A DNA stretch of 64,000 nucleotides from Candidatus Eiseniibacteriota bacterium (GTDB taxonomy: Bacteria; Eisenbacteria; RBG-16-71-46). Location of the stretch: assembly GCA_041483195.1 (NCBI GenBank), contig JBGPFC010000004.1, positions 96,001 through 160,000 on the forward strand. Direction: 5' to 3'. Shown here one piece after another: positions 1 through 64,000 of this stretch. Numbering within the stretch: the first letter of the stretch is position 1; the number at the start of each line of letters is the position of its first letter. Under the pieces are notes generated by a model. The model worked only from the letters and a program-made list of their open reading frames with translations. It searched no databases and was not told where the DNA came from. Both the position numbers and the translations under genes were made by a program.

Positions 1-17
1 GGCCGCGCACCCGGAAA

Positions 18-93
18 TGGTAGCGCTACGGGGATTCGAACCCCGGTCTGATGGCTGAGAACCACCTGTCCTGGACCCCTAGACGATAGCGCC
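18..93 (-). tRNA. tRNA-Glu (anticodon CTC)
   Basis: Reverse complement GGCGCTATCGTCTAGGGGTCCAGGACAGGTGGTT-CTC-AGCCATCAGACCGGGGTTCGAATCCCCGTAGCGCTACCA folds as a cloverleaf with a GTTCGAAT T-loop and encoded CCA. Confidence 0.95.
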
Positions 94-135
94 ACGAGGC
101 TGCGCGCCGGGTCGGGCGCGAAAGAAGCGGCGCGC

Positions 136-165
136 AGTCTAGTCTCGCCGCTGGAAATCGGTCAA
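136..165 (-). promoter_or_regulatory. Putative sigma70-type promoter of tRNA-Glu (TTGACC-18-TAGACT)
   Basis: Hexamers read directly on the minus strand, about 40 nt upstream of the tRNA. Confidence 0.55.
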
Positions 166-221
166 GCGTGCGGCATGCGGCGGGTGCGCGTCGCGCGGAG
201 GCGCGCCGCGCGAGGAAATAA

Positions 222-295
222 TGGCTGCCCGGCAAGGATTCGAACCTCGACTAACTGGTCCAGAGCCAGTCGTGCTACCGTTACACCACCGGGCA
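222..295 (-). tRNA. tRNA-Gln (anticodon CTG)
   Basis: Reverse complement TGCCCGGTGGTGTAACGGTAGCACGACTGGCT-CTG-GACCAGTTAGTCGAGGTTCGAATCCTTGCCGGGCAGCCA forms a cloverleaf with encoded CCA. Confidence 0.95.
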
Positions 296-311
296 ACACA
301 GGCGGGGCGAA

Positions 312-341
312 AATCTAGCAGAGCCCTCTCCGCCGAATCAA
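312..341 (-). promoter_or_regulatory. Putative promoter of tRNA-Gln (TTGATT-18-TAGATT, extended TG)
   Basis: Hexamers on the minus strand, 16 nt upstream of the tRNA. Confidence 0.5.
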
Positions 342-357
342 CCGCGGCGCCCGCCCC

Positions 358-1830
358 TCACACCCGCGCCCGGGGCGATTCCCCGCGCCAGCGCAGCGCC
401 ACCTGCCGGAGACGCTCGAGCGTGCGCTCGCGTCCCAGCAGCCACATGACGTCGAAGATCCCGGGGCTCACCCGGCGTCCGGTCAGCGCGGTCCGCGCGA
501 GGCCGATCAGTTCGCCGGCCTTCATCCCGTGCGCCTCCGCGAGGCCGCGCGTCTCGCGCTCGAGCGCCTCGATGGTGAACTCGGGGAGCGCCTCGATCCG
601 GCTCGCGAGCGCCTCGAGCCGGGGGCCGACGTCCTCGCGGTCACGCAGCTCGGCCCACGCATCGGGGTCCATCTCGAGCGTGTCGCTCACGACGAAGGCC
701 ACGTAGCGCTCCGCGTCCGCGAGCGTCTTCATCCGGTCGCCGATCGCGCGCACCAGCGCCGCGCGCCACTCGGGCGAGCGTCCCGTGAAGTCGGCGCCCC
801 GACCCGCGAGATATCCGACCACCTGCCGCACGCGCTCCGATTCGGGCAGCAGGCGGAGATGCTGGCCGTTCATCCACTCGAGCTTCTCGACGTTGAAGAC
901 CGCGGGGTTCGAGCCGACGCGCTCGAGCTCGAACTTCTGCTCGAGCTCCGCGAGCGAGAACAGCTCCTGCCGGCCGTCGTACGACCATCCGAGCAGCGCC
1001 AGGAAATTGACGATCGCCGAAGGCAGGAACCCCAGATCGCGATAGGCCTCGACCGAGGTCGCGCCATGGCGCTTCGAGAGCCTCGAACCATCGCTCCCCA
1101 GGATCGTTGGCACGTGGGCGAAACGTGGCTCGTCCCAGCCCAGCGCGCGGTAGAGCAGGAGCTGGCGCGGCGTGTTCGAGATGTGGTCGTCGCCACGGAT
1201 GACGTGTGAGATCTCCATCTCGTGATCGTCCACCACGCACGCGAAGTTGTATGTGGGCAGCCCGTCCGAGCGCATGGCGACGAAATCGTCGAGCACCTCG
1301 TTCTGGAAGGCGACCCGCCCGCGCACCACGTCGTCCCATGCGGTCTCGCCGGGGCCCGGCAGGGCGAACCGGATCGCCGCGCCACGCCCCTCTGCTTCGA
1401 ACCGCGCGCGCGTCCCGGCATCGAGCCCGCGGCAGCGGCCGTCGTAGCGCGGCGCCTCTCCGCGGGCAGCCTGGGCCGCGCGCCGTATCTCGAGCTCGGA
1501 GGCGGTGCAGTAGCAGGGATACGCCTTGCCAGCCGCGCGGAGCGCGGCCGCATGCAGGCGGTAACGATCGCGCCGCGCGGATTGCACGTAGGGTCCGCGC
1601 TCCCCCCCCACCTCCGGCCCCTCGTCCCACGCGAGTCCCAGCCACCGCAGGCTGTCGAGGATCGCGCGCAACGAGGCGTCGGTGGAGCGCCCGGCGTCGG
1701 TGTCCTCGATGCGCAGCACGAACGTTCCCCCGTGACGGCGGGCGAAGAGATAGTTGTAGAGGGCGGTGCGCGCCCCGCCGACGTGGAGAAACCCGGTCGG
1801 GCTGGGAGCGAAGCGGACGCGGACGCTCAT
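358..1830 (-). CDS. gltX: Glutamate--tRNA ligase
   Basis: RVRFAPSPTGFLHVGG (HIGH motif), LRIEDTD, CYC...YDGRC zinc site, HVIRGDDH and RLSKR (KMSKS-like). Confidence 0.97.
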   Translation of the reverse strand: MSVRVRFAPSPTGFLHVGGARTALYNYLFARRHGGTFVLRIEDTDAGRSTDASLRAILDSLRWLGLAWDEGPEVGGERGPYVQSARRDRYRLHAAALRAAGKAYPCYCTASELEIRRAAQAARGEAPRYDGRCRGLDAGTRARFEAEGRGAAIRFALPGPGETAWDDVVRGRVAFQNEVLDDFVAMRSDGLPTYNFACVVDDHEMEISHVIRGDDHISNTPRQLLLYRALGWDEPRFAHVPTILGSDGSRLSKRHGATSVEAYRDLGFLPSAIVNFLALLGWSYDGRQELFSLAELEQKFELERVGSNPAVFNVEKLEWMNGQHLRLLPESERVRQVVGYLAGRGADFTGRSPEWRAALVRAIGDRMKTLADAERYVAFVVSDTLEMDPDAWAELRDREDVGPRLEALASRIEALPEFTIEALERETRGLAEAHGMKAGELIGLARTALTGRRVSPGIFDVMWLLGRERTLERLRQVALRWRGESPRARV

Positions 1831-1872
1831 CGGGTGCTTGCTCCTCGAGATCGGTGATGGGTCGAGTGCGGC

Positions 1873-1901
1873 ACACTACGAACCGCGGTCGGCACGGTCA
1901 A
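1873..1901 (-). promoter_or_regulatory. Putative gltX promoter (TTGACC-17-TAGTGT)
   Basis: Hexamers on the minus strand upstream of a GAGGAG Shine-Dalgarno sequence. Confidence 0.5.
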
Positions 1902-2001
1902 GCCCCGGGGACTCCCGCGCGCCGGGGACCCTGAATCGCCCGTGAACGCCGGGCGGGCGAGCCCGCGCCGCCGGGCCCGCCCGCCGCGCCAGCGTCGCGG
2001 C

Positions 2002-5000
2002 CTAGTGAACGACCGCGACCTTGCGTGAGTGAATCACGGAGCCCAGCGTGTAGCGCACGAAGTAGACTCCGTTGCCGACCGGCGCATCCTGCCCGTCGCG
2101 CAGGTTCCACTCCACCGCGAACCGGCCCGCACGCGCCGTGCCCCGCTCCAGCGTGCGCAGCTTGCGCCCGGAGAGATCGAACACCGCGATCTCGAATGGC
2201 GAGCCGGCCGCGGCGGCGGGCACCGCGTACCACAGCACGCTGCGCGCGCGCGCCGGATTGGGGGAAGGCGGCGCGAAATCGGGCGTGAGCGCGGGAGCCT
2301 GCTCGGGACTCCCATCCTCGACCCCCACGATCGTGAATGCGGGATTGGTGCTGAGCCCGCTGCGCGCGGCGTCGTGGTGGAACTGCGGCCAGGGCGGAAC
2401 CTTGCCAGGCGAGAACGGGAAGTCGTAGTCCCACACGTAAAGACTGCGGTCCCAGCCGGAGAGCACGATCTCGCTCATCCCGTCCCCGTCGCAGTCGCAC
2501 AATCCCGCCGCGCCGCGGATCTCGGCGTTCAGCACGATCGGGAACCCGGGCAGCATGGTCCCGTTGCCGCTCAGAGCGGACAGCCTCTGATCCTCGTCGC
2601 CCATCACGACGTCGGGCTTCCCGTCGCCGTCGATATCCGCGACCACCGGGCTGCTCTCGGACGCCGAGTTGGTCAGGCTGCTGTATCGGATGTTCAGCCA
2701 CGGGAAGACGAGCCCCCCGTTCCGGTCGTACACGTAGATGCCGCCGCCGGTGCTCGCGATGACGATGTCGACGAATCCATCGTTGTTCATGTCGGCGAGC
2801 GCGGGCGAAGGCGTCTTGCTCGTGCCGCTGGCCTTGATCCACGTGGGGAAGCCGGGCCGGCGGGTTCCGTCCGCACGGATCACGTAGAGCGAGTCCAGGC
2901 TCGAGACGACGACGATGTCGAGCTGCGTATCACCGGGACCGTCGAGATAGCCCACCGCGGCCGAGGCGGTGATGCTCCCTCCCAGGTCCAGCGGGAAGCC
3001 GGGCAGATCGGTCCCGTTCCAGCGCCACGCGTAGAGCTTCCCATCGAAGGACCCATAGATGATGTCCAGCTTGCCGTCGCCATCGAGGTCGGCCAGCGAG
3101 GGGGTGCCATAGTTGAATATGTTTCCGAGCACCTTGAACACCCCGACGGTGGCGGGATTGTCGTCCCCGTCGAGCAGCTCCGTTCCATCGGAATGGAAAG
3201 CGTACAGATTGAGGCCGTTGGATCCGAACACGATCTCCTTGTTGCCGTCGCCGTCGACATCGCCCAGCGCGGCCGATGACCAGACGGAATTGGCGAGCGC
3301 ACGCGGCCAGCCGGGCTTGACGTTGCCGAGCCGGTCGAACACGAACACGAACATCGAATCGCCGGTCAGCCCGGGATTGGGCTGAGTGCCCCACGACAGG
3401 CCAACGACCTCGGGCGATCCGCCGTCGAGATCGGCGATCGACGGCCCGGCCGCGTAGTACGTCCCGCGTCGCGTGAAGTCTCCGCTCGTGCTTCCGGCCC
3501 CGTCCGCGTCCACCGGTGCTGTGCCGTCCGGGTGCCACGCGTAGAGCACGTCGGACCCCGCGACGATGTCGAACAGGTAGGCGGGCGAGAGGTGGTCGAT
3601 CGCGACCGAAGACGGGGTCTCGCGCCCCATCGGGATCGGGAAGATCGCGTGGAGCGGAGGATTGGTGCTCGCCGAGGCCGAGCTCGACTGGCTCGACTCG
3701 TTGCCGGAGGTATCGACCGCCGACACCTTGTAGTAGTAGCGCGTGAGCGGCGTCAGCCCTTCGTCGGTGTAGGTCGCGATGCGGTCGGTCGGCACGAGGT
3801 TGACGCGGGTGTAGGGCCCCGAGGACGCGAGGCTCCGGTAGACGATGTAGCCGAGCAGGTCCGGGGCCGCGTTCCTCGTCCATGTCACCTGGACGCTGGT
3901 CGCCCGGCCGATGCCCAGCACGCCGGAGGGCGCCGCGGGGACAGCCAGGTCGAGGGTCTGGGTGAGGAGCACGCCGCTCGCCTCGGAGACCTGGAGCTGC
4001 AGGGTGGCGTTCGCGCTGGACGGAACGAACACCAGCGCGTCCGCCTGCTTCTCCTCTCCCGGTGCGATATCGCCCCAGGTCGCGGTGCTGTCGTAGACCG
4101 TCGCGAGCCCGTCGAGGTTGCGGAGCTTGCCGGTCACTCCCTGTGCGATGCCGGTTCCGAGATTCCGCAGCTTGATGTAGTAGCTCACGGTTTCACCCGG
4201 ATCGGCGCGGCCGTCGCTGTTGCCGCCCTGATCGAGGACCGCGTGAAAGAAGTGATGCAGTTCCGGCGCGCGCACCACGAGCTGGAACTGCGCCCGGTAC
4301 CTGCGGGCCGCATCGTCCGTCAGCGAGAGATCAAACGGTACTTCACGCTGATCGGGGACGGTGTAGGGGACGACGATGCGGAAATGGGGCGAGGGGTTCG
4401 AGGTTGTATGCGCCGCGAGGCTGCCGTAAGCGCCGGTCGGAACCGAGATGGTCACGTTCGGGTCGGTGGTCGTGAGCGTCCCGACGATGCCGGTCGCGGA
4501 GCTGCCGCCGTTGTTGCGGAGCGGAATCGTCAGGTCGACGGTCTCGCCCGCCTCCACGACGCCGTTGCCGTTGCCGATCGTCCCTCCGATCGCGTCGTCG
4601 TCGATCGCTGGGGAATCCGCGCTCATCACCGGGAGGCTGCTGCTGGCGATCGGCACGCTGGCCTGATACGGCACGCAATCGAATCCGGTGACGGTGAGCA
4701 CGAAACTGCCGACGCTGTCCGGCCGGAATGGAACGAGCGCGTTTCCCGCCCCGTCGGTGGTGGCGATGCCGTAATCCACGTCCGCGCGGTAGGCGATCAC
4801 TCGTGCGCCGTAGAGCGGAGTGCCTCCGGTCTCGACGTGCACGGCGAACGTCGACTCGTCGGCGGCCATGCTCGCATTGCGCGTCACGGCGAGCGTGCGC
4901 GGCGTTCCGGTGAAGATGTGGAGCTCCGGGTCACCCAGCAGCAGCAGGGTCATCTCGGTCCAGCGATTGACGCCGTCGTACGTCGAGAACCCGATGAACG

Positions 5001-6726
5001 GCAGCTTGGCGCGCGCCTGCGCCTCGCCGACCGCCGTGACGCTGTCCTGGTAGACGAGCCGGAAGTATTCGTCCTCGTACGCACGCCCGGCGGTCGGATA
5101 GTCGAAGTTGGTCGAGCCGATATTGGTGACCGCGCCCCCGGTCGGGTTCAGGATGAAGGCCTCGCCGATCGACGGGAAATCGATCGCGTTCGAAGTGCAG
5201 TCGATCGCGTAGAGGTTGATCAGGCGACTGCCGTTGGAGAGCGTCGAGGCATCGGAGTTCTCGAGGTTCCCGTCGCCGACCGACATGACGTTGCGATAGC
5301 CGTGGCCGACGTGAACGGCGATGTTGTATCCGCGCCGGAGTGAATCCAGCACCGCCTGGCGCGTCTCGGGAAGGGCCCCGGGCGTGCGGGTGGTGTCGCT
5401 CCAATCCTCGTAGAGTCTCGCGAGGTGGATGCCCGGATTCGTCTGGATGTAGGGCATCGCTTCCTCGACCAGCTCGGCGCCGTCGAAATACTTCGGGGAG
5501 CCGGGAATCCACGGTTGCGGGAACAGCACCTCCGCGAAGAAGAGCAGATTGGTCATGTAGTCGGTGACCGGCGTCTTCTCGTAGAACAGCGTCTTGTCGA
5601 CGAAGAGCTTGGCCTGCGCCGTGGTGACACACGGCGCCCGCCCGACGTACACCTCGGGCAGGAGATCCGCGTCGTCGCCCGGATCCTCGTCGTTGAAGAA
5701 CCCCTCGCCGTAGGTGCTGTCGCCGTCGGCGTCCCAGTTGCCGTCGAGACACGAGAAGTAGAGGTCGCTCGCGATGTAGTTGCCGCTGAAGAAGACCGTG
5801 TACGGGAACCGCGTGGGGAGCACGTCGGTGTCTCCGCCCAGCAGCACCCACTTCGTGCCCCAGCGGGCGTATGCGTCGCGGATGAACGAGCGCATCCGCT
5901 CCGCGTCGTCGGCCCCACCCGGATACTGCTGCTGGATGAACGAGAGCGTTCGCACCACCGCCGGTACGCCGCTCTGCGTCTTCCAGTCCGCGAGCCGCTG
6001 AAACTCGGGGGCCATGGCCTCGTCGGTGATGATCAGGTACTCGACCGGGCTTCCCATCACGGAGGGCAATTGGGTCGGGCTGAAGCGCTCCGGGCGACGC
6101 GGCCGCGGGCCGCTGGCGCCGGGCTGGCCGTCGCCCGCCGGTCCTTCCCAAGCTTCGACCACCCGGTCGCGGGTGAGCGGGCGCGCGGCCGACGGCCCGA
6201 GCGTGAGCCGCACCCGGAGGCGCGTGATCGCCTCGAGGCGCCCGCCTTCGGGATCCCAGCGCACCGGGCTCACGTTGACCCACGCGACGCCCGCGCCCCG
6301 CTCGAAGCCTTGCCCGCCGAGCTCCGCGGGGACCGCGGGGAGGAACCCGCGGGTGGAAAACGTCGCGGGATCCGGCGAGCTCCGCGTGACCGGTCCCAAT
6401 CCGGGTTGCGGGATCACCGCGCTCGCGAGCCGCACGCCGCCGGCGAGCGGCGCGGATTCGATACCGATCACCTCGACGCGGATGAGCCGCTGCCCCGCGG
6501 GTAGCTCGATCCGGCGGCCGACCCAGGGCAGGTCCGGCTGCCCCGCACGAAATTCGCGCGTCGCCCCTGGGAACGCGATGTCGGTGATCCCGTCGTGCGT
6601 CGCGATGCGCACGCTGGCTGGATCGAACGACAGCTCGCGCTCGAGGGTGGTGGCCGCGCCCGCCGCGCCGCCGGCAACGAGGGCGATGGCCGTGACCGCG
6701 AGCGTCGTGAGGATGCGAGGTGTCAT
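2002..6726 (-). CDS. Secreted C25 (gingipain-family) cysteine peptidase with propeptide, Ig/FN3 domains, FG-GAP/VCBS repeats and a C-terminal FlgD-Ig-like domain
   Basis: Signal peptide MTPRILTTLAVTAIALVAGG; EYLIIT and WVLLGGD..LP, SDLYF..LDG and PEVYVGR motifs; catalytic VGHG and IDCTS; LLGDP; repeated DxDGDG motifs; PNP...IAVFDLSGRKLRTL...WNLRD...GVYFVR tail. Start moved to the ATG at 6726 (ORF track starts at 6816). Confidence 0.88.
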   Translation of the reverse strand: MTPRILTTLAVTAIALVAGGAAGAATTLERELSFDPASVRIATHDGITDIAFPGATREFRAGQPDLPWVGRRIELPAGQRLIRVEVIGIESAPLAGGVRLASAVIPQPGLGPVTRSSPDPATFSTRGFLPAVPAELGGQGFERGAGVAWVNVSPVRWDPEGGRLEAITRLRVRLTLGPSAARPLTRDRVVEAWEGPAGDGQPGASGPRPRRPERFSPTQLPSVMGSPVEYLIITDEAMAPEFQRLADWKTQSGVPAVVRTLSFIQQQYPGGADDAERMRSFIRDAYARWGTKWVLLGGDTDVLPTRFPYTVFFSGNYIASDLYFSCLDGNWDADGDSTYGEGFFNDEDPGDDADLLPEVYVGRAPCVTTAQAKLFVDKTLFYEKTPVTDYMTNLLFFAEVLFPQPWIPGSPKYFDGAELVEEAMPYIQTNPGIHLARLYEDWSDTTRTPGALPETRQAVLDSLRRGYNIAVHVGHGYRNVMSVGDGNLENSDASTLSNGSRLINLYAIDCTSNAIDFPSIGEAFILNPTGGAVTNIGSTNFDYPTAGRAYEDEYFRLVYQDSVTAVGEAQARAKLPFIGFSTYDGVNRWTEMTLLLLGDPELHIFTGTPRTLAVTRNASMAADESTFAVHVETGGTPLYGARVIAYRADVDYGIATTDGAGNALVPFRPDSVGSFVLTVTGFDCVPYQASVPIASSSLPVMSADSPAIDDDAIGGTIGNGNGVVEAGETVDLTIPLRNNGGSSATGIVGTLTTTDPNVTISVPTGAYGSLAAHTTSNPSPHFRIVVPYTVPDQREVPFDLSLTDDAARRYRAQFQLVVRAPELHHFFHAVLDQGGNSDGRADPGETVSYYIKLRNLGTGIAQGVTGKLRNLDGLATVYDSTATWGDIAPGEEKQADALVFVPSSANATLQLQVSEASGVLLTQTLDLAVPAAPSGVLGIGRATSVQVTWTRNAAPDLLGYIVYRSLASSGPYTRVNLVPTDRIATYTDEGLTPLTRYYYKVSAVDTSGNESSQSSSASASTNPPLHAIFPIPMGRETPSSVAIDHLSPAYLFDIVAGSDVLYAWHPDGTAPVDADGAGSTSGDFTRRGTYYAAGPSIADLDGGSPEVVGLSWGTQPNPGLTGDSMFVFVFDRLGNVKPGWPRALANSVWSSAALGDVDGDGNKEIVFGSNGLNLYAFHSDGTELLDGDDNPATVGVFKVLGNIFNYGTPSLADLDGDGKLDIIYGSFDGKLYAWRWNGTDLPGFPLDLGGSITASAAVGYLDGPGDTQLDIVVVSSLDSLYVIRADGTRRPGFPTWIKASGTSKTPSPALADMNNDGFVDIVIASTGGGIYVYDRNGGLVFPWLNIRYSSLTNSASESSPVVADIDGDGKPDVVMGDEDQRLSALSGNGTMLPGFPIVLNAEIRGAAGLCDCDGDGMSEIVLSGWDRSLYVWDYDFPFSPGKVPPWPQFHHDAARSGLSTNPAFTIVGVEDGSPEQAPALTPDFAPPSPNPARARSVLWYAVPAAAAGSPFEIAVFDLSGRKLRTLERGTARAGRFAVEWNLRDGQDAPVGNGVYFVRYTLGSVIHSRKVAVVH

Positions 6727-6867
6727 CGAGCGATCTCCAGGGTCCTGTGCCGAAGGTGCACGTCGGGTGATGGTCGGCGCGGTGCCCCGTCGGGGGGAAA
6801 TCGGAACGGGCCTCACCGCATACGCCGACCTGAGGACATCTCCAAGCTGGCCTGTTGAGATCCTCTA

Positions 6868-6896
6868 AAGATAGAGAGCGGGCGAAGCGCGGTCAA
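6868..6896 (-). promoter_or_regulatory. Putative promoter of the C25 peptidase gene (TTGACC-17-TATCTT)
   Basis: Hexamers in the AT-richer intergenic region. Confidence 0.5.
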
Positions 6897-6900
6897 CGGA

Positions 6901-8448
6901 TTAACGGCCACTGCCCTCGAGGGTGACCCGGGCCGTGGCTTCTGGCCCGAAATGCGGGTGAAAATGCACGCCCGACAGCTCGCGGCGTTCCACCCAGGTC
7001 CAGGCCAGGTCGGCCACCGGGAGGGCGATGATCTCCTGTTCGAGCCGCGCCTGCGCCGCCGCCGGATCGAGGGCCGGGGGAGCCCGCCTCGGCCTGAGCC
7101 ACGTGTCGAACTCCCGGGTGCGCCAGCCGGTCCGGACCGCGCCCACCGCCGGGCCCCGCAGCGGCATGACCAGGTACGCCAGCTGCGCGGCGGCCGCGTC
7201 GAGCGGCGGCTGCCATTCCACCAGAGCCAGGTGTGCCTTCGAGCCTCGCAACAACTCGCTCTCGAGCGCCTGACCGCGCAACGGCATCAGGTCCACGTAG
7301 AGTCCGAGCCGCGACCACTCACCCTGCATCGCCCGCGCGATCGCGGCTCCCGCCCCGTCCGCGTCGTACGCCATGACCGCGTGAAAGGAGTGCGGCAGGT
7401 CGCCACGGTCGAGCCAGCCTTCGACCTCGCGCGCGTCGAGCCTCGGAAACTCGAAGGGCGGCGCGCCCGCGAGCCACGCCCCGCCTTCATGCGCCCCCGG
7501 GCCCAGCAGCTTCACCAGCTCCGAGCGATTGATGCCGTGCGCGAGTGCCGCGCGGGCGGCGGGCCTCGTGGTGGGAGGCAGATCCGCACGCATCACGAGC
7601 ATCAGCCGGCGCGGAGGCACGGCGGGCTCGATCGACAAGCGGTACGCCGCGGGCAGCGGCTCCCCGGCCAGACCCGGGGGCAGCGGCCACACGATGTCGG
7701 CGAAACCCGATCGGAGCAGGGAACGGGCGCGGGCGAGGCCTCCGCCGAACCGGATGACGAGGGTGTCGGCGCCCGGCGCACGCGTGGCGCGCGCGAGCAC
7801 GAGCCGACGGCCGGGCTCCTCGGCCCGCACGCGATACGGACCGAGCCCCACCGCCGCGCGCCAGCCGTCCGCCGGCGCGCGCGCGACCCACGGGCACGCG
7901 ATCCCGGGAAGCGCGAGCTTGCGCAGCAGCAGCGGATCGGGCCGCGCGAGGCGCAGCACCAGCGTGGAATCGTCCGGCGTCTCGATACCCAGCGCGGGGA
8001 GCGGGCGCCCGGCGCGGACCGCGTCCACGCCCTTCACCGCGCCCAGTGCCCACGCGGCCGTCGCGTGATCCGCGCGCTGCAGCCCGGCTTCGACCGCCGC
8101 GCGAAACGCCTGGCTGCGGCAGCGACCGCCGTCGGTGAAGCGCAGACCCGGGCGCAGATGAAACGTGATGGCGAGGCTGTCGAACGAATACGCCCAGCGG
8201 ATCGCGCCGGCCGGAATCAGCCGGCCCGAGGAGTCCTCGTCGACCAGCCCGCGCGTGAGCAGACGCTCGAGCGACCAGCGCATCGGATCAGGCGGCCCAT
8301 CGGGGTCGAAGCGCGGCGCGCTGTGCGCCATCCACCAGGTGAGCTTCGCGGCGGGCGCCGGGGGGCGCGCGCAATTCGCGGTGGCGAGGCCCGCCACGGC
8401 GAGCGCCGCACACCACAGCCGGGTTCGCCTCCCTGCGAGCGCACGCAT
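6901..8448 (-). CDS. ABC transporter substrate-binding protein, family 5 (peptide/nickel), probable lipoprotein
   Basis: ITFHLRPGLRFTDG, GLGPYRV and RAALAHGINR motifs; lipobox-like LATANC. The upstream part of the 869-aa ORF is the antisense shadow of the peptidase gene. Confidence 0.75.
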   Translation of the reverse strand: MRALAGRRTRLWCAALAVAGLATANCARPPAPAAKLTWWMAHSAPRFDPDGPPDPMRWSLERLLTRGLVDEDSSGRLIPAGAIRWAYSFDSLAITFHLRPGLRFTDGGRCRSQAFRAAVEAGLQRADHATAAWALGAVKGVDAVRAGRPLPALGIETPDDSTLVLRLARPDPLLLRKLALPGIACPWVARAPADGWRAAVGLGPYRVRAEEPGRRLVLARATRAPGADTLVIRFGGGLARARSLLRSGFADIVWPLPPGLAGEPLPAAYRLSIEPAVPPRRLMLVMRADLPPTTRPAARAALAHGINRSELVKLLGPGAHEGGAWLAGAPPFEFPRLDAREVEGWLDRGDLPHSFHAVMAYDADGAGAAIARAMQGEWSRLGLYVDLMPLRGQALESELLRGSKAHLALVEWQPPLDAAAAQLAYLVMPLRGPAVGAVRTGWRTREFDTWLRPRRAPPALDPAAAQARLEQEIIALPVADLAWTWVERRELSGVHFHPHFGPEATARVTLEGSGR

Positions 8449-8538
8449 GGGGCCGACTGTAGAGAGCCCTCGCGTCCGCGGCAAGGTCGCGGGTCCGGGC
8501 GTTGACCGTGTTTTCGCACGCGTGCTAGCGTGCGATGC

Positions 8539-9645
8539 ATGGCGGCCGGACCGATGACGAGCATCTCGACCAGGCTCGATCGCGTGCGCGAGGCGCTCGC
8601 GCGCGATGGCGCGGACTGGCTGCTGATTCCCGCGTCCGCCGATTTCCGCTGGCTCACCGGCGCGGTGTCGCGAAACACCGAACGGCTGATCGCGTTCGGT
8701 CTGCCCGCCTCCGGAGAGGCCTTCTGCGTCGTGCCGCGCCTCGAGGCGGAAGCACTCGCCCGCGCCAGCCCGTGGCTCGCGCTCGAGGTGTGGGAGGATC
8801 ACGAGGACGCCTTCGCGCGGCTCGCGGAGCGGATCGCGCTCGAGCGCAAGCCGCGCCTCCTGATCGGCGAAGGCATGCGGGTCGCCCCGTTGCTGAGGCT
8901 GGCCGCACACGCGGACTGCCGCCCCGCACAGCTGCTGCTCGCGCCGCTTCGCGCCAGCAAGGACGCCGGGGAGATCGCGGCGCTGTCCGAGGCCGCCGGC
9001 CATGCCGATCGCGTGGTCGAGGCCACCGCCGACTTCATGCGCGCGGGAATGAGGGAGCGCGAGGTCGCGCGCTTCGCGCTCGAGCGCTTCGAGTCGCTCG
9101 GCGATTCCGAGGGCTGGGCGATCGTGGCCTCCGGCCCGAACGGCGCGCTTCCCCATCACTTCACGTCGGAACGCAGGCTGCAGGAGGGCGACGTGGTGGT
9201 GCTCGACCTCGGCGCGTACACGCGGGGCTACGGGTCGGACATCACCCGCACCTACTGGCTCGGCTCGCCCCCCGACGACGCGCGGCGGGTCTACGACGTC
9301 GTGAACGCCGCGCGCGCGGCCGGGATCGCGGCGTCGCGCACCGGCGCCGCGCCCGGGCAGGTGGATCGCGCGGCGCGCGGCGTGATCGAGGCCGCCGGCC
9401 TCGGCGAGCGGTTCGTCCACCGCACCGGACACGGCGTCGGTCTCGAGGTGCACGAGCCCCCGTGGATCGTGGCGGGCAACGATGCCCCGCTCGCGCGCGG
9501 CATGGTGCACAGCGTGGAGCCCGGCATCTATCTGCCCGGGCGATTCGGGACGCGGCTCGAGGACCTAGTGGTGGTGGAAGACGGCGGCGCGGTTCGGTTG
9601 AACCAGGCGCCGTTCGACCCACGCCCGCCCCGGCTGCGGTCGTGA
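8539..9645 (+). CDS. M24 family Xaa-Pro peptidase
   Basis: Creatinase-like N-domain; ASGPNGALPHH, DLGA..GYGSDITRT, HRTGHGVGLEVHE, SVEPGIY and RLED metal ligands. Start at ATG 8539 or 8554. Confidence 0.92.
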   Translation: MAAGPMTSISTRLDRVREALARDGADWLLIPASADFRWLTGAVSRNTERLIAFGLPASGEAFCVVPRLEAEALARASPWLALEVWEDHEDAFARLAERIALERKPRLLIGEGMRVAPLLRLAAHADCRPAQLLLAPLRASKDAGEIAALSEAAGHADRVVEATADFMRAGMREREVARFALERFESLGDSEGWAIVASGPNGALPHHFTSERRLQEGDVVVLDLGAYTRGYGSDITRTYWLGSPPDDARRVYDVVNAARAAGIAASRTGAAPGQVDRAARGVIEAAGLGERFVHRTGHGVGLEVHEPPWIVAGNDAPLARGMVHSVEPGIYLPGRFGTRLEDLVVVEDGGAVRLNQAPFDPRPPRLRS

Positions 9646-12596
9646 GCGCTGCGCCGCTGCCCGCGCAGGTCTCGAGCGCCGACGAGATACTCAGCGGATT
9701 GAACGACGAGCAGCGGCTCGCCGTGACGCACGGCGACGGCCCGCTGCTGATCGTCGCGGGGGCGGGCACCGGGAAGACGCAGGTCATCACGCGGCGAATC
9801 GCGTGGCTGATCGCCAGCAAGCGGGCGCGTCCCGAGGAGATCCTCGCGCTCACGTTCACCGACAAGGCCGCAGCTGAGATGGAGGCGCGGGTGGACGTGA
9901 TGGTGCCGTACGGTTTCGTCGGCGCGACCATCTCGACCTTCCACGCCTTCTGCGACCGCTTCGTGCACGACCACGCGGTCGAGCTCGGCATGACCTCGCA
10001 GCTCAAGGTGGGCACGCGCGCCGACATGCTGGTCTTCATGCGAGAGCGGCTGTTCGAGCTCGGCCTGCGGCGTTACCTCCCGCTCGGCGAGCCGGACCGC
10101 CATCTCGACGCGCTGCTCTCGGTGTTCGACCGCGCGCGTGACGAGGACGTCTCGCCCGAGCAGTATCGCGACTTCGCCGAGGCGCTCGCCCGCGAGGCCG
10201 GAGACGACGCGGAGCGCCGCGACCGCGCCGAGGCCGAGCTCGAGAAGGCGCAGGCTTTCGCGGCGTACCAGCGCCTGCTGCTCGAGCACGGCCGCGTGGA
10301 CTTCGGATCCCAGATCGGGCTCGCGCTGCGGCTGCTGCGCGAGCGCGCCTACCTGAGGCGCGAGGCGCAGGATCGTTTCCGCTACGTGCTGGTCGACGAA
10401 TTCCAGGACACGAATCACGTCCAGTTCGAGATCATCCGGCTGCTCACCGGATCGCGCCGGAATCTCACGGTGGTGGGCGACGACGACCAGAGCATCTACC
10501 GGTTCCGCGGCGCCAAGGTCGAGAACCTGCTCGGATTCCTCGAAGCGTTTCCCGGAACCCGCGTGCTGCTGCTGCGCAACAACTATCGCTCCGGTCAGCG
10601 GATCCTCGACCTCGCGCATCGCATGGTGAAGTTCAACGACCCCGATCGCCTCGAGGCTCGAGACCCGGTTCGATTCGAGAAACGCCTGATCGCCGCGCGC
10701 GGCACCGAGGGCGAGGTGCTGGAGCTGGGCTTCCAGACCGGGAGCGACGAGGCCGAGGCGGTCGCCGGCGAGATCGCGGCGACCCTCGAATCCGGGGCGC
10801 GGGCCGCCCGCGAGATCGCGGTGCTCGCGCGCACGCACGCGGACCTCGACCCGGTCGCGCTCGCGCTCAAGGTGCGCGGCGTGCGCTTCCAGCGCGCGAA
10901 CCAGCGCGGCCTCTACCAGCGTCCCGAGGTCATGCTGTGCCTGAACCTGCTGCGGACGATCGCGGATCCGGACGACGGCCCGTCGGCGTACGGCGTGCTC
11001 GGCGACCCGCTGTTCGGGGTCGAGCCGCTCGACCTCGCGCGGCTCGCCGCGGCTTCGAGACGCACGCACCGCGGGCTGCTGGCCCTTTCGGCCGAAACCG
11101 CGGGCCGCGCGTCCGATGCGCTGTCTCAGGTCTCGCGCGAGGCCGTTCGCCGCTTCATCGATCTGCACCGCCGGCTCGCCGCGAGCGCGACCCGGCGCCC
11201 GACCTCGGAGGTGCTGTACGAGTTCGCGAGCGAGAGCGGGTTGCTCGCGCGGCTCTCCGCCGACGAGAGCGCGGAAGCCGCGGAGCGGGTGCAGAACCTC
11301 AACAAGCTGTTCGGCATCATCGGCCGGGTGGGGCCGCTGCTCAAGAGCGACCGCGTGCAGTATTTCATGGCGCACCTCGACCTGTTGATCGATGCCGGCG
11401 ACGACCCGCAGGCGGCGGTGGTCGAGACGGAAGAGGATGCCGTTCGCCTGCTCACCGCGCACAACGCGAAGGGTCTCGAGTTCGCGGTCGTCTACATGGT
11501 GCGGCTGGTCGAGGGCAGGTTTCCGTTGACGGCGCGATCCGCGCAGCTCGAGTTCCCGCCCGAGCTGCGCGGCGGCGGCGACCTTCGGGCCGAGTACGAG
11601 CGCGAGGAGCGCCGGCTCTTCTACGTGGGGATGACGCGCGCGCGCGACCGGCTGCTCCTCACCCACGCCGAGGACTACGGCGGGCGCCGCACGCGAAAGC
11701 TGAGCCGGTTCGTGGTGGACGCGCTCGCCATGCCCGCGCCCCCCAAGACCCGCAAGCAACCATCGGCGCTCGAGTCGATCGCGCGCTACGCGCCGGCGGC
11801 CGAGCCGGCGCCCGCCGCGATCCTGCCGCTCGGTGACGACCGGCCGCTCGAGCTCTCGCACGGGCAGATCGACGATTACCTGACCTGTCCGCTCAAGTAC
11901 CGATACGCGCACGTGGTGCAGGTCCCGCTCGGCAGCGATCCGCGCGTCATGTACGGCATCGCCGTGCATCACGCGATCCGCGTGTTTCACCAGCACCGCA
12001 TGAAGGGGCTGCCCATCACCGCCGACGACGTGATCGCGGCGTTCGACGGCGCGTGGTCGAGCGAGGGATTCTACTCACGCGAGCACGAGGAGCGCCGTCT
12101 CGAGGAGGGCCGGGCCGCGCTGCGCCGCTTCGTCGCGCGCGAGGAGGCATCGGGCCGCGTGCCGCTCGCGATCGAGCTCGAATTCAAGTTCAGCATCGAC
12201 CGCGACGTGCTGAGCGGCCGCTGGGATCGCATCGACGATGCCGGCGGCGAGATCACGCTGGTGGACTACAAGACCGCAGACGTCGATGGGGACGAGAAAG
12301 CGGAGGAGCGCGCGCGTCAGAGCCTGCGCGATGGCCAGCTGGGCCTCTACGCGCTGGCTTATGCGAGCACGCGGGGCGTCGTCCCGCGGCGCGTTCAGCT
12401 CAACTTCGTGGGCAGCGGCATCACCGGCGAGGCCGAGGTCGAGCAGGACCATCTCGATCGCGCGACCGAGCGCGTGAAGCAGGCGGCCGCGGGCATCCGC
12501 AGCGCGGCGTTTCCGCCGAAGCCCGACCAGCGCAACTGCGGATACTGTCCGTTCTCGCGCTTCTGCGTCCACAGCGCGGCGCGGGGCGGCGGGTGA
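9642..12596 (+). CDS. UvrD/PcrA-family helicase fused to a C-terminal PD-(D/E)XK nuclease with four Fe-S-type cysteines
   Basis: AGAGTGKT, LTFTDKAA, VDEFQD, VGDDDQSIYRFRGA, NYRS, TAHNAKGLEF and EERRLFYVGMTRAR; then YLTCP, GRWDRID, VDYKT, QLGLY and CGYCPFSRFC. GTG start overlaps the upstream TGA. Confidence 0.92.
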   Translation: MSAAPLPAQVSSADEILSGLNDEQRLAVTHGDGPLLIVAGAGTGKTQVITRRIAWLIASKRARPEEILALTFTDKAAAEMEARVDVMVPYGFVGATISTFHAFCDRFVHDHAVELGMTSQLKVGTRADMLVFMRERLFELGLRRYLPLGEPDRHLDALLSVFDRARDEDVSPEQYRDFAEALAREAGDDAERRDRAEAELEKAQAFAAYQRLLLEHGRVDFGSQIGLALRLLRERAYLRREAQDRFRYVLVDEFQDTNHVQFEIIRLLTGSRRNLTVVGDDDQSIYRFRGAKVENLLGFLEAFPGTRVLLLRNNYRSGQRILDLAHRMVKFNDPDRLEARDPVRFEKRLIAARGTEGEVLELGFQTGSDEAEAVAGEIAATLESGARAAREIAVLARTHADLDPVALALKVRGVRFQRANQRGLYQRPEVMLCLNLLRTIADPDDGPSAYGVLGDPLFGVEPLDLARLAAASRRTHRGLLALSAETAGRASDALSQVSREAVRRFIDLHRRLAASATRRPTSEVLYEFASESGLLARLSADESAEAAERVQNLNKLFGIIGRVGPLLKSDRVQYFMAHLDLLIDAGDDPQAAVVETEEDAVRLLTAHNAKGLEFAVVYMVRLVEGRFPLTARSAQLEFPPELRGGGDLRAEYEREERRLFYVGMTRARDRLLLTHAEDYGGRRTRKLSRFVVDALAMPAPPKTRKQPSALESIARYAPAAEPAPAAILPLGDDRPLELSHGQIDDYLTCPLKYRYAHVVQVPLGSDPRVMYGIAVHHAIRVFHQHRMKGLPITADDVIAAFDGAWSSEGFYSREHEERRLEEGRAALRRFVAREEASGRVPLAIELEFKFSIDRDVLSGRWDRIDDAGGEITLVDYKTADVDGDEKAEERARQSLRDGQLGLYALAYASTRGVVPRRVQLNFVGSGITGEAEVEQDHLDRATERVKQAAAGIRSAAFPPKPDQRNCGYCPFSRFCVHSAARGGG

Positions 12597-13399
12597 GCGC
12601 GGAAGACCCGCTCGAGCTTCGCGACGCCGCGATCGCGTTCGCGCGCGAGGCGGGCGCCGTGGTGCGCGCGGGATACGGTTCGATCCACGCGCCGGAGCGC
12701 AAGGGGCGCATCGACCTGGTCACCGAATACGATCGGCGTTCCGAGCGGCTGCTGCTCGATCGCATCGGCGCGCGATTCCCCGGCCACGCGGTGCTGGCCG
12801 AGGAATCCGGCACCCACGCCGGGTCCCGGGTGCGCTGGTTGATCGACCCGCTCGATGGCACCACGAACTTCGCGCATAACTATCCGTTCTTCGCGGTCTC
12901 GATCGGGGTGGAGGTCGAAGGCGAGCTGGCGGCCGGCGCGGTCTACGACCCGGTGCGCGACGAGATGTTCTCGGCGGCGCGCGGGGCGGGCGCCGCGTTG
13001 AACGGCGAGCCGATCCGGGTCTCGAAGATCCCGGAGATCGAAGCCGCGCTGCTCGTCACCGGCTTCCCGTACGACGTGCGCGAGCGCCCCGAGCGCGTGC
13101 TGCCGGCGTTCGAGGCGTTTCTCTCACGCGCCCAGGGCATCCGCCGCGACGGATCCGCCGCGCTCAATCTCTGTTACGTCGCGATGGGGCGGTTCGACGG
13201 ATTCTGGGAGGCCGCGCTCTCGCCATGGGATACCGCGGCGGGCACGCTGCTGGTGCGCGAGGCGGGTGGCCGCGTCACCGACTACGCGGGCGCCCGTTTC
13301 ACGCCAGGGCCCGGCTCGATCCTCGCGACCAACGACCGGATTCACGAGCCGATGATGGGCGTGCTGGCCGCCGCGCTGCGCGGCAGGCGCCCGGGATGA
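12593..13399 (+). CDS. suhB: Inositol monophosphatase family protein
   Basis: DLVTEYD, LAEE, WLIDPLDGTTNFAH, GSAALNLCYVA.GRFDG and WDTAAG motifs. GTG start overlaps the helicase stop. Confidence 0.92.
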   Translation: MSAEDPLELRDAAIAFAREAGAVVRAGYGSIHAPERKGRIDLVTEYDRRSERLLLDRIGARFPGHAVLAEESGTHAGSRVRWLIDPLDGTTNFAHNYPFFAVSIGVEVEGELAAGAVYDPVRDEMFSAARGAGAALNGEPIRVSKIPEIEAALLVTGFPYDVRERPERVLPAFEAFLSRAQGIRRDGSAALNLCYVAMGRFDGFWEAALSPWDTAAGTLLVREAGGRVTDYAGARFTPGPGSILATNDRIHEPMMGVLAAALRGRRPG

Positions 13400-13420
13400 A
13401 CGGCGCCCGGCGCGCGCGAC

Positions 13421-13819
13421 TCAGGCCGCGGCGCGGCCGGACTGAATGCGGAGCTTGTCGCGAATGAGCCGGACCAGGTCCGACATCTCGTAGGGCTTGC
13501 TCACGAAAGCGTCGGCGCCCATGTCGAGCGCGAGCTTGCGGTCGGGTTCCCCCGAGCGCGCGCTGAGCACGACGATCGGCATGTTGCGATAGCGCTCGTC
13601 GTACTTGAGCGCGCGGCACACCTTGTAGCCGTCGAGCTTCGGCAGCATCAGGTCGAGCACCATGAGATCGGGCTTGTCGCGCTGCGCGCGCCGCAGCCCC
13701 TCCTCGCCGTCGGCGGCGTCGATCACCGTGAAGCCCTCGATCTCGAGGCCGATGCGAAGCACGGAGACGAGATCGGACTCGTCGTCAACGATCAGAATGC
13801 GGGGCTTGCTCTCGGACAT
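13421..13819 (-). CDS. Single-domain response regulator (receiver only)
   Basis: ILIVDDE, PDLMVLDLMLP, LSAR and KPY motifs; 132 aa. Confidence 0.92.
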   Translation of the reverse strand: MSESKPRILIVDDESDLVSVLRIGLEIEGFTVIDAADGEEGLRRAQRDKPDLMVLDLMLPKLDGYKVCRALKYDERYRNMPIVVLSARSGEPDRKLALDMGADAFVSKPYEMSDLVRLIRDKLRIQSGRAAA

Positions 13820-13856
13820 CGTGTCCCTCGGCGTGGGGCGTAATCCCTCGCGCCGG

Positions 13857-15821
13857 TTATCGGTCTGGCGCGCCGCGTTCTAGAGCGTTTTTTGGAGTCG
13901 CGGGCGTACCCTCGCGCGTGAATTCCACGCTGCCGGTGGCGTCGCCTCCCGCGATCAGATCGCGAACCCGGATTTCGAGCCGGTAGCGTCCCGCGGGGAG
14001 CGCCTCGATCGGGACGCTCACGAACTGGCGGCGCAGCGCGCCCTCCTGCTCCTCGGCACGGGAGGCCGAGATCAGGGGAAGTCGCCGCGGTCGCGGCTGC
14101 AGCGCGCGCTGGATCCAGACCCGCCGGTCGCGCTCCGCGGTGCTCACGGTGTACACGTACTCGAAGTGCGCGCGCCCGTCGGGACCCGCGGCCAGGTGAT
14201 AGATCTCGAAGTAGGCCGTGAGCGGATCGCTCCCGCTCACGCGCGCCGCCGGATTGGGCTCGAGCCGCACGGCCGGCGCGCCCGAGGCCAGGCTGCCCGG
14301 GAACGGCAGTCCGCAGGAGACGACGACGTCGCTGAGGCCGAGCGCCGAGTCGGATCGCGCGAGATCGGCGGATGCGCGGAACAGCCCGCGCCGCCCCTCG
14401 CGATCGCGCACGGTGAGCCCGACGACGTAGTGCCCGGGGGGAAGCTCGGCCGCGAAGTCTCCCACCTGGGCTTCCGCGGGATCGCACGCCGACGGGATGA
14501 GCACGCGCGCGGCGCGTGCGACCTCCGCGCGCGCCGAGTCGAGCACCACCCACTCCGCGCTGAGGCTGTCGCCCGGATCGCCCGCCGCCTCGAGCTGCGC
14601 GAGCAGTCGCGGTCCGCCCTCTCCCTCGAAGCGGGCCAGCGCCCCGTCGATCGGCCGGGGCTTCACCCCGGGCGGCAGCATGGGAAACACGCCGCGCCCC
14701 CCCGCGGTCGCGATCGCGTCGCCGCGGCTCGCGAGCGAGTCCGGGTCGGGCGCCGGATCGGGATCTTCGTACAGGTCGATCGGGAGCTGGAAGTATTCGG
14801 AGAGCAGGCGATCTTGAAGCGCGACCCGCATGCCGAGCGTCGGCCATTCCCACAGCAGGATGTTCGCGGGGAACGCGCGGCCGAATGGCGACGTCACGTA
14901 GAGCTTCTCCCCGACCGGGTTGTAGTCGGCGGTCTCGGGCGCGCCGTAGCGCACGTAGAGTTCCCCCCGCTCGTCCCATGCGCGCCGCTTCGGGTCGAAG
15001 TAGAGGAAGTAGGCATGGCTCACGCGCGACCAGTACTCGAGCAGCGCCTCGTTCTCAGGGGTCGCGAGGTCGGGATCGTGCTCCTTCCAGAATTGCCGCA
15101 CGAACTTCGCCTGCTGGGCCTGCGAGAGCCGGTGGAGCACGAACGTGTCGCGCGCGGTCGCGACCGGAGCGATGTCGTCGAACAGCTCGCGCACCGAGCG
15201 CCGCAGCCGCGGGACCGCGACCGCGAACAGGCTGTCCGCGCGCGCGACCCGCCCGAGCCGGTACGCGGTGTAGGCCTCCTCGATCAGCGCCTCGGGGCGC
15301 GACGGATCGGCCTCGGCCGCGCGGGCCGCCGCCGCCGCCGCGGCTTCGAGCTTCTTCTGCTCCACCAGCAGCGGGACGATCGTCAGCCACGCATCGATCC
15401 GATCGGGATCGAGCCGCGCCGCGATCGAGAGCTGATCGACCGCCCGCGCGAGGGAGGTCTGGTCCAGGTACTTGAGCCAGTCGCGGCGCCACACCTGCGC
15501 GAGGCCGATGCGCGCCTGCGCGTCGGAGGGCTCGAGCCGCGCGACGCGCTCGAACCGTTCCCGGGCCAGGCGCAGGAATCCGGCCTCGTAATAGATGCGG
15601 GCGAGCGTGATCTCGTAGGTGGCGCTCCCCGGGGCCAGCCGAGTCGCCTCCTCGAGCGCTTCGATGGCGAAGCGACGGTCGTCGATCGTGTTGCGCCGCA
15701 GGTGCGCGAGCGCGCGATCGAACAACACCTGCGCTCGAGGCGGGGCCGCGCCCGGCGCGGCCGGCGCCGAGGCCGGCGCGAGCAGCAACAGCACGGCGAG
15801 CAGCGAAGTGGATAAGCGCAA
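13857..15821 (-). CDS. Secreted TPR-repeat and GWxTD-domain protein
   Basis: Signal peptide, TPR-like helices, then FWKEHDPD..TPENE...YWSRV...WDERGELYVRYGAP. TTG start at 15821 preferred because the ORF-track start 15881 lies inside a putative -35 box (TTGACC-18-CATACT) and GGAGG precedes 15821. Confidence 0.75.
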   Translation of the reverse strand: MRLSTSLLAVLLLLAPASAPAAPGAAPPRAQVLFDRALAHLRRNTIDDRRFAIEALEEATRLAPGSATYEITLARIYYEAGFLRLARERFERVARLEPSDAQARIGLAQVWRRDWLKYLDQTSLARAVDQLSIAARLDPDRIDAWLTIVPLLVEQKKLEAAAAAAARAAEADPSRPEALIEEAYTAYRLGRVARADSLFAVAVPRLRRSVRELFDDIAPVATARDTFVLHRLSQAQQAKFVRQFWKEHDPDLATPENEALLEYWSRVSHAYFLYFDPKRRAWDERGELYVRYGAPETADYNPVGEKLYVTSPFGRAFPANILLWEWPTLGMRVALQDRLLSEYFQLPIDLYEDPDPAPDPDSLASRGDAIATAGGRGVFPMLPPGVKPRPIDGALARFEGEGGPRLLAQLEAAGDPGDSLSAEWVVLDSARAEVARAARVLIPSACDPAEAQVGDFAAELPPGHYVVGLTVRDREGRRGLFRASADLARSDSALGLSDVVVSCGLPFPGSLASGAPAVRLEPNPAARVSGSDPLTAYFEIYHLAAGPDGRAHFEYVYTVSTAERDRRVWIQRALQPRPRRLPLISASRAEEQEGALRRQFVSVPIEALPAGRYRLEIRVRDLIAGGDATGSVEFTREGTPATPKNALERGAPDR

Positions 15822-15927
15822 GTGTTCTCGGGCCTCCGTTCGGGCGGCGGAAGTATGGCGGCGACCGGGAGAGCCGGTCAACGTGACGGTGCCGCGCGCC
15901 GATGCCGAGCCCGCCGCCGCGCGGCGC

Positions 15928-15988
15928 TTGACGGGGCGGGTTCGGCTCGGACAATATGCCGACGCATGAACACTTCCTCAAGTATTCA
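15928..15988 (+). promoter_or_regulatory. Promoter (TTGACG-16-GACAAT) followed by an ArsR/SmtB-type operator
   Basis: AT-rich imperfect inverted repeat TGAACACTT-cctc-AAGTATTCA (15967-15988), resembling the SmtB core TGAACA-N2-TATTCA, lies just upstream of an ArsR gene. Confidence 0.65.
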
Positions 15989-15999
15989 ATCTCGCTGAC

Positions 16000-16452
16000 G
16001 TGTCAGCGCACGCCACCCTCACGCGCGCCCGCGCGCCCGCGCGCCGCGCGCACCGCGCGGAGCCGCGGCCGGAGCCCGCTGGCGTCCGCGCCCAGCGCGT
16101 GCGACGCGCTCTCGAGGACCACGCTCTGGTCGAGCGCCTGTCGCGCACGTTTCGGGCGCTGGGCGATCCGACGCGCAGCAAGCTGGTGTTCGCGCTCTCG
16201 CTCGCGGAGCTGTGCGTGAGCGATCTCGCGCACGCGCTCGGCGCCTCGCTGTCTGCCACCTCGCACCAGCTTCGAATCCTGAGAGACCTCGACATCGTGC
16301 ACGTGAGACGCGAGGGCAAGAGCCAGCTGTACACGCTCAACGAGAAGGCGTTCGGATTCTGCGCGCCGCGGGTGTGCCGCGCGTGGAAGCAGACCCTCGA
16401 AGGCGACGCCGAGCGCGGCGAGGCGCTGGTGCGCTTAGGCCCCCGCCGCTAG
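16000..16452 (+). CDS. ArsR/SmtB family metalloregulator
   Basis: FRALGDPTR, ELCVSDLA, SATSHQLRILR and RREGK motifs; C-terminal CxxxxC. Confidence 0.9.
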   Translation: MSAHATLTRARAPARRAHRAEPRPEPAGVRAQRVRRALEDHALVERLSRTFRALGDPTRSKLVFALSLAELCVSDLAHALGASLSATSHQLRILRDLDIVHVRREGKSQLYTLNEKAFGFCAPRVCRAWKQTLEGDAERGEALVRLGPRR

Positions 16453-16468
16453 CGGGAGACGCACGCCC

Positions 16469-17737
16469 ATGTTCGAAGCCCTGGTCATCACGTTGCGGGA
16501 AGGCGTCGAGGCGGCGCTGGTGCTCGCCCTCGCGCTCGCGCTGCTCGAGCGGCGCGGACTCGGCGTCCTGCGCGGCGCCCTGTTCGCGGGCGCCGGCGTC
16601 GCGCTCGCGGCGTCGGCCGGCATCGCGCTGCTCGCGACCCGCATCACCTGGAACGCCGAGCTGGCCGAGGGTTTCGCGATGCTGGCGGGCGCCGTGCTGG
16701 TGCTCACGCTGGTCGCGTGGATGTGGCGGGCGGCGCCGCGCATGAAGGAGGAGATCGAGGGCGGGATCACGCGCGCGACCGGCGGCGCCCGCGGTGGCGC
16801 GGCCGGCGTGTTCCTGTTCGCGTTCGGCATGGTGCTGCGCGAGGGCGTCGAGACCGCGCTGTTCCTGTCCGCCGCGAGCTTCAACAGCCAGGGCCTCGCG
16901 CTGTGGCTCGGGGCCGCGATCGGTCTCGCGCTCGCCGCGTGCTTCGGCGTCCTGTTCGTGCGCGGCACGCTGCGCGTTCCGCTCAAGCCGTTCTTCTCGC
17001 TCACTTCCGCGGTGCTGCTCCTGATCGCGGCCCAGCTCCTGGTCGGCGGGCTGCACGAGCTGTCCGAGGCGGAGCTGCTGCCATCGAGTCGCGCGGAGAT
17101 GGCGCTGATCGGCCCGCTCGTCAAGAACGAGCTGCTGCTGTTCACCCTCACGGTCGCGCTCGCGGCGGGCTGGCTGCTGTTCGGGCCGATGCGCCGCGCG
17201 GCGTCCACCGGCGCGGCATCCGGAGAGGCGGCGAGCGGCCCCGAGGCCCGGCTGCGGCGCGCCGCGGCGGCCCGCGACGCCGCGCGGCGCCGCTGGACCG
17301 GACTGCTCGCGATCATCGTCGTGGCCTTCCTCGCGACAGCGTTCGCGCAGAGCGCCCGCGTTCCCGATCGCCCTCCCGCGACGCCGCTCGCGGTGGAGGC
17401 GGGCGAAGTGCGCATCGATCCCGCGCCGCTCGACGATCGTCACGCGCACTTCTTCGAGGTCTCGCTCGACGGCGCGACCACCCGGATCTTCGCGATCTCG
17501 GTGGGCGGCGAGCTGCGCACCTGCTTCGACGCATGCGAGATCTGCGGCGACCGCGGATACTTCGAGTCGGGCGGCTCGATGCTGTGCCGCAACTGCTCGT
17601 CTCCGATCGCGCTGTCCACCATCGGCCGCGGCGGCGGCTGCAATCCGATTCCGATTCCGCATCGCATCGAAGCCGGCCGGCTCACGATCTCGGAAGCCGA
17701 CCTGCGCGCCGGACTGCCGCGGCTCAAGGGGCGCTGA
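16469..17737 (+). CDS. FTR1/OFeT-family iron/lead permease fused to a DUF2318-like Cys-rich domain
   Basis: Two REGVE motifs in a multi-TM region; C-terminal CFDACEICG...CRNC...GGCNPIP. Confidence 0.85.
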   Translation: MFEALVITLREGVEAALVLALALALLERRGLGVLRGALFAGAGVALAASAGIALLATRITWNAELAEGFAMLAGAVLVLTLVAWMWRAAPRMKEEIEGGITRATGGARGGAAGVFLFAFGMVLREGVETALFLSAASFNSQGLALWLGAAIGLALAACFGVLFVRGTLRVPLKPFFSLTSAVLLLIAAQLLVGGLHELSEAELLPSSRAEMALIGPLVKNELLLFTLTVALAAGWLLFGPMRRAASTGAASGEAASGPEARLRRAAAARDAARRRWTGLLAIIVVAFLATAFAQSARVPDRPPATPLAVEAGEVRIDPAPLDDRHAHFFEVSLDGATTRIFAISVGGELRTCFDACEICGDRGYFESGGSMLCRNCSSPIALSTIGRGGGCNPIPIPHRIEAGRLTISEADLRAGLPRLKGR

Positions 17738-17741
17738 GACC

Positions 17742-18998
17742 GTGTTCGCGCGACTGCTCGGCGCATCGTTGCGCGCACGCCGCGGGCGGCTCGCGCTCGC
17801 GCTCACGGCGGTGGCCCTCGGGGTCGCGGTCGCGATCTCACTCGCGACCCTCGCGCTCCAGGTGGGCGACGATCTCGCGCGCTCGCTGCGCGCCGCCGGA
17901 CCGAACTTCGTGGTGCTCCCGGCGGGCGCGCGAATGAGCGTCGATCTCGGCGGTCTCGCCATCGAGCCGGCCCGCGCGGGGCTCACGCTGCCGGAGGCCG
18001 ACGTCGCGCGGCTCAAGGATTCGTTCTGGAAGCACAACGTGCTGGATGCCGCTCCCGAGCTCGCGGTGACGGCCGGCATCGGAGGCACGCCCGCGCGCCT
18101 GATCGGCACCTGGTTCGACCGCGCGATCACGAGCGCCGACGGGCCGTGGAACACGGGGCTCATGCGCCTCCATCCCAACTGGAGCCTCGCGGGACGCTGG
18201 CCGCGCGATGGCGAGGACGAGATCGCGCTGGGCCGCGAGCTCGCGGCTGCGCTCGGCGTCGTCGCCGGCGCTCGCGTCCGCGTCGCGCTCGGCGGGCACG
18301 AAGCACAGTGGCGGGTCACGGCCGTGGTCACGGCGGGCGGGCTCGACGACCGCCGCGCGTGGGCGCCGCTCGATCGGGTGCAGGCGCTGGCCGACCGCCC
18401 GGGCGCGGTCGACCGCATCTGGCTCTCGGCGCTGGTGCGGCCGGCATCGCGCGAGATCGCGCCCGATCCGAAGCGCGATCCGCGCGGCTACGAACGCTAC
18501 ATGTGCACGGCCTATCCATCGGTGGTCGCCCGCGAGCTGGAGGAGCGCCTCGGGGCGGTCGAGGTGCTGCCCATGACCGAGGTCGTGGCGGGCGAGGCCA
18601 GCGTGGTCGAACGCCTCAACCTGCTCATGCTGCTGCTCGCGCTGGCGGCGCTCACCGCATCCGTCCTCGGCCTGCTCTCGACCACGACGGCGGCGGTGGT
18701 CGAGCGCAGCGTGGAGCTCGGATTGCTGCGCGCGCTCGGCGCGTCCGCGGGCCAGATCGCGGCGCTCCTGCTCGGTGAGACGATCATCGTCTCGCTCGCG
18801 GGCGGCGCGCTGGGCTTCTGGCTCGGGAGCCTGGGCGCTGCCGCGATCCGCGGGCAGACGTTCGGCACGGCGGCGCCGATCCAGCCGTTGCTGCTCCCAC
18901 TCGCGCTGATCCTCGCGCTCGCGGTCGCGTGCCTCGGAACGCTCGCGCCGCTGCGACTCGCGTTGCGCCTCGATCCCGCCGCGGTGTTGCGTGGCTAG
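17742..18998 (+). CDS. ABC transporter permease, MacB/FtsX type (Fet/P19-operon-like)
   Basis: N-terminal TM helix, periplasmic domain with FWKHN and YMCTAY, C-terminal ERSVELGLLRALGA FtsX domain. Confidence 0.85.
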   Translation: MFARLLGASLRARRGRLALALTAVALGVAVAISLATLALQVGDDLARSLRAAGPNFVVLPAGARMSVDLGGLAIEPARAGLTLPEADVARLKDSFWKHNVLDAAPELAVTAGIGGTPARLIGTWFDRAITSADGPWNTGLMRLHPNWSLAGRWPRDGEDEIALGRELAAALGVVAGARVRVALGGHEAQWRVTAVVTAGGLDDRRAWAPLDRVQALADRPGAVDRIWLSALVRPASREIAPDPKRDPRGYERYMCTAYPSVVARELEERLGAVEVLPMTEVVAGEASVVERLNLLMLLLALAALTASVLGLLSTTTAAVVERSVELGLLRALGASAGQIAALLLGETIIVSLAGGALGFWLGSLGAAAIRGQTFGTAAPIQPLLLPLALILALAVACLGTLAPLRLALRLDPAAVLRG

Positions 18999-20124
18999 CC
19001 CGCGCGCGCGCATGGAGCGCCGGCTGCTGCAGGCGGCGTTGTGGCGCAAGCGCAGCACCGTCGCGCTCGCGATCGTCGCGGTCGCGATCGGGGCGTCGGT
19101 CGCCTCCGCCCTGCTGCATGTCTCGGGCGACGTCTCGCGCAAGCTCACGCGCGAGCTGCGCGCGCTCGGGCCGAATCTGATCCTGGTCTCGAGCCCCGAA
19201 GCCGGGGCCGGCGCGGCCGCGACCGCTTCCGGGTTTCTCGATGAAGGCGTGGCGCGCGAACGCCTGGCCGCGGCCGGCATCGAAGGCGCCGCCCTGCTGG
19301 TGGTGATGGCCCGCGTCGGCGATCAACCGGTGCAGATCGTGGGCGCGGACCTCGCGGCGCTCAGGCGCCTGCACCCGTCGTGGCGGATCGCCGCCGGCGC
19401 GCAGGGTTCGCTCATGGGCGCTCGGCTCATGAAGCGGCTCGCGGTGCGCGCCGGCGATTCGCTCACCGTCGCGTTCGCGGAAGGCGGCAACGTGCTGCGG
19501 CTCCCGGCCGGCGCGCGGCTCGAGGCCGGCGGCGCCGACGACGAAGCCTGGTGGATCCCGCTGGCCGATGCCCAGTCGCTCGCGGGTCTCGAGGGACGCG
19601 TGAGCCTGGTCGAAGCGCGGATCGAGGGCGACGCCGGCGCGGCGGCCGGCACGGTCGCGTCGCTCGAGCGCGGCGGCGGCACGCACGCGCTGTTGCTCCA
19701 CGCGCTCTCCGCGACCGAGGCCGGGCTGCTCGCCCGCATGCGCCGCCTGATGGCGATGGTCACCATCGCCGCGCTGGTGGCGGCCGGGCTCTGCGCGTTC
19801 GGCACCCTCACCGATCTCGCGCTCGAACGGCGCCGCGAGATCGCGCTCATGAAGGCGCTCGGCGCCTCGCGCCGTGAAGTCGTGCGGCAGCTCGTCACCG
19901 AGTCGCTCGCGATCGGGTTGATCGGCGGCCTCTGCGGGTGGCTGCTCGGCCTGTTCTTCGCGCAGGTCATCGGCCGCGAGGTGTTCCACTCCGCGATCGC
20001 CGTGCACTGGCAGGTGCCGCCGTTGGTGCTCGCGCTCTCGCTCGCGATCGCGGGGCTCGCGAGTCTGGGTCCGGTGCAGCTCGCGCTCGCGATCGAACCC
20101 GCCGCCGCGCTGCGGGGGGAATGA
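18991..20124 (+). CDS. ABC transporter permease, MacB/FtsX type
   Basis: ELRALGPN and ERRREIALMKALGAS; four TM helices; overlaps the previous gene. Confidence 0.85.
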   Translation: MASPRARMERRLLQAALWRKRSTVALAIVAVAIGASVASALLHVSGDVSRKLTRELRALGPNLILVSSPEAGAGAAATASGFLDEGVARERLAAAGIEGAALLVVMARVGDQPVQIVGADLAALRRLHPSWRIAAGAQGSLMGARLMKRLAVRAGDSLTVAFAEGGNVLRLPAGARLEAGGADDEAWWIPLADAQSLAGLEGRVSLVEARIEGDAGAAAGTVASLERGGGTHALLLHALSATEAGLLARMRRLMAMVTIAALVAAGLCAFGTLTDLALERRREIALMKALGASRREVVRQLVTESLAIGLIGGLCGWLLGLFFAQVIGREVFHSAIAVHWQVPPLVLALSLAIAGLASLGPVQLALAIEPAAALRGE

Positions 20125-20125
20125 G

Positions 20126-21211
20126 ATGGCGGCCATCCGGGTCCGACTCGACGGCGTGTCGCGCCACTACGGAAGCCTCAAGGCGCTCGACCGCGTCGAC
20201 CTCGAGATCCGAGCCGGAGAATGGCTCGCGGTGATGGGGCCGTCGGGCTCCGGCAAGAGCACGCTCGTCAATCTGCTGGGCGCGCTCGACCAGCCTACCG
20301 CCGGGCGCATCACCGTCGACGGGATCGACATCACGGCGCTGGGCGAGAGCGAGCGCGGCCGATTCCGGCGCGAGAAGGTGGGCGTGATCTTCCAGCAGTT
20401 CCACCTCTTTCCGTATCTGGACGCGGTCGAGAACGTGATGGTCGCTCAGCATTTTCATTCGGTCGCGGACGAGGGCGAGGCGCTCGAGGCGCTCGCGCGA
20501 GTGGGCCTCGCGGATCGCGCGCGTCATCTGCCCTCCCAGCTCTCGGGCGGCGAGCAGCAGCGGGTGTGCGTCGCGCGCGCGCTCATCAACGCGCCGCGCC
20601 TGATCCTGGCGGACGAGCCCACCGGCAACCTCGACGCCGAGAACGAGGACCGTGTGCTGCGGCTGCTCCAGTCGCTCCACGCCGAAGGCCACACGCTGGT
20701 CACGGTGACCCACGCGGCCAAGGTGGGGAACCTCGCCGATCGCCGCGTCGAGCTGCGGCATGGCGCGCTCGCCGATCTCACCGTGCCCAACGAGGAGATC
20801 GAGCGCCGCTACGACGAGGTGCTGGTGCAGATGTGGACTCTGATCGAAGACCGCCGCGTGCCGGACGCCAACCGGGTGCGCGTGCCCGACGTCGTGGACA
20901 ACCGCCGCACGCTGCTCGGCATGGTCGAGAGCGGCCTCATCCAGCAGGACGGCGCGTCGCTCGACTTCACCCCGCGCGGGCGGATCGCGGCGCGGGACCT
21001 GGTGCGCCGCCGGCGGCTGGCCGAGGTGCTGTTCTCCTCAGCGCTGCATCTCTCGGCCCCCGAGGTCGAGAACGTGGCCTGCCGGATGGAGCACATCATC
21101 GATCCCGAGGTCACGAACTCGATCTGCTCATTCCTCGGACATCCGCGTCAGTGCCCGCACGGCAAGCCCATCCCCTCCGGCCACTGTTGCGAGCTGCCGA
21201 TCATCTCCTGA
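20126..21211 (+). CDS. ABC transporter ATPase (LolD/MacB-like) fused to a DtxR/MntR-like metal-binding dimerisation domain
   Basis: GPSGSGKS, LSGGEQQR and LADEPTGNLD; C-terminal FTPRG...RRRRLAE...ACRMEH...LGHPRQCPHGKPIP. Confidence 0.85.
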   Translation: MAAIRVRLDGVSRHYGSLKALDRVDLEIRAGEWLAVMGPSGSGKSTLVNLLGALDQPTAGRITVDGIDITALGESERGRFRREKVGVIFQQFHLFPYLDAVENVMVAQHFHSVADEGEALEALARVGLADRARHLPSQLSGGEQQRVCVARALINAPRLILADEPTGNLDAENEDRVLRLLQSLHAEGHTLVTVTHAAKVGNLADRRVELRHGALADLTVPNEEIERRYDEVLVQMWTLIEDRRVPDANRVRVPDVVDNRRTLLGMVESGLIQQDGASLDFTPRGRIAARDLVRRRRLAEVLFSSALHLSAPEVENVACRMEHIIDPEVTNSICSFLGHPRQCPHGKPIPSGHCCELPIIS

Positions 21212-21221
21212 GCGCGCGACC

Positions 21222-22058
21222 ATGATCGCCATCGGCTCGCGCGACCTCCCCGCGCTGCGCGCGCCTTACGCCGTGCTCGACGTGCGCGACGACGAAGCCT
21301 TCCGCCGAGGCCACCTCGAGGGGAGCGGCCACGTGCCGGCCGCGGCGCTTCGCGAGCGGCGCGCGGAGCTGCCATCGCGCGAGGCTCCGCTGCTGGTGGT
21401 CGCGGATCTCGGCGCGCGCGCGGCGGCGGCCGCGGCCGACCTCGAATCGCTGGGCTACTCGCGGGTCGCGTGGCTCGACGCGCCGCTCGACGCGGTCGGC
21501 GGCGGGCTCTCGGACCGAGCGCCGGCCGTTCCGCTGTGGCGGCCCGCGCCGTTCCTCGAAGAGGTCCTGCCCCGCCTCCCACGCGCAGGCAAGCCGCGCG
21601 CGCTCGACGTCGCGGCGGGAAGCGGACGGGACTCGGTGTACCTCGCGCTCAACGGCTACGCCGTTGAAGCATGGGACCGCGACGCCGAGGCCCTCGCGCG
21701 GGCCTCCGCGCTCGCCGCTCGCCACGGCGTTTCGATCGAGACCCGCACCATCGATCTCGAGCGCGAGGGGGTGGCGCTTCCCGCCGGGCGCTACGCGCTG
21801 GTGGTCTGCTTCCGCTACCTGCATCGTCCGCTGCTGCCGTCGATCGAGCGCGCGATCGCGCCCGGCGGACATCTCGTGCTCGAGACCTTCCGCGCGGGGC
21901 AGGAACGATTCGGGAAGCCGCAGCGCGAGCGATTCCTGCTGCGGCCCGGTGAGCTGCCGAGCGCGTTCGCGTCGCTCGAGATCGTCCAGTACGCCGAGCT
22001 GGAGCCGGCCGGCGGCCCCGTCACGGCGCGCCTGCTCGCGCGCAAGCCATCGGGCTGA
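21222..22058 (+). CDS. Rhodanese-like domain fused to a class I SAM methyltransferase (TehB-like)
   Basis: VLDVR..EAF..GHLEGS rhodanese signature; ALDVAAGSGRD, VVCFRYL and PGG motifs. Confidence 0.75.
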   Translation: MIAIGSRDLPALRAPYAVLDVRDDEAFRRGHLEGSGHVPAAALRERRAELPSREAPLLVVADLGARAAAAAADLESLGYSRVAWLDAPLDAVGGGLSDRAPAVPLWRPAPFLEEVLPRLPRAGKPRALDVAAGSGRDSVYLALNGYAVEAWDRDAEALARASALAARHGVSIETRTIDLEREGVALPAGRYALVVCFRYLHRPLLPSIERAIAPGGHLVLETFRAGQERFGKPQRERFLLRPGELPSAFASLEIVQYAELEPAGGPVTARLLARKPSG

Positions 22059-22169
22059 GGTGCGCTCCCCGCCTGAACCAGCGGCCGTCGCCCGATCGAC
22101 CGCGCTGGTCGCGAGGCGATCGGGACGGCGTGCATCCCGGGCCGCACAACGGGTATGCTGCCCCACCCC

Positions 22170-23291
22170 ATGAACCGTTCGCCCTCTCCGATCACGGTGA
22201 CGACCGCCGCGCGCAGGCTCGCGGCGCCGCTGCTCGCGTTCGCCATCGCCTCCTGCGCCAAGGGCGGAGCGCGCGGGCCCGGCGGATTCGCCATGCCGCC
22301 CACTCCGGTCGAGGTCGCGGCGGCCCGGTCGCAGTCCGTGCGGGACCAGTTCCGCGCGCTCGGCAGCATCCAGTCCGACGCCACCATCCAGATCGTCAGC
22401 GAGCTGAGCGCGACCGTGACCTCGCTGCCGTTCGAGGAGGGTCATGCGGCGGCCGAGGGCGCGCTGCTCGCGCAGCTCGACGACCGCGAATTTCGGGCCG
22501 AGGCCGAGCGCGCCGAGGCCCAGCGCGATCAGGCGCGGGCCAACTACGAGCGGGCGCTCAAGCTCGCCGCGCAGAACACCATCTCGCCCCAGGAAGCCGA
22601 GGACGCTCACACCGCGCTCAAGGTGGCGGAGGCCGACGCCGCGCTCGCGGGTGCGCGGCTCGAGAAGACCCGGATTCGCGCGCCGTGGCCGGGGCTGGTC
22701 GGCGTGCGCCGCGTCTCCTCCGGCGCCTACCTCAAGGCGGGTGACGTCATCACCGAGCTCACCCGCGTGGACCAGATGAAGGTCGTGTTCTCCGCGCCGG
22801 AGCGCTACGCCTCGCTGCTGCGTCCCGGGGTCGCGGTCGTCATCACCACCCCGCCCTACCCCGACGAGTCGTTCGCCGGCGACGTCAGCGCGGTCAATCC
22901 GGTCGTGGATCCGCAGTCCCGCTCGATCCAGGTGGTCGCTCGCATCCGCAACGCCGCCGGCAAGCTGCGTCCCGGCATGTCGGCCGACGTCGCGGTCACG
23001 CTCGCCGAGCGCACGCGGGCGCTGGTGGTCCCGGACGAGGCGGTGTTCGCGGAGGGCAATCAGAGCTTCGTGTACGTCGTGAAGGACGACAGCACCGTGA
23101 CGCGCACCGCGGTCGTACTCGGCACGCGCGACTCCTCCCAGGTCGAGATCGTCCGCGGCCTCGCAGCGGGAACCCGGGTGGTGCGGGCCGGATACCAGAA
23201 GCTCTACGAGGGCGCGCACATCATGCCGGTGGCCGAGGCGGGCGAGCCCGCCCCGCGGGGCGGCGGCGCGCCCGCGAAGCACGGCCCATGA
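22170..23291 (+). CDS. RND efflux periplasmic adaptor (membrane fusion protein), lipoprotein
   Basis: Lipobox AIASC; IRAPWPG and LRPGMSA motifs. Start at 22155 or 22170. Confidence 0.9.
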   Translation: MNRSPSPITVTTAARRLAAPLLAFAIASCAKGGARGPGGFAMPPTPVEVAAARSQSVRDQFRALGSIQSDATIQIVSELSATVTSLPFEEGHAAAEGALLAQLDDREFRAEAERAEAQRDQARANYERALKLAAQNTISPQEAEDAHTALKVAEADAALAGARLEKTRIRAPWPGLVGVRRVSSGAYLKAGDVITELTRVDQMKVVFSAPERYASLLRPGVAVVITTPPYPDESFAGDVSAVNPVVDPQSRSIQVVARIRNAAGKLRPGMSADVAVTLAERTRALVVPDEAVFAEGNQSFVYVVKDDSTVTRTAVVLGTRDSSQVEIVRGLAAGTRVVRAGYQKLYEGAHIMPVAEAGEPAPRGGGAPAKHGP

Positions 23292-26200
23292 AGCTGAGCG
23301 AGACCTCGATCCACCGTCCGGTGCTCGCGACGGTGATGAGCCTCGCGATCGTGTTGTTCGGCGCGCTCGCCTTCACGATGCTGCCGGTGCGCGAGTACCC
23401 GGACATCGACTCGCCGGTGGTCTCGGTCTCGACCTTCTATCGCGGCGCCAATCCCCAGGTGGTCGAGACCGAGATCACCGACGTGCTCGAGGAACAGCTC
23501 TCGACCATCGAGGGCGTGAAGCTCATCACCTCCTCATCGCAGGAGCAGTTCTCCAACATCACGATCGAGTTCAATCTCAATCGCGACGTCGACAAGTCGG
23601 CCAACGACGTGCGCGACCGGGTGTCGCGGGTGCGCAGCCAGCTCCCGAGCACCTCCGACGAGCCGGTGGTCGCGAAGCAGGACGTCAACGCGCAGCCCAT
23701 CGTGTGGCTCGCCCTCTCCGGGCAGCGGTACTCGACGCTCGAGATCGCGGACGTCGCCAACAACATCCTCTCGGAGAAGCTGCAGCGCCTCGAGGGCGTC
23801 GGCGCGGTGTTCGTGGGCGGCAACCGGCGCTATGCGATGCGCATCTGGATCGATCCCCAGCGGCTCGCCGCCTATGGCCTCACCGTCTCCGATCTGGAGC
23901 GCGCGCTGCGCGCGGAAAACGCGGAGATTCCATCGGGACGCGTCGAGGGCCGCGGCCGCGAGTTCGCGGTGCGCACCCGCGGGGACCTCACCACCCCCGA
24001 GCAGTTCGCGGCGATCGTCGTCTCCCAGCAGGGCGACCGACCGGTGCGCCTCGGCGACATCGCGGTGGTGAAGCTGGGCGCCGAGGACGAGCGCACCATC
24101 GCGCGTTACAACCGCGCGCCGGCGGTGGGCCTCGGCATCGTCAAGCAGCAGAAGGCGAGCACCGTCGAGGTCGCTGACAACGTGCGCAGGGCGCTGCCCG
24201 GGCTGCGCGCGCTGCTGCCCGCCGGGATGGCGCTCGAGGTCGCGTACGACTCTTCGACCTTCATCAAGGACTCCATGCGCGAGGTCGCGCTCTCGCTCGC
24301 GGTGGCGGTGCTCCTGGTGTTCATCGTCATCTTCGTGTTCCTGGGCAGCCTGCGCGCCACGCTGATCCCGGCGGTCGCGATCCCGGTCTCGATCATCGGC
24401 ACCTTCACCGCCACCTACTTCCTCGGCTTCAGCCTCAACATCCTGACGCTGCTCGCGCTGGTGCTCGCGATCGGGCTGGTGGTGGACGACGCGATCGTCA
24501 TGCTCGAGAACATCTACCGCCACATGGAGATGGGCAAGCCGCGGATGCAGGCCGCGCTGGAGGCCGCGCAGGAGATCGGCTTCGCGATCGTCGCGACCAC
24601 CGTGGCGCTGGTCGCCGTGTTCGTGCCGGTGGCCTTCCTCACCGGACGGATCGGCCGGCTGTTCAACGAATTCGGCGTGGCGGTGGCGATCTCGGTGCTG
24701 ATCTCGGGTTTCGTGGCGCTGACGCTCACCCCGATGCTGTGCTCGCGCATCCTGAGGCGGCACACGCTCGGCCACGCGGCGGACGTGCCGGACGATCCGG
24801 AGGCAACGGTCGCCTCCGATGACGCCGGGTTTCCCGCGCGCGGCTGGCGCGCGGCATTCGACCTCGCGTGGGGCCGCTTCGAGCTCGCGTACGCCTCGAC
24901 GCTGCGCTGGGTGGTCCACCACCGCCGCACGGTGCTGGTCGGCGCGCTGGGGGTCACGGCCTCGATCGCCCTCCTGTTCCGCATGCTGCCATCGGAGCTG
25001 GTGCCCAGCGAGGACCGCGGGCTGATCTTCAACATCCTGTTCGCCCCGGAGGGCTCGACGCTCGAATACACGGACCGCTACATGCGGGTCGCGGAGGCCA
25101 TCTACGACGGCGTGCCGGAGAAGGAGAGCATGTTCACCGCGGTGGGGCTCTCGGGCGGCGGCGGCGGCCGCGTGACCGACGGCTTCATGTTCGTGCGGCT
25201 CAAGCGGCCCGATCAGCGCAAGCGTTCGCAGCAGCAGATCGTGACCTCGCTGTTCCCGCGCATGCTCGGCATTCCGGGCGTGCTCGCGATCCCGATCAAC
25301 CCGCCGAGCCTGGGCGGCGGGTTCGGACGGCCGGTGCAGTTCGTGCTGCAGGCCGAGACCTACGACCAGCTCCAGAGCGCGGTCGGGATCATGATGGCCG
25401 AGGCGCAGAAGCTGGGCTACCTGCTCAACCTCGACACCGACCTCAAGCTCAACAAGCCACAGCTCGAGGTGCAGATCGACCGCGACCGCGCGGCCGAGCT
25501 CGGGGTCTCGGTGGCCGACATCGGAAACACGCTCCAGACGCTGCTCGGGGGGAGCCAGGTCACGCGCTTCAAGCTCGGCAACCACCAGTACGAGGTCATG
25601 CTCCAGCTGCCGCCCCGTGACCGCTCCAGCCCCTCGATGATCGACGGGCTCACGGTGCGCGGGCGCGAGGGGCTGGTGCAGCTCGCGAGCGTCGTGAAGG
25701 TGGTCGAGAAGGTCTCGCCCCGCGAGCTCAACCACTTCAATCGCGTGCGCTCCGCGACGCTGGTCGCGAACCTCGCCCCCGGCGTCACCATCGGCAAGGC
25801 GCTCGACGATCTGCGCGGCGTCGCGCGCCGGGCGCTCCCGGCCGGGGTCCGCACCGATCTGGCGGGCGAGTCGCGCGAGTTCGCGGAGTCGAGCGGCGGC
25901 CTCTACTTCCTGTTCGTCATCGCGCTGGTGTTCATCTTCCTCGTGCTCTCCGCCCAGTTCGAGAGCTTCGTGCACCCGCTCACCATCCTGCTCTCGGTGC
26001 CGCTCGCGGTGTTCGGCGCCCTGGTGTCGCTGTACGCGCTCCACATGACGCTGAACATCTACTCGCAGATCGGGCTCATCATGCTGATCGGGCTGGTGAC
26101 GAAGAACTCGATCCTGATCGTCGAATACGCCAACCAGCGGCGCGCGCGCGGGATCGAGCTGATCGAGGCGGTGATGGGCGCCGCGCGCGTCCGGTTGCGT

Positions 26201-26476
26201 CCCATCCTCATGACCACGCTCTGCACGGTGTTCGGCGTGATGCCGATCGCCCTCGGACTCGGCGCCGGCGCAGAGTCCCGCAAGCCGATGGGCGTCGCCG
26301 TGGTGGGCGGCATGCTGTTCTCGACGTTTCTCACGCTGGTGGTGGTGCCGGTGGTGTACACGCTGCTCGCGAGGTGGGCGGGCGCGCCGAAGGCGGTGAC
26401 GGCTCCGGCCCGCGAGACGCCGGACGCTCCCGCCGCCGCCGCCGCGCTTGCGCGCGGCGCGGCCGAACCCTTCTAG
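23288..26476 (+). CDS. RND efflux permease (AcrB/MdtC family)
   Basis: SIHRPV, LPVREYPDID, GLVVDDAIV, KNSILIVE and RLRPILMT; 1062 aa. Confidence 0.95.
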   Translation: MKLSETSIHRPVLATVMSLAIVLFGALAFTMLPVREYPDIDSPVVSVSTFYRGANPQVVETEITDVLEEQLSTIEGVKLITSSSQEQFSNITIEFNLNRDVDKSANDVRDRVSRVRSQLPSTSDEPVVAKQDVNAQPIVWLALSGQRYSTLEIADVANNILSEKLQRLEGVGAVFVGGNRRYAMRIWIDPQRLAAYGLTVSDLERALRAENAEIPSGRVEGRGREFAVRTRGDLTTPEQFAAIVVSQQGDRPVRLGDIAVVKLGAEDERTIARYNRAPAVGLGIVKQQKASTVEVADNVRRALPGLRALLPAGMALEVAYDSSTFIKDSMREVALSLAVAVLLVFIVIFVFLGSLRATLIPAVAIPVSIIGTFTATYFLGFSLNILTLLALVLAIGLVVDDAIVMLENIYRHMEMGKPRMQAALEAAQEIGFAIVATTVALVAVFVPVAFLTGRIGRLFNEFGVAVAISVLISGFVALTLTPMLCSRILRRHTLGHAADVPDDPEATVASDDAGFPARGWRAAFDLAWGRFELAYASTLRWVVHHRRTVLVGALGVTASIALLFRMLPSELVPSEDRGLIFNILFAPEGSTLEYTDRYMRVAEAIYDGVPEKESMFTAVGLSGGGGGRVTDGFMFVRLKRPDQRKRSQQQIVTSLFPRMLGIPGVLAIPINPPSLGGGFGRPVQFVLQAETYDQLQSAVGIMMAEAQKLGYLLNLDTDLKLNKPQLEVQIDRDRAAELGVSVADIGNTLQTLLGGSQVTRFKLGNHQYEVMLQLPPRDRSSPSMIDGLTVRGREGLVQLASVVKVVEKVSPRELNHFNRVRSATLVANLAPGVTIGKALDDLRGVARRALPAGVRTDLAGESREFAESSGGLYFLFVIALVFIFLVLSAQFESFVHPLTILLSVPLAVFGALVSLYALHMTLNIYSQIGLIMLIGLVTKNSILIVEYANQRRARGIELIEAVMGAARVRLRPILMTTLCTVFGVMPIALGLGAGAESRKPMGVAVVGGMLFSTFLTLVVVPVVYTLLARWAGAPKAVTAPARETPDAPAAAAALARGAAEPF

Positions 26477-27108
26477 TCGCGCTTCAGACGGCGGCCGATC
26501 ACGTCGACCACGACGTAGAGCGCGAGCATCACCGTGGCGGCCGCGACGAACCACAGCAGCTTCGTGCGCATCAGGTGGCCCAGCGCGTCCGGGTTGTCGA
26601 GCAGGCCCGGCTGGTCCGCCAGCACCCGCGCGCCGAACCACGCGAGCACCGTCGACCACAACCCGGAGCCGATCAGCGTCGTCACCGAGAAGCGCGCGAA
26701 AGGCATGCGCGCCGCGCCGGCGGGCAGCGACACCAGGTGCCGCACCACCGGGAGCAGCCGCGCGAAGAAGATCCCCGCCGTCGAGTAGCGGTTGATCCAG
26801 CGCTCGGCGAGCATCCACTTGCTCTCGGGCACGAGGACGAAGCGCCCGTAACGCAGGATGAGCGGGCGCCCCACGCCGCGCGCGACGCCGTACGAGAGCG
26901 AGGAGCCGGCCCAGGATCCGAGCGTCGCGGCGATCACGACGCCCCAGAAATTCATCTCGCCATGCGTCGCCCAGTAGGCGGCGGGCGGAACCACCAGCTC
27001 GCTCGGGAGCGGCAGCACGGTGGACTCGATCGCCATGAGCACGAAGATTCCGGCGTAGTGCCAGTCACGGATCAGGTGAAACCACTGGGCGAACAGGTCG
27101 TGGAACAC
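26473..27108 (-). CDS. DedA family membrane protein
   Basis: MAIES..LPLPSE and FFARLLPVVRHLVSLPAG motifs. Confidence 0.92.
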   Translation of the reverse strand: MFHDLFAQWFHLIRDWHYAGIFVLMAIESTVLPLPSELVVPPAAYWATHGEMNFWGVVIAATLGSWAGSSLSYGVARGVGRPLILRYGRFVLVPESKWMLAERWINRYSTAGIFFARLLPVVRHLVSLPAGAARMPFARFSVTTLIGSGLWSTVLAWFGARVLADQPGLLDNPDALGHLMRTKLLWFVAAATVMLALYVVVDVIGRRLKRD

Positions 27109-27120
27109 GCCGCCTCCGGG

Positions 27121-28020
27121 TCAGGGGGTGGACGACGCGCCGCGCTCCGCGCCGGCCGCCTTCGCGGCGAGCGCGGGCCGCGTCTCGTCCCATGCGAAAT
27201 CGTCGCCGTCTGCGACCGGACGCGCGAGCGCGACGTCGGGATCGTGCTCGAGACAGATCCACGCGCGCTCGCGGCACGCCCGCTCGAGCAGCTCGCGCTT
27301 CTCCGCCATGGTCTCGATGGCCGCGACGTCGTAGCCCATCACGTACGGAATGCGCACGTGCGAACGGGTGGGAATGAGATCGGCGACGAAGTAGAGAACG
27401 CCCTCCGGACCCGAGACGCGCACCAGCTGCTGCCCGCGGGTGTGACCGTCGGCGGTGAAGAGCTCGATGCCCGGCCATGGCGCCTGCGGGCCGTCCCAGA
27501 GCGTGAGCACGCCGGCGTCCATGAGCGGCACGTAGTTCTCGGGCAGATAGGACGCGCGCTCGCGCGGGTTGGGCGATCGCGCGTTTTCCCAGTTCTTTCG
27601 CTGCACGTAGTAGCGCGCGCGCGGCAGGCGCGGCACCAGCCGCTCGCCATCGCGGCGCGTCGAGCCCCCCGCGTGGTCGAAGTGCAGGTGCGTCAGCAGC
27701 ACGTCGGTCACGTCCGCCACCCCGAGCCCGAGCGCCGAGAGCGAGCGTTCGAGGGTGTGCGGCTCGAGCTCCACGCGATAGATCTCCCCGAAGCGCGCCG
27801 GGAACTTGTCGCCGATTCCGTCGTCCACCAGCACCCGCCGGCCCTCGCCATCGAGCAGCAGGCACCGCATCGAGAGCCGGATGCGGTTCCGCTCGTCGGG
27901 GGGATTCGTCCGGCTCCACAGGGGCTTCGGGACCGAGCCGAACATCGATCCGCCATCGAGCCAGAGGCCGCCGGTCTCGAGCGTGTGCACCTGCCAGCCA
28001 CCAAGCGTGAGATGAGCCAT
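27121..28020 (-). CDS. MBL-fold metallo-hydrolase (YtnP-like)
   Basis: LDGGSMFG.VPK.LW, THLHFDHAGG, GHTRGQ, ADL and EHDP. Start at ATG 28020. Confidence 0.9.
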   Translation of the reverse strand: MAHLTLGGWQVHTLETGGLWLDGGSMFGSVPKPLWSRTNPPDERNRIRLSMRCLLLDGEGRRVLVDDGIGDKFPARFGEIYRVELEPHTLERSLSALGLGVADVTDVLLTHLHFDHAGGSTRRDGERLVPRLPRARYYVQRKNWENARSPNPRERASYLPENYVPLMDAGVLTLWDGPQAPWPGIELFTADGHTRGQQLVRVSGPEGVLYFVADLIPTRSHVRIPYVMGYDVAAIETMAEKRELLERACRERAWICLEHDPDVALARPVADGDDFAWDETRPALAAKAAGAERGASSTP

Positions 28021-28178
28021 GGCGGCAGAATCGCCGAAGGGCGATGGACCGTCAACCACCGCGGCTCGCGCCGGGTCCGGACGGCGCCACGACCCGCATT
28101 CCCCCGTGGAGCGGCGTCCGCACGGCTCCTCGTGAGGGACGGAGCGTGCGAACGCCGGCGGCAGGGGCGGGAGGGAAA

Positions 28179-28937
28179 CTAGCGGTAGCGCGCCTTCAGG
28201 GCGCCGAACGTGAGGGGAATGGTGGGCGTCGCGCCGAACGCCGTCACCTCGAATACGAAATCGTTGAAGTCGTTGTCGGTCGGAGTGCAGCAGGGCGCGG
28301 GATTCGCGCCGGTGTCGAGATCCTCGAAGCACACCAGCCACGTGTTGGGGGAGGTCCAGCGCGAGATGTCGAACACCAGCGCCTCGACATCCCCGTCGAA
28401 CGGGGCATGCACCGCGCCGCTTCCGTCGGGACCGCGATCGTTATATAGGCGGTTGGTGAAGAACTTCTCCGGCTCGGGAGCATTGATCGCGTCCCCGGGA
28501 CCGTTCGGATTCATGTAGAACCCGAACCGGGTCATGGTGTGCGGAAAGATGACCACTCGAGTCGTGCCGCTGCCGGCTGGGCCGTCGAACACCACCCCGT
28601 CGTCCACTCCATCGATCACCGGCGGATGGCCGTTCTCGAGATACCAGCCCACCACGTTCCGATTCGCGTTGCCCGCGATCTCCCGCAGCAGCAGCGCGGA
28701 AAACTGGTTGTCCACCCAGAACCAGGGATCGGGGTCCCCGGGGTGCGCCCCGATGTAGTCGTGAGCGACGTCGATCCTTCCGGGGCCGTAGACCGAATCG
28801 ACGATCTTCTGCAGGGTGTTGGTGGGCCCGTCCCAGCTTTGTCCGAAGACCACCGGGACGATTGCGTGGGCGGGAGTCGTCAGGCAGGCCGTCGCGGCAA
28901 CGGACAGCATGACGAAGGTTCTCGCGCAATTCCTCAT
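28179..28937 (-). CDS. Secreted hypothetical protein with a DUF4114-like C-terminal region and terminal TFGALKARYR motif
   Basis: Signal peptide (MRNCARTFVMLSVAATACLTTPAHA); CFEDL...DNDFNDFVFEV motif; GGAGAG upstream of the ATG. Confidence 0.7.
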   Translation of the reverse strand: MRNCARTFVMLSVAATACLTTPAHAIVPVVFGQSWDGPTNTLQKIVDSVYGPGRIDVAHDYIGAHPGDPDPWFWVDNQFSALLLREIAGNANRNVVGWYLENGHPPVIDGVDDGVVFDGPAGSGTTRVVIFPHTMTRFGFYMNPNGPGDAINAPEPEKFFTNRLYNDRGPDGSGAVHAPFDGDVEALVFDISRWTSPNTWLVCFEDLDTGANPAPCCTPTDNDFNDFVFEVTAFGATPTIPLTFGALKARYR

Positions 28938-29069
28938 GGGAACGCTCTCCGGTGGTGCAGCGCAATAGCTGTCTTGTCTCGGAGGGGACCTCACGGGATT
29001 GGCGCCCCGCAGGTTCCGCGCCCAGGAGGGGGGTACAAAGGGCGGGCGCAGAAGTCCGAATGCGCGAAA

Positions 29070-29099
29070 ATTCTACCAGTGCGGATTGCCGAATGACAA
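29070..29099 (-). promoter_or_regulatory. Putative promoter of the secreted protein gene (TTGTCA-18-TAGAAT, extended TG)
   Basis: Near-consensus hexamers in an AT-richer intergenic stretch. Confidence 0.6.
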
Positions 29100-29195
29100 G
29101 CGGATTTCAAGTCGAACCGGGGCGGGCGCGACGCGCCCCGGCCCCGAATGCGGTTCGCATTGCGAATCGCACGGTGGGTACCCGAAAGGTCACCC

Positions 29196-30593
29196 CTAGA
29201 TCTGGATGGAGCGGCCGGCCACGGCGAGCGCGGCCTCCTTGACGGCTTCGGGCAGCGTCGGGTGGGCGTGCACGGTGCGCGCGAGGTCCTCGGCGCTCGC
29301 GCCGAGCTCCATGGCCAGCACCAGCTCGGCGATGAGATCGCTCGCCCGCGGCCCCAGGATGTGGGCCCCCAGCACGCGATCGGTGCGGGCGTCGGCCACG
29401 ATCTTGACCTGCCCCTCGCGCTCGTTCATGGCCCGGGCCCGGCCGTTCGCCAGGAATGGAAACGTGCCGATCTTCACCTCTTCGCCCCGCACTCTGGCCT
29501 CTTCTTCGGACAGTCCGACGCTCGCGAGCTCCGGCCACGTGTACACGACGTTCGGAATGCACTCGTACGCGACGTGGCCCGCCTGCCCGGCCATCCGCTC
29601 CGCGGCCGCGATCCCCTCCTCCTCCGCCTTGTGCGCCAGCATCGGCCCGGGAATGACGTCGCCGATCGCGAAGATCCCGGGCACGGCGCTCCGATAGTCG
29701 CGGTCCACGACGATGCGGCCGCGCTCGTCGAAGCGGACGCCGGCGGCCTCCGCCCCCAGTCCCTCCGCGTACGGACGGCGGCCCACCGCGACCAGCAGCA
29801 CGTCGCAGGTCTCATCGCGCGCCGCGTCCCCGGAGCGCAGCGTGACCACGACGCGGTCGCCTTCGACGCGAGCGCCCTCCGCCGATGTGCCGAATCCGAA
29901 GCGGATCCCCTGGCGCTCCAGCGAGCGCTGCAGCAGCCGCCCGCTCTGCCGGTCCATCCCGGGCACCACGCCATCCATGAATTCATATACGGTGACGTCG
30001 CTGCCGAGCCGCCGCCACACCGAGCCGAGCTCGAGCCCGATCGCTCCCGCCCCGATCACGATCAACCGCTTCGGCACCTCGGGGAGCGCGAGCGCGTCGG
30101 TCGAGTGCACGATGCGCCGGCCGTCGAACGCGATGCCGGGCAGCGCAGCGGGCTTGCTGCCGGTCGCGATCAGGATGCGCGGCGCCCGCAGCGTCTGCCG
30201 CGCGTCGCCGCTCGCCACCTCGACCTCGCCGGGAGACACGATGCGGGCCGTGCCGCTCACCCGCTCGACCTTGTTCTTGCGGAACAGCCCTTCGACGCCG
30301 CGCGTGAGATCGCGCACCACGCCATCCTTGCGCTTCATCATGGCCGCGAGGTCGAGCTTCACCGTGGCAATCACGCCGTGCGCCGCCAGCCCCTCGCGCG
30401 CGTGCGCGTAGTGCTCGCTCGAATCGAGCAGCGCCTTGCTGGGAATGCACCCGACGTTGAGGCAGGTGCCCCCCAGCGACGGGTACTTCTCCACGCACGC
30501 GGTCCTCATCCCGAGCTGCGCTGCGCGAATCGCGGCGACGTAGCCCCCGGGGCCGGAGCCGATCACGATCAGGTCGAATCCCGGTTCGCTCAC
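29196..30593 (-). CDS. lpdA: Dihydrolipoyl dehydrogenase (E3)
   Basis: GSGPGGYVAA, GGTCLNVGCIPSK, GAGAIGLE and HAHPTLPEA. Confidence 0.97.
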   Translation of the reverse strand: MSEPGFDLIVIGSGPGGYVAAIRAAQLGMRTACVEKYPSLGGTCLNVGCIPSKALLDSSEHYAHAREGLAAHGVIATVKLDLAAMMKRKDGVVRDLTRGVEGLFRKNKVERVSGTARIVSPGEVEVASGDARQTLRAPRILIATGSKPAALPGIAFDGRRIVHSTDALALPEVPKRLIVIGAGAIGLELGSVWRRLGSDVTVYEFMDGVVPGMDRQSGRLLQRSLERQGIRFGFGTSAEGARVEGDRVVVTLRSGDAARDETCDVLLVAVGRRPYAEGLGAEAAGVRFDERGRIVVDRDYRSAVPGIFAIGDVIPGPMLAHKAEEEGIAAAERMAGQAGHVAYECIPNVVYTWPELASVGLSEEEARVRGEEVKIGTFPFLANGRARAMNEREGQVKIVADARTDRVLGAHILGPRASDLIAELVLAMELGASAEDLARTVHAHPTLPEAVKEAALAVAGRSIQI

Positions 30594-30614
30594 GAAGCGC
30601 CTCCGCCGGGGGCG

Positions 30615-31877
30615 CTACACATCGAGCAGCATGCGCTCGGGGTCCTCGAGGCGCTCCTTCACGTGCACCACGAAACTCACCGCCTGCTCGCCGTCCACGA
30701 GGCGGTGGTCGTAGGAGAGCGCGAGGTACATCATCGGTCGAATCGCCACCTGATCGTCGATCGCGATCGGGCGCTTCTCGATCTTGTGCATGCCCAGGAT
30801 CCCGCTCTGCGGCGGGTTCAGGATCGGGGTGGAGAGCAAGGAACCGTAGACGCCGCCGTTCGAAACGGTGAACGTGCCCCCGGACAGCTCCTGGATGGTG
30901 AGGGTCCCTTCGCGTCCGCGCTCCGCGAGCCGCGCGATCTCGCGCTCGATCCCGGCGAAGCTCATGCGATCCGCATCGCGCACCACCGGCACCACCAGTC
31001 CGCGTCCGGTCTGCACCGCGATGCCCATGTGGACCCGCCTGCGGTAGACGATGTCGCTTCCGCGAATCTCGGCGTTGAGCTCCGGGACCTCGGCGAGCCC
31101 GAGGACGGCCGCGCGCGTGAAGAAGCTCATGAAGCCGAGCCGCACGCCGTGGCGCTTCTCGAAGCTCTCGCGGTAGCGGGCCCGGAGCGCGAGCACCGCG
31201 CTCATGTCGACTTCGTTGAAGGTCGTCAGCGTGGCCGTGGTCTGCTGCGAGCGCACCAGCCGCTCCGCGATGCGGGCACGGATGCGGCTCATCGGCACCA
31301 CGCGCTCGTCGTCCGCCGCCTGCTCCGGGGCGGCGGGCGATTCGGGCACCGGGGCTGCGGGAGGCTCCGCCCCGGACGCGTCGGGGCCGGCGGATGCCGC
31401 ACGCTCCGCCGCGGCCGGCGCGGAAGCCTCCGCCCCGCCGGACGCGCCGCGCTCGAGATGCTGGAGCACGTCCTCCTTCAACAGGCGCCCGCCCTTTCCG
31501 CTCGCGGGGATGCTCGCCGGATCGAGATGGTGCTCCTCGACCAGCCGCCGCACGGCGGGGCTGAGCGCCGGCGCATCCCGCGCCGTGCCCTCGCCGTTTC
31601 CGGCGGGCGCCTCGACCGGAGGGGCGGGTGACGGTCCCGCCGACGCCGCGTCGATGCGCGCGAGCAGGTCGCCCACCACGACGCGGTCGCCGGGCTGGCG
31701 CGCGTGACGCAGCACGCCGGCTCCCGGAGATGCGAGCTCCATCGCGGCCTTGTCGGTCTCGAGCATCGCCACCGGCTCGTCCGCGCGCACCGCGGCGCCG
31801 TCGGGCTTCAGCCACTCGACCAGCACCGCGTCCGAGATCGACTCCGCGAGCCGCGGCACCGTGAGCTCGAGGCTCAA
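30615..31877 (-). CDS. sucB: 2-oxoglutarate dehydrogenase E2, dihydrolipoamide succinyltransferase
   Basis: Lipoyl domain LETDKA, E3-binding SPAVRRL...SGKGGRL and catalytic [11 protein letters not shown] start overlaps the sucA stop (TTGA). Confidence 0.95.
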
Positions 31878-34663
31878 GTTGCGCCTCCCACGCGCCGCGC
31901 GCGGAGCGGCGCGTCTCCCGCCAGGCGCTCGACGATCCTCGGATCGGGCGCCGCGAACGCGGCCTCGAGCAGCGCCTGTTCCTGGTCGACGTGCATCTGG
32001 TAGTAGCCGGTGGCCGGCGTCGGCGCCTCGTCGCGGGAGATTCGGAGCAGGCGCGCGCCATCGGGCACGACGGCTTCGAGGCGATGCCGGATGTTGCGCC
32101 ACGCCCCCATGTTCTCGGGCTCTTCCTGCACCCAGCGGAGGTCGCGCGCGCGCGGGAATCTCCGGCACACCCCCGCCAGCTCCGCGCGCGGGAACGGATA
32201 CAGCTGCTCGATCCGCACCACCGCCACGTCCGGCCGCTCGAGCTTCTCGCGGGCCTCGATCAGCGTGTAGTAGAACTTGCCGGAGGTGAGCAGCACGCTG
32301 GTGACCGCGCGCGGGTCCGCGATCGAGAGGTCGTCGATCACGGTCCGGAACGAGGCCGATGTGAAGTCGCGAACCGGCGAGACCGCCAGCTTGTGCCGGA
32401 GCAGGCTCTTCGGGCTCATGATCACGAGCGGCTTGCGAAACTTGCGGTGAAGTTGCCGCCGCAGCGCGTGGAAGAGCTGGGCGGGCGTGGTCAGGTTGCA
32501 CACCTGCATGTTGCCGTTCGCGCACAGCGCGAGGAAGCGCTCGAGACGCGCGCTCGAATGCTCCGGCCCCTGCCCCTCGTAGCCATGCGGCAGCAGCAGC
32601 GTGAGCCCCGACATGCGCCGCCACTTCGATTCGCCGCTCGCGAGGAACTGATCGATCGTGACCTGCGCGACGTTCGCGAAGTCCCCGAACTGCGCCTCCC
32701 ACATCACCAGCGCGTGCGGCTCGGCGGTCGAATAGCCGTACTCGAAGCCCAGCACCGCCGCCTCCGAGAGCATGGTGTCGATCACGTCGAACCGCCCCTG
32801 ATCGGGGGCGAGATGCTGGAGCGGGACCCAGCGCCGCCCGTCCGCAGCGTCGCTCAGCACCGCGTGCCGGTGGCTGAAGGTGCCGCGGCCCGTGTCCTGT
32901 CCGGTGAGGCGCACCGGGTGGCCCTCGAGCAGCAGCGATCCGAGCGCGAGCATCTCGCCGCATCCCCAGTCGATGCGGTCCTGTTCGATCATCGCGATCC
33001 GATCCATCATGAGCTTCGCGGCGCGCGGGTGCGCCTGGAACCCGGGGGGCAGCGCGGCCGCGCCGCGCGCGATCCGCTCCAGCATCTCACGCGCGACCGC
33101 CGTGTCCGCGCTCCAGTCCTCGCCCGCCCACTCGAGGCCGCTCCACGCCCCGCCCAGCCTGGGCTCCCCGTTCGGACCGGCCTGCGCGCGCGCCCGGGCG
33201 TGGGCGTCCCGCAGGTGGCGCTCGACCTCGGCCTCGAGCGCCTCGTAGCGCGAGCGGTCGAGCACGCCCTCCTCGATCAGCCGCTCGGCGTAGCGCTGCG
33301 CGGCGGGGCGGTGCGCGGCGATCGTGCGGTACATGACGGGCTGGGTGAAGGTCGGGTCGTCGAGCTCGTTGTGCCCGTGCTTGCGGTAGCACACCAGGTC
33401 GATGAACACGTCGCGCTTGAAGGTGGCGCGGTACGCGACCGCGATCCGCACGGCGTGCACCACCGCCTCGGGATCGTCCCCGTTCACGTGGAATACCGGG
33501 GCATCCTCCACGCGCGCGACGTCGGTCACGTAGCGCGTTCCGCGTCCGTCCTCCGGCGAGGTGGTGAAGCCCACCTGATTGTTCACGATCACGTGGATGG
33601 TCCCGCCGGTCTTGTACGGCTCGAGCTGCGCGAGCGCGAGCGTCTCGGGCACGATCCCCTCGCCGGTGAACGCCGCGTCTCCGTGGATCAACACCGGCAC
33701 TCCGCGGCTGCGCTCGGGATCGCCCATGACCTCCTGGCGCGCGCGCATCGAGCCGAGCACCACCGGATTCACAAACTCGAGGTGGCTGGGATTGAAGTTG
33801 AGGTCGAGGTGCACCGCGGGGCCGGCCAGGGTCTGGTGGAGGGACGAATACCCCATGTGGTACTTCACGTCGCCGTGACCCTGCACCGCCTCGGGAAGGA
33901 AGTTGGACTCAAATTCATTGAAGATGAGCTCGAGCGGCTTCTTCATGAGATTCGCGAGCACGTTGATCCGCCCGCGGTGCGGCATCCCGATCACCACCTG
34001 CTCCACGCCGATCTCCGCCACCGCCTCGACCAGCGCGTCGAGCATCGGGTAGAGGCTCGCCGCCCCTTCGAGCGAGAAGCGCTTCTGCCCCGGGTAGCGC
34101 GCGTGCAGGAATTCCTCGAAGCGGTCCGCCGCGAGCAGCTGCCGCAGGATGCGCACGCGCTCCTCGGGCTCGAGCGCCGCGCGGTTGAAGCCGGGCTCCA
34201 TGCGCTCCTGAAGCCAGTCCCGGCGCTCCTGATCCGTCAGGTTCATGTACTCGACGCCGATCGACGCGCAGTAGGTCGCGCGCAGCGCGGCGAGCAGGTC
34301 GCGCAGGGTGCCGCGGAACGCCGCCTTGAACGGCACTCCGGAGACCTCGCGGTCGAGATCGTCGGCGTGGAATCCGAAGGTGGCCGGATCGAGCAGCGCG
34401 AGCGCGTGGGGCTCCTCGCCGAGCGGGTCGGTGTGCGCCGCCAGATGCCCGAACACGCGGAAGTGCTGGACCAGCCCGAACACCTCGCCGGTGGGCTGGC
34501 CGGGAACCGACGGCGTCGCGGCGCGGGAGCCGGCCAGCTCGAAGCCCGCGAAGAACAGCGCCCATTCCTCTGGCACCGAGGCCGGGTCCTGACGGAAGCG
34601 CGCGTACTGCTCCTCGATGTAAGGCAGGTTCGCGCGTTGGATGAAGTCGAGCCGGATCGACAT
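31874..34663 (-). CDS. sucA: 2-oxoglutarate dehydrogenase E1
   Basis: KRFSLEG, GMPHRGR.NVL, GDVKYH, NPSHLE, HGDAAF.GEG and [17 protein letters not shown]. Confidence 0.97.
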
Positions 34664-34841
34664 CGGGTCCCTTCCGAAGAGGCGTCGCCTGCGCGGGCTC
34701 GAGGCCCGGGGCGAGAGGTGCTAAGCGTTTGCCGGGCGCGGAGGTTAGCACGAAACCGGGCGCCATGCGCGGCGCCGGAGCGGCCGGCGCGCCTTCGCGT
34801 TTGCGCTCGTCCGCCGCCGCTCCGTAATCTTCGGCACCTCC

Positions 34842-35792
34842 ATGCCCGAACTTGTGAAGCCCCCGCCCGACACCGGCCCCGCGCTCCTCTGCCGCGGCGT
34901 GGTCAAGCGCTACGCCGACGTCACAGCGGTCGACGGACTCGACCTCGAGGTCCGTCCCGGCGAGTGCTTCGGCCTGCTCGGCCCCAACGGCGCGGGCAAG
35001 ACCACCACCATCGAGATCCTCGAGGGCCTCAACACCCCGGATCGCGGCGAGGTGCGCGTGCTCGGCCAGCGCTGGGGTGGCGGCGATCGCGCGCTGCGCG
35101 AGCGTCTCGGCATTCAGCTCCAGGAGGCGAAATTCCAGGACAAGCTCTCGGTGCTCGAGACGGTGCGGCTGTTTCGGAGCTTCTATCGCCGCGGTCCCGA
35201 GCCCGAATCCGTGATTCGCGCGGTCCAGCTCGATGAGAAGCGCAACGCCTGGGTGGTGAAGTTGTCTGGCGGTCAGCGCCAGCGCCTCTCGCTCGCCTGC
35301 GCGCTCGTGAACGAGCCCGAGGTGCTGTTCCTCGACGAGCCCACCACCGGCCTCGATCCGCAGTCGCGCCGCCAGGTCTGGGACCTGATCGACGATTTTC
35401 GCCGCCGGGGCGGCACCACGCTCCTGACCACGCACTACATGGACGAGGCGCAGCGGCTGTGCGATCGGGTCGCGATCATGGATCATGGCCGCATCATCGC
35501 GCTCGACACGCCGGCCGGGCTGATCGCGACGCTCGGCGCGGACCACGTGGTCGAATTCAGCGTGCATGGGGAGCTCGATCTCGAGATCGTCGCGGGGCTT
35601 CCCGGGGTGAGTCACGCGCGGCGCGAGGCGGGCGGGGTCGCGCTGATCGTGAAGGAGCCGCACGTCTCGATCCCGGCGCTGCTCGCGACGCTGGCGTCAC
35701 GCGGCGCCACGCTCCAGAGCCTCACCACCCATCACGCGACGCTGGAGGACGTGTTCGTGAGCCTGACCGGCCGCACGCTGCGCGATGAGTAG
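34842..35792 (+). CDS. ABC-2 type exporter ATP-binding protein
   Basis: GPNGAGKTT, LSGGQRQR, LDEPTTGLD and TTHYMDEA. Confidence 0.93.
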   Translation: MPELVKPPPDTGPALLCRGVVKRYADVTAVDGLDLEVRPGECFGLLGPNGAGKTTTIEILEGLNTPDRGEVRVLGQRWGGGDRALRERLGIQLQEAKFQDKLSVLETVRLFRSFYRRGPEPESVIRAVQLDEKRNAWVVKLSGGQRQRLSLACALVNEPEVLFLDEPTTGLDPQSRRQVWDLIDDFRRRGGTTLLTTHYMDEAQRLCDRVAIMDHGRIIALDTPAGLIATLGADHVVEFSVHGELDLEIVAGLPGVSHARREAGGVALIVKEPHVSIPALLATLASRGATLQSLTTHHATLEDVFVSLTGRTLRDE

Positions 35793-36834
35793 CGCGCTCG
35801 CGAAGAACGCGCTCTGGCAGCTCACGCGCGCGCGGGTCGTCTCGTTCCTGCGCGAGCCCGAGGTGGCGTTCTGGGTGTTCGCCTTCCCGGTGCTCATGAC
35901 GCTGGCGCTCGGCATCGCGTTCCGAAGCGGTGGCCCCGCGAAATCGCGGGTCGGGGTCGAGGACGGGCCGCGGGCGGAGGCGCTCGCGGCGGCGCTGGCG
36001 CGCTCGAGCGATCTCGAGATCGTGCGGGTCGCGCCCCATGACGCGGTGGGCGCGCTCAGGCGCGGACGCATCGCGGTGCTGGTGCGCGCGAGCGCGGACA
36101 GCGCGCCGGCGCTGATCGCGGATCCGACCCGCCCCGAGACGCGGCTCGCGCAGCTCGCGACCGCGGATGCGCTGGAACGCGCGGCGGGCCGCGCCGACCG
36201 GGTGGGCGCGCGCGCGATCGCGCTGGTGCGGCCCGGCAGCCGCTACATCGACTTCCTCGTCCCGGGCCTGATCGGGCTCAACCTGCTCAGCACCGGGCTG
36301 TGGGGGCTCGGCTTTCCGATCGCGAACTGGCGGCAGCAGAAATTGCTGCGGCGCCTGATCGCCACGCCCATGAAGCGCAGCGACTTCCTGTTCTCGCTCA
36401 TGCTCGCGCGCATGGTGTGGCTGGTGCTGGAGGTCGCCGCGATCCTCGGGTTCGGCGCGCTCGCGTTCGGCACCATCGTGCGCGGCTCGTGGCCGGCGTT
36501 CGCGATCGTCGTGCTGGTCGCGACGCTCGCGTTCTCGGCGATCGGCCTGCTGGTGGCGGTGCGGGCCCGCACCGTCGAGGCGGTCTCCGGTCTCATGAAC
36601 GTCGTGAGCCTGCCGATGTGGCTGCTCTCCGGGAGCTTCTTTTCTTCCGAGCGCTTTCCGGAGGTCATGCAGCCGCTGGTCAGGGCGCTGCCGCTCACCG
36701 CGACCAACGACGCGCTGCGCGCGATCATGAACGAGGGCTCGGGCCTCGGCGCCGTGACCCCGCAACTCCTGGTGCTCGCCGCGTGGGGCGTGGTGTGCTT
36801 CGTCGCGGCGTTGCGCTGGTTCCGCTGGGAGTGA
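35785..36834 (+). CDS. ABC-2 type exporter permease
   Basis: YIDFLVPG, LRRLIATP, six TM helices and an FRWE end; overlaps the ATPase gene. Confidence 0.9.
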   Translation: MSSALAKNALWQLTRARVVSFLREPEVAFWVFAFPVLMTLALGIAFRSGGPAKSRVGVEDGPRAEALAAALARSSDLEIVRVAPHDAVGALRRGRIAVLVRASADSAPALIADPTRPETRLAQLATADALERAAGRADRVGARAIALVRPGSRYIDFLVPGLIGLNLLSTGLWGLGFPIANWRQQKLLRRLIATPMKRSDFLFSLMLARMVWLVLEVAAILGFGALAFGTIVRGSWPAFAIVVLVATLAFSAIGLLVAVRARTVEAVSGLMNVVSLPMWLLSGSFFSSERFPEVMQPLVRALPLTATNDALRAIMNEGSGLGAVTPQLLVLAAWGVVCFVAALRWFRWE

Positions 36835-36880
36835 GCCGGCGCGAACCCGCGGCGCGCGCGGCCCGGGCCGGAGTGCGTGA

Positions 36881-38143
36881 CTAGAGCTTCGCCGCCGCGA
36901 CCCGGAGGTGCGAAGGCTTCCCGGGCTCCGTCCACGCGAAGACGATGCGCGATCCGCTGCGAACGAAGCGCGGGAAGCCGCTCGCGCGCGACGACGACAG
37001 CTGCGCGATCGTGACCGGCAGCCACGGCGTGCCGTCGCGTCCCACGCGCCGCAGCCTGAGGCTCGCGTTCGGCCCATCGCCCTCGACCCAGATCACGAGC
37101 GCCGCGCCGTCGTCGAGCAGCGCGACGTCCACCCGGCCGAGCGGGGCGCCCGCGTCGACGGAGGCCGCGGGTCCGAAGCTGCGCCCTCCGTCCTCCGAGA
37201 ACGCGACCCGCACGCGCGGCGTGTCGGCGGCGGCCGTGTACCACGCCGCGACCACTCGATCCCCGATCGCGTCGAGCGCGGGGCCGTTGACCGGGCATCC
37301 GTGGATCGTCCAGCCGTCGGCATGCACCGGTCGTGGCTCGCTCCAGCGCTCGCCCTCCTCGCGCACCACCGCGACGTCGCGCACCTCGGCGGCGCCGCGA
37401 TCGCGGTAGGCGACGAGCGCGGCGCCCGATGCGCTCGCGATCGCGGTGCCGCAGCAATCGCAGACGCGCGCATCGAGCAGCGCCTCGTCGCTCAACGCTC
37501 CGCCGGGATGGAGCACCGCGGTGCGCAGCGTCATCTCCGCTCCGCCCCCGTGCGCTTCGTCGTGTCCTGCGCCCGCTGCGGAATCGCCGGCAGGCCTCGC
37601 GAAGTTGCGCCCGTCGAGCCACACGGCGCGCACGCCGTCGCCCGCGGGAAGCAGCGAGACGAATCCATGCTCGGTCGCCGTGCCGTCGCGATGCGGAACC
37701 ACCGGCGCCGACCAGCTGCGTCCGTCATCGCTCGAGAGCGCGAGGCGCACCTCGGAGGCTTCGGGATCGGGGCCGCTCGCCCACAGCCACGCCGCCGCGA
37801 GTCGCGTGCCGCCGAGCGCGATCACCTGGGGAACGTTGGCCCAGTTGCCGACCAGCGAATCGCCGTCGGCGACCGTGCGAGGCGGCGACCAGCGGTTGTC
37901 ATCGAGCTTCGCGATGCGGAGCGCACCGCCGCCCGATGTGCGCGGCTCGATCCAGCTCAGCCATGTCGCGCCGCCTTCGCCCGCCGCGAGCCGCGGCGCG
38001 ATGCTCCCCGCGGCCGCGGGCGGGGGCAACGGCTTGAGCGCGGCCTTCGGCGGGCCGGATGGCCGCCCCGCCAATGCCGTCGGGCCGGGTACGAGCGCCA
38101 GCACGCATGCGAGCGCGATCGGCATGAAGCGCGTGCGGATCAT
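36881..38143 (-). CDS. Secreted BNR/Asp-box repeat (sialidase-like fold) protein
   Basis: Signal peptide; Asp-boxes SSDDGRSW and SEDGGRSF; VCDCC and GCPVNGP motifs. Confidence 0.75.
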   Translation of the reverse strand: MIRTRFMPIALACVLALVPGPTALAGRPSGPPKAALKPLPPPAAAGSIAPRLAAGEGGATWLSWIEPRTSGGGALRIAKLDDNRWSPPRTVADGDSLVGNWANVPQVIALGGTRLAAAWLWASGPDPEASEVRLALSSDDGRSWSAPVVPHRDGTATEHGFVSLLPAGDGVRAVWLDGRNFARPAGDSAAGAGHDEAHGGGAEMTLRTAVLHPGGALSDEALLDARVCDCCGTAIASASGAALVAYRDRGAAEVRDVAVVREEGERWSEPRPVHADGWTIHGCPVNGPALDAIGDRVVAAWYTAAADTPRVRVAFSEDGGRSFGPAASVDAGAPLGRVDVALLDDGAALVIWVEGDGPNASLRLRRVGRDGTPWLPVTIAQLSSSRASGFPRFVRSGSRIVFAWTEPGKPSHLRVAAAKL

Positions 38144-38403
38144 GAGCGGTGCAGGCTACGCGATCCGGGGCGGGAGCGCATCCCGGGAACGGCGCCACGG
38201 CGTCTCTCTCGCGCCGGTCCATCTGCCGCCCGCACCACGGACCAGCGCGCGAGGCGCCTGCACCATTGACATCGCTCTACGTGCTGATGAAGATCGGCGC
38301 TGCACGTTGTCCCCCGCGTGGGGGCTCCCGTGGGGGAATCGAGATGTTCGAAGATCCGTGGGGTTCTTCGTCACCTCCGGCGTCGTGCGGGCTCGGAGGC
38401 TGC

Positions 38404-39408
38404 GTGCGTGAGGGCAGCCCGGTCGTCAGTGTCGTGGGCGCTCCAGAGCCGCGGCTGCTTGATCGGCTGCGCGAAGCCATCCGCGTAAGGCACTACAGTC
38501 GCAGGACCGAAAAGGCCTTCGTCGGGTGGGTGAGGCGCTTCGTCCTATTCCACGGCAAGCGCGATCCGCGGGCGATGGGAAAGGCCGAGGTCAGCGCGTT
38601 CCTCTCCCACCTCGCAACCGAGGGTCGCGTGAGCGCCTCTACTCAGAATCAGGCGCCGAGCGCCGTGCTGTTCCTGTACGCACAGGTGCTCAACCAGGAT
38701 ATCGGCTGGCTCGACGAGTTGGTTCGAGCGAAACGCCCCGCCCGCGTACCCGTCGTGATGACCGGGGATGAGGTGCGCTCGGTGCTCGGGCAGCTGGAGG
38801 GCACAGAGCACCTCATGGCCTCCCTGCTCTACGGCGCGGGACTGCGGCTGCTCGAATGCTGCCGGCTGCGGGTGAAGGACGTCGATCTGGAACGCGGCGA
38901 GATCGTGGTGCGCGATGGCAAGGGCGCCCGCGATCGCAGGACCATGCTCCCGGTTCGACTCGTGCCCGCGCTCGCCGCACAGCTCGAGCGCGTGCGGGCC
39001 CAACACGCCCGCGATCTAGCCGCAGGGACCGGCAGCGTTGAACTTCCGCTCGCGCTGGAGCGCAAGTACCCGCGGGCGCCCTACGAGATCGGCTGGCAAT
39101 GGGTGTTCCCGGCGACGCGGTTCTACACGGACGCCGCGAACGGCCGGCGTCAGCGGCACCATCTGCACGAAATCGTGCTCCAGCGCGCCATGCATGGGGC
39201 CGTGCGACGCGCCCGCGTCATGAAGCCGGCCAGCTGCCACACGCTTCGGCACTCGTTCGCGACCCACCTGCTCGAAAGTGGCTACGACATCCGGACGATC
39301 CAGGAACTGCTCGGCCATCGTGATGTAAGCACCACCATGATCTACACGCATGTGCTGAATCGCGGCGGGCGGGGCGTGCGGAGCCCGCTGGACAGGGGTT
39401 TGGGATGA
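38404..39408 (+). CDS. intI: Integron integrase (tyrosine recombinase)
   Basis: [30 protein letters not shown], the IntI-specific patch [37 protein letters not shown] and [14 protein letters not shown]. Start uncertain (GTG 38404 after GGAGG, or ATG 38344). Confidence 0.95.
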
Positions 39409-39577
39409 CGCGCTGCTCGCGCACGCGCTACACGGCCGCCGGCTCGCAGCGTATCTGCTTATCCCGCGAGCGGCGGAGGTGCAAAGCGTTGCGGCGGAGG
39501 CACAGAGTCGGGAGGCCCGCGACGAACGGCACCATTGGCCAGACGAAGCCCTGCTGCATATTTGGTTACACTGACCC

Positions 39578-39595
39578 GTCTACTACTCGTTAGGC
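39578..39595 (+). other. Putative attI recombination site
   Basis: GTCTACTACTC-GTTAGGC. The core plus flank GTTAGGCGGCT is the exact reverse complement of AGCCGCCTAAC, which opens attC1. Confidence 0.7.
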
Positions 39596-39631
39596 GGCTG
39601 CTGTTATGTCCCGACGGAGTGGAGGCAAGAC

Positions 39632-40069
39632 GTGAGGGCTTCTCTGTTTTATCGAATCGCGGCTGTTCTTCTGCTGTTCTTTGCGGTCGGCCATACACTT
39701 GGTTTTCGCCAGTCCGATCCCACATGGGGAGTTGATACGCTTCTTAGCTCAATGCGGTCAATTCACTTTGACGTACAGGGGTTCAGCCGGACATATTGGG
39801 ATCTCTTTGTCGCGGCTGGATTTTCGGTCGGCGTGTTCTATCTATTCGCGGCGGTATTGGCATGGCAGCTAGGCAGCCTTCCGACAGAGGCTTTGGCGGC
39901 CATGCGCGTCACTGTGTGGGCTCTCGCTCTTTGCTTTGCCGCCATCACCATTGTGAGCTGGAGATACCTCTTTGTCCTCCCTATCGTGTCTTCAGTCGTG
40001 ATTACAGTGTGTTTGACTGCGGCGGCATGGCTTTCAGCGAGGCCAATTCGTGGTTCCTCGGGAGCCTGA
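39632..40069 (+). CDS. Cassette 1: small multi-TM membrane protein of unknown function
   Basis: 145 aa with about four hydrophobic segments; GGAGG Shine-Dalgarno; lies between attI and attC1; low GC. Confidence 0.8.
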   Translation: MRASLFYRIAAVLLLFFAVGHTLGFRQSDPTWGVDTLLSSMRSIHFDVQGFSRTYWDLFVAAGFSVGVFYLFAAVLAWQLGSLPTEALAAMRVTVWALALCFAAITIVSWRYLFVLPIVSSVVITVCLTAAAWLSARPIRGSSGA

Positions 40070-40147
40070 TTGTCGTCGGACCTCTCCTTGTCGTCGAGGC
40101 TGCCTCGCAGGCATGGTGAATTTAATGGTGACCACAAGAACCGAGCC

Positions 40148-40207
40148 GCCTAACAACGCGCTGCAGCGGACTCGCTACGCTCGCCGCTGAGCTTGATATC
40201 GTTATCC
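40148..40207 (+). repeat. attC site 1 (60 nt)
   Basis: R'' GCCTAAC, L'' GCTGCAGC, L' GCTGAGC (one extra base in L'') and R' GTTATCC. Confidence 0.9.
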
Positions 40208-40223
40208 CGCAGGAGGAACCCAC

Positions 40224-40562
40224 ATGTACCAGATGAAGCTCGACACGTCCGCCCTACCCTGGTCGCCGACTGGCTGGCCCGGCGTCTCAATGAAGATGCT
40301 CCAGCAGGTCGAGTCGACCGGCGGCATGACGGGGATGATGCGAATGGAGGCCGGGAGTTCGATTCCGGCACACAGCCACACAAACGCCGACCAGATGGTC
40401 TTCGTGATCGAAGGGGACCTCGTCGAAGACGGCGTGAGTTACGGGCCCGGCAGCTTCTTCGTCGCCAAGGCGGGCTCCCCGCACGGCCCGCACGGCTCGT
40501 CGGGCGGCTGCGTCCTGCTGTCCTGGTATTCCGGCCCGCCGGACTTCGTTCCCGTCGGGTAG
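40224..40562 (+). CDS. Cassette 2: cupin-domain protein (ChrR-like)
   Basis: IPAHSH, FVIEG.L and GSPHGP motifs; AGGAGG Shine-Dalgarno. Confidence 0.85.
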   Translation: MYQMKLDTSALPWSPTGWPGVSMKMLQQVESTGGMTGMMRMEAGSSIPAHSHTNADQMVFVIEGDLVEDGVSYGPGSFFVAKAGSPHGPHGSSGGCVLLSWYSGPPDFVPVG

Positions 40563-40576
40563 GCGGCTGGGCTGCG

Positions 40577-40678
40577 GCATAACCAGCCAATGCAGTGGAC
40601 CGAGCCGGCGGGTAAGCTTCCTGTGGTTCGAGAGCCTGCGAGGTGCCGGCTCGGCCACTGATCGGCATTACGTTAGGC
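40577..40678 (+). repeat. attC site 2 (102 nt)
   Basis: R'' GCATAAC, L'' AATGCAGT, stem CCGAGCCGGC/GCCGGCTCGG, L' ACTGATC and R' GTTAGGC. Confidence 0.88.
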
Positions 40679-40691
40679 ACCTGGAGGAGCG

Positions 40692-41261
40692 ATGATTCTC
40701 TCTACCGCACTGACAGTCACAGTCATATTCTTCCCGGTCTCGGAGATTGCGCTGGCTATGCTCAAGCGTGCGACGCCGGCGGACTCGGATGTCGAAGATC
40801 GAGGCTCGATGCGTTTGCTGTGGGTGGCCATCGCGTGCGGCGTTGGTTCGGCGATCGCAGCTCAGTCATTGCGCCTGGCTCCTCTTCCCGGCCCGTTACG
40901 CATCCAACGCCTCGTCGCGCTCCTTCTCATGGTCGGCGGCTTGAGCATCCGGTGGGCAGCAATCCTCACTCTGGGCCGGTTCTTCACGGTCGATATCGCC
41001 ACTCAAGCGCAGCAACCGGTGGTCCAGACTGGAGCTTATCGCTTCGTCCGCCACCCGTCGTATGCCGGTCTCCTGCTGAGCTTCGTGGGGCTTGGTGTCT
41101 ATTTTGCTAACTGGCTCAGTCTCCTCATGCTCTTGGTTCCGATCACCGCGGCGGTGGTGAATCGCATCGTCAAGGAAGAAAGCGTGCTCCTCGTGACGCT
41201 CGGGACTCCATATGCAGAGTACTGCGCACGAACCAAGCGGCTCATCCCTGGTCTGCTGTAG
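40692..41261 (+). CDS. Cassette 3: isoprenylcysteine carboxyl methyltransferase (ICMT/PEMT) family membrane protein
   Basis: LGRFF, GAYRFVRHPSY.G, RI.KEE..L and Y.EYC..TKRLIP motifs. Confidence 0.88.
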   Translation: MILSTALTVTVIFFPVSEIALAMLKRATPADSDVEDRGSMRLLWVAIACGVGSAIAAQSLRLAPLPGPLRIQRLVALLLMVGGLSIRWAAILTLGRFFTVDIATQAQQPVVQTGAYRFVRHPSYAGLLLSFVGLGVYFANWLSLLMLLVPITAAVVNRIVKEESVLLVTLGTPYAEYCARTKRLIPGLL

Positions 41262-41278
41262 CGCCCACGAGGCCAGGT

Positions 41279-41371
41279 GCCTGACCACCCGCTGCAGCCG
41301 GCGACGGGCGGCAGGTGCTGGGTAGTGTTAGCGGGGACATCGCCCGTCGCGGCTGAGCCGGAGCGTTACGC
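41279..41371 (+). repeat. attC site 3 (93 nt, degenerate R'')
   Basis: R'' GCCTGAC instead of GCCTAAC, L'' GCTGCAGC, stem GCGACGGGCG/CGCCCGTCGC, L' GCTGAGC and R' GTTACGC. Confidence 0.82.
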
Positions 41372-41390
41372 GGGCAGGAAAGACGGGGTC

Positions 41391-41735
41391 ATGGCGTTCG
41401 CCGAACTGGAGCTCGGGCGAGTTAACCGAGTGGTCGGGGAGTTTTGCCGGCGGAAGTCTCCGCAGAAGCTCCATGATCGGGTCAGGATCGAGTTTCGCGT
41501 GGAGGGACACGAAGTCCTGATCTACGAGACCCGGCCGGCGTTCCGTGATCCATCCCACTGGGTTGAGCAGGGTGTTGCGAAGCTGCGATTTGTACGCACG
41601 GCCGGCGAGTGGCGCTTGTTCTGGCAACGTGCGAGCTTGAGGTGGCAGAGCTACGAACCGCTGGCGTCGAGCCGCGACATCGAGATCCTGCTCGTCGAGA
41701 TCGACCGTGATCCCCACGGCTGTTTCTTTGGTTGA
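41391..41735 (+). CDS. Cassette 4: DUF3024-like protein
   Basis: IYETRP, VAKLRF, W.LFW.RA.LRW..Y and terminal EIDRDPHGCFFG. Start at ATG 41391 after attC3. Confidence 0.8.
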   Translation: MAFAELELGRVNRVVGEFCRRKSPQKLHDRVRIEFRVEGHEVLIYETRPAFRDPSHWVEQGVAKLRFVRTAGEWRLFWQRASLRWQSYEPLASSRDIEILLVEIDRDPHGCFFG

Positions 41736-42041
41736 TCGCAAGCCTACTTCACGCTGGAGCGTCCGAGCGTCGCGCGCCGCACACCGTGAGCGCCACGCCG
41801 CGTCTCGCGGGCTCGCCTCTCCCGGGAGAGGACCCCCCGCTCGCTGGGGAACAATCCGATGAAACTGGACTCAAGATCCGATGCCCAGCGCCGGAGCACT
41901 CGGGCCCGCTCTAAGCGAGCGGCCGGCCCGATTTGCCACGCCACCCCCCGGACCCCTACTCTGCACGCGGTTCATCCTCTTTCGCGCCATTCCAACATCC
42001 GGCGATCGCACCAGCGTGCGGCGCCACCCCTGGAGGTTTCT

Positions 42042-43370
42042 CTGCCTTTCACAGCACTTGGCCTGCCCGCCTCGATCGTGCGCGGGGTGCGCGCCGCCGG
42101 CTACACCGAGCCCATGCCCATTCAAAGTCGCGCGATCCCCATCATTCTCGAAGGCAAGGACCTGATCGGCGCGGCGCAGACCGGCACCGGCAAGACCGCG
42201 GCGTTCATCCTCCCGATGCTCGCGCGCCTGCTCGATGGCGTTCGCGCGCTGCGCGCGCTGGTGCTCACGCCCACGCGTGAGCTCGCGGCCCAGGTCGAAA
42301 CCAACGCGCGCGACTACGCGCGCTTCACCCAGCTCAAGGTGGGCGTCGTATACGGCGGCGTGCCGATCCCGCCGCAGGAGCGGATGCTGCGCAATCAGGG
42401 CGTCGATCTGCTGGTCGCGACCCCGGGCCGCCTGCTCGATCTCCACGGCCGCCAGTCGCTGAGCCTCGAGGAGGTCGAGATCCTGGTGCTCGACGAGGCC
42501 GATCGCATGGTGGACATGGGCTTCGCGCCCGATCTCAAGCGCATCCTCAATCTGCTGCCCGCGCACCGCCAGACCCTGATGTTCTCGGCGACCATGCCGC
42601 CCGAGCTCAATCGCGTCGCGAAGGAGGCGATGCGCGATCCGGTGCGCGTGGACCTCGCGCCGCCGAGCCGCCCGGCGGCCGGCATCACGCAGGCGATCTA
42701 CCCGGTGCCCCGCCACCTCAAGACCGACCTCCTCGACCAGATGATGGGGGGCACGGAGGTGACGAGCGTCATCGTTTTCACCCGCACCAAGCATGGCGCG
42801 GACCGCCTCGCGCGCCAGTTGTCCCGGCGCGGTCACAGCGTGGCCGCACTCCACGGCAACCGCAGCCAGAGCCAGCGCGAGCGCGCGCTCTCCGATCTCA
42901 AGCGCGGCCGGGTGCAGGTGCTGGTCGCGACCGACATCGCATCGCGCGGGATCGACGTCAAGGACATCTCGCACATCGTGAACTTCGACGTGCCGCACAC
43001 GCCCGAAGACTACGTGCACCGCATCGGCCGCACCGGTCGCGTGGATGCGACCGGCGACGCATTCACGCTGATGAGCCCCGAGGAGCAGAAGGACGTGACG
43101 GCGATCGAGCGCTTCCTGGGCAAGTCGATCCCGCGCGTGACGCTGCCCGACTTCGACTACAGGAAACGCGCGACCGAGGAGCCGCGCGGACACGGCGACG
43201 AGTCCCGCTTCGAGCGGGGCGGACGCGGCGGACGCGGGCGGCATGGTGAGCGCGGCGGGTCCGGGCAGGGGGCGCCGCGCGCGGCCGCGGCCGCGCCGTC
43301 CGAGCCAGCGCACGGCCGCAGCCTGCGCCGCGCGCGGCCCACCGACCGCCGCGGCCGCGGCAAGATGTGA
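42042..43370 (+). CDS. rhlE: DEAD-box ATP-dependent RNA helicase (RhlE-like)
   Basis: Q-motif, AQTGTGKT, PTRELA, TPGRL, DEAD, SAT, SRGID, HRIGRTGR and an RG-rich tail. Probable CTG start at 42042 after GGAGG. Confidence 0.9.
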   Translation: MPFTALGLPASIVRGVRAAGYTEPMPIQSRAIPIILEGKDLIGAAQTGTGKTAAFILPMLARLLDGVRALRALVLTPTRELAAQVETNARDYARFTQLKVGVVYGGVPIPPQERMLRNQGVDLLVATPGRLLDLHGRQSLSLEEVEILVLDEADRMVDMGFAPDLKRILNLLPAHRQTLMFSATMPPELNRVAKEAMRDPVRVDLAPPSRPAAGITQAIYPVPRHLKTDLLDQMMGGTEVTSVIVFTRTKHGADRLARQLSRRGHSVAALHGNRSQSQRERALSDLKRGRVQVLVATDIASRGIDVKDISHIVNFDVPHTPEDYVHRIGRTGRVDATGDAFTLMSPEEQKDVTAIERFLGKSIPRVTLPDFDYRKRATEEPRGHGDESRFERGGRGGRGRHGERGGSGQGAPRAAAAAPSEPAHGRSLRRARPTDRRGRGKM

Positions 43371-46300
43371 TCAGGCCGCTCTCGGCCCCGTCCTCCACAC
43401 CCGCCCCACCAGCTTCGATCCGTCCTCGAGCAGCGTGTAGAGGCATGGCACCAGGATCAGCGTGAGCACCGTCGCCGCCAGCAGGCCGCCGATCACGGTG
43501 CGCGCGAGCGGGAAGTAGAGCACGTCGCCAACGTGCTCGCTCCCGAACGCGAGCGGGATCAGCCCCAGCGTCGTGGTGAGCGTGGTCATCAGGATCGGCC
43601 GCAGCCGGTCGTGGGCTGCGTCCATGATCGCGCGCGCGCGCTCCACCCCACGCTCGCGCAGCTGGTGCACGTGGTGAATGAGCACGATGCCGTTGTTCAC
43701 GACGATCCCGACCAGGATCAGCAGGCCGATCTGCGCCATCAGGTTGAACGGTGATCCGGTCAGTACGCAGATCCACGCGATCCCCACGAACGCGAACGGC
43801 AGCGCGAACATGATGGCGAACGGGTGTAGCAGCGACTCGAACAGGCTCGCCATCACCAGATAGACCAGCATCAGCGCCAGCACCAGATTGATGAGCATCT
43901 CCTTCTGGGTCTGGTCCTCCTCCTCGAATCCGTTCCCGAACGACCACGAGTACCCGCTCGGGAAGCTCATCGCTCCCATCTCGCGGGTCAGGCTCTTGCG
44001 CACCTCCCCGGCCTTCTTGGGATCGCAGGTGGCGTTCAGCTCGAGCACCGATCTCCGCTGCTGGCGCTCGATGGTCTGCGGCGTCGCGACCACGTGAAAA
44101 TCGGCGACCACCGAGAGCGGGACCGCCTCGCCGTGCGCGCCGGTGAGCCGCAATTCCTGGAGCTTCGCGAGGCTCGCGCGATCGTCTGCGGCGAGCCGCG
44201 CCTGCACCTGCACCTCGCCCTCCGGCCCCCGGAAGCGCGCGAGCGGCCGGCCGCGGAAGAACAGCGAGACCGCACCCGCAATGTCCGCGGTGTTCAGCCC
44301 GTAGCGCGCGGCGCGATCCCGGTCGACGTGGAGTTCGAGCTCCTGCGCGCCCTTGTCGTTTCCGATGTGCACGTCGTCGAGACCGGGCACCAGCGCCATC
44401 CGCCGCGACATCTCGCCCGCCAGCTCGTCGAGCCGCGGACCGGGCTCGCCGAACAGTCGAAGGGTGAGCTGCGATGGGCCGCTTCCGTTCTCGCGGTCGT
44501 CGAACTTGACCTTCACCCCCGCCAGCGGCGGCAGCTGCGCGCGCAGCTTCTTGCGCAGCGCGTTCGCCCCCTCGTCGTCGGTGTAGCCGGAGGCCAGATA
44601 CGCGCGCGTGAAGGCCAGGTTGTGGGTGAAGTACGAATACGTGGACCGCACGTGCAGCGAGTCCTTCCGCCCCTGGATCCAGCTCTCGAGCTTCGAGACC
44701 ACGCGCTCGACCTCGCGGTAGTTGAGATTGTCCGCGAACTCGTACTCCATGCGCACCGCCTCGATCTTGCTGGCGGTGAACGCGCTCTTGTCGACGCGTC
44801 CGAATGCGACCGCCGCGGTGGCGACCACCAGCAGCGCGAGGCCCACCGTGGCCGGCCGGTGTGAGAGCGTCCAGCGCAGCGCCCGCAGGTAGCGCTCGGT
44901 GATCCAGGTGATGACCCCCAGCTGGCGGACCGGCATCGAGGGCAGCAGGCGGCCCATCGCGAGCGGGATCGCGGTGAGCGACAGGAACAGCGAGCAGCAG
45001 AGCGTGAAGATGATGGTGCGTCCCACCTCGCCGATCCAGGTGGTGATCTCGGTGCGCCCGCCCAGCACCAGCGGCAGGAACACGATGATCGACGTGGCGG
45101 TCGATGACACGACCGCCGGGAGCACCTCGCGCGAGCCGACCAGCGCCGCGCGCAGCGGCCCAGCCCCGCGCTGCCGGTGGCGGTAGATGCTCTCGAGCAC
45201 CACCACCGCGTTGTCCACCAGCATGCCGACCGCGAGCATCAGGCCCATCATGGACAGGATGTTGAGCGTGCGGCCCGTGAAGCGCAGCAGCGCGGCCGCC
45301 GCGAGCAGCGAGAACGGGATCGCGAGCCCCACCACCAGCGTCGTCACCCAGCTGCGCAGGAACAGGAACAGCACGATGATCGCGAGCGTGCCTCCGATCA
45401 GGCCGGCGCGCAGCAGGCCGGTCAGCGAGTTCTCGATCTCCTCGGCCTGATCGGTGAACACCAGCACCCGCACCCCCTGAAGCTGCGGATCGCGCCCGAT
45501 CGACTCGAGCACGCTGCGCGCGCGGCGCGCCACCTGCACCGTGTTCGCGCCCGACTCCTTGATGACGTTGAGACCGATCGCGCGCGACTGGTCGAGGTGC
45601 CGCCCGTAGTCGAGCTCGGGTTCCGCGTAGCCGACGGTCGCGACATCCGTGAGCCGGAGCCCGCGCTCGGTGAGCGGGAAGTTCTTGATCTCGTCCAGGC
45701 TCGCGAACTGGTTGACCACGCGCAGCGGCCACGACTCGTCGCCCGGATGGATCTGTCCAGCGCTCATGCTGTGGCTGGCGGCATCGAGCCGGTCGAGCAG
45801 CGTGCGCGTGTCGATCCCGTGGCGCTCGAGGTCGGCGAGATGGAAGTCGATCTGCACCTGGGGCGGCTCGATGCCGTAGAGCTCCACCTTCGCCACCCCG
45901 GGCACGCGGCGCAGCGGGTCGGCGATGTGCCGGTTGAGCAGCTCGTAGTCGCGCGAGAGGTCGCGGGAGGCGGAAACCCGGCACTCGAGCACCGGGATGT
46001 CGCTCGAGCGCTGGCTGTTGACCTGGATCACGTCGACATCGGCCGGGAGCTGGTCGCGGATGCGGTCGAGCTTCTCGCGCGCCTCGGTCCGCAGCGGCCC
46101 GATGTCCTCGCCCCAGTCGAACTGGATGTAGATGTTCGACTCGTTGGCGGACGACGACGACTGGATCCGCCGCACCTTGGAGAGGGTCGAGAGCGCCTCC
46201 TCGGCGGGGCGCGTGATCTCCTCCTCGACCTGCGCCGGCAGCGAGTTGGGGTAGGGAATGCTGATCTCGATCCCCGGGAACTCGACGTCGGGCAGGAAGG

Positions 46301-46403
46301 CGAGCGGCAGCTTGGGCGCCGCCAGCGCGCCCAGCACGACGATGCAGAGCAGCACCATGCCCGCGGTGATCGGGTGACGCAGGCTCCAGCGCGACAGGTT
46401 CAT
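43371..46403 (-). CDS. RND efflux permease (second subunit)
   Basis: GMLVDNAVVVLE, GIVVNNGIVL and RLRPILMT; 1010 aa. Confidence 0.93.
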   Translation of the reverse strand: MNLSRWSLRHPITAGMVLLCIVVLGALAAPKLPLAFLPDVEFPGIEISIPYPNSLPAQVEEEITRPAEEALSTLSKVRRIQSSSSANESNIYIQFDWGEDIGPLRTEAREKLDRIRDQLPADVDVIQVNSQRSSDIPVLECRVSASRDLSRDYELLNRHIADPLRRVPGVAKVELYGIEPPQVQIDFHLADLERHGIDTRTLLDRLDAASHSMSAGQIHPGDESWPLRVVNQFASLDEIKNFPLTERGLRLTDVATVGYAEPELDYGRHLDQSRAIGLNVIKESGANTVQVARRARSVLESIGRDPQLQGVRVLVFTDQAEEIENSLTGLLRAGLIGGTLAIIVLFLFLRSWVTTLVVGLAIPFSLLAAAALLRFTGRTLNILSMMGLMLAVGMLVDNAVVVLESIYRHRQRGAGPLRAALVGSREVLPAVVSSTATSIIVFLPLVLGGRTEITTWIGEVGRTIIFTLCCSLFLSLTAIPLAMGRLLPSMPVRQLGVITWITERYLRALRWTLSHRPATVGLALLVVATAAVAFGRVDKSAFTASKIEAVRMEYEFADNLNYREVERVVSKLESWIQGRKDSLHVRSTYSYFTHNLAFTRAYLASGYTDDEGANALRKKLRAQLPPLAGVKVKFDDRENGSGPSQLTLRLFGEPGPRLDELAGEMSRRMALVPGLDDVHIGNDKGAQELELHVDRDRAARYGLNTADIAGAVSLFFRGRPLARFRGPEGEVQVQARLAADDRASLAKLQELRLTGAHGEAVPLSVVADFHVVATPQTIERQQRRSVLELNATCDPKKAGEVRKSLTREMGAMSFPSGYSWSFGNGFEEEDQTQKEMLINLVLALMLVYLVMASLFESLLHPFAIMFALPFAFVGIAWICVLTGSPFNLMAQIGLLILVGIVVNNGIVLIHHVHQLRERGVERARAIMDAAHDRLRPILMTTLTTTLGLIPLAFGSEHVGDVLYFPLARTVIGGLLAATVLTLILVPCLYTLLEDGSKLVGRVWRTGPRAA

Positions 46404-46431
46404 CGCCGGCCCGCCCGTGCGCGCCCGGACA

Positions 46432-49400
46432 TCACGGCCGGCGGTCCAGCGTCGCGTACACCACCGGGATCACGACCAGCGTGAGCAGGGTCGCGAACGA
46501 GAGCCCGCCCATGATCGTCATCGCCAGCGGCGCCCCCACCTCGGAGCCCTCGCCGATCCCGAGCGACATCGGCAGCAGGCCGAGCACGGTGGTGAGCGTG
46601 GTCATGAGGATCGGGCGGAGCCGCACGGTGCCCGCCGTGATCAGCGCCTCGCGCTTCGGGCGTCCCTCCGCCCGCAGGCGGTTCGTGTAGTCCACCATGA
46701 TGATCGCGTTCTTCACGACGATGCCGGAGAGCACCAGCAGCCCGATCAGCACCATCACGCTCACCGCGTTGTGCGTCAGCACCAGCGTGAGCACCACGCC
46801 GATCACGCCCAGCGGGAGCGTGAACATGATGACGAACGGGTGGAGCAGGGACTCGAACTGGCTCGCCATCACCAGGTAGACGAGGAACACCGCCAGCAGC
46901 AGCGCGAAACGGATCGATGCGAAAGAATCACCCAGCTCGCGATTCTGGCCGGCCAGCGTGACGCGCGCCCCGGGCGGGAGCGCGAGCCCGTCGAGCGAGG
47001 CCAGGATGTCGCGAGAGGCCGAGGCCAGGTCGCGGCCCTTGAGATTCGCGGAGACCACGGCGGCGCGCTGCTGCGCGATGCGCCGGATCTCGCCGGGTCC
47101 GCGTTCGACCGACACCAGTGCGACGCTCGCGAGCGGAACCGGCCGGTCCGCGTTGCGCCCGACCTCGAGATTCGCGAGCTGCGCGACCTGCGAGCGCTGG
47201 TCTTCGGTGGCGCGCACCCGCACGTCGAGCTTGCGATCGACGTCGCTGAACTGCGTCGCGGCCTCGCCCTGCACCGCGTTGCGCACCAGGCGCGAAGCCG
47301 AGACCGGATCGAGATGGAGCGCGGCGAGGCGCTCGCGGTCGAACGAGATCCGGACCTCGGGATCGCCGAAGCGCATCGAGGATTCGACGTCTTCCACCCC
47401 GCGGATATCCGCGACCCGGCGCGCCACCTGGGAGGCGAGGGTGCGGAGCGTGTCGAGGTCGTACGCGTAGACCTCGACCTCGACCGGGCTCTTGAAGGTG
47501 AGGAGCTGGGGCCGGCCGAACTCGTAGGAGAGCCCCGGCATCTCGTTCATCGAGGCGCGGAGCCGGGCGGCGATCCCCTCCTCGGCTTCACCCGGGCTTC
47601 CCGGCTTGAGCACCACCGCGAGCTGGCCGCGATTGGGCTCGCGCGACCCGCCCGCGAAATCCGAGAGGTCGGTCTGCCCGGCGGTCGTATATGCGAAGCG
47701 CACGTGGGGATCGTGCTCGATGGTGCGCGCGAGCCGCTCCAGGGTCTCGTCCGTGACATGCAGCGCGGTCCCCTCGGGGAGGCGCAGGTTGAAGTGGAAC
47801 TCGCCCTGCGCGAACGACGGGAACAGATTGCGCGGCAGCAGCAGTCCGGCCGTGACCGCCGCCGCGAGCGCGAGCGTGGCCACCGACAGGACGCGGCGCG
47901 GATGGCCCAGCGCCGAACGCACGATCCGCGGGTAGACGCGCTCGAGCGCGTCGTAGCCGGCCTCGACCGGGTAGAAGAGGCGCCGCACCCAGGGACGGAG
48001 CACGGGGCCGAGCCACCGCGTCGCGCGCACGATCATCCGCGGGACGAACAGCACGGCGAACAGCGTCCACGCGATCACGGCGCTCCAGCGTCCGCGGCGC
48101 TTCGGGGTCTCGACCAGCGTGGCGTCCGGATCGGCGACCGGCACGTCGTGGCGGCCGCCGCCGCCGAGCGCGGCGATGGTGGGCACCACGATCAGGGCCA
48201 CGATCAGCGAGGCCATCAGCGAGAAGGACACGGTGAGCGCCTGGTCGCGGATCAGCTGGCCCGCCACCCCCTCGACGAACACCAGCGGCAGGAACACGAC
48301 CACCGTCGTGAGGGTCGATGCCGTGATCGCCATCGCCACCAGTCCGGTGCCGCGGCTCGCAGCCGAACGCGCGTCGTGACCCTCCTGGCGGAAGCGGAAG
48401 ATGCTCTCGAGCACCACGATCGAGTCGTCCACCAGCATCCCGACGCCGAGGGCGAGCCCGCCCAGCGACATGAGATTGAGCGAGAGCCCCATGCGGTACA
48501 TGGCGATGAAGGTCGCGAACACCGAGAGCGGGATCGAGAGGCTGATGATGACCGTCGATCGCAGGTCGCGGAGGAAGGCGAAGATCACGAGCACCGCGAG
48601 CAGCCCCCCGATCAGGGCGGAGTTCACGACGTCGCGCACCGACTGCTCGATGAAGCGCGACTGGTCCGCCACCGTCAGGAGCGTCATGCCCGCGGGCAGC
48701 GGGATGCGCTTCATCCGCGCCTTCACGGTGCGCGCCACCGCCACGGTGTTGGCGTCGCCTTCCTTGTAGATCGCGATCTCCACCGCCTCGTCGCGGTTCA
48801 CGCGGGTCACCAGCTCGCGCTCCTTCGCGCCGCGGCTCACCGTGGCCACGTCGGCGAGGCGGACCGCGCCATCGGGGCGCGACACGAGCACGATGCCGCC
48901 CATCTCCTCGGGCGTGAGGAACTGATTCGCGACCCGCACCAGGTACTCGGACCGGCCCTCGGTGAGCGAGCCCCCCGCGAGATTGATGTTCTCCTGCCCG
49001 AGCCGGCGCGTGACGTCCGTGAGCGAGAGCCCCGCCGAGGCGAGGCGCTGCGCGTCCACCTCGACGTGGATCTCCTCCTCTTCGCCACCCGCGACCCGCA
49101 CCGCGGCGACCCCGGGCGCGCCTTCGAGGTCGGTCTTCAGCGTGCGCTCGGCGATGCGGCGCAGCCGCTGGAGGTTGCCGCCCCCCGCGAGCCGGTAACG
49201 CAGGATCGGATCGAGCGACGGGTCGAATCTCAGGATGGCGGGACGCTTGGCCTCGCGCGGCAGCGCGACCAGGTCGAGCTTCTCGCGCACGCCCAGCGAT
49301 GCGAGGTCCATTCGCGTGCCCGAGCCGAATTCCATCGTGACCTCGGACTGGCCAGGGTGGGAGACGGAATGCATCCGCACGAGTCCTGGCACCACGCCCA

Positions 49401-49611
49401 CGCCCTCCTCGACCGGGCGCGTCACGAATTGTTCGACGTCGCTGGGCGCGGCGTCCGGCAGGTCGGTGCGAACGGTGAGCGATGGGTACGAGATGTCGGG
49501 CAGGAGATCGACGGACAGCCGTGAGGCCGCGACCAGGCCGAACACCACGAGCCCCGCGGTCACCATGAACACCGTGACCGGCCGCTGCAGTGACGAGTCG
49601 ACGAGGCGCAT
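46432..49611 (-). CDS. RND efflux permease (first subunit)
   Basis: QRPVTV, LLPDISYP, GMLVDDSIVVLE, VVKNAI and RLRPILMT. Start at ATG 49611 after GGAGG. Confidence 0.93.
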   Translation of the reverse strand: MRLVDSSLQRPVTVFMVTAGLVVFGLVAASRLSVDLLPDISYPSLTVRTDLPDAAPSDVEQFVTRPVEEGVGVVPGLVRMHSVSHPGQSEVTMEFGSGTRMDLASLGVREKLDLVALPREAKRPAILRFDPSLDPILRYRLAGGGNLQRLRRIAERTLKTDLEGAPGVAAVRVAGGEEEEIHVEVDAQRLASAGLSLTDVTRRLGQENINLAGGSLTEGRSEYLVRVANQFLTPEEMGGIVLVSRPDGAVRLADVATVSRGAKERELVTRVNRDEAVEIAIYKEGDANTVAVARTVKARMKRIPLPAGMTLLTVADQSRFIEQSVRDVVNSALIGGLLAVLVIFAFLRDLRSTVIISLSIPLSVFATFIAMYRMGLSLNLMSLGGLALGVGMLVDDSIVVLESIFRFRQEGHDARSAASRGTGLVAMAITASTLTTVVVFLPLVFVEGVAGQLIRDQALTVSFSLMASLIVALIVVPTIAALGGGGRHDVPVADPDATLVETPKRRGRWSAVIAWTLFAVLFVPRMIVRATRWLGPVLRPWVRRLFYPVEAGYDALERVYPRIVRSALGHPRRVLSVATLALAAAVTAGLLLPRNLFPSFAQGEFHFNLRLPEGTALHVTDETLERLARTIEHDPHVRFAYTTAGQTDLSDFAGGSREPNRGQLAVVLKPGSPGEAEEGIAARLRASMNEMPGLSYEFGRPQLLTFKSPVEVEVYAYDLDTLRTLASQVARRVADIRGVEDVESSMRFGDPEVRISFDRERLAALHLDPVSASRLVRNAVQGEAATQFSDVDRKLDVRVRATEDQRSQVAQLANLEVGRNADRPVPLASVALVSVERGPGEIRRIAQQRAAVVSANLKGRDLASASRDILASLDGLALPPGARVTLAGQNRELGDSFASIRFALLLAVFLVYLVMASQFESLLHPFVIMFTLPLGVIGVVLTLVLTHNAVSVMVLIGLLVLSGIVVKNAIIMVDYTNRLRAEGRPKREALITAGTVRLRPILMTTLTTVLGLLPMSLGIGEGSEVGAPLAMTIMGGLSFATLLTLVVIPVVYATLDRRP

Positions 49612-49686
49612 CGGATTGCCTCCGGAAGAGGGTGCTCCGCCCGCGCATGCGGGCGACACGAACGCGCGGGCGCGCGGCGCGGACCG

Positions 49687-50781
49687 CTAGGAGCGCACGA
49701 CCCGGATCTTCGAACCCTGCTTCAAGCCGCCCTGCCCCACCGTGACCACGCGCTCTCCCGCCCTGAGCCCGGCGAGGACCTGCGCCGTTTCGTTCTCGAC
49801 CGCGCCGAGCTTGACCGGGAGCCGCACCGCGCTGTCACCCCGTGCGACGAACACGAAACTCTCTCCATCCTCGCTCACCACTCCCCGGCGCGGGAGCAGG
49901 AGCGCACCCGGGAAGCTTCCGGTCTGCAGGCTCACGCGCGCGAACGCCCCGGGGCGCAGCGCGCCCTCGGGATTGGGCAGCTCGAGCGTGACCTTGCAAG
50001 TGCCGTTGCTCTGGTCCACGACCGGATTCAGGCGCACCACGCGCGCCTCGAACGTGCGGCCGGGTTGCGAATCGATCGTGAGGCGCGCCGACTGTCCGAC
50101 GCGAATCGCGGAGAGATCGCGCTCTGGGAAGAACAGCCGCACCAGCAGCGGGCTGAACTCGACGAGCTGGAAGCAGGCCTTGCCCGGCGTGACGGTCTCG
50201 CCCATGTTGATCTGGCGCTCGGTGACGCGCCCCGAGAACGGCGCGGTGATGCGGGTGAGATCCAGGTTGTGCTTCGCCTGCTCGAGTTCGACCGAGGCGG
50301 TGCGGCGCTTGAGATCGAGGTCTTCCTGCTCGCGGGGGGAGAGGTAGCCCTGCGCGTGCAGCTGGTCGCCGCGTTCCGCCTCACGCTTCACCACCTCGAA
50401 CGAGAGGGTGGCGCGGTCCACCGCCAGCGAGGCCTCCCGATCCTCGAAGCGCGCGAGCACCTCGCCGGCCTTCACCCACTGGCCTTCCTCCGCCAGGAGC
50501 TCGATCACCTGCCCCTCGCGCCGCGCCATGAGCACGGCGCTGTTGCGCGGCTCGAGCGTGGCCGAGGTCTGGAGGTAGGTCGAGATCGGACCCACCGTGA
50601 CCGTGCTCAGCTCGACCGGCGCGGCGGGCGCGGTTTCCTTGTCGGACTTCTTCTTGGCGGGCGCGTTGCTCCCTGCGCTCTTGAACGCGAGGCTCAGGAC
50701 GACGGCGCTCGCCACCAGCACGAAACCGACGGACGACCAGATGATGACGCGCCGGCGGCGATGGCTTGCATGGGCTTCCAT
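49687..50781 (-). CDS. RND efflux periplasmic adaptor
   Basis: N-terminal TM anchor; ITAPFSG and LRPGAFA motifs. Confidence 0.9.
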   Translation of the reverse strand: MEAHASHRRRRVIIWSSVGFVLVASAVVLSLAFKSAGSNAPAKKKSDKETAPAAPVELSTVTVGPISTYLQTSATLEPRNSAVLMARREGQVIELLAEEGQWVKAGEVLARFEDREASLAVDRATLSFEVVKREAERGDQLHAQGYLSPREQEDLDLKRRTASVELEQAKHNLDLTRITAPFSGRVTERQINMGETVTPGKACFQLVEFSPLLVRLFFPERDLSAIRVGQSARLTIDSQPGRTFEARVVRLNPVVDQSNGTCKVTLELPNPEGALRPGAFARVSLQTGSFPGALLLPRRGVVSEDGESFVFVARGDSAVRLPVKLGAVENETAQVLAGLRAGERVVTVGQGGLKQGSKIRVVRS

Positions 50782-50935
50782 GACGACCTCCCCAACGCGA
50801 TCTCGCTCACCGGCGCCGCGGCCCGGCGCGAATCCGGGGCGAGGGGCCTTCGAGCGTCATGGCCGGACCGGGACGATCGGGCCGGCCGGAATGCCGCATC
50901 TACGGCTTCCGCCCGTTGCAGGTTGCAGCGGGCGG

Positions 50936-52387
50936 CTAGAGAGGCGCGAACTGCGCCTCGGTGGGTTCCGCTCAGCAATACCATGGCTCGGTGAGAAAGG
51001 GCACCGGCGGCCGGTGCGGCGCCCGTGCGGCGGCCGCGAGCGGCCGCACGCGCTCCCCGGACGCCTCGACCGCGAGCGCGTACGCCCGATCGAACACCAC
51101 CCCCCGCGCTTCGCCCCGGCCTGAGGCCTCGGCCACCATCGACTGCACCCGTCCGCACAGCGCGTCGACCCGCGGCTCGGGATGCCGCCACGGATGGCAC
51201 AGCAGGACCGGGTCGAGCGGCTGCGCGAGCGCGCGGGCCTCCGGCAGCTCGAGCAGCCGGGACCCCGGCGGGATCAGCAACCGAATCCCGAGCTGAACCG
51301 GCGCCACGTGCTCGATCAGCCCGAGTTCGGCGATGGTCTCGAGCAGCTCGGCGTAGCCCGCCCGCGAGATCCACGGGGTGAACGCGACGAAGGTGGGATG
51401 CAGGATCAGGGACTCCTCCCGGAACAGTCGCACGACCTCGACGAAGTCGGCGCGAGTATGCCCCTTCTCGAGCCGCTCGAGCACGCGGTCGTCCACCGAT
51501 TCCACCGCGCTCGTCACGAATCGGCACCCGGTCTCGCGCAGGGTGGCGAGCTGTTCACGGTGCGCGAGCAGATGCTCGATCTTGATCGTGACGTCGTAGG
51601 TGAGGGCGGGGAACTCGGCGTGCAGCGCCCGCACCAGCGGTATCGCGTGCCCGATGCCGTTCCAGAAGTCGGGATCGCCGAACGTGACGTGCCGCGCCCC
51701 GGCCTCGACCTGGCGTCGCACGTCATCGAGCACGATCGCGCGCGGCACGACCCGGAAGCGCCCGCCGTAGATCGGAACCACCGGGCAATGGCGGCACAGG
51801 TGTTTGCAGCCACGGCTCGACTCGGTGTAGCCCACGGTGAGGAGCGAGCCGTCGCCCGGATCGAGCCGCGCGTAGCGATCGAGCGCGGGCAGCCCCTCGC
51901 GATCCGGCGCGAGAAACGCGAGGCGTTCGAGCGAGACGCCGTCGTGCGCGCGTGCGTCGGGGCCCCGGCCCGCGAGGCCCATCGCCCATTCGGTGAGCCC
52001 CCGCTCGAACTCACCCGAGAAACACGCCTCGACGCCCAGCGCCCGCAGCGCTCCCGCGTTCATCGCGGCATAGAGTCCATACGCGGAGAGCGGCGCGCGC
52101 GGGTTGAGCGCGCGGACCCGCGCGATCACCGGCGCCGCGAGCCGGGTCGCGGTATGCATCGGGAGGAAGAAGGCGACGGCGTCGGCCGACCCCGCCGCGA
52201 CCTCGTCCAGCGGATCGACCGCGAGATCGCAACAGACGACCGAGGCCCCCGCGCGGCGCAGCCACGCCGCCGGGGAGGCGAGTCCGAATGGCTGACGGCC
52301 GAGGTCGTAGGTCGAGATCAGCACCACGCGCGGCGCATGGCGCGGGGCGCGGGACTCGGGCGCCTCGGACGACACCGCGCTCTTCAT
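50936..52387 (-). CDS. CUAEP/CCAEP-tail radical SAM selenoprotein (Sec at TGA 50972-50974)
   Basis: SSRGCKHLCRHCP (CxxxCxxC) with a B12-binding-like N-domain. Reading through the TGA gives ...PFLTEPWYC-U-AEPTEAQFAPL-TAG(50936), the tail that names this family. Confidence 0.9.
50941..50959 (-). promoter_or_regulatory. Putative bacterial SECIS element
   Basis: mRNA reads UGA-GCGGAACCCACC-GAGGCGC-AGUUC-GCGCCUC: a perfect 7-bp stem starting 12 nt after the UGA, with G near the start of the loop. Confidence 0.75.
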
Positions 52388-52421
52388 CGGCCGACGGTTC
52401 CGGCGTCCAGGAGCCCGGCGC

Positions 52422-53027
52422 TCATTCGAGCGGCGAGCGGCCGCCTTTCGCGGGCTGGTAATAGGGGTTCCTCCCCCCCGCGTGATCGGTGCTGTCCACG
52501 ATCTCGCGGATCGCGGGGACCGCGTCGCGGATCCGCACCTCGATGCCCTGCTTGAGCGTGACGTCCACCATGCCGCAGCCCTGGCAGCCGCCGCCGAGGC
52601 GGATGTACGCGACGTCGCCCTTCACGTCGAGCAGCGTCACGTTGCCGCCGTGCGAGGCCACGGCCGGATTGATCTCGTCGTCGAGCACCTTCTGGACCGC
52701 CAGCGCCGTGGGGTCCGACCACAACGGGTTCGGGTTGTCGATCTTGAATCCGCTGCCGTATGACGATTCGACGTAGTCGATGCTCGCCCCCGTCAGCAGC
52801 GGCACGCTGGGCTGGTCGATCATCACCGGCAGGCCGCCCACCTCGAATCCCACGTCCTCCGGCGTGCGCTCGCTCTCCGGCACGAACGCGAGCCGGTACT
52901 GGAATCCGCCCGGGCCGCGGCCCACGACGCCCATTCGGAGGCCGAGCCCGTCGCGGCCCTCGGCCTGCATCAACTCGCGAATCTTCGCGAGCCCCGCCTC
53001 GGAAATCGTGATCAACGCTGCCGTCAT
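52422..53027 (-). CDS. nfuA: NfuA-type Fe-S cluster carrier (degenerate A-type domain plus NifU-C domain)
   Basis: ITISEA, GASIDYVE...GFKIDNPN, INPAVASHGG and LGGGCQGCG. Confidence 0.9.
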   Translation of the reverse strand: MTAALITISEAGLAKIRELMQAEGRDGLGLRMGVVGRGPGGFQYRLAFVPESERTPEDVGFEVGGLPVMIDQPSVPLLTGASIDYVESSYGSGFKIDNPNPLWSDPTALAVQKVLDDEINPAVASHGGNVTLLDVKGDVAYIRLGGGCQGCGMVDVTLKQGIEVRIRDAVPAIREIVDSTDHAGGRNPYYQPAKGGRSPLE

Positions 53028-54325
53028 GCCTCGCTCCCTTCAACCCCGGATGCCCGCGCCCCGGCGCGCGGCGTGCGGGGATCGATGTCGAACGTCAGGT
53101 GCCGATGCGCCTCGCGCAACGCCGCCTCCACCTGCTCGGGCAGCTCGCCGCGCGCGAAGATGAAGCCCAGGTAACGATCCCCCTCCGGCAGCGGTACGAG
53201 CTCCTGCCCGGGCGGAACGGTGATGCGCAGCTCGTCGATCAGGTCCACGCCGCGCGCGGCGTCAACGCCGCCCACGGCGCGCAGCACGCCCGCCCGCGGG
53301 ATGGGAATCATCATGACCCCCGAGGCGCAGCGTTCGCGCTCGAGCGCCGCGACGTCGACGCCGAGCGCATCGCTCAGAATCAGCGCCTCGAGCGACACGC
53401 CGTCGCCGAATCGGAGCGAGCGCGAGCATAGCCCGCCGATGCTGCGCGGGGCAATCTCGAGCGGCCACGCGCCGGCCGTGTTCCAGCGCAGCTCGGCGTG
53501 CACCGGTCCCTGCCCGAGCCCGATCGCGGCGACGGCCCGCGCGGCCGCCGCCTCGATCGCCCGTTGCGTCGCACGATCCAGGCGTGAAGGGGTGACGTAG
53601 ATCGTCTCCTCGAAATACGGGCCATCGAGCGGATCGGGCTTGTCGAAGATCGCGAGCACCCGCAGCGCCCCGCGCGTGACCAGCCCTTCGACCGCGACTT
53701 CGATCCCGGGAATGTAGTCCTCGATCAGGATCTCCGTGGCGAGCGCCCCACCCGCCGCCGCGACCTCGGGGCGCGCGAGCAGCGCTGCGATGCGCCGGAA
53801 CGCCACGGCCAGCGCCCCGGGATCGTCCGCGCGGATCACCCCGCGGCTCGCCGCGAGGAACAGCGGTTTGAGCACGCAGGGGTACTTGACCCGCGCCGCG
53901 ATCGCCTCCGGCCCTGCGCTCACCGCGCAGCGCGCGATCCGCGGCGTGAGCAATCCCGCGCGCGCGAAGGCCTCGCGCGTCGCGAGCTTGCTGCGGGCGG
54001 TGCGCACCGCCGCTGCGGAATGGTGCGGCAGGCGCAGCGCCTCTGCGGCGCGCGCGGCCAGCAGCACGCCCTCGTCGTCGGCGGCGATCACAGCGTCCAG
54101 CGGATGCTCGCGCGCGAACGCCTCGATCGCGCGGGTCGCGGCGTCCGCGTCTCCGAACGCGAGCGCCAGGTTCCCGGCCGGGTTGAGGGGCGCGAGCGCC
54201 TGCGGCCGGTCGGTCGCGACGACCGCCTCCGCGCCGATGGCCCGCGCGGCGTCGAGGAACGCACCGGCGCGGTAGGACGCCGTGGTCATCAGCAGCAGCA
54301 CGCGCGGTCTGCGGGATGCGCTCAA
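53024..54325 (-). CDS. ATP-grasp domain protein (amino acid ligase-like)
   Basis: SKLATRE, YPCVLKP..LAASRGVIR, IEDYIPG.EVAVE, GPVHAELR and LEIAPRSIGG. TTG start overlaps the upstream stop; the first ~720 aa of the 1158-aa ORF are an off-frame shadow. Confidence 0.85.
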   Translation of the reverse strand: MSASRRPRVLLLMTTASYRAGAFLDAARAIGAEAVVATDRPQALAPLNPAGNLALAFGDADAATRAIEAFAREHPLDAVIAADDEGVLLAARAAEALRLPHHSAAAVRTARSKLATREAFARAGLLTPRIARCAVSAGPEAIAARVKYPCVLKPLFLAASRGVIRADDPGALAVAFRRIAALLARPEVAAAGGALATEILIEDYIPGIEVAVEGLVTRGALRVLAIFDKPDPLDGPYFEETIYVTPSRLDRATQRAIEAAAARAVAAIGLGQGPVHAELRWNTAGAWPLEIAPRSIGGLCSRSLRFGDGVSLEALILSDALGVDVAALERERCASGVMMIPIPRAGVLRAVGGVDAARGVDLIDELRITVPPGQELVPLPEGDRYLGFIFARGELPEQVEAALREAHRHLTFDIDPRTPRAGARASGVEGSEA

Positions 54326-56679
54326 CGCCGGCCCCGATTCGCGAGCCGCTCGAGCTCGGCGCGCGCGTCGCGCCCCACGTCGCTCGCGGCCGGGGCGCGG
54401 CCCGCGACCCACTCCAGCTCGCCGCGCGCGGCCGATGCTGCGCCCAGCCGCGACAGCGCGCGTCCGTGCTGCAATCTCAGATACGGCAGCAGGGGATCCG
54501 CGCCGCCCGCGCGAGCGAGCGTGCGCTCGATCGCGACGTTCGCCTCCCGCCACGCCCCGAGCTCCGCGGCGCAGGCCACGTACGCGAGACACGGGAGCAC
54601 TTCGGCGGGCCGCATGACGTGAATCGCCTCCGCGAGCGGCATCGCCGCGGCCATGCGGCCGAGGCCGGCGAAATCGTAGGCCATCCGTTCGGCGAACGGG
54701 CGGACGTTCGATGCGAAGAACGCATCGAGGCCCAGCACCCAGGGCGCTGGCGAACCGTCCGGCCGGCGCAGCGCGCCGCCGGTCCGCCCTTCCGGCGGAA
54801 CCGCGACCGACTCGAACTCGAGCCGGTAGGGACGCGGCACCGTGGCCGCCCACCACAGCGGATCCAGATCGCCGAGACGCTCGAGCGAGGCGCGCGCCCG
54901 CTCTCCCAGGCGGTACACCCGGATCTCGGGACCGGTCACGTCGCCCCCGGGATCGAATCGCGCGGCGAGCACCGCGCTCGAGTCGAGAAACGCGTAGAAG
55001 CGGCGCTGGGCGGGGAAGCTCGACGGCTGCGCCTCGTAGCGGCCTCGAATCGCCCCGCTGGTGAACACGTAGTCCACGCCGTGCAGCAATCGCAGATCGT
55101 AGAAGATCTGGTTGATCGCCTGGGGCTGCGGGTACACGACGAGCCGCCGCTTCGTACCGTCCGGCAGATCCAGCATCGCGGTGGCCTGCCCGGCCACCAC
55201 CAGCGGGAGATCGACCGATGAATAGGTGCGACGCGCGAGGAGACGCCGCTGGAACGGCGCGCTCGCCGCCCCGAATCCGCGACTCGAGCGCACCACCGCG
55301 ACCCGCTGGCGCGTGAGCAGCTCGCCGCTGTACCCCTCGCGCAGCAACAGGTCTTCCGGCTTCACGTGCGACTCGCACCAGCGCCGCGCCTCCACCTGGG
55401 TGTCGTCCCTTCCGCTCGCGCCGGTCCGTACCCCCGCCGGCAACACCGGAAGCGCGAGCGACAGCGCCGCCAGCGCCCCCGCGAACCGCCGCACCCGGCC
55501 GATGCGGCCGAACAGGTCGACGGCGGCGGCGGCGGCCAGCAGCGCGGCGATCGGAATCAACGGCATGAGATAGCGCTCGGCCTCGACCCGCGCGAGCGAG
55601 ATCGCGACCCCGAGCGGCAGCATGAACAGCCAGAGCGCGGCGCGGTCGGCGTTCGCGCGCGGATGACGCAGCGTGAACGCGAGCGAGGCGCCGAGCAGGG
55701 CGAGCCCCGGCCAGCCGATGTCGCGCGCGAGCGTGCCGAGCTGGAACAGGAATCCGCGCCGGTCCGCGCTTCCGAGATGGCCCTGCGCCATGTGGAGGCT
55801 CTCGAACGCGAAATCCTTTCGGAACTGCGCGAAGTCGATGGCGACATAGGGCGAGCTGATCAGGAACACGCCGAGCGCCGCGACGCAGGCCAGCGCCCAC
55901 AGCGGCAGCGCGCGCACCCCGCGGCGTTCGAGCAGCACCCATGCGAGCGGAACCACGAGCGCCGCGGCCGGATACTTGCAGCCGGCCGCGAGCCCCAGGC
56001 ACGCGGTCGCGGCGATCAGGGCGCCGCGGTGACCGGTCGCGCGCCAGCTCAGCATGCGTTCGAGCGCGACCGCTGCGAACGCGGTCATCGGCGTGTCGGT
56101 GTAGATCGCTCGCGAGGTCAGGATCATGGTGGGCGCGATCGCGACCACCGCAGCTGCCGCGAGGCCCGCGCCGCGCCGCATGCGCTCGCCGATGCGCACC
56201 ACGGCGATCAGGGTCACAGCATCCGCGATCACCCCGATGAGCCGCGCCGCGATCACCATCGGCGTGGGATCGGTCTCGTAGGCGGTGAGGTAGTCCGCGA
56301 GGCTCGCGTAGTAGTGGATCGCGCGTCCCGCCATCAGGGTGATTCCCTGCACCAGCAGCTGAAGGTAGATGGTGAGCGATGGGTAGTTGAAGAAGTGCGG
56401 GTTCCAGTCGACGCGGCCCTCGCCTGTCCACATCCGGAGCGCGATCTTGAAGGGAATGGCCTCGTCGAGGACATCCGGCAGTCCGTAGCCGATGTGCCAC
56501 AGCCGCAGCGCGAGGCCGGCCGCGAGCAGCGCGATCGCGGCCGCGATCGTGCGCGCGTCCATCGACGCCCGCCCGGCTTCCGCCGGCGGCGCCGGCGGCG
56601 CCGGCGCGCCCGGCGCGGCCGCGGCCGCCGCCGCCGCGCGGGCGGCGCGTGCGCGGCCGCGCCGGGGGGGTGGCTTCAT
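54322..56679 (-). CDS. GT-C superfamily (ArnT/PMT-like, GT39/83) membrane glycosyltransferase
   Basis: LRLW...GLP...DE, PHFFNYP, TDTP, KYP and ERYLMP motifs; many TM helices followed by a periplasmic C-domain. Alternative start at 56562. Confidence 0.8.
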   Translation of the reverse strand: MKPPPRRGRARAARAAAAAAAAPGAPAPPAPPAEAGRASMDARTIAAAIALLAAGLALRLWHIGYGLPDVLDEAIPFKIALRMWTGEGRVDWNPHFFNYPSLTIYLQLLVQGITLMAGRAIHYYASLADYLTAYETDPTPMVIAARLIGVIADAVTLIAVVRIGERMRRGAGLAAAAVVAIAPTMILTSRAIYTDTPMTAFAAVALERMLSWRATGHRGALIAATACLGLAAGCKYPAAALVVPLAWVLLERRGVRALPLWALACVAALGVFLISSPYVAIDFAQFRKDFAFESLHMAQGHLGSADRRGFLFQLGTLARDIGWPGLALLGASLAFTLRHPRANADRAALWLFMLPLGVAISLARVEAERYLMPLIPIAALLAAAAAVDLFGRIGRVRRFAGALAALSLALPVLPAGVRTGASGRDDTQVEARRWCESHVKPEDLLLREGYSGELLTRQRVAVVRSSRGFGAASAPFQRRLLARRTYSSVDLPLVVAGQATAMLDLPDGTKRRLVVYPQPQAINQIFYDLRLLHGVDYVFTSGAIRGRYEAQPSSFPAQRRFYAFLDSSAVLAARFDPGGDVTGPEIRVYRLGERARASLERLGDLDPLWWAATVPRPYRLEFESVAVPPEGRTGGALRRPDGSPAPWVLGLDAFFASNVRPFAERMAYDFAGLGRMAAAMPLAEAIHVMRPAEVLPCLAYVACAAELGAWREANVAIERTLARAGGADPLLPYLRLQHGRALSRLGAASAARGELEWVAGRAPAASDVGRDARAELERLANRGRR

Positions 56680-56689
56680 CCCGCCGCCA

Positions 56690-57706
56690 TCACCCGCGCG
56701 GCCCGGCCGCCGCGCGGCGCCCGCCCAGTTCGATCGCGGTCCCGGCCCCCGCCGCCTCGGCCCGAACCCACACCGCGTGCGCGGCCGCCAGATCCTCGAC
56801 CGCGAGCCCCAGCGACTCGAAGAGCGTGATCTCGTCGCGGGTCGCCCGTCCCGGATGCGCGCCGCTCACCAGCTCGCCCAGCTCCGCGCGGATGTGCCCG
56901 GCCCCGATCGCGCCCTCGGCGATCGGGATCAGGATGTCCCCCGCTTCCTGCAGCGCCGATTCGCGCCGGTCCACGAAGAGTCGCGCCCGCGCGACCGCCG
57001 CGGTGTCGAGCTCGCGGGCGTCGCGGAAGCACGCGCCCACCGCGTTGACGTGCGCCCCCTCCGCGAGCCACGCGCCATCGAGCACCGGCGTTCGCGAGGC
57101 GGTGGTCGTGCACACCAGATCCGCGCCATCGACCGCCGCGCGGGCCGAGGCGCACACCTCGATCGCGAGCCCGAGCCGCGCGGACTCCCGCGCCGCGAAG
57201 CCACGCGCGCTCGCGGGGCTCCGGCTCCACACCCGGACGCGCCGCAGCGGCCGCACCGCGGCCATCGCCCGGGCGTGGCTCGCCGCCTGCACCCCGGCGC
57301 CGAGCAGCGCGAGATCGCCGGCGTCTTCGCGCGCGAGGCACCGGGTCGCGAGCCCGCTCACCGCGGCGGTGCGGAGCGCCGTGATGGCGCTCGCGTCCAC
57401 GATCGCCCGCAGGCTGCCGCGTACGGTCTCGAACACCAGCACCACGCCCTGGTGGGAATCGAGCTCGGTGCCGTGATTGCCCGGCATCACCGTGACCACC
57501 TTGATGCCGATCGCGAGCGGGCTGCCGGTGTACGCCGGCATGAGTCCGAGCAGGCCGCTGCGATCGGGGAGCCAGACCATCGAGCGCAGCGGTTGCACGG
57601 CGTCGCCGCGCGCGAGCGCCTCGAACACCTCGCGCATCACCTCGATGCACTCGAGCATCGGGAGCAGCGCCTCGACCTCCGCCTGCGCGACGACCCGCAC
57701 GCTCAC
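56690..57706 (-). CDS. Ornithine cyclodeaminase / mu-crystallin family protein
   Basis: GLMPAY, KVVTV.PGN, ITALRTAAVS, GAGVQA, HVNAVG and FESLGLAVEDL. GTG start overlaps the upstream stop. Confidence 0.9.
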   Translation of the reverse strand: MSVRVVAQAEVEALLPMLECIEVMREVFEALARGDAVQPLRSMVWLPDRSGLLGLMPAYTGSPLAIGIKVVTVMPGNHGTELDSHQGVVLVFETVRGSLRAIVDASAITALRTAAVSGLATRCLAREDAGDLALLGAGVQAASHARAMAAVRPLRRVRVWSRSPASARGFAARESARLGLAIEVCASARAAVDGADLVCTTTASRTPVLDGAWLAEGAHVNAVGACFRDARELDTAAVARARLFVDRRESALQEAGDILIPIAEGAIGAGHIRAELGELVSGAHPGRATRDEITLFESLGLAVEDLAAAHAVWVRAEAAGAGTAIELGGRRAAAGPRG

Positions 57707-58677
57707 GGGGCCGCCCGGCTCGCGGCATCGAGCGCCGCCGCGAAGCGCGCCGGATCGATGTTGCCGCCCGAGACGATCGCGGCCACGCGCGCCCCGCGCG
57801 GCAGGCTCACGCGACCGGCGATCAGCGCCGCGGTGGCGGCGGCGCCCGCGCCTTCGGCGCAGAGCTTCGCCCGGCTCGCGAGCCACAGCATCCCCGCCCG
57901 GATCTGCGCCTCGCTCACCGTGACGATCTGGTCGACGCACTCGCGCGCGATCGCGAGCGGAAGCGCTCCCACGAAGGGCGGCGTCATGCCGTCCGCGAGC
58001 GTGTCCGCGGGCCTCGCCACCGGGATCGGCTTTCCAGCCGCGAGCGCCGGCGCGAGGCCCGGACCCGCCTCGAGCTCGACCGCGATCACGCGCGCGGCCG
58101 GGCGAAGCTGCTTCACAGCGCTCGCGACGCCGCCCATGAGTCCGCCCCCTCCGACCGGAACGACGACCGCATCGACCCCGGGCAGATCTTCGACGATTTC
58201 GAGCCCGACCGTTCCCGCGCCGGCCAGCACCACCTCATCGTCGAACGGATGGACGAAGGTCGCGCCGGTCGCGGCGCGCACCGCTTCGAGCTTCTCGAAC
58301 AGCGTGGCGCGATCCGGGTGGAGGATCACCTCGGCGCCGTAGCCGCGCACCGCTTCGATCTTGGCGCGCGGCGCCGAATCCGGCATCACCACCGCGCACG
58401 GCACCCCCACCGCGCGCGCCGCCCACGCCACCGCCTGCGCGTGGTTGCCCGCCGAGACCGTGACCAGTCCGCGCGCGCGCTCCTCAGGGGTGAGCGTGAG
58501 CACGCGGTTCAGCGCGCCGCGCGCCTTGAACGAGCCCGTCTTCTGAAAGCTCTCGCACTTGAGCAACAGCTCCACCCCGGCGCGCGCGCCGATCGCGCGG
58601 CTCGAGAGCAGCGGCGTGCGATGCAGCTGGCCGCGGATGCGGGCGGCCGCCGAGCGAATCGCCTCCAGCTCGATCAT
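57703..58677 (-). CDS. PLP-dependent threonine/serine dehydratase (serine racemase-like, fold type II)
   Basis: KCESFQKTGSFKARG, SAGNHAQ, VHPFDD, PVGGGGL and SGGN; no ACT domain. Confidence 0.92.
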   Translation of the reverse strand: MIELEAIRSAAARIRGQLHRTPLLSSRAIGARAGVELLLKCESFQKTGSFKARGALNRVLTLTPEERARGLVTVSAGNHAQAVAWAARAVGVPCAVVMPDSAPRAKIEAVRGYGAEVILHPDRATLFEKLEAVRAATGATFVHPFDDEVVLAGAGTVGLEIVEDLPGVDAVVVPVGGGGLMGGVASAVKQLRPAARVIAVELEAGPGLAPALAAGKPIPVARPADTLADGMTPPFVGALPLAIARECVDQIVTVSEAQIRAGMLWLASRAKLCAEGAGAAATAALIAGRVSLPRGARVAAIVSGGNIDPARFAAALDAASRAAP

Positions 58678-58980
58678 GCGCGGGGAGGGCGAGCGCGCGG
58701 AGCGGCAGGGCCCGGACCCGGGCGCGGCGAGCGCATGGAACGATGGGCGGACATCGGGGCGGCGGGGCTCCTCGCGGTGGGGGTCTCGGCCATCTTAGCA
58801 TTCCCGCGGCGAGCGGGGCGCTGGCCGCCGCGCCGCTCGACCCGCGATCCGTCCCATCATTCCGGCCTCGACAGGCGCGCGCCGCCGATTCTACACTCGA
58901 CGCTTCGCATCCCTTCATCGCGCCGGCGCCCCGCAGCGGGCCGCCGGTGCCGCGCCGCTCCATCGACTCACGAGGCCGCC

Positions 58981-60042
58981 ATGTCACCGCCGCATTCGCT
59001 TCGATCTCGGGCGAGCGCCATCTCCGCGCTCGCGCTGATCTGCATGGCGCTCGCGCCGGTGCCCGCCGCGGCGACCGACCCTCAGCCCCCCACGCCGCAG
59101 GAGCAGCAGATCTTCCAGCAGAAGCTGGCCCGGTTGAAGTCTCACTCCAACCTGTACCCCGCGAACGGGGGAATCGCGAGCGTGCTGAACAGCCTGGACC
59201 ACATGGTCACCATCCCGCTGATCTGCGGCACCGGGGATCCGGTCACGCGCGTCGAGGTCCGCGTGAACACCACGTTGAAGAAGTGGGACGCCGCGCTGGT
59301 GAAGGCCCGGCTCGGGAGTGAAGGCAAGGTCGGCGCCTACCTCTGGAACTACGAGGTCACCGTGGTCGACGGGGTCAAGATCATCACTTGCGACAACTGG
59401 ATCATGCTCGACCCGGCCGTGAGCGGGCCGCAGGAGGGCAATCCGCCGATCGGGCCGATCGCCGACGAGACGCTTCTCTACCACGAACTGCTGCACGGGC
59501 AGCTGCTGCTCGACTCGGTGATGACGTCCGCGGCCTGGAAGCAGAACGTGTGCGCATGCAACGCCCCCGACCTCGCATCGAGCGACCCCGACCACGCCGT
59601 GATCGCGGGACTCGAGGAGGCGTTCATGACCGCGCTCGCGGGCGGCACCTCCGCCGTGCGCATGGTCCGTCCGCCCGCGCAGCCCGCGGACGGTGACGGC
59701 AAGTTCTCGATCGACCTGGGCGCGATCGAGAAGGAGAACCTCACGGTCACGCCGTACTATCCCGACGGCAGCAACGTGGATCCGGCAGACGTCACCGTCG
59801 AGCTGCCCGAGAACGGGCACGTCATCGTCAAGGGCAAGCTCACCGACAAGACGAAGCGCGGCTACATCCTGGTGCACGTCGATCCGCCGACCCTCTACGT
59901 CGTCGCGGGGATCGAGCAGGCGATCGTGATCCTTCCGACCTCGGTTGCCCCGGGGCTCGACGGATGGCGGCTCGGCCTGCTGGCTGCGCTGATCCTCGCG
60001 AGCGCGCTGGTGGTGGTGAGGCGCAGGGAGCGCCGGGGCTGA
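58981..60042 (+). CDS. Secreted, C-terminally anchored hypothetical protein with an HExxH motif
   Basis: Signal peptide; LLYHELLHG; ends in APGLDGW, a hydrophobic helix and RRRERR; high GC3 codon use in this frame. Confidence 0.7.
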   Translation: MSPPHSLRSRASAISALALICMALAPVPAAATDPQPPTPQEQQIFQQKLARLKSHSNLYPANGGIASVLNSLDHMVTIPLICGTGDPVTRVEVRVNTTLKKWDAALVKARLGSEGKVGAYLWNYEVTVVDGVKIITCDNWIMLDPAVSGPQEGNPPIGPIADETLLYHELLHGQLLLDSVMTSAAWKQNVCACNAPDLASSDPDHAVIAGLEEAFMTALAGGTSAVRMVRPPAQPADGDGKFSIDLGAIEKENLTVTPYYPDGSNVDPADVTVELPENGHVIVKGKLTDKTKRGYILVHVDPPTLYVVAGIEQAIVILPTSVAPGLDGWRLGLLAALILASALVVVRRRERRG

Positions 60043-60088
60043 TTCGGGTAGCGGGCGCGCGGCCCCGTGAGTCGCGGGGCCGGCGCGC

Positions 60089-61321
60089 TCACCCGATCGA
60101 GCGCGCCCGGGTCTCGGGCAGCAGCCACACCCACGCCCCGGCCGCGAGCGCGAAGCCCGCGGCCAGCGCCACCCCGCCGAGCAGCGAAGCGCCGCCCACC
60201 GCGACCACCAGCAACGGCGCCGCGAACTGGATTCCGCGCGCCACGTTCATGCAGATTCCGGACGCCGTGTTGCGCACCCGGGTCGGGAACAGCTCGGCGT
60301 AGAGCGGCCCGTAGTTCGACCAGGTGCCGGTGCCCACCCCCGCGATGAAGATGAACGCGAGGATGATCGCGGGCTGGCCGCGAATCGCGCCCTGGAACAC
60401 CGTGATCATGCCGAGCCCGATCGCCATCACCGCGCTGAAAGCGCTGAACGACCGCCGCCGCCCCCAGCGATCCGAGCTGAGACCGTAGAGCACGTAGCCC
60501 GCCAGCGACCCGGCGACGAACACCATCGTCCACGCGCCGGAGCGCTGGATCGTGAGGTGCCACTGCCGGCCCAGGTACTCGGGGAGCCACGAGGTGGTGA
60601 ACCAGTAGCTCGCCATGTTGAAGATCGTGAGCACGAACGCGATCGCGAAGGCGGCCCTCACGTCGGGCGCGAACAGCTCGCCGAGCGGCGCGCGATCGGG
60701 CCGCTCGCCCGCCGCGATTCGCGAGCGATGATCGAGCCATACCGGCGATTCCGGAACGAGCGAAAGCACGAACGGCGAGTACAGCGCGGGCGCCGCCGCG
60801 AGCAGGAAGCAGGCGCGCCATCCGATCGCGGGCGCGAGCTGCGTCGCGCAGAGCGTCGCGAGTCCGAGTCCGAGCGGGGCGCCGGTCTGCGCCAGCGCCC
60901 CGAACCGCCCGCGGGTTCCGGCCGGGACGCTCTCCGCGAGCAGCGTCTGGCCCGCCGCCCATTGCCCGCCGATGCCGAGCCCCGCGACCCCCGCCGCGAC
61001 CAGCATCACCGCGAGCGAATGCGCGAGCGCCGCCGCGATCGCGCCCGCCGCGTAGATCAGGATCGACACCAGCATCGCGGGCCGGCGTCCGGCGCGGTCC
61101 GCGAAGACTCCCAGCAGCAGCCCGCCCGCGCCGCTCGCCCCGAGTATCAGCGACTTGATGTGCTTCACCGCCTCGTCGTCGAGGCCGAGATCGACGCGAT
61201 AGAGCAGCGAGAGCTGGAAGAACGTGAGGAGCGCGAAGAACACCGCGAGCCAGCCGAGCCATGTGAAGAGCAGGACGCGGCGGTGCATGCGCGCGGTGTC
61301 GGCGGAGGCCTGATCGGGCAT
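60089..61321 (-). CDS. MFS transporter
   Basis: G.FADRAGRR and SDRWGRR motif A repeats, ELFPTRVR, about 12 TM helices. The ORF-track ATG (61390) coincides with the tRNA discriminator base, so 61321 is preferred. Confidence 0.9.
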   Translation of the reverse strand: MPDQASADTARMHRRVLLFTWLGWLAVFFALLTFFQLSLLYRVDLGLDDEAVKHIKSLILGASGAGGLLLGVFADRAGRRPAMLVSILIYAAGAIAAALAHSLAVMLVAAGVAGLGIGGQWAAGQTLLAESVPAGTRGRFGALAQTGAPLGLGLATLCATQLAPAIGWRACFLLAAAPALYSPFVLSLVPESPVWLDHRSRIAAGERPDRAPLGELFAPDVRAAFAIAFVLTIFNMASYWFTTSWLPEYLGRQWHLTIQRSGAWTMVFVAGSLAGYVLYGLSSDRWGRRRSFSAFSAVMAIGLGMITVFQGAIRGQPAIILAFIFIAGVGTGTWSNYGPLYAELFPTRVRNTASGICMNVARGIQFAAPLLVVAVGGASLLGGVALAAGFALAAGAWVWLLPETRARSIG

Positions 61322-61389
61322 CGTCGGGTGGCGACTCACGGTGGATCGGTCCCGCGGCGGGCGCGTCTCGCCTCCGCGATCGAACGTCA

Positions 61390-61473
61390 TGGGCTAGGTG
61401 GGATTCGAACCCACATGTCCGCGAGGACACGACATTTTAAGTGTCGCGCGTCTGCCAGTTCCGCCACTAGCCC
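61390..61473 (-). tRNA. tRNA-Leu (anticodon TAA), CCA not encoded
   Basis: Reverse complement GGGCTAGTGGCGGAACTGGCAGACGCGCGACACT-TAA-AATGTCGTGTCCTCGCGGACATGTGGGTTCGAATCCCACCTAGCCCA, with a long variable arm. Confidence 0.93.
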
Positions 61474-61554
61474 CTGTTCCGAGACACGAACGCCCGGCGT
61501 CCTCGTGCTTCGAGGACCCGGGCGCCGTTGCGCGCGGAGGAGTCGGACCGCGCG

Positions 61555-62811
61555 CTAGTGCCCGTGCCCTCCGCTCCGGGATAACACGTCGGCGACCACC
61601 ACCGACGGGTAGCGGCTCAGGAAACCCTGCACCACCCAGCCGAACAGGCCGAGAAATCCGATCGTCACGCCGATCTCCGGCAGGCCCAGCCACACCCGGT
61701 CGGGGTTGAGCGACGGCATCACCAGGATGTGCCGCTCCATCCACAGGCCGGAGAGGATGATCAGGCTGAACAGCGCGAGCCAGAACGGGCTCTTCTTGGT
61801 CGCCATGTTCATGAGCCCCAGGAAGGGGAGCAGGAAGACGAACGTGAACGCCGTGAAACCCAGCGCCCGCCACGGCTCCTCGAAGCGCAGGAACACCCAG
61901 CCGGTCTCCTCCGGCAGGTTGCCGTACCAGATGACGAGATACTGCGCCCAGAATTGATAGACCCAGAAGATGCTGAAGCCGAACGCGAGCTTTCCGATGT
62001 CCCAGAAATGGTCGCGCGTGATATAGGCCTCGAGGCGATAATGCCCGCGTAGGCGCGTGAGGAGAAACGCGACCATCGCGATGCCGGAAAGGAACGCGCC
62101 CATGAAGAACCACCAGCCGAACAGCGTGCTCGCCCACTCCGGCGTGAGCGACATGACGTAGTCCCAGCACATCACCGTGTACACGATCGCGTACAGCACG
62201 CAGATCAGCGGCGCGCGCTTGGCGAGGCGGTCGCGCTGCCACTCGACCTCCTCCGCGTCGCCGCGCCAGCCCTCGCACAGCTTCTCGTAGGCGGGCCGGA
62301 GCGTCGGATCGACGTGCGACTTGAGCAGGTAGGCGTCGGTGCGCAGCGAGACCCGCACCATGTCGCGCGACAGCCACCACAGCAGGCCGAGCCCGATCAG
62401 GGTGCGCGCGTAAAGGAACGGCACGTTAAGATACGCGGCCTGCCGCGGCTCGACGTATTTCGTCCACGGCAGATAGGTCCGGATCCCCATGACGAGCAGG
62501 ATCACCATGAGCCCGTAGCCGATCGGCAGGAAGGCCGAGAGCGATTCGGCCACCCGCACCACCGGCCCGGCCCAGCGGCCGTTCGCGAGCCGGATGCCGC
62601 ATGCCAGCACGATCGCGCCCTGCGCGATGCCCATCCAGTAGAGCGTGTTGATCGCGTAAGAGCCCCACGCCCGCTGCGGCTCGCGCACGAACAGGAACGC
62701 GAGGGAGGCCAGGCCGATCGCCATGCACAGCATCCACAGCTGGCGCCGCCGCGGATTGGGCGTGACCGGCAGCTTGCCGGCGATGTCCGCGAGGATCGCG
62801 TCGTGGCTCAT
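61555..62811 (-). CDS. actF: Alternative complex III subunit ActF-like membrane protein
   Basis: YLNVPFLYAR, DYVMSL.PEW.STLFG, HFWDIGKL.FGF and IWYGNLPEE; position after actD and actE. Start at ATG 62811. Confidence 0.8.
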   Translation of the reverse strand: MSHDAILADIAGKLPVTPNPRRRQLWMLCMAIGLASLAFLFVREPQRAWGSYAINTLYWMGIAQGAIVLACGIRLANGRWAGPVVRVAESLSAFLPIGYGLMVILLVMGIRTYLPWTKYVEPRQAAYLNVPFLYARTLIGLGLLWWLSRDMVRVSLRTDAYLLKSHVDPTLRPAYEKLCEGWRGDAEEVEWQRDRLAKRAPLICVLYAIVYTVMCWDYVMSLTPEWASTLFGWWFFMGAFLSGIAMVAFLLTRLRGHYRLEAYITRDHFWDIGKLAFGFSIFWVYQFWAQYLVIWYGNLPEETGWVFLRFEEPWRALGFTAFTFVFLLPFLGLMNMATKKSPFWLALFSLIILSGLWMERHILVMPSLNPDRVWLGLPEIGVTIGFLGLFGWVVQGFLSRYPSVVVADVLSRSGGHGH

Positions 62812-63359
62812 CGCGGGCTCGTCTTCTGCCGGTGGCGGATGAAGTTCACGATGTTCCACGCCTCCTCGGCGGTCACCTGCGCGCCGTAGGCCGGCATGAC
62901 CACCCCGCCGAAGCGGATGTACGAGTAGATGAATCCGTCCTTGCGATTGCGGGTCGCCTCCGCGAGCAGATCGGGCGGCGGCATGAAGAGCGGCGCGACC
63001 GGACCGTCGCCGGCGAGGGCCGTGCCGTGACATGGCACGCAGGTCTTGATGAACTTCTGCTCGCCACGCGCGATCGAGGAGTCGGAGGGCTCGACCGGGT
63101 TCACGCGGGATTGCCCGCGCTCGTACGGCGGGTCCTCGCCGGCCTGGTCGCGGCCGGTCACCGGCACGCTCGCATCGTCCGGCGCGCGCACCACGAGCTT
63201 CTGCGGCGGGATCGCGACCGAGGTGCGCATGTCGCGGATCGGGTAATAGCTCAGGTGAGTCGCCGAGCGGGTCGCGTCCCGGCAGCCCTGCTTCGCGTTG
63301 CCCACCGTGAACATCGTGAGCACGCCGAGCAGCACCACGCCCACGATCGCCTTAGGCAT
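62808..63359 (-). CDS. actE: Monoheme cytochrome c, ActE-like
   Basis: RDM motif, CVPCH heme motif, GDG.V and MPAYG. Confidence 0.82.
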   Translation of the reverse strand: MPKAIVGVVLLGVLTMFTVGNAKQGCRDATRSATHLSYYPIRDMRTSVAIPPQKLVVRAPDDASVPVTGRDQAGEDPPYERGQSRVNPVEPSDSSIARGEQKFIKTCVPCHGTALAGDGPVAPLFMPPPDLLAEATRNRKDGFIYSYIRFGGVVMPAYGAQVTAEEAWNIVNFIRHRQKTSPR

Positions 63360-63915
63360 GGACCGTCACCTCCTCGGCGCCGTGGCCACGCATCGTCTCC
63401 TGCGCCCGCAGCGCCTCCTCGCCGGAGCACGGGACCCAGATGCCGATCCGGTCCTGGCTGAACCTCGGATCGTACGGGGCCTTCGCCTTGAGCTGCGGCA
63501 GCCGCGCCAGCGCCAGCATGCCGAGCAGGTTGGCGATCGAGCCCAGCAGGATCATGGACTCGTAGCCGATCACGACGAACGGCGGCAGCGAGATCAGCTC
63601 CTTGCCGCCCACCACCAGCGGGTAGGAGAGCACCGAGTAGATGCACAGCGCGAAGCCTCCCGTGAGGCCGCACACCGCGCCGCCGAACGTCACCCATCGC
63701 ACCAGCGACGGACCCTTCTCGAGCGCCGATTCGATCGAATGATACGGCACCGGCGAGTACACGCTCAGCTGCCGATGCCCCTGCTGGCGGAGCGTGCGCA
63801 CCGCCTCCGTGGCGTCGTCCACGTAGTAGTAGATCCCCATCACGCCGTGGAACTTCTGCGGCGGGCCGGCGATGAGCCTTTCGACGGTGCGCTCGACGGT
63901 CTGCATCAGGCTCAC
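63352..63915 (-). CDS. actD: Alternative complex III subunit ActD (DUF3341)
   Basis: YSPVP, YPLVVGGK, two TM helices and YDPRFSQD. Confidence 0.85.
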   Translation of the reverse strand: MSLMQTVERTVERLIAGPPQKFHGVMGIYYYVDDATEAVRTLRQQGHRQLSVYSPVPYHSIESALEKGPSLVRWVTFGGAVCGLTGGFALCIYSVLSYPLVVGGKELISLPPFVVIGYESMILLGSIANLLGMLALARLPQLKAKAPYDPRFSQDRIGIWVPCSGEEALRAQETMRGHGAEEVTVHA

Positions 63916-64000
63916 GACTTCCTCCGCATCGGCGGCGCGAGCGTTTCCTTGATCTCGGCGACCGAGAACGCGGGCAGCAGCCGGACGAAGAGCAGGAAGT
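63912..64000 (-). CDS. actC: C-terminal fragment of ActC (NrfD-like subunit), truncated by the window edge
   Basis: Minus-strand frame reads FLLFVRLLPAFSVAEIKETLAPPMRRKS-stop; the stop overlaps the actD GTG. Confidence 0.65.
   Translation of the reverse strand, partial: FLLFVRLLPAFSVAEIKETLAPPMRRKS

Follow-up and report, generated by a model that had tools for sequence, protein, structure and literature searches.

An in-frame TGA as the probable selenocysteine codon of a CUAEP-tail radical SAM protein encoded beside an ATP-grasp ligase in Candidatus Eiseniibacteriota

A radical SAM gene from a Candidatus Eiseniibacteriota genome, contained in a 64,000 nt stretch of contig JBGPFC010000004.1 (positions 96,001 to 160,000; hereafter the window), raises the question of whether the TGA at which its ORF seems to stop is a true terminator or a selenocysteine (Sec) codon and, if the latter, what a Cys-Sec pair near the end of such an enzyme might do. 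The ORF starts at an ATG at 52387, on the minus strand, carries the cluster motif CX3CX2C as C194-K-H-L-C198-R-H-C201, and reaches ...TEPWYC immediately before the TGA (50974..50972). Past this codon the frame is unbroken for A-E-P-T-E-A-Q-F-A-P-L, until a TAG at 50938..50936; this continuation, proposed in an earlier note made from the DNA letters, is seen both in the sequence and in the translation. The features of the locus are collected in Table 1.

Table 1. Coordinates of the features of the radical SAM locus within the window.
Feature	Position	Strand	Details
Radical SAM selenoprotein (probable), full CDS	50936..52387	minus	483 residues + TAG; Sec = residue 472
In-frame TGA, probable Sec codon (U472)	50972..50974	minus	immediately after invariant C471
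SECIS-type hairpin	50941..50959	minus	7-bp stem, 5-nt loop AGUUC, 12 nt past UGA, in coding tail
NfuA-like Fe-S carrier, 201 aa	52422..53027	minus	GGCQGCG; Pfam NifU 78.6 bits, Fe-S_biosyn 46.2 bits
ATP-grasp, L-amino-acid-ligase type	53024..54289 (54289 approximate; start codon not fixed)	minus	Pfam

The read-through protein scored 618.4 bits (cut-off 500) with the NCBIfam model NF040546 ("CUAEP/CCAEP-tail radical SAM (seleno)protein"), aligning residues 21-481 with profile positions 1-467 of 468, tail included, and a search of the raw genome with the same model gave 611.9 bits and reported '1 TGA' within the match. The score, the CX3CX2C motif and a C-[U/C]-A-E-P tail are all present, which agrees with the family membership claimed previously. 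With Pfam we obtained Radical_SAM (49.4 bits) and B12-binding, the latter below its cut-off (23.4 bits). The window's copy shares with NF040546 the CX3CX2C core, the EPWYC[C/U]AEP tail and the Sec position, and we saw no difference at the protein level; it is set apart by its lineage, which is placed with 'Candidatus Eisenbacteria' MAGs. The family is very large: a homologue search returned at least 8,000 candidates at E <= 1e-20, with a range that includes Acidobacteriota, Methylomirabilota, Eisenbacteria, Chloroflexota, Actinomycetota, Pseudomonadota and Nitrospirota, among others. Carriers of the Cys form include cultured bacteria, a Nonomuraea and a Chloroflexus isolate. NF040546 is mentioned as an uncharacterised CU selenoprotein by Haft (bioRxiv 10.1101/2022.07.06.499078), and a limited literature collection contained nothing on CUAEP or CCAEP proteins beyond that preprint.

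Homologues were compared at the position of the TGA, where the earlier note had anticipated Cys codons followed by a conserved AEP. NF040546 was above cut-off in 18 of 61 related genomes, and every one of the copies with a readable C-terminus retains the TGA (16/16, none with Cys; the two others are cut by contig ends). Among loci from other lineages the same codon is TGA in 25 of 80 and TGC or TGT in the remaining 55, with A-E-P conserved after either, as anticipated. In an alignment of 95 sequences, the tail motif EPWYC[C/U]AEP is invariant and conservation reaches at least 97% at every position from E467 through P475, A473, E474 and P475 included; in the three codons that follow the TGA of 39 Sec forms, only third positions vary (G4, C5, G7, A8, C10 and C11 are invariant). 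The cluster cysteines C194, C198 and C201 occur in 95/95 sequences, and there are exactly three further conserved Cys/Sec residues: C288 (92/95), C471 (95/95) and U/C472 (95/95). A tree of 94 sequences required at least 11 switches between Sec and Cys; interchange of this kind is the usual mark of a true Sec site and therefore supports Sec at U472.

The earlier note also described a hairpin twelve nucleotides past the TGA, and the sequence confirms it: the arms GAGGCGC (50959-50953) and GCGCCTC (50947-50941) form a perfect stem closed by the loop AGTTC (50952-50948). On its own the hairpin is only weakly beyond chance. The fold of 71 nt of this DNA (70.8% GC) has z = -0.99, with 31 of 200 shuffles as stable or more; perfect 7-bp stems with loops of 3-8 nt start at 217 of 128,000 window positions, which gives a chance of about 2% of finding one 8-20 nt past a given codon. 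The weight of this evidence comes instead from comparison: kin as well as members of other phyla repeat the TGA, the frame after it and, equally far downstream, the hairpin. The 39 distinct Sec tails form 5.69 of the 7 pairs, at -12.1 kcal/mol, whereas 53 Cys tails form 3.0 of 7, at -6.75, and base 2 of the loop is G in 39/39 Sec tails against 34/53 Cys tails; kin do not count as independent samples, and the p-values of both contrasts are therefore overstated. Pairing at the hairpin reaches 81.3% of cells, compared with 50-57% when the register of pairing is slid, a score attained by none of 500 shuffles, and both sides have changed in five of the seven pairs. Judged on these alignments, the hairpin is conserved, covarying and specific to TGA forms, and decays in Cys tails, which bears out its description as a SECIS.

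Bacterial SECIS elements of the E. coli fdhF type are hairpins within the coding sequence, just past the UGA. The hairpin of the window resembles them in lying inside the CDS, with its stem 12 nt and its loop 19 nt past the UGA, and in the invariant G of the apical loop; it differs in its unrelated sequence and in its short, fully paired stem lacking a bulged U, and it belongs to no curated RNA family. No Rfam family matched the hairpin in a scan of positions 50700-51200, which yielded two matches at chance level only; Rfam may hold no model of this kind.

Sec machinery was sought in the same assembly, which is 96.8% complete. It contains a tRNA-Sec gene (69.9 bits against a gathering score of 47; anticodon TCA by ARAGORN), selA (552 bits), selB (352.7 bits) and, some 380 nt from the tRNA-Sec gene, selD (348.6 bits), which has an in-frame TGA of its own; the three protein genes are above their cut-offs. 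The claim that this organism decodes Sec is thus upheld, and a genome with tRNA-Sec, SelA, SelB and SelD can recode the codon to Sec, giving the tail ...EPWYC-U-AEP.... The combination named beforehand as speaking for a terminator, a lack of selA, selB and selC together with a lack of conservation past the TGA, is the opposite of what the assembly and the homologues contain.

That the TGA is an ordinary stop after ...WYC, and the hairpin a chance or terminator-type structure, would agree with the practice of gene callers, which end the protein at WYC, and with the shuffling test, in which the hairpin is not significant on its own. We consider this extremely improbable, since the AEP tail is conserved past the TGA with synonymous variation only, a Cys codon with the same tail replaces the TGA in most of the distant loci, the tail is part of the family profile, the hairpin shows covariation and specificity for TGA forms, and the Sec machinery is complete. 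Comparative evidence of this sort, all of it computational, identifies the apparent stop as a real Sec codon, in accordance with the earlier note, and the gene running from 52387 to 50936 very probably encodes a genuine selenoprotein of NF040546 with its UGA recoded to Sec. The selenoprotein is real but not new, because both the family and its selenoprotein status are already curated and in print. Its annotation is nevertheless truncated, as predicted for standard gene callers: a public database copy (P0002), 100% identical to the truncated protein, has 471 aa and WYC as its last residues, and 118 of 120 homologue representatives among the matches listed also end at WYC. The public protein lacks its last 12 residues, the most interesting one among them, and needs to be extended and marked for Sec.

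A cassette of three genes ends with the radical SAM gene, which is preceded by genes for an ATP-grasp ligase and an NfuA-like carrier. The ATG of the NfuA-like gene overlaps the stop codon of the ATP-grasp gene (ATGA), and 34 nt separate its end from the start of the radical SAM gene. The ATP-grasp protein matched ATP-grasp_4 (106.1 bits), LAL_C2 (54.3 bits) and ATPgrasp_N (40.7 bits), all above their Pfam cut-offs. It resembles L-amino acid ligases, with BL00235 (PDB 3VOT) as its best solved match (E 7.6e-37) and BacD at E 1.5e-12, but it reaches no NCBIfam equivalog. A ligase gene is the same-strand neighbour of the radical SAM gene in 78 of 95 loci, whereas 11 lack it despite at least 2.7 kb of flanking sequence on both sides; the ligase is the conserved partner of the family across phyla. 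In the window the order is ligase, NfuA-like, radical SAM, whereas more commonly in the family the radical SAM gene comes first and the ligase follows. An NfuA-like gene lies beside the radical SAM gene in 21/95 loci, including all 15 that share the gene order of the window, and a YggX/Iron_traffic gene occurs in 59/95, almost all of them acidobacterial. What is new at the level of the locus is the cassette of ATP-grasp, NfuA-like and radical SAM genes and the frequency of ligase adjacency, together with the recognition of a 219-aa ORF as an artefact. The fixed pairing of a radical SAM enzyme with an L-amino-acid ligase offers a concrete two-enzyme route to substrate and product.

This 219-aa ORF (52384-53043) had the appearance of a conserved gene coupled to the start of the radical SAM gene, with tblastn matches in 11 of 15 kin. 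Its translation is rich in Arg, Gly and Pro, of low complexity and without family match in Pfam or NCBIfam, and it was rejected as a wrong-frame shadow because the other frame, 52422-53027, encodes a clean NfuA-like protein. Likewise, clusters of small ORFs (117, 118 and 107 aa) with apparent conservation beside acidobacterial copies, considered as possible precursor peptides, look like frame shadows of adjoining genes, have no Pfam match and were set aside. Other neighbours in the window (a PLP dehydratase-like protein, an OCD/mu-crystallin protein, a PMT_2-like membrane protein, an MFS transporter and an RND pump) were placed outside the module; they are kept near the radical SAM gene in just one to five close kin and in 0/80 distant loci, save for one periplasmic adaptor match of 25% identity.

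The AF2 model of the radical SAM protein has a mean pLDDT of 90.5, which falls to 57 in a linker (residues 451-460) and returns to 82-85 in the tail beyond. Foldseek retrieved AprD4 as the nearest structure (E 3e-16, TMq 0.66), as well as TsrM, OxsB, MgmA, MiaB and RimO, which places the predicted fold only among B12-domain radical SAM enzymes in general. A search of solved structures by sequence found no close relative, with 9ccb_A as the best match (E 2e-8).

The second-best family model was that of ArsL, NF040542, with 249 bits over residues 22-412 (248.3 bits on the genome), short of its cut-off of 450. No true ArsL was above that cut-off in 151 genomes of the class, where all the matches belong to the CUAEP family. 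The latter is the nearest relative of ArsL, and among CX3CX2C radical SAM enzymes only ArsL is known to produce a 3-amino-3-carboxypropyl (ACP) radical. According to two preprints, ArsL acts in arsinothricin biosynthesis and ends in an RCCLKC tail, whose cysteines hold As(III) and are required for formation of the C-As bond but not for SAM cleavage, and its iron and sulfide content does not change when the tail is removed (bioRxiv 10.1101/2024.02.01.577332; 10.64898/2026.04.29.721666); only six of its cysteines are described as invariant (bioRxiv 10.64898/2026.04.29.721666). From these preprints no sequence signature is known for ArsL-type cleavage of the C-gamma-S bond, which yields MTA and the ACP radical.

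Our comparison with ArsL is one of profile score and preprint descriptions, not residue by residue. Both proteins have a homologous core over residues 22-412, the CX3CX2C motif and a short, Cys-rich C-terminal tail. Conversely, the tail of the window's protein is WYC-U-AEP rather than RCCLKC, with two soft ligands, one of them Se, instead of three, and its core has the conserved Cys288, in contrast to the six invariant cysteines alone that the 2026 preprint counts for ArsL. The gene context also differs, as neither arsM nor arsQ was seen among the scanned ORFs and an ATP-grasp ligase stands in the place of the methyltransferase. Arsenic-resistance families were absent from the window ORFs scanned (23 with Pfam, 14 with NCBIfam), and the only methyltransferase found among them was of the ICMT type, about 10 kb away.

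The earlier note saw in the Cys-Sec tail an arm that serves the active site in redox or metal binding. Such an arm would fit the As(III)-binding Cys tail of ArsL, as well as the invariant EPWYC[C/U]AEP motif and a tail modelled at pLDDT 82-85 behind a floppy linker. The likeliest role of the tail may be that of offering a soft substrate atom to the active site, although our confidence in this falls well short of even. The enzyme might work in the manner of ArsL, as follows. The [4Fe-4S] cluster bound by CX3CX2C would cleave SAM, and a 3-amino-3-carboxypropyl radical might result; a soft atom, be it a metalloid, a chalcogen or a metal, would be held in the active site by the flexible Cys-Sec tail, with Cys288 of the core perhaps contributing; bonding of the radical to this atom would produce a methionine-like amino acid, which the ATP-grasp ligase would join to another amino acid; and the NfuA-like protein, or YggX in Acidobacteria, would supply or repair the Fe-S cluster. 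Taken jointly, the tail, radical, ligase and NfuA steps make up a tentative proposal, which we would sooner expect to fail than to hold in full. It is suggested by the rank of the ArsL model and the binding of As(III) by the ArsL tail, by the match in number between the three extra conserved Cys/Sec residues (C288, C471, U/C472) and the three tail cysteines of ArsL, by the modelled tail and linker, and by the adjacency of the ligase in most loci; the distance between 249 and 450 bits, the different tail motif, the lack of ars genes among the scanned ORFs and the 11 well-flanked loci without ligase argue against it.

As to the tail, it could alternatively be a redox arm that cycles between selenolthiol and selenenylsulfide and passes on electrons or a hydrogen atom, with either a product radical or an oxidised centre inside the barrel as acceptor, in an enzyme with canonical 5'-deoxyadenosyl chemistry. 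The earlier reading permits this, alternation of Sec with Cys is typical of redox-active positions, the low-confidence linker is where a swinging arm would need one, and AprD4, the nearest solved fold, performs 5'-deoxyadenosyl chemistry without cobalamin. Nevertheless, we judge both the cycling and the donation to a radical or centre unlikely: the tail of ArsL, the closest sequence relative of known chemistry, binds substrate and forms no redox couple, CU motifs cluster in heavy-metal-handling proteins according to Haft (bioRxiv 10.1101/2022.07.06.499078), and no conserved partner reductase adjoins the radical SAM gene in the loci compared. More improbable still is that the Cys-Sec pair and Cys288 ligate or feed an Fe-S (or Fe-Se) centre of auxiliary or sacrificial type for insertion of S or Se, as in MiaB, RimO and LipA, with the NfuA-like protein or YggX rebuilding the cluster. 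NfuA does restore the sacrificial cluster of LipA, two unrelated Fe-S helpers (NfuA-like and YggX/Iron_traffic) are encoded near the gene in many loci, and the structural neighbours include MiaB and RimO; but a floppy tail plus one core Cys, three extra ligands in all, would be an unusual auxiliary site, loss of the tail left the iron and sulfide of ArsL unchanged in the preprint work cited above, and an Fe-S carrier close by may be of use to any [4Fe-4S] enzyme.

Extending the ArsL-like reading to the family, the CUAEP/CCAEP enzymes could form a second, far wider branch of ArsL-type ACP-radical enzymes, in which the Cys-Sec or Cys-Cys tail and Cys288 would hold not arsenic but another soft atom, for instance selenium, sulfur, antimony or a metal; this atom would enter a new carbon-heteroatom bond with the radical, and the partner ligase would build the methionine-like amino acid so formed into a dipeptide. 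We regard this as possible but rather doubtful; if true, it would imply a new and common metabolite of soil bacteria. A limited literature collection held nothing that combines the 3-amino-3-carboxypropyl radical with ATP-grasp enzymes.

Vicinal Cys-Sec pairs are found in other settings. In mammalian thioredoxin reductase, a C-terminal Gly-Cys-Sec-Gly arm shuttles electrons, and in the protein of the window, too, the pair sits on a flexible stretch at the C-terminus from which a buried centre has to be reached, although thioredoxin reductase is a flavoprotein of unrelated fold. For HgcA and the CU-motif selenoproteins of the SAO locus, Haft (10.1101/2022.07.06.499078) proposes that the CU dipeptide touches a heavy-metal atom in organometallic chemistry; they share with the radical SAM protein the rare Cys-Sec dipeptide, while the protein families and gene neighbourhoods differ.

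On the minus strand, the radical SAM ORF runs from its ATG to L-T-E-P-W-Y-C and there meets a TGA, past which the frame continues as A-E-P-T-E-A-Q-F-A-P-L up to a TAG. A hairpin with a perfect stem starts 12 bases past the TGA. Both this ORF end and the hairpin had been described in an earlier note made from the sequence alone, and every detail agrees with the sequence and its translation. By itself, the hairpin is not remarkable in such GC-rich DNA (70.8% GC): folding of the 71-nt stretch gives z = -0.99, with 31 of 200 shuffles folding at least as well, and perfect 7-bp stems with a 3–8 nt loop begin at 217 of 128,000 window positions, so that the chance of one beginning 8–20 nt past any given codon is about 2%. 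The case for recoding must therefore rest on comparison.

With the TGA taken as a residue, the product is 483 aa long and matches NF040546, the NCBIfam model for CUAEP/CCAEP-tail radical SAM (seleno)proteins, with 618.4 bits, above its curated cut-off of 500 and in agreement with the family proposed in the note. The match spans profile positions 1–467 of 468 and thus covers the tail past the TGA; every testable feature of membership was found in the protein. The Pfam Radical_SAM domain scored 49.4 bits and the cluster motif is C194-x3-C198-x2-C201, with a weak N-terminal B12-binding-like domain (23.4 bits, below the Pfam cut-off). The name and the Sec/Cys alternation of the family are already curated by NCBI, and some homologues in the collection carry this name, one of them from a Candidatus Eisenbacteria MAG. 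Haft (2022; bioRxiv 10.1101/2022.07.06.499078) lists NF040546 as an uncharacterised CU selenoprotein, and we found no other relevant paper on CUAEP/CCAEP in the one paper collection covered. The selenoprotein finding is thus correct, but already known.

In a survey of 61 related genomes (G000 included), 18 contained NF040546 above the cut-off: 15 copies had one TGA inside a single match, one was reported as two rows, with the TGA in the second of them, and two were cut by contig edges ahead of the site; none of the 18 had Cys there. Of 80 loci examined in other lineages, 25 have TGA at this position, 46 have TGC and 9 have TGT, and when 95 read-through sequences are aligned, conservation of the stretch E467-P-W-Y-C-[C/U]-A-E-P475 is 97% or higher; this bears out the predicted alternation of Sec and Cys followed by AEP. 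The Sec/Cys state switches at least 11 times along a FastTree phylogeny of 94 sequences from which site and tail were left out. Additionally, in 39 distinct Sec tails the three codons past the TGA differ at third bases only (columns 4, 5, 7, 8, 10 and 11 are invariant; columns 6, 9 and 12 vary), a pattern that marks the peptide as translated and under selection. A mere stop would end the protein at W-[Y/F]-C, exactly where 118 of the 120 homologue representatives listed from the public protein collection do end, including the own genome's entry (P0002, 471 aa), while 2 of the 120 run on as CCAEP; the note had anticipated that gene callers would truncate the protein in this way. The comparisons support the reading of this TGA as a Sec codon, and we regard a plain stop as extremely improbable.

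One of the 25 TGA loci, from Methylomirabilis (L042:11300-11470, plus strand), has the tail S-W-Y-C-U-V-E-P instead of P-W-Y-C-U-A-E-P and terminates at a second TGA, so that in this organism one codon would be both Sec and stop within 45 nt.

To the extent that genome content can show it, the organism decodes Sec, as had been inferred: its assembly (96.8% complete, 93 contigs) contains tRNA-Sec with anticodon TCA (69.9 bits; gathering score 47), selA (552 bits), selB (352.7 bits) and selD (348.6 bits). The selD gene is separated by about 380 nt from the tRNA-Sec gene, which is on the same contig (C9:87191-88583; loci L001 and L018), and has one in-frame TGA of its own, which makes it a second probable selenoprotein.

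The SECIS-type hairpin proposed in the note was also supported by comparison. In a fixed register (stem bases 16–22/28–34, numbered from the T of the TGA), the 39 distinct Sec tails average 5.69 of 7 pairs and a local MFE of -12.1 kcal/mol, versus 3.0 of 7 pairs and -6.75 kcal/mol for 53 distinct Cys tails (Mann-Whitney p ~4e-10, which is overstated because kin are not independent). In the ungapped alignment of the Sec tails, 81.3% of the cells are standard pairs, versus 50–57% after a shift of the 3′ arm by 1–3 columns. Five of the seven stem pairs show two-sided changes, and there are 27 doubly changed cells compared with 8.3 in shuffles, none of 500 of which reaches 27. Likewise, loop base 2 is G in 39/39 Sec tails and 34/53 Cys tails, being kept in the former although the codon that it closes changes meaning (CAG, CCG, CGG). 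A stem 12 nt and a loop 19 nt past the UGA, with a conserved loop G, fit the features of bacterial SECIS elements; no Rfam family matched the hairpin in a search of 50,700–51,200. Cys-form genes (loci L043–L105) keep a weakened hairpin, often with G-U pairs, and share the peptide pattern AEPTxxQ[LF] with the Sec forms; their hairpin is either a SECIS remnant left after Sec-to-Cys replacement or DNA constrained by the peptide itself.

All relevant genes around the radical SAM gene are on the minus strand. We compared gene neighbourhoods at 95 loci (15 in kin and 80 in other lineages, one kin locus sharing its contig with one of the 80), scoring ligase adjacency by tblastn (E ≤ 1e-5, more than half of the query covered, at most 3 kb away, same strand). 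An ATP-grasp ligase adjoins the radical SAM gene in 78/95 loci, and in 76 by an independent all-against-all clustering. In 63 loci it lies downstream, the usual acidobacterial order; in 15 it lies upstream, separated from the radical SAM gene by the NfuA-like gene, as in the window. The ligase is missing from 17 loci: in six of these, one flank is shorter than 1.3 kb, and in 11 it is missing although each flank is 2.7 kb or longer. The best solved relative of the window's ligase is the L-amino acid ligase BL00235 (3VOT, E 7.6e-37), and its stop overlaps the ATG of the NfuA-like gene (ATGA). The NfuA-like gene occurs in 21/95 loci; in its stead, a YggX/Iron_traffic gene is a frequent companion in Acidobacteria (59 loci).

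Coordinates of features in the window
Feature	Position	Strand	Remarks
Radical SAM gene	52387->50936	-	ATG at 52387
In-frame TGA	50974..50972	-	U472
Hairpin 3′ of TGA	GAGGCGC 50959-50953; GCGCCTC 50947-50941	-	perfect 7-bp stem, 5-nt loop AGTTC
TAG	50938..50936	-	closes the extended frame
Inverted repeat	50909-50935	-	CCGCCCG 50935-50929; CGGGCGG 50915-50909
NfuA-like Fe-S carrier	53027->52422	-	201 aa; Fe-S_biosyn and NifU domains, GGCQGCG motif
219-aa ORF	52384-53043	-	rejected; overlaps radical SAM start, other frame than NfuA-like gene
L-amino-acid-ligase-type ATP-grasp	~54289->53024	-	ATP-grasp_4, LAL_C2, ATPgrasp_N domains
OCD/mu-crystallin reductase	56690-57940	-	upstream of cassette
PLP-dependent Thr/Ser-dehydratase-like	57703-58677	-	upstream of cassette; overlaps the reductase gene
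RND adaptor	49687-50781	-	downstream of cassette
RND permease	46432-49659	-	downstream of cassette
RND permease	43371-46403	-	downstream of cassette
tRNA-Leu(UAA)	61390-61473	-	abuts predicted MFS transporter ORF start
Tyrosine recombinase (phage integrase family)	38149-39408	+	
tRNA-Glu, tRNA-Gln	18-295	-	start of window

An AlphaFold2 model of the radical SAM protein, built from a 45-sequence alignment, was confident (mean pLDDT 90.5, pTM 0.90). The solved folds closest to it belong to two-domain radical SAM enzymes: AprD4 (6FD2; E 3e-16, TMq 0.66) and also TsrM, OxsB, MgmA (9CCB), MiaB and CysS; a sequence search of solved structures gave no close relative (best 9ccb_A, E 2e-8). Judging from sequence, the closest characterised relative is ArsL, the RCCLKC-tail enzyme of arsinothricin biosynthesis, whose model NF040542 matched residues 22–412 with 249 bits. 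Of the four features used to recognise ArsL, the window protein lacks three (the score, the tail motif and the ars context), which makes it a sister of ArsL rather than an ArsL itself. According to two preprints (bioRxiv 10.1101/2024.02.01.577332 and 10.64898/2026.04.29.721666), ArsL has a CX3CX2C cluster and cuts the C-gamma-S bond of SAM to give MTA and a 3-amino-3-carboxypropyl radical; its tail cysteines are required for As(III) binding and C-As bond formation, but dispensable for SAM cleavage, and six Cys are absolutely conserved, namely three cluster ligands and three tail residues. The CUAEP family likewise has six conserved Cys/Sec: the three cluster ligands, C471 and U/C472 in the tail, and C288 (92/95), which is in the core, whereas the conserved non-cluster Cys reported for ArsL are all in the tail.

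This kinship renders the reaction of the CUAEP-tail enzyme directly testable. The tail is modelled at pLDDT 82–85 after a linker at pLDDT 57, suggesting a defined docking position. By analogy with ArsL, we tentatively propose that the tail, perhaps with C288, would offer a soft atom to the SAM-derived radical; the product would be a methionine-like amino acid, which the partner ligase would couple to another amino acid, and the Fe-S helper would keep the cluster loaded. As a whole, these four steps are a possible rather than a probable account. Alternatively, the adjacent Cys and Sec could act as a redox arm resembling the C-terminal GCUG of thioredoxin reductase, a role that the note had allowed for and that we deem unlikely, and it is more doubtful still that the tail ligates or feeds a sacrificial Fe-S centre.

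The window's other neighbours occur in only 1–5 close kin and, bar one match of 25% identity, are absent from all 80 distant loci, and we do not count them in the putative unit. The three-gene RND efflux set adjoins the radical SAM gene in only 3–5 close kin and is probably local synteny, no part of the module. Upstream of the ligase gene are genes for a PMT_2-like membrane protein, the OCD/mu-crystallin reductase, the dehydratase-like enzyme and an MFS transporter. The dehydratase-like/OCD pair, conserved in just 1–2 kin, resembles SbnA/SbnB-type or imine-reductase pathways, with scores below all equivalog cut-offs. The 219-aa ORF gives a low-complexity Arg/Gly/Pro translation with no family match and is, from its sequence, a wrong-frame shadow; its tblastn "conservation" in 11/15 kin is misleading. 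Between the radical SAM and RND adaptor genes, straight after the TAG, is the GC-rich inverted repeat, which is absent from the list of the terminator scan; it has a 13-nt loop with tandem CTGCAA and no U-tract behind it, and may form a hairpin with a terminator-like or regulatory role.
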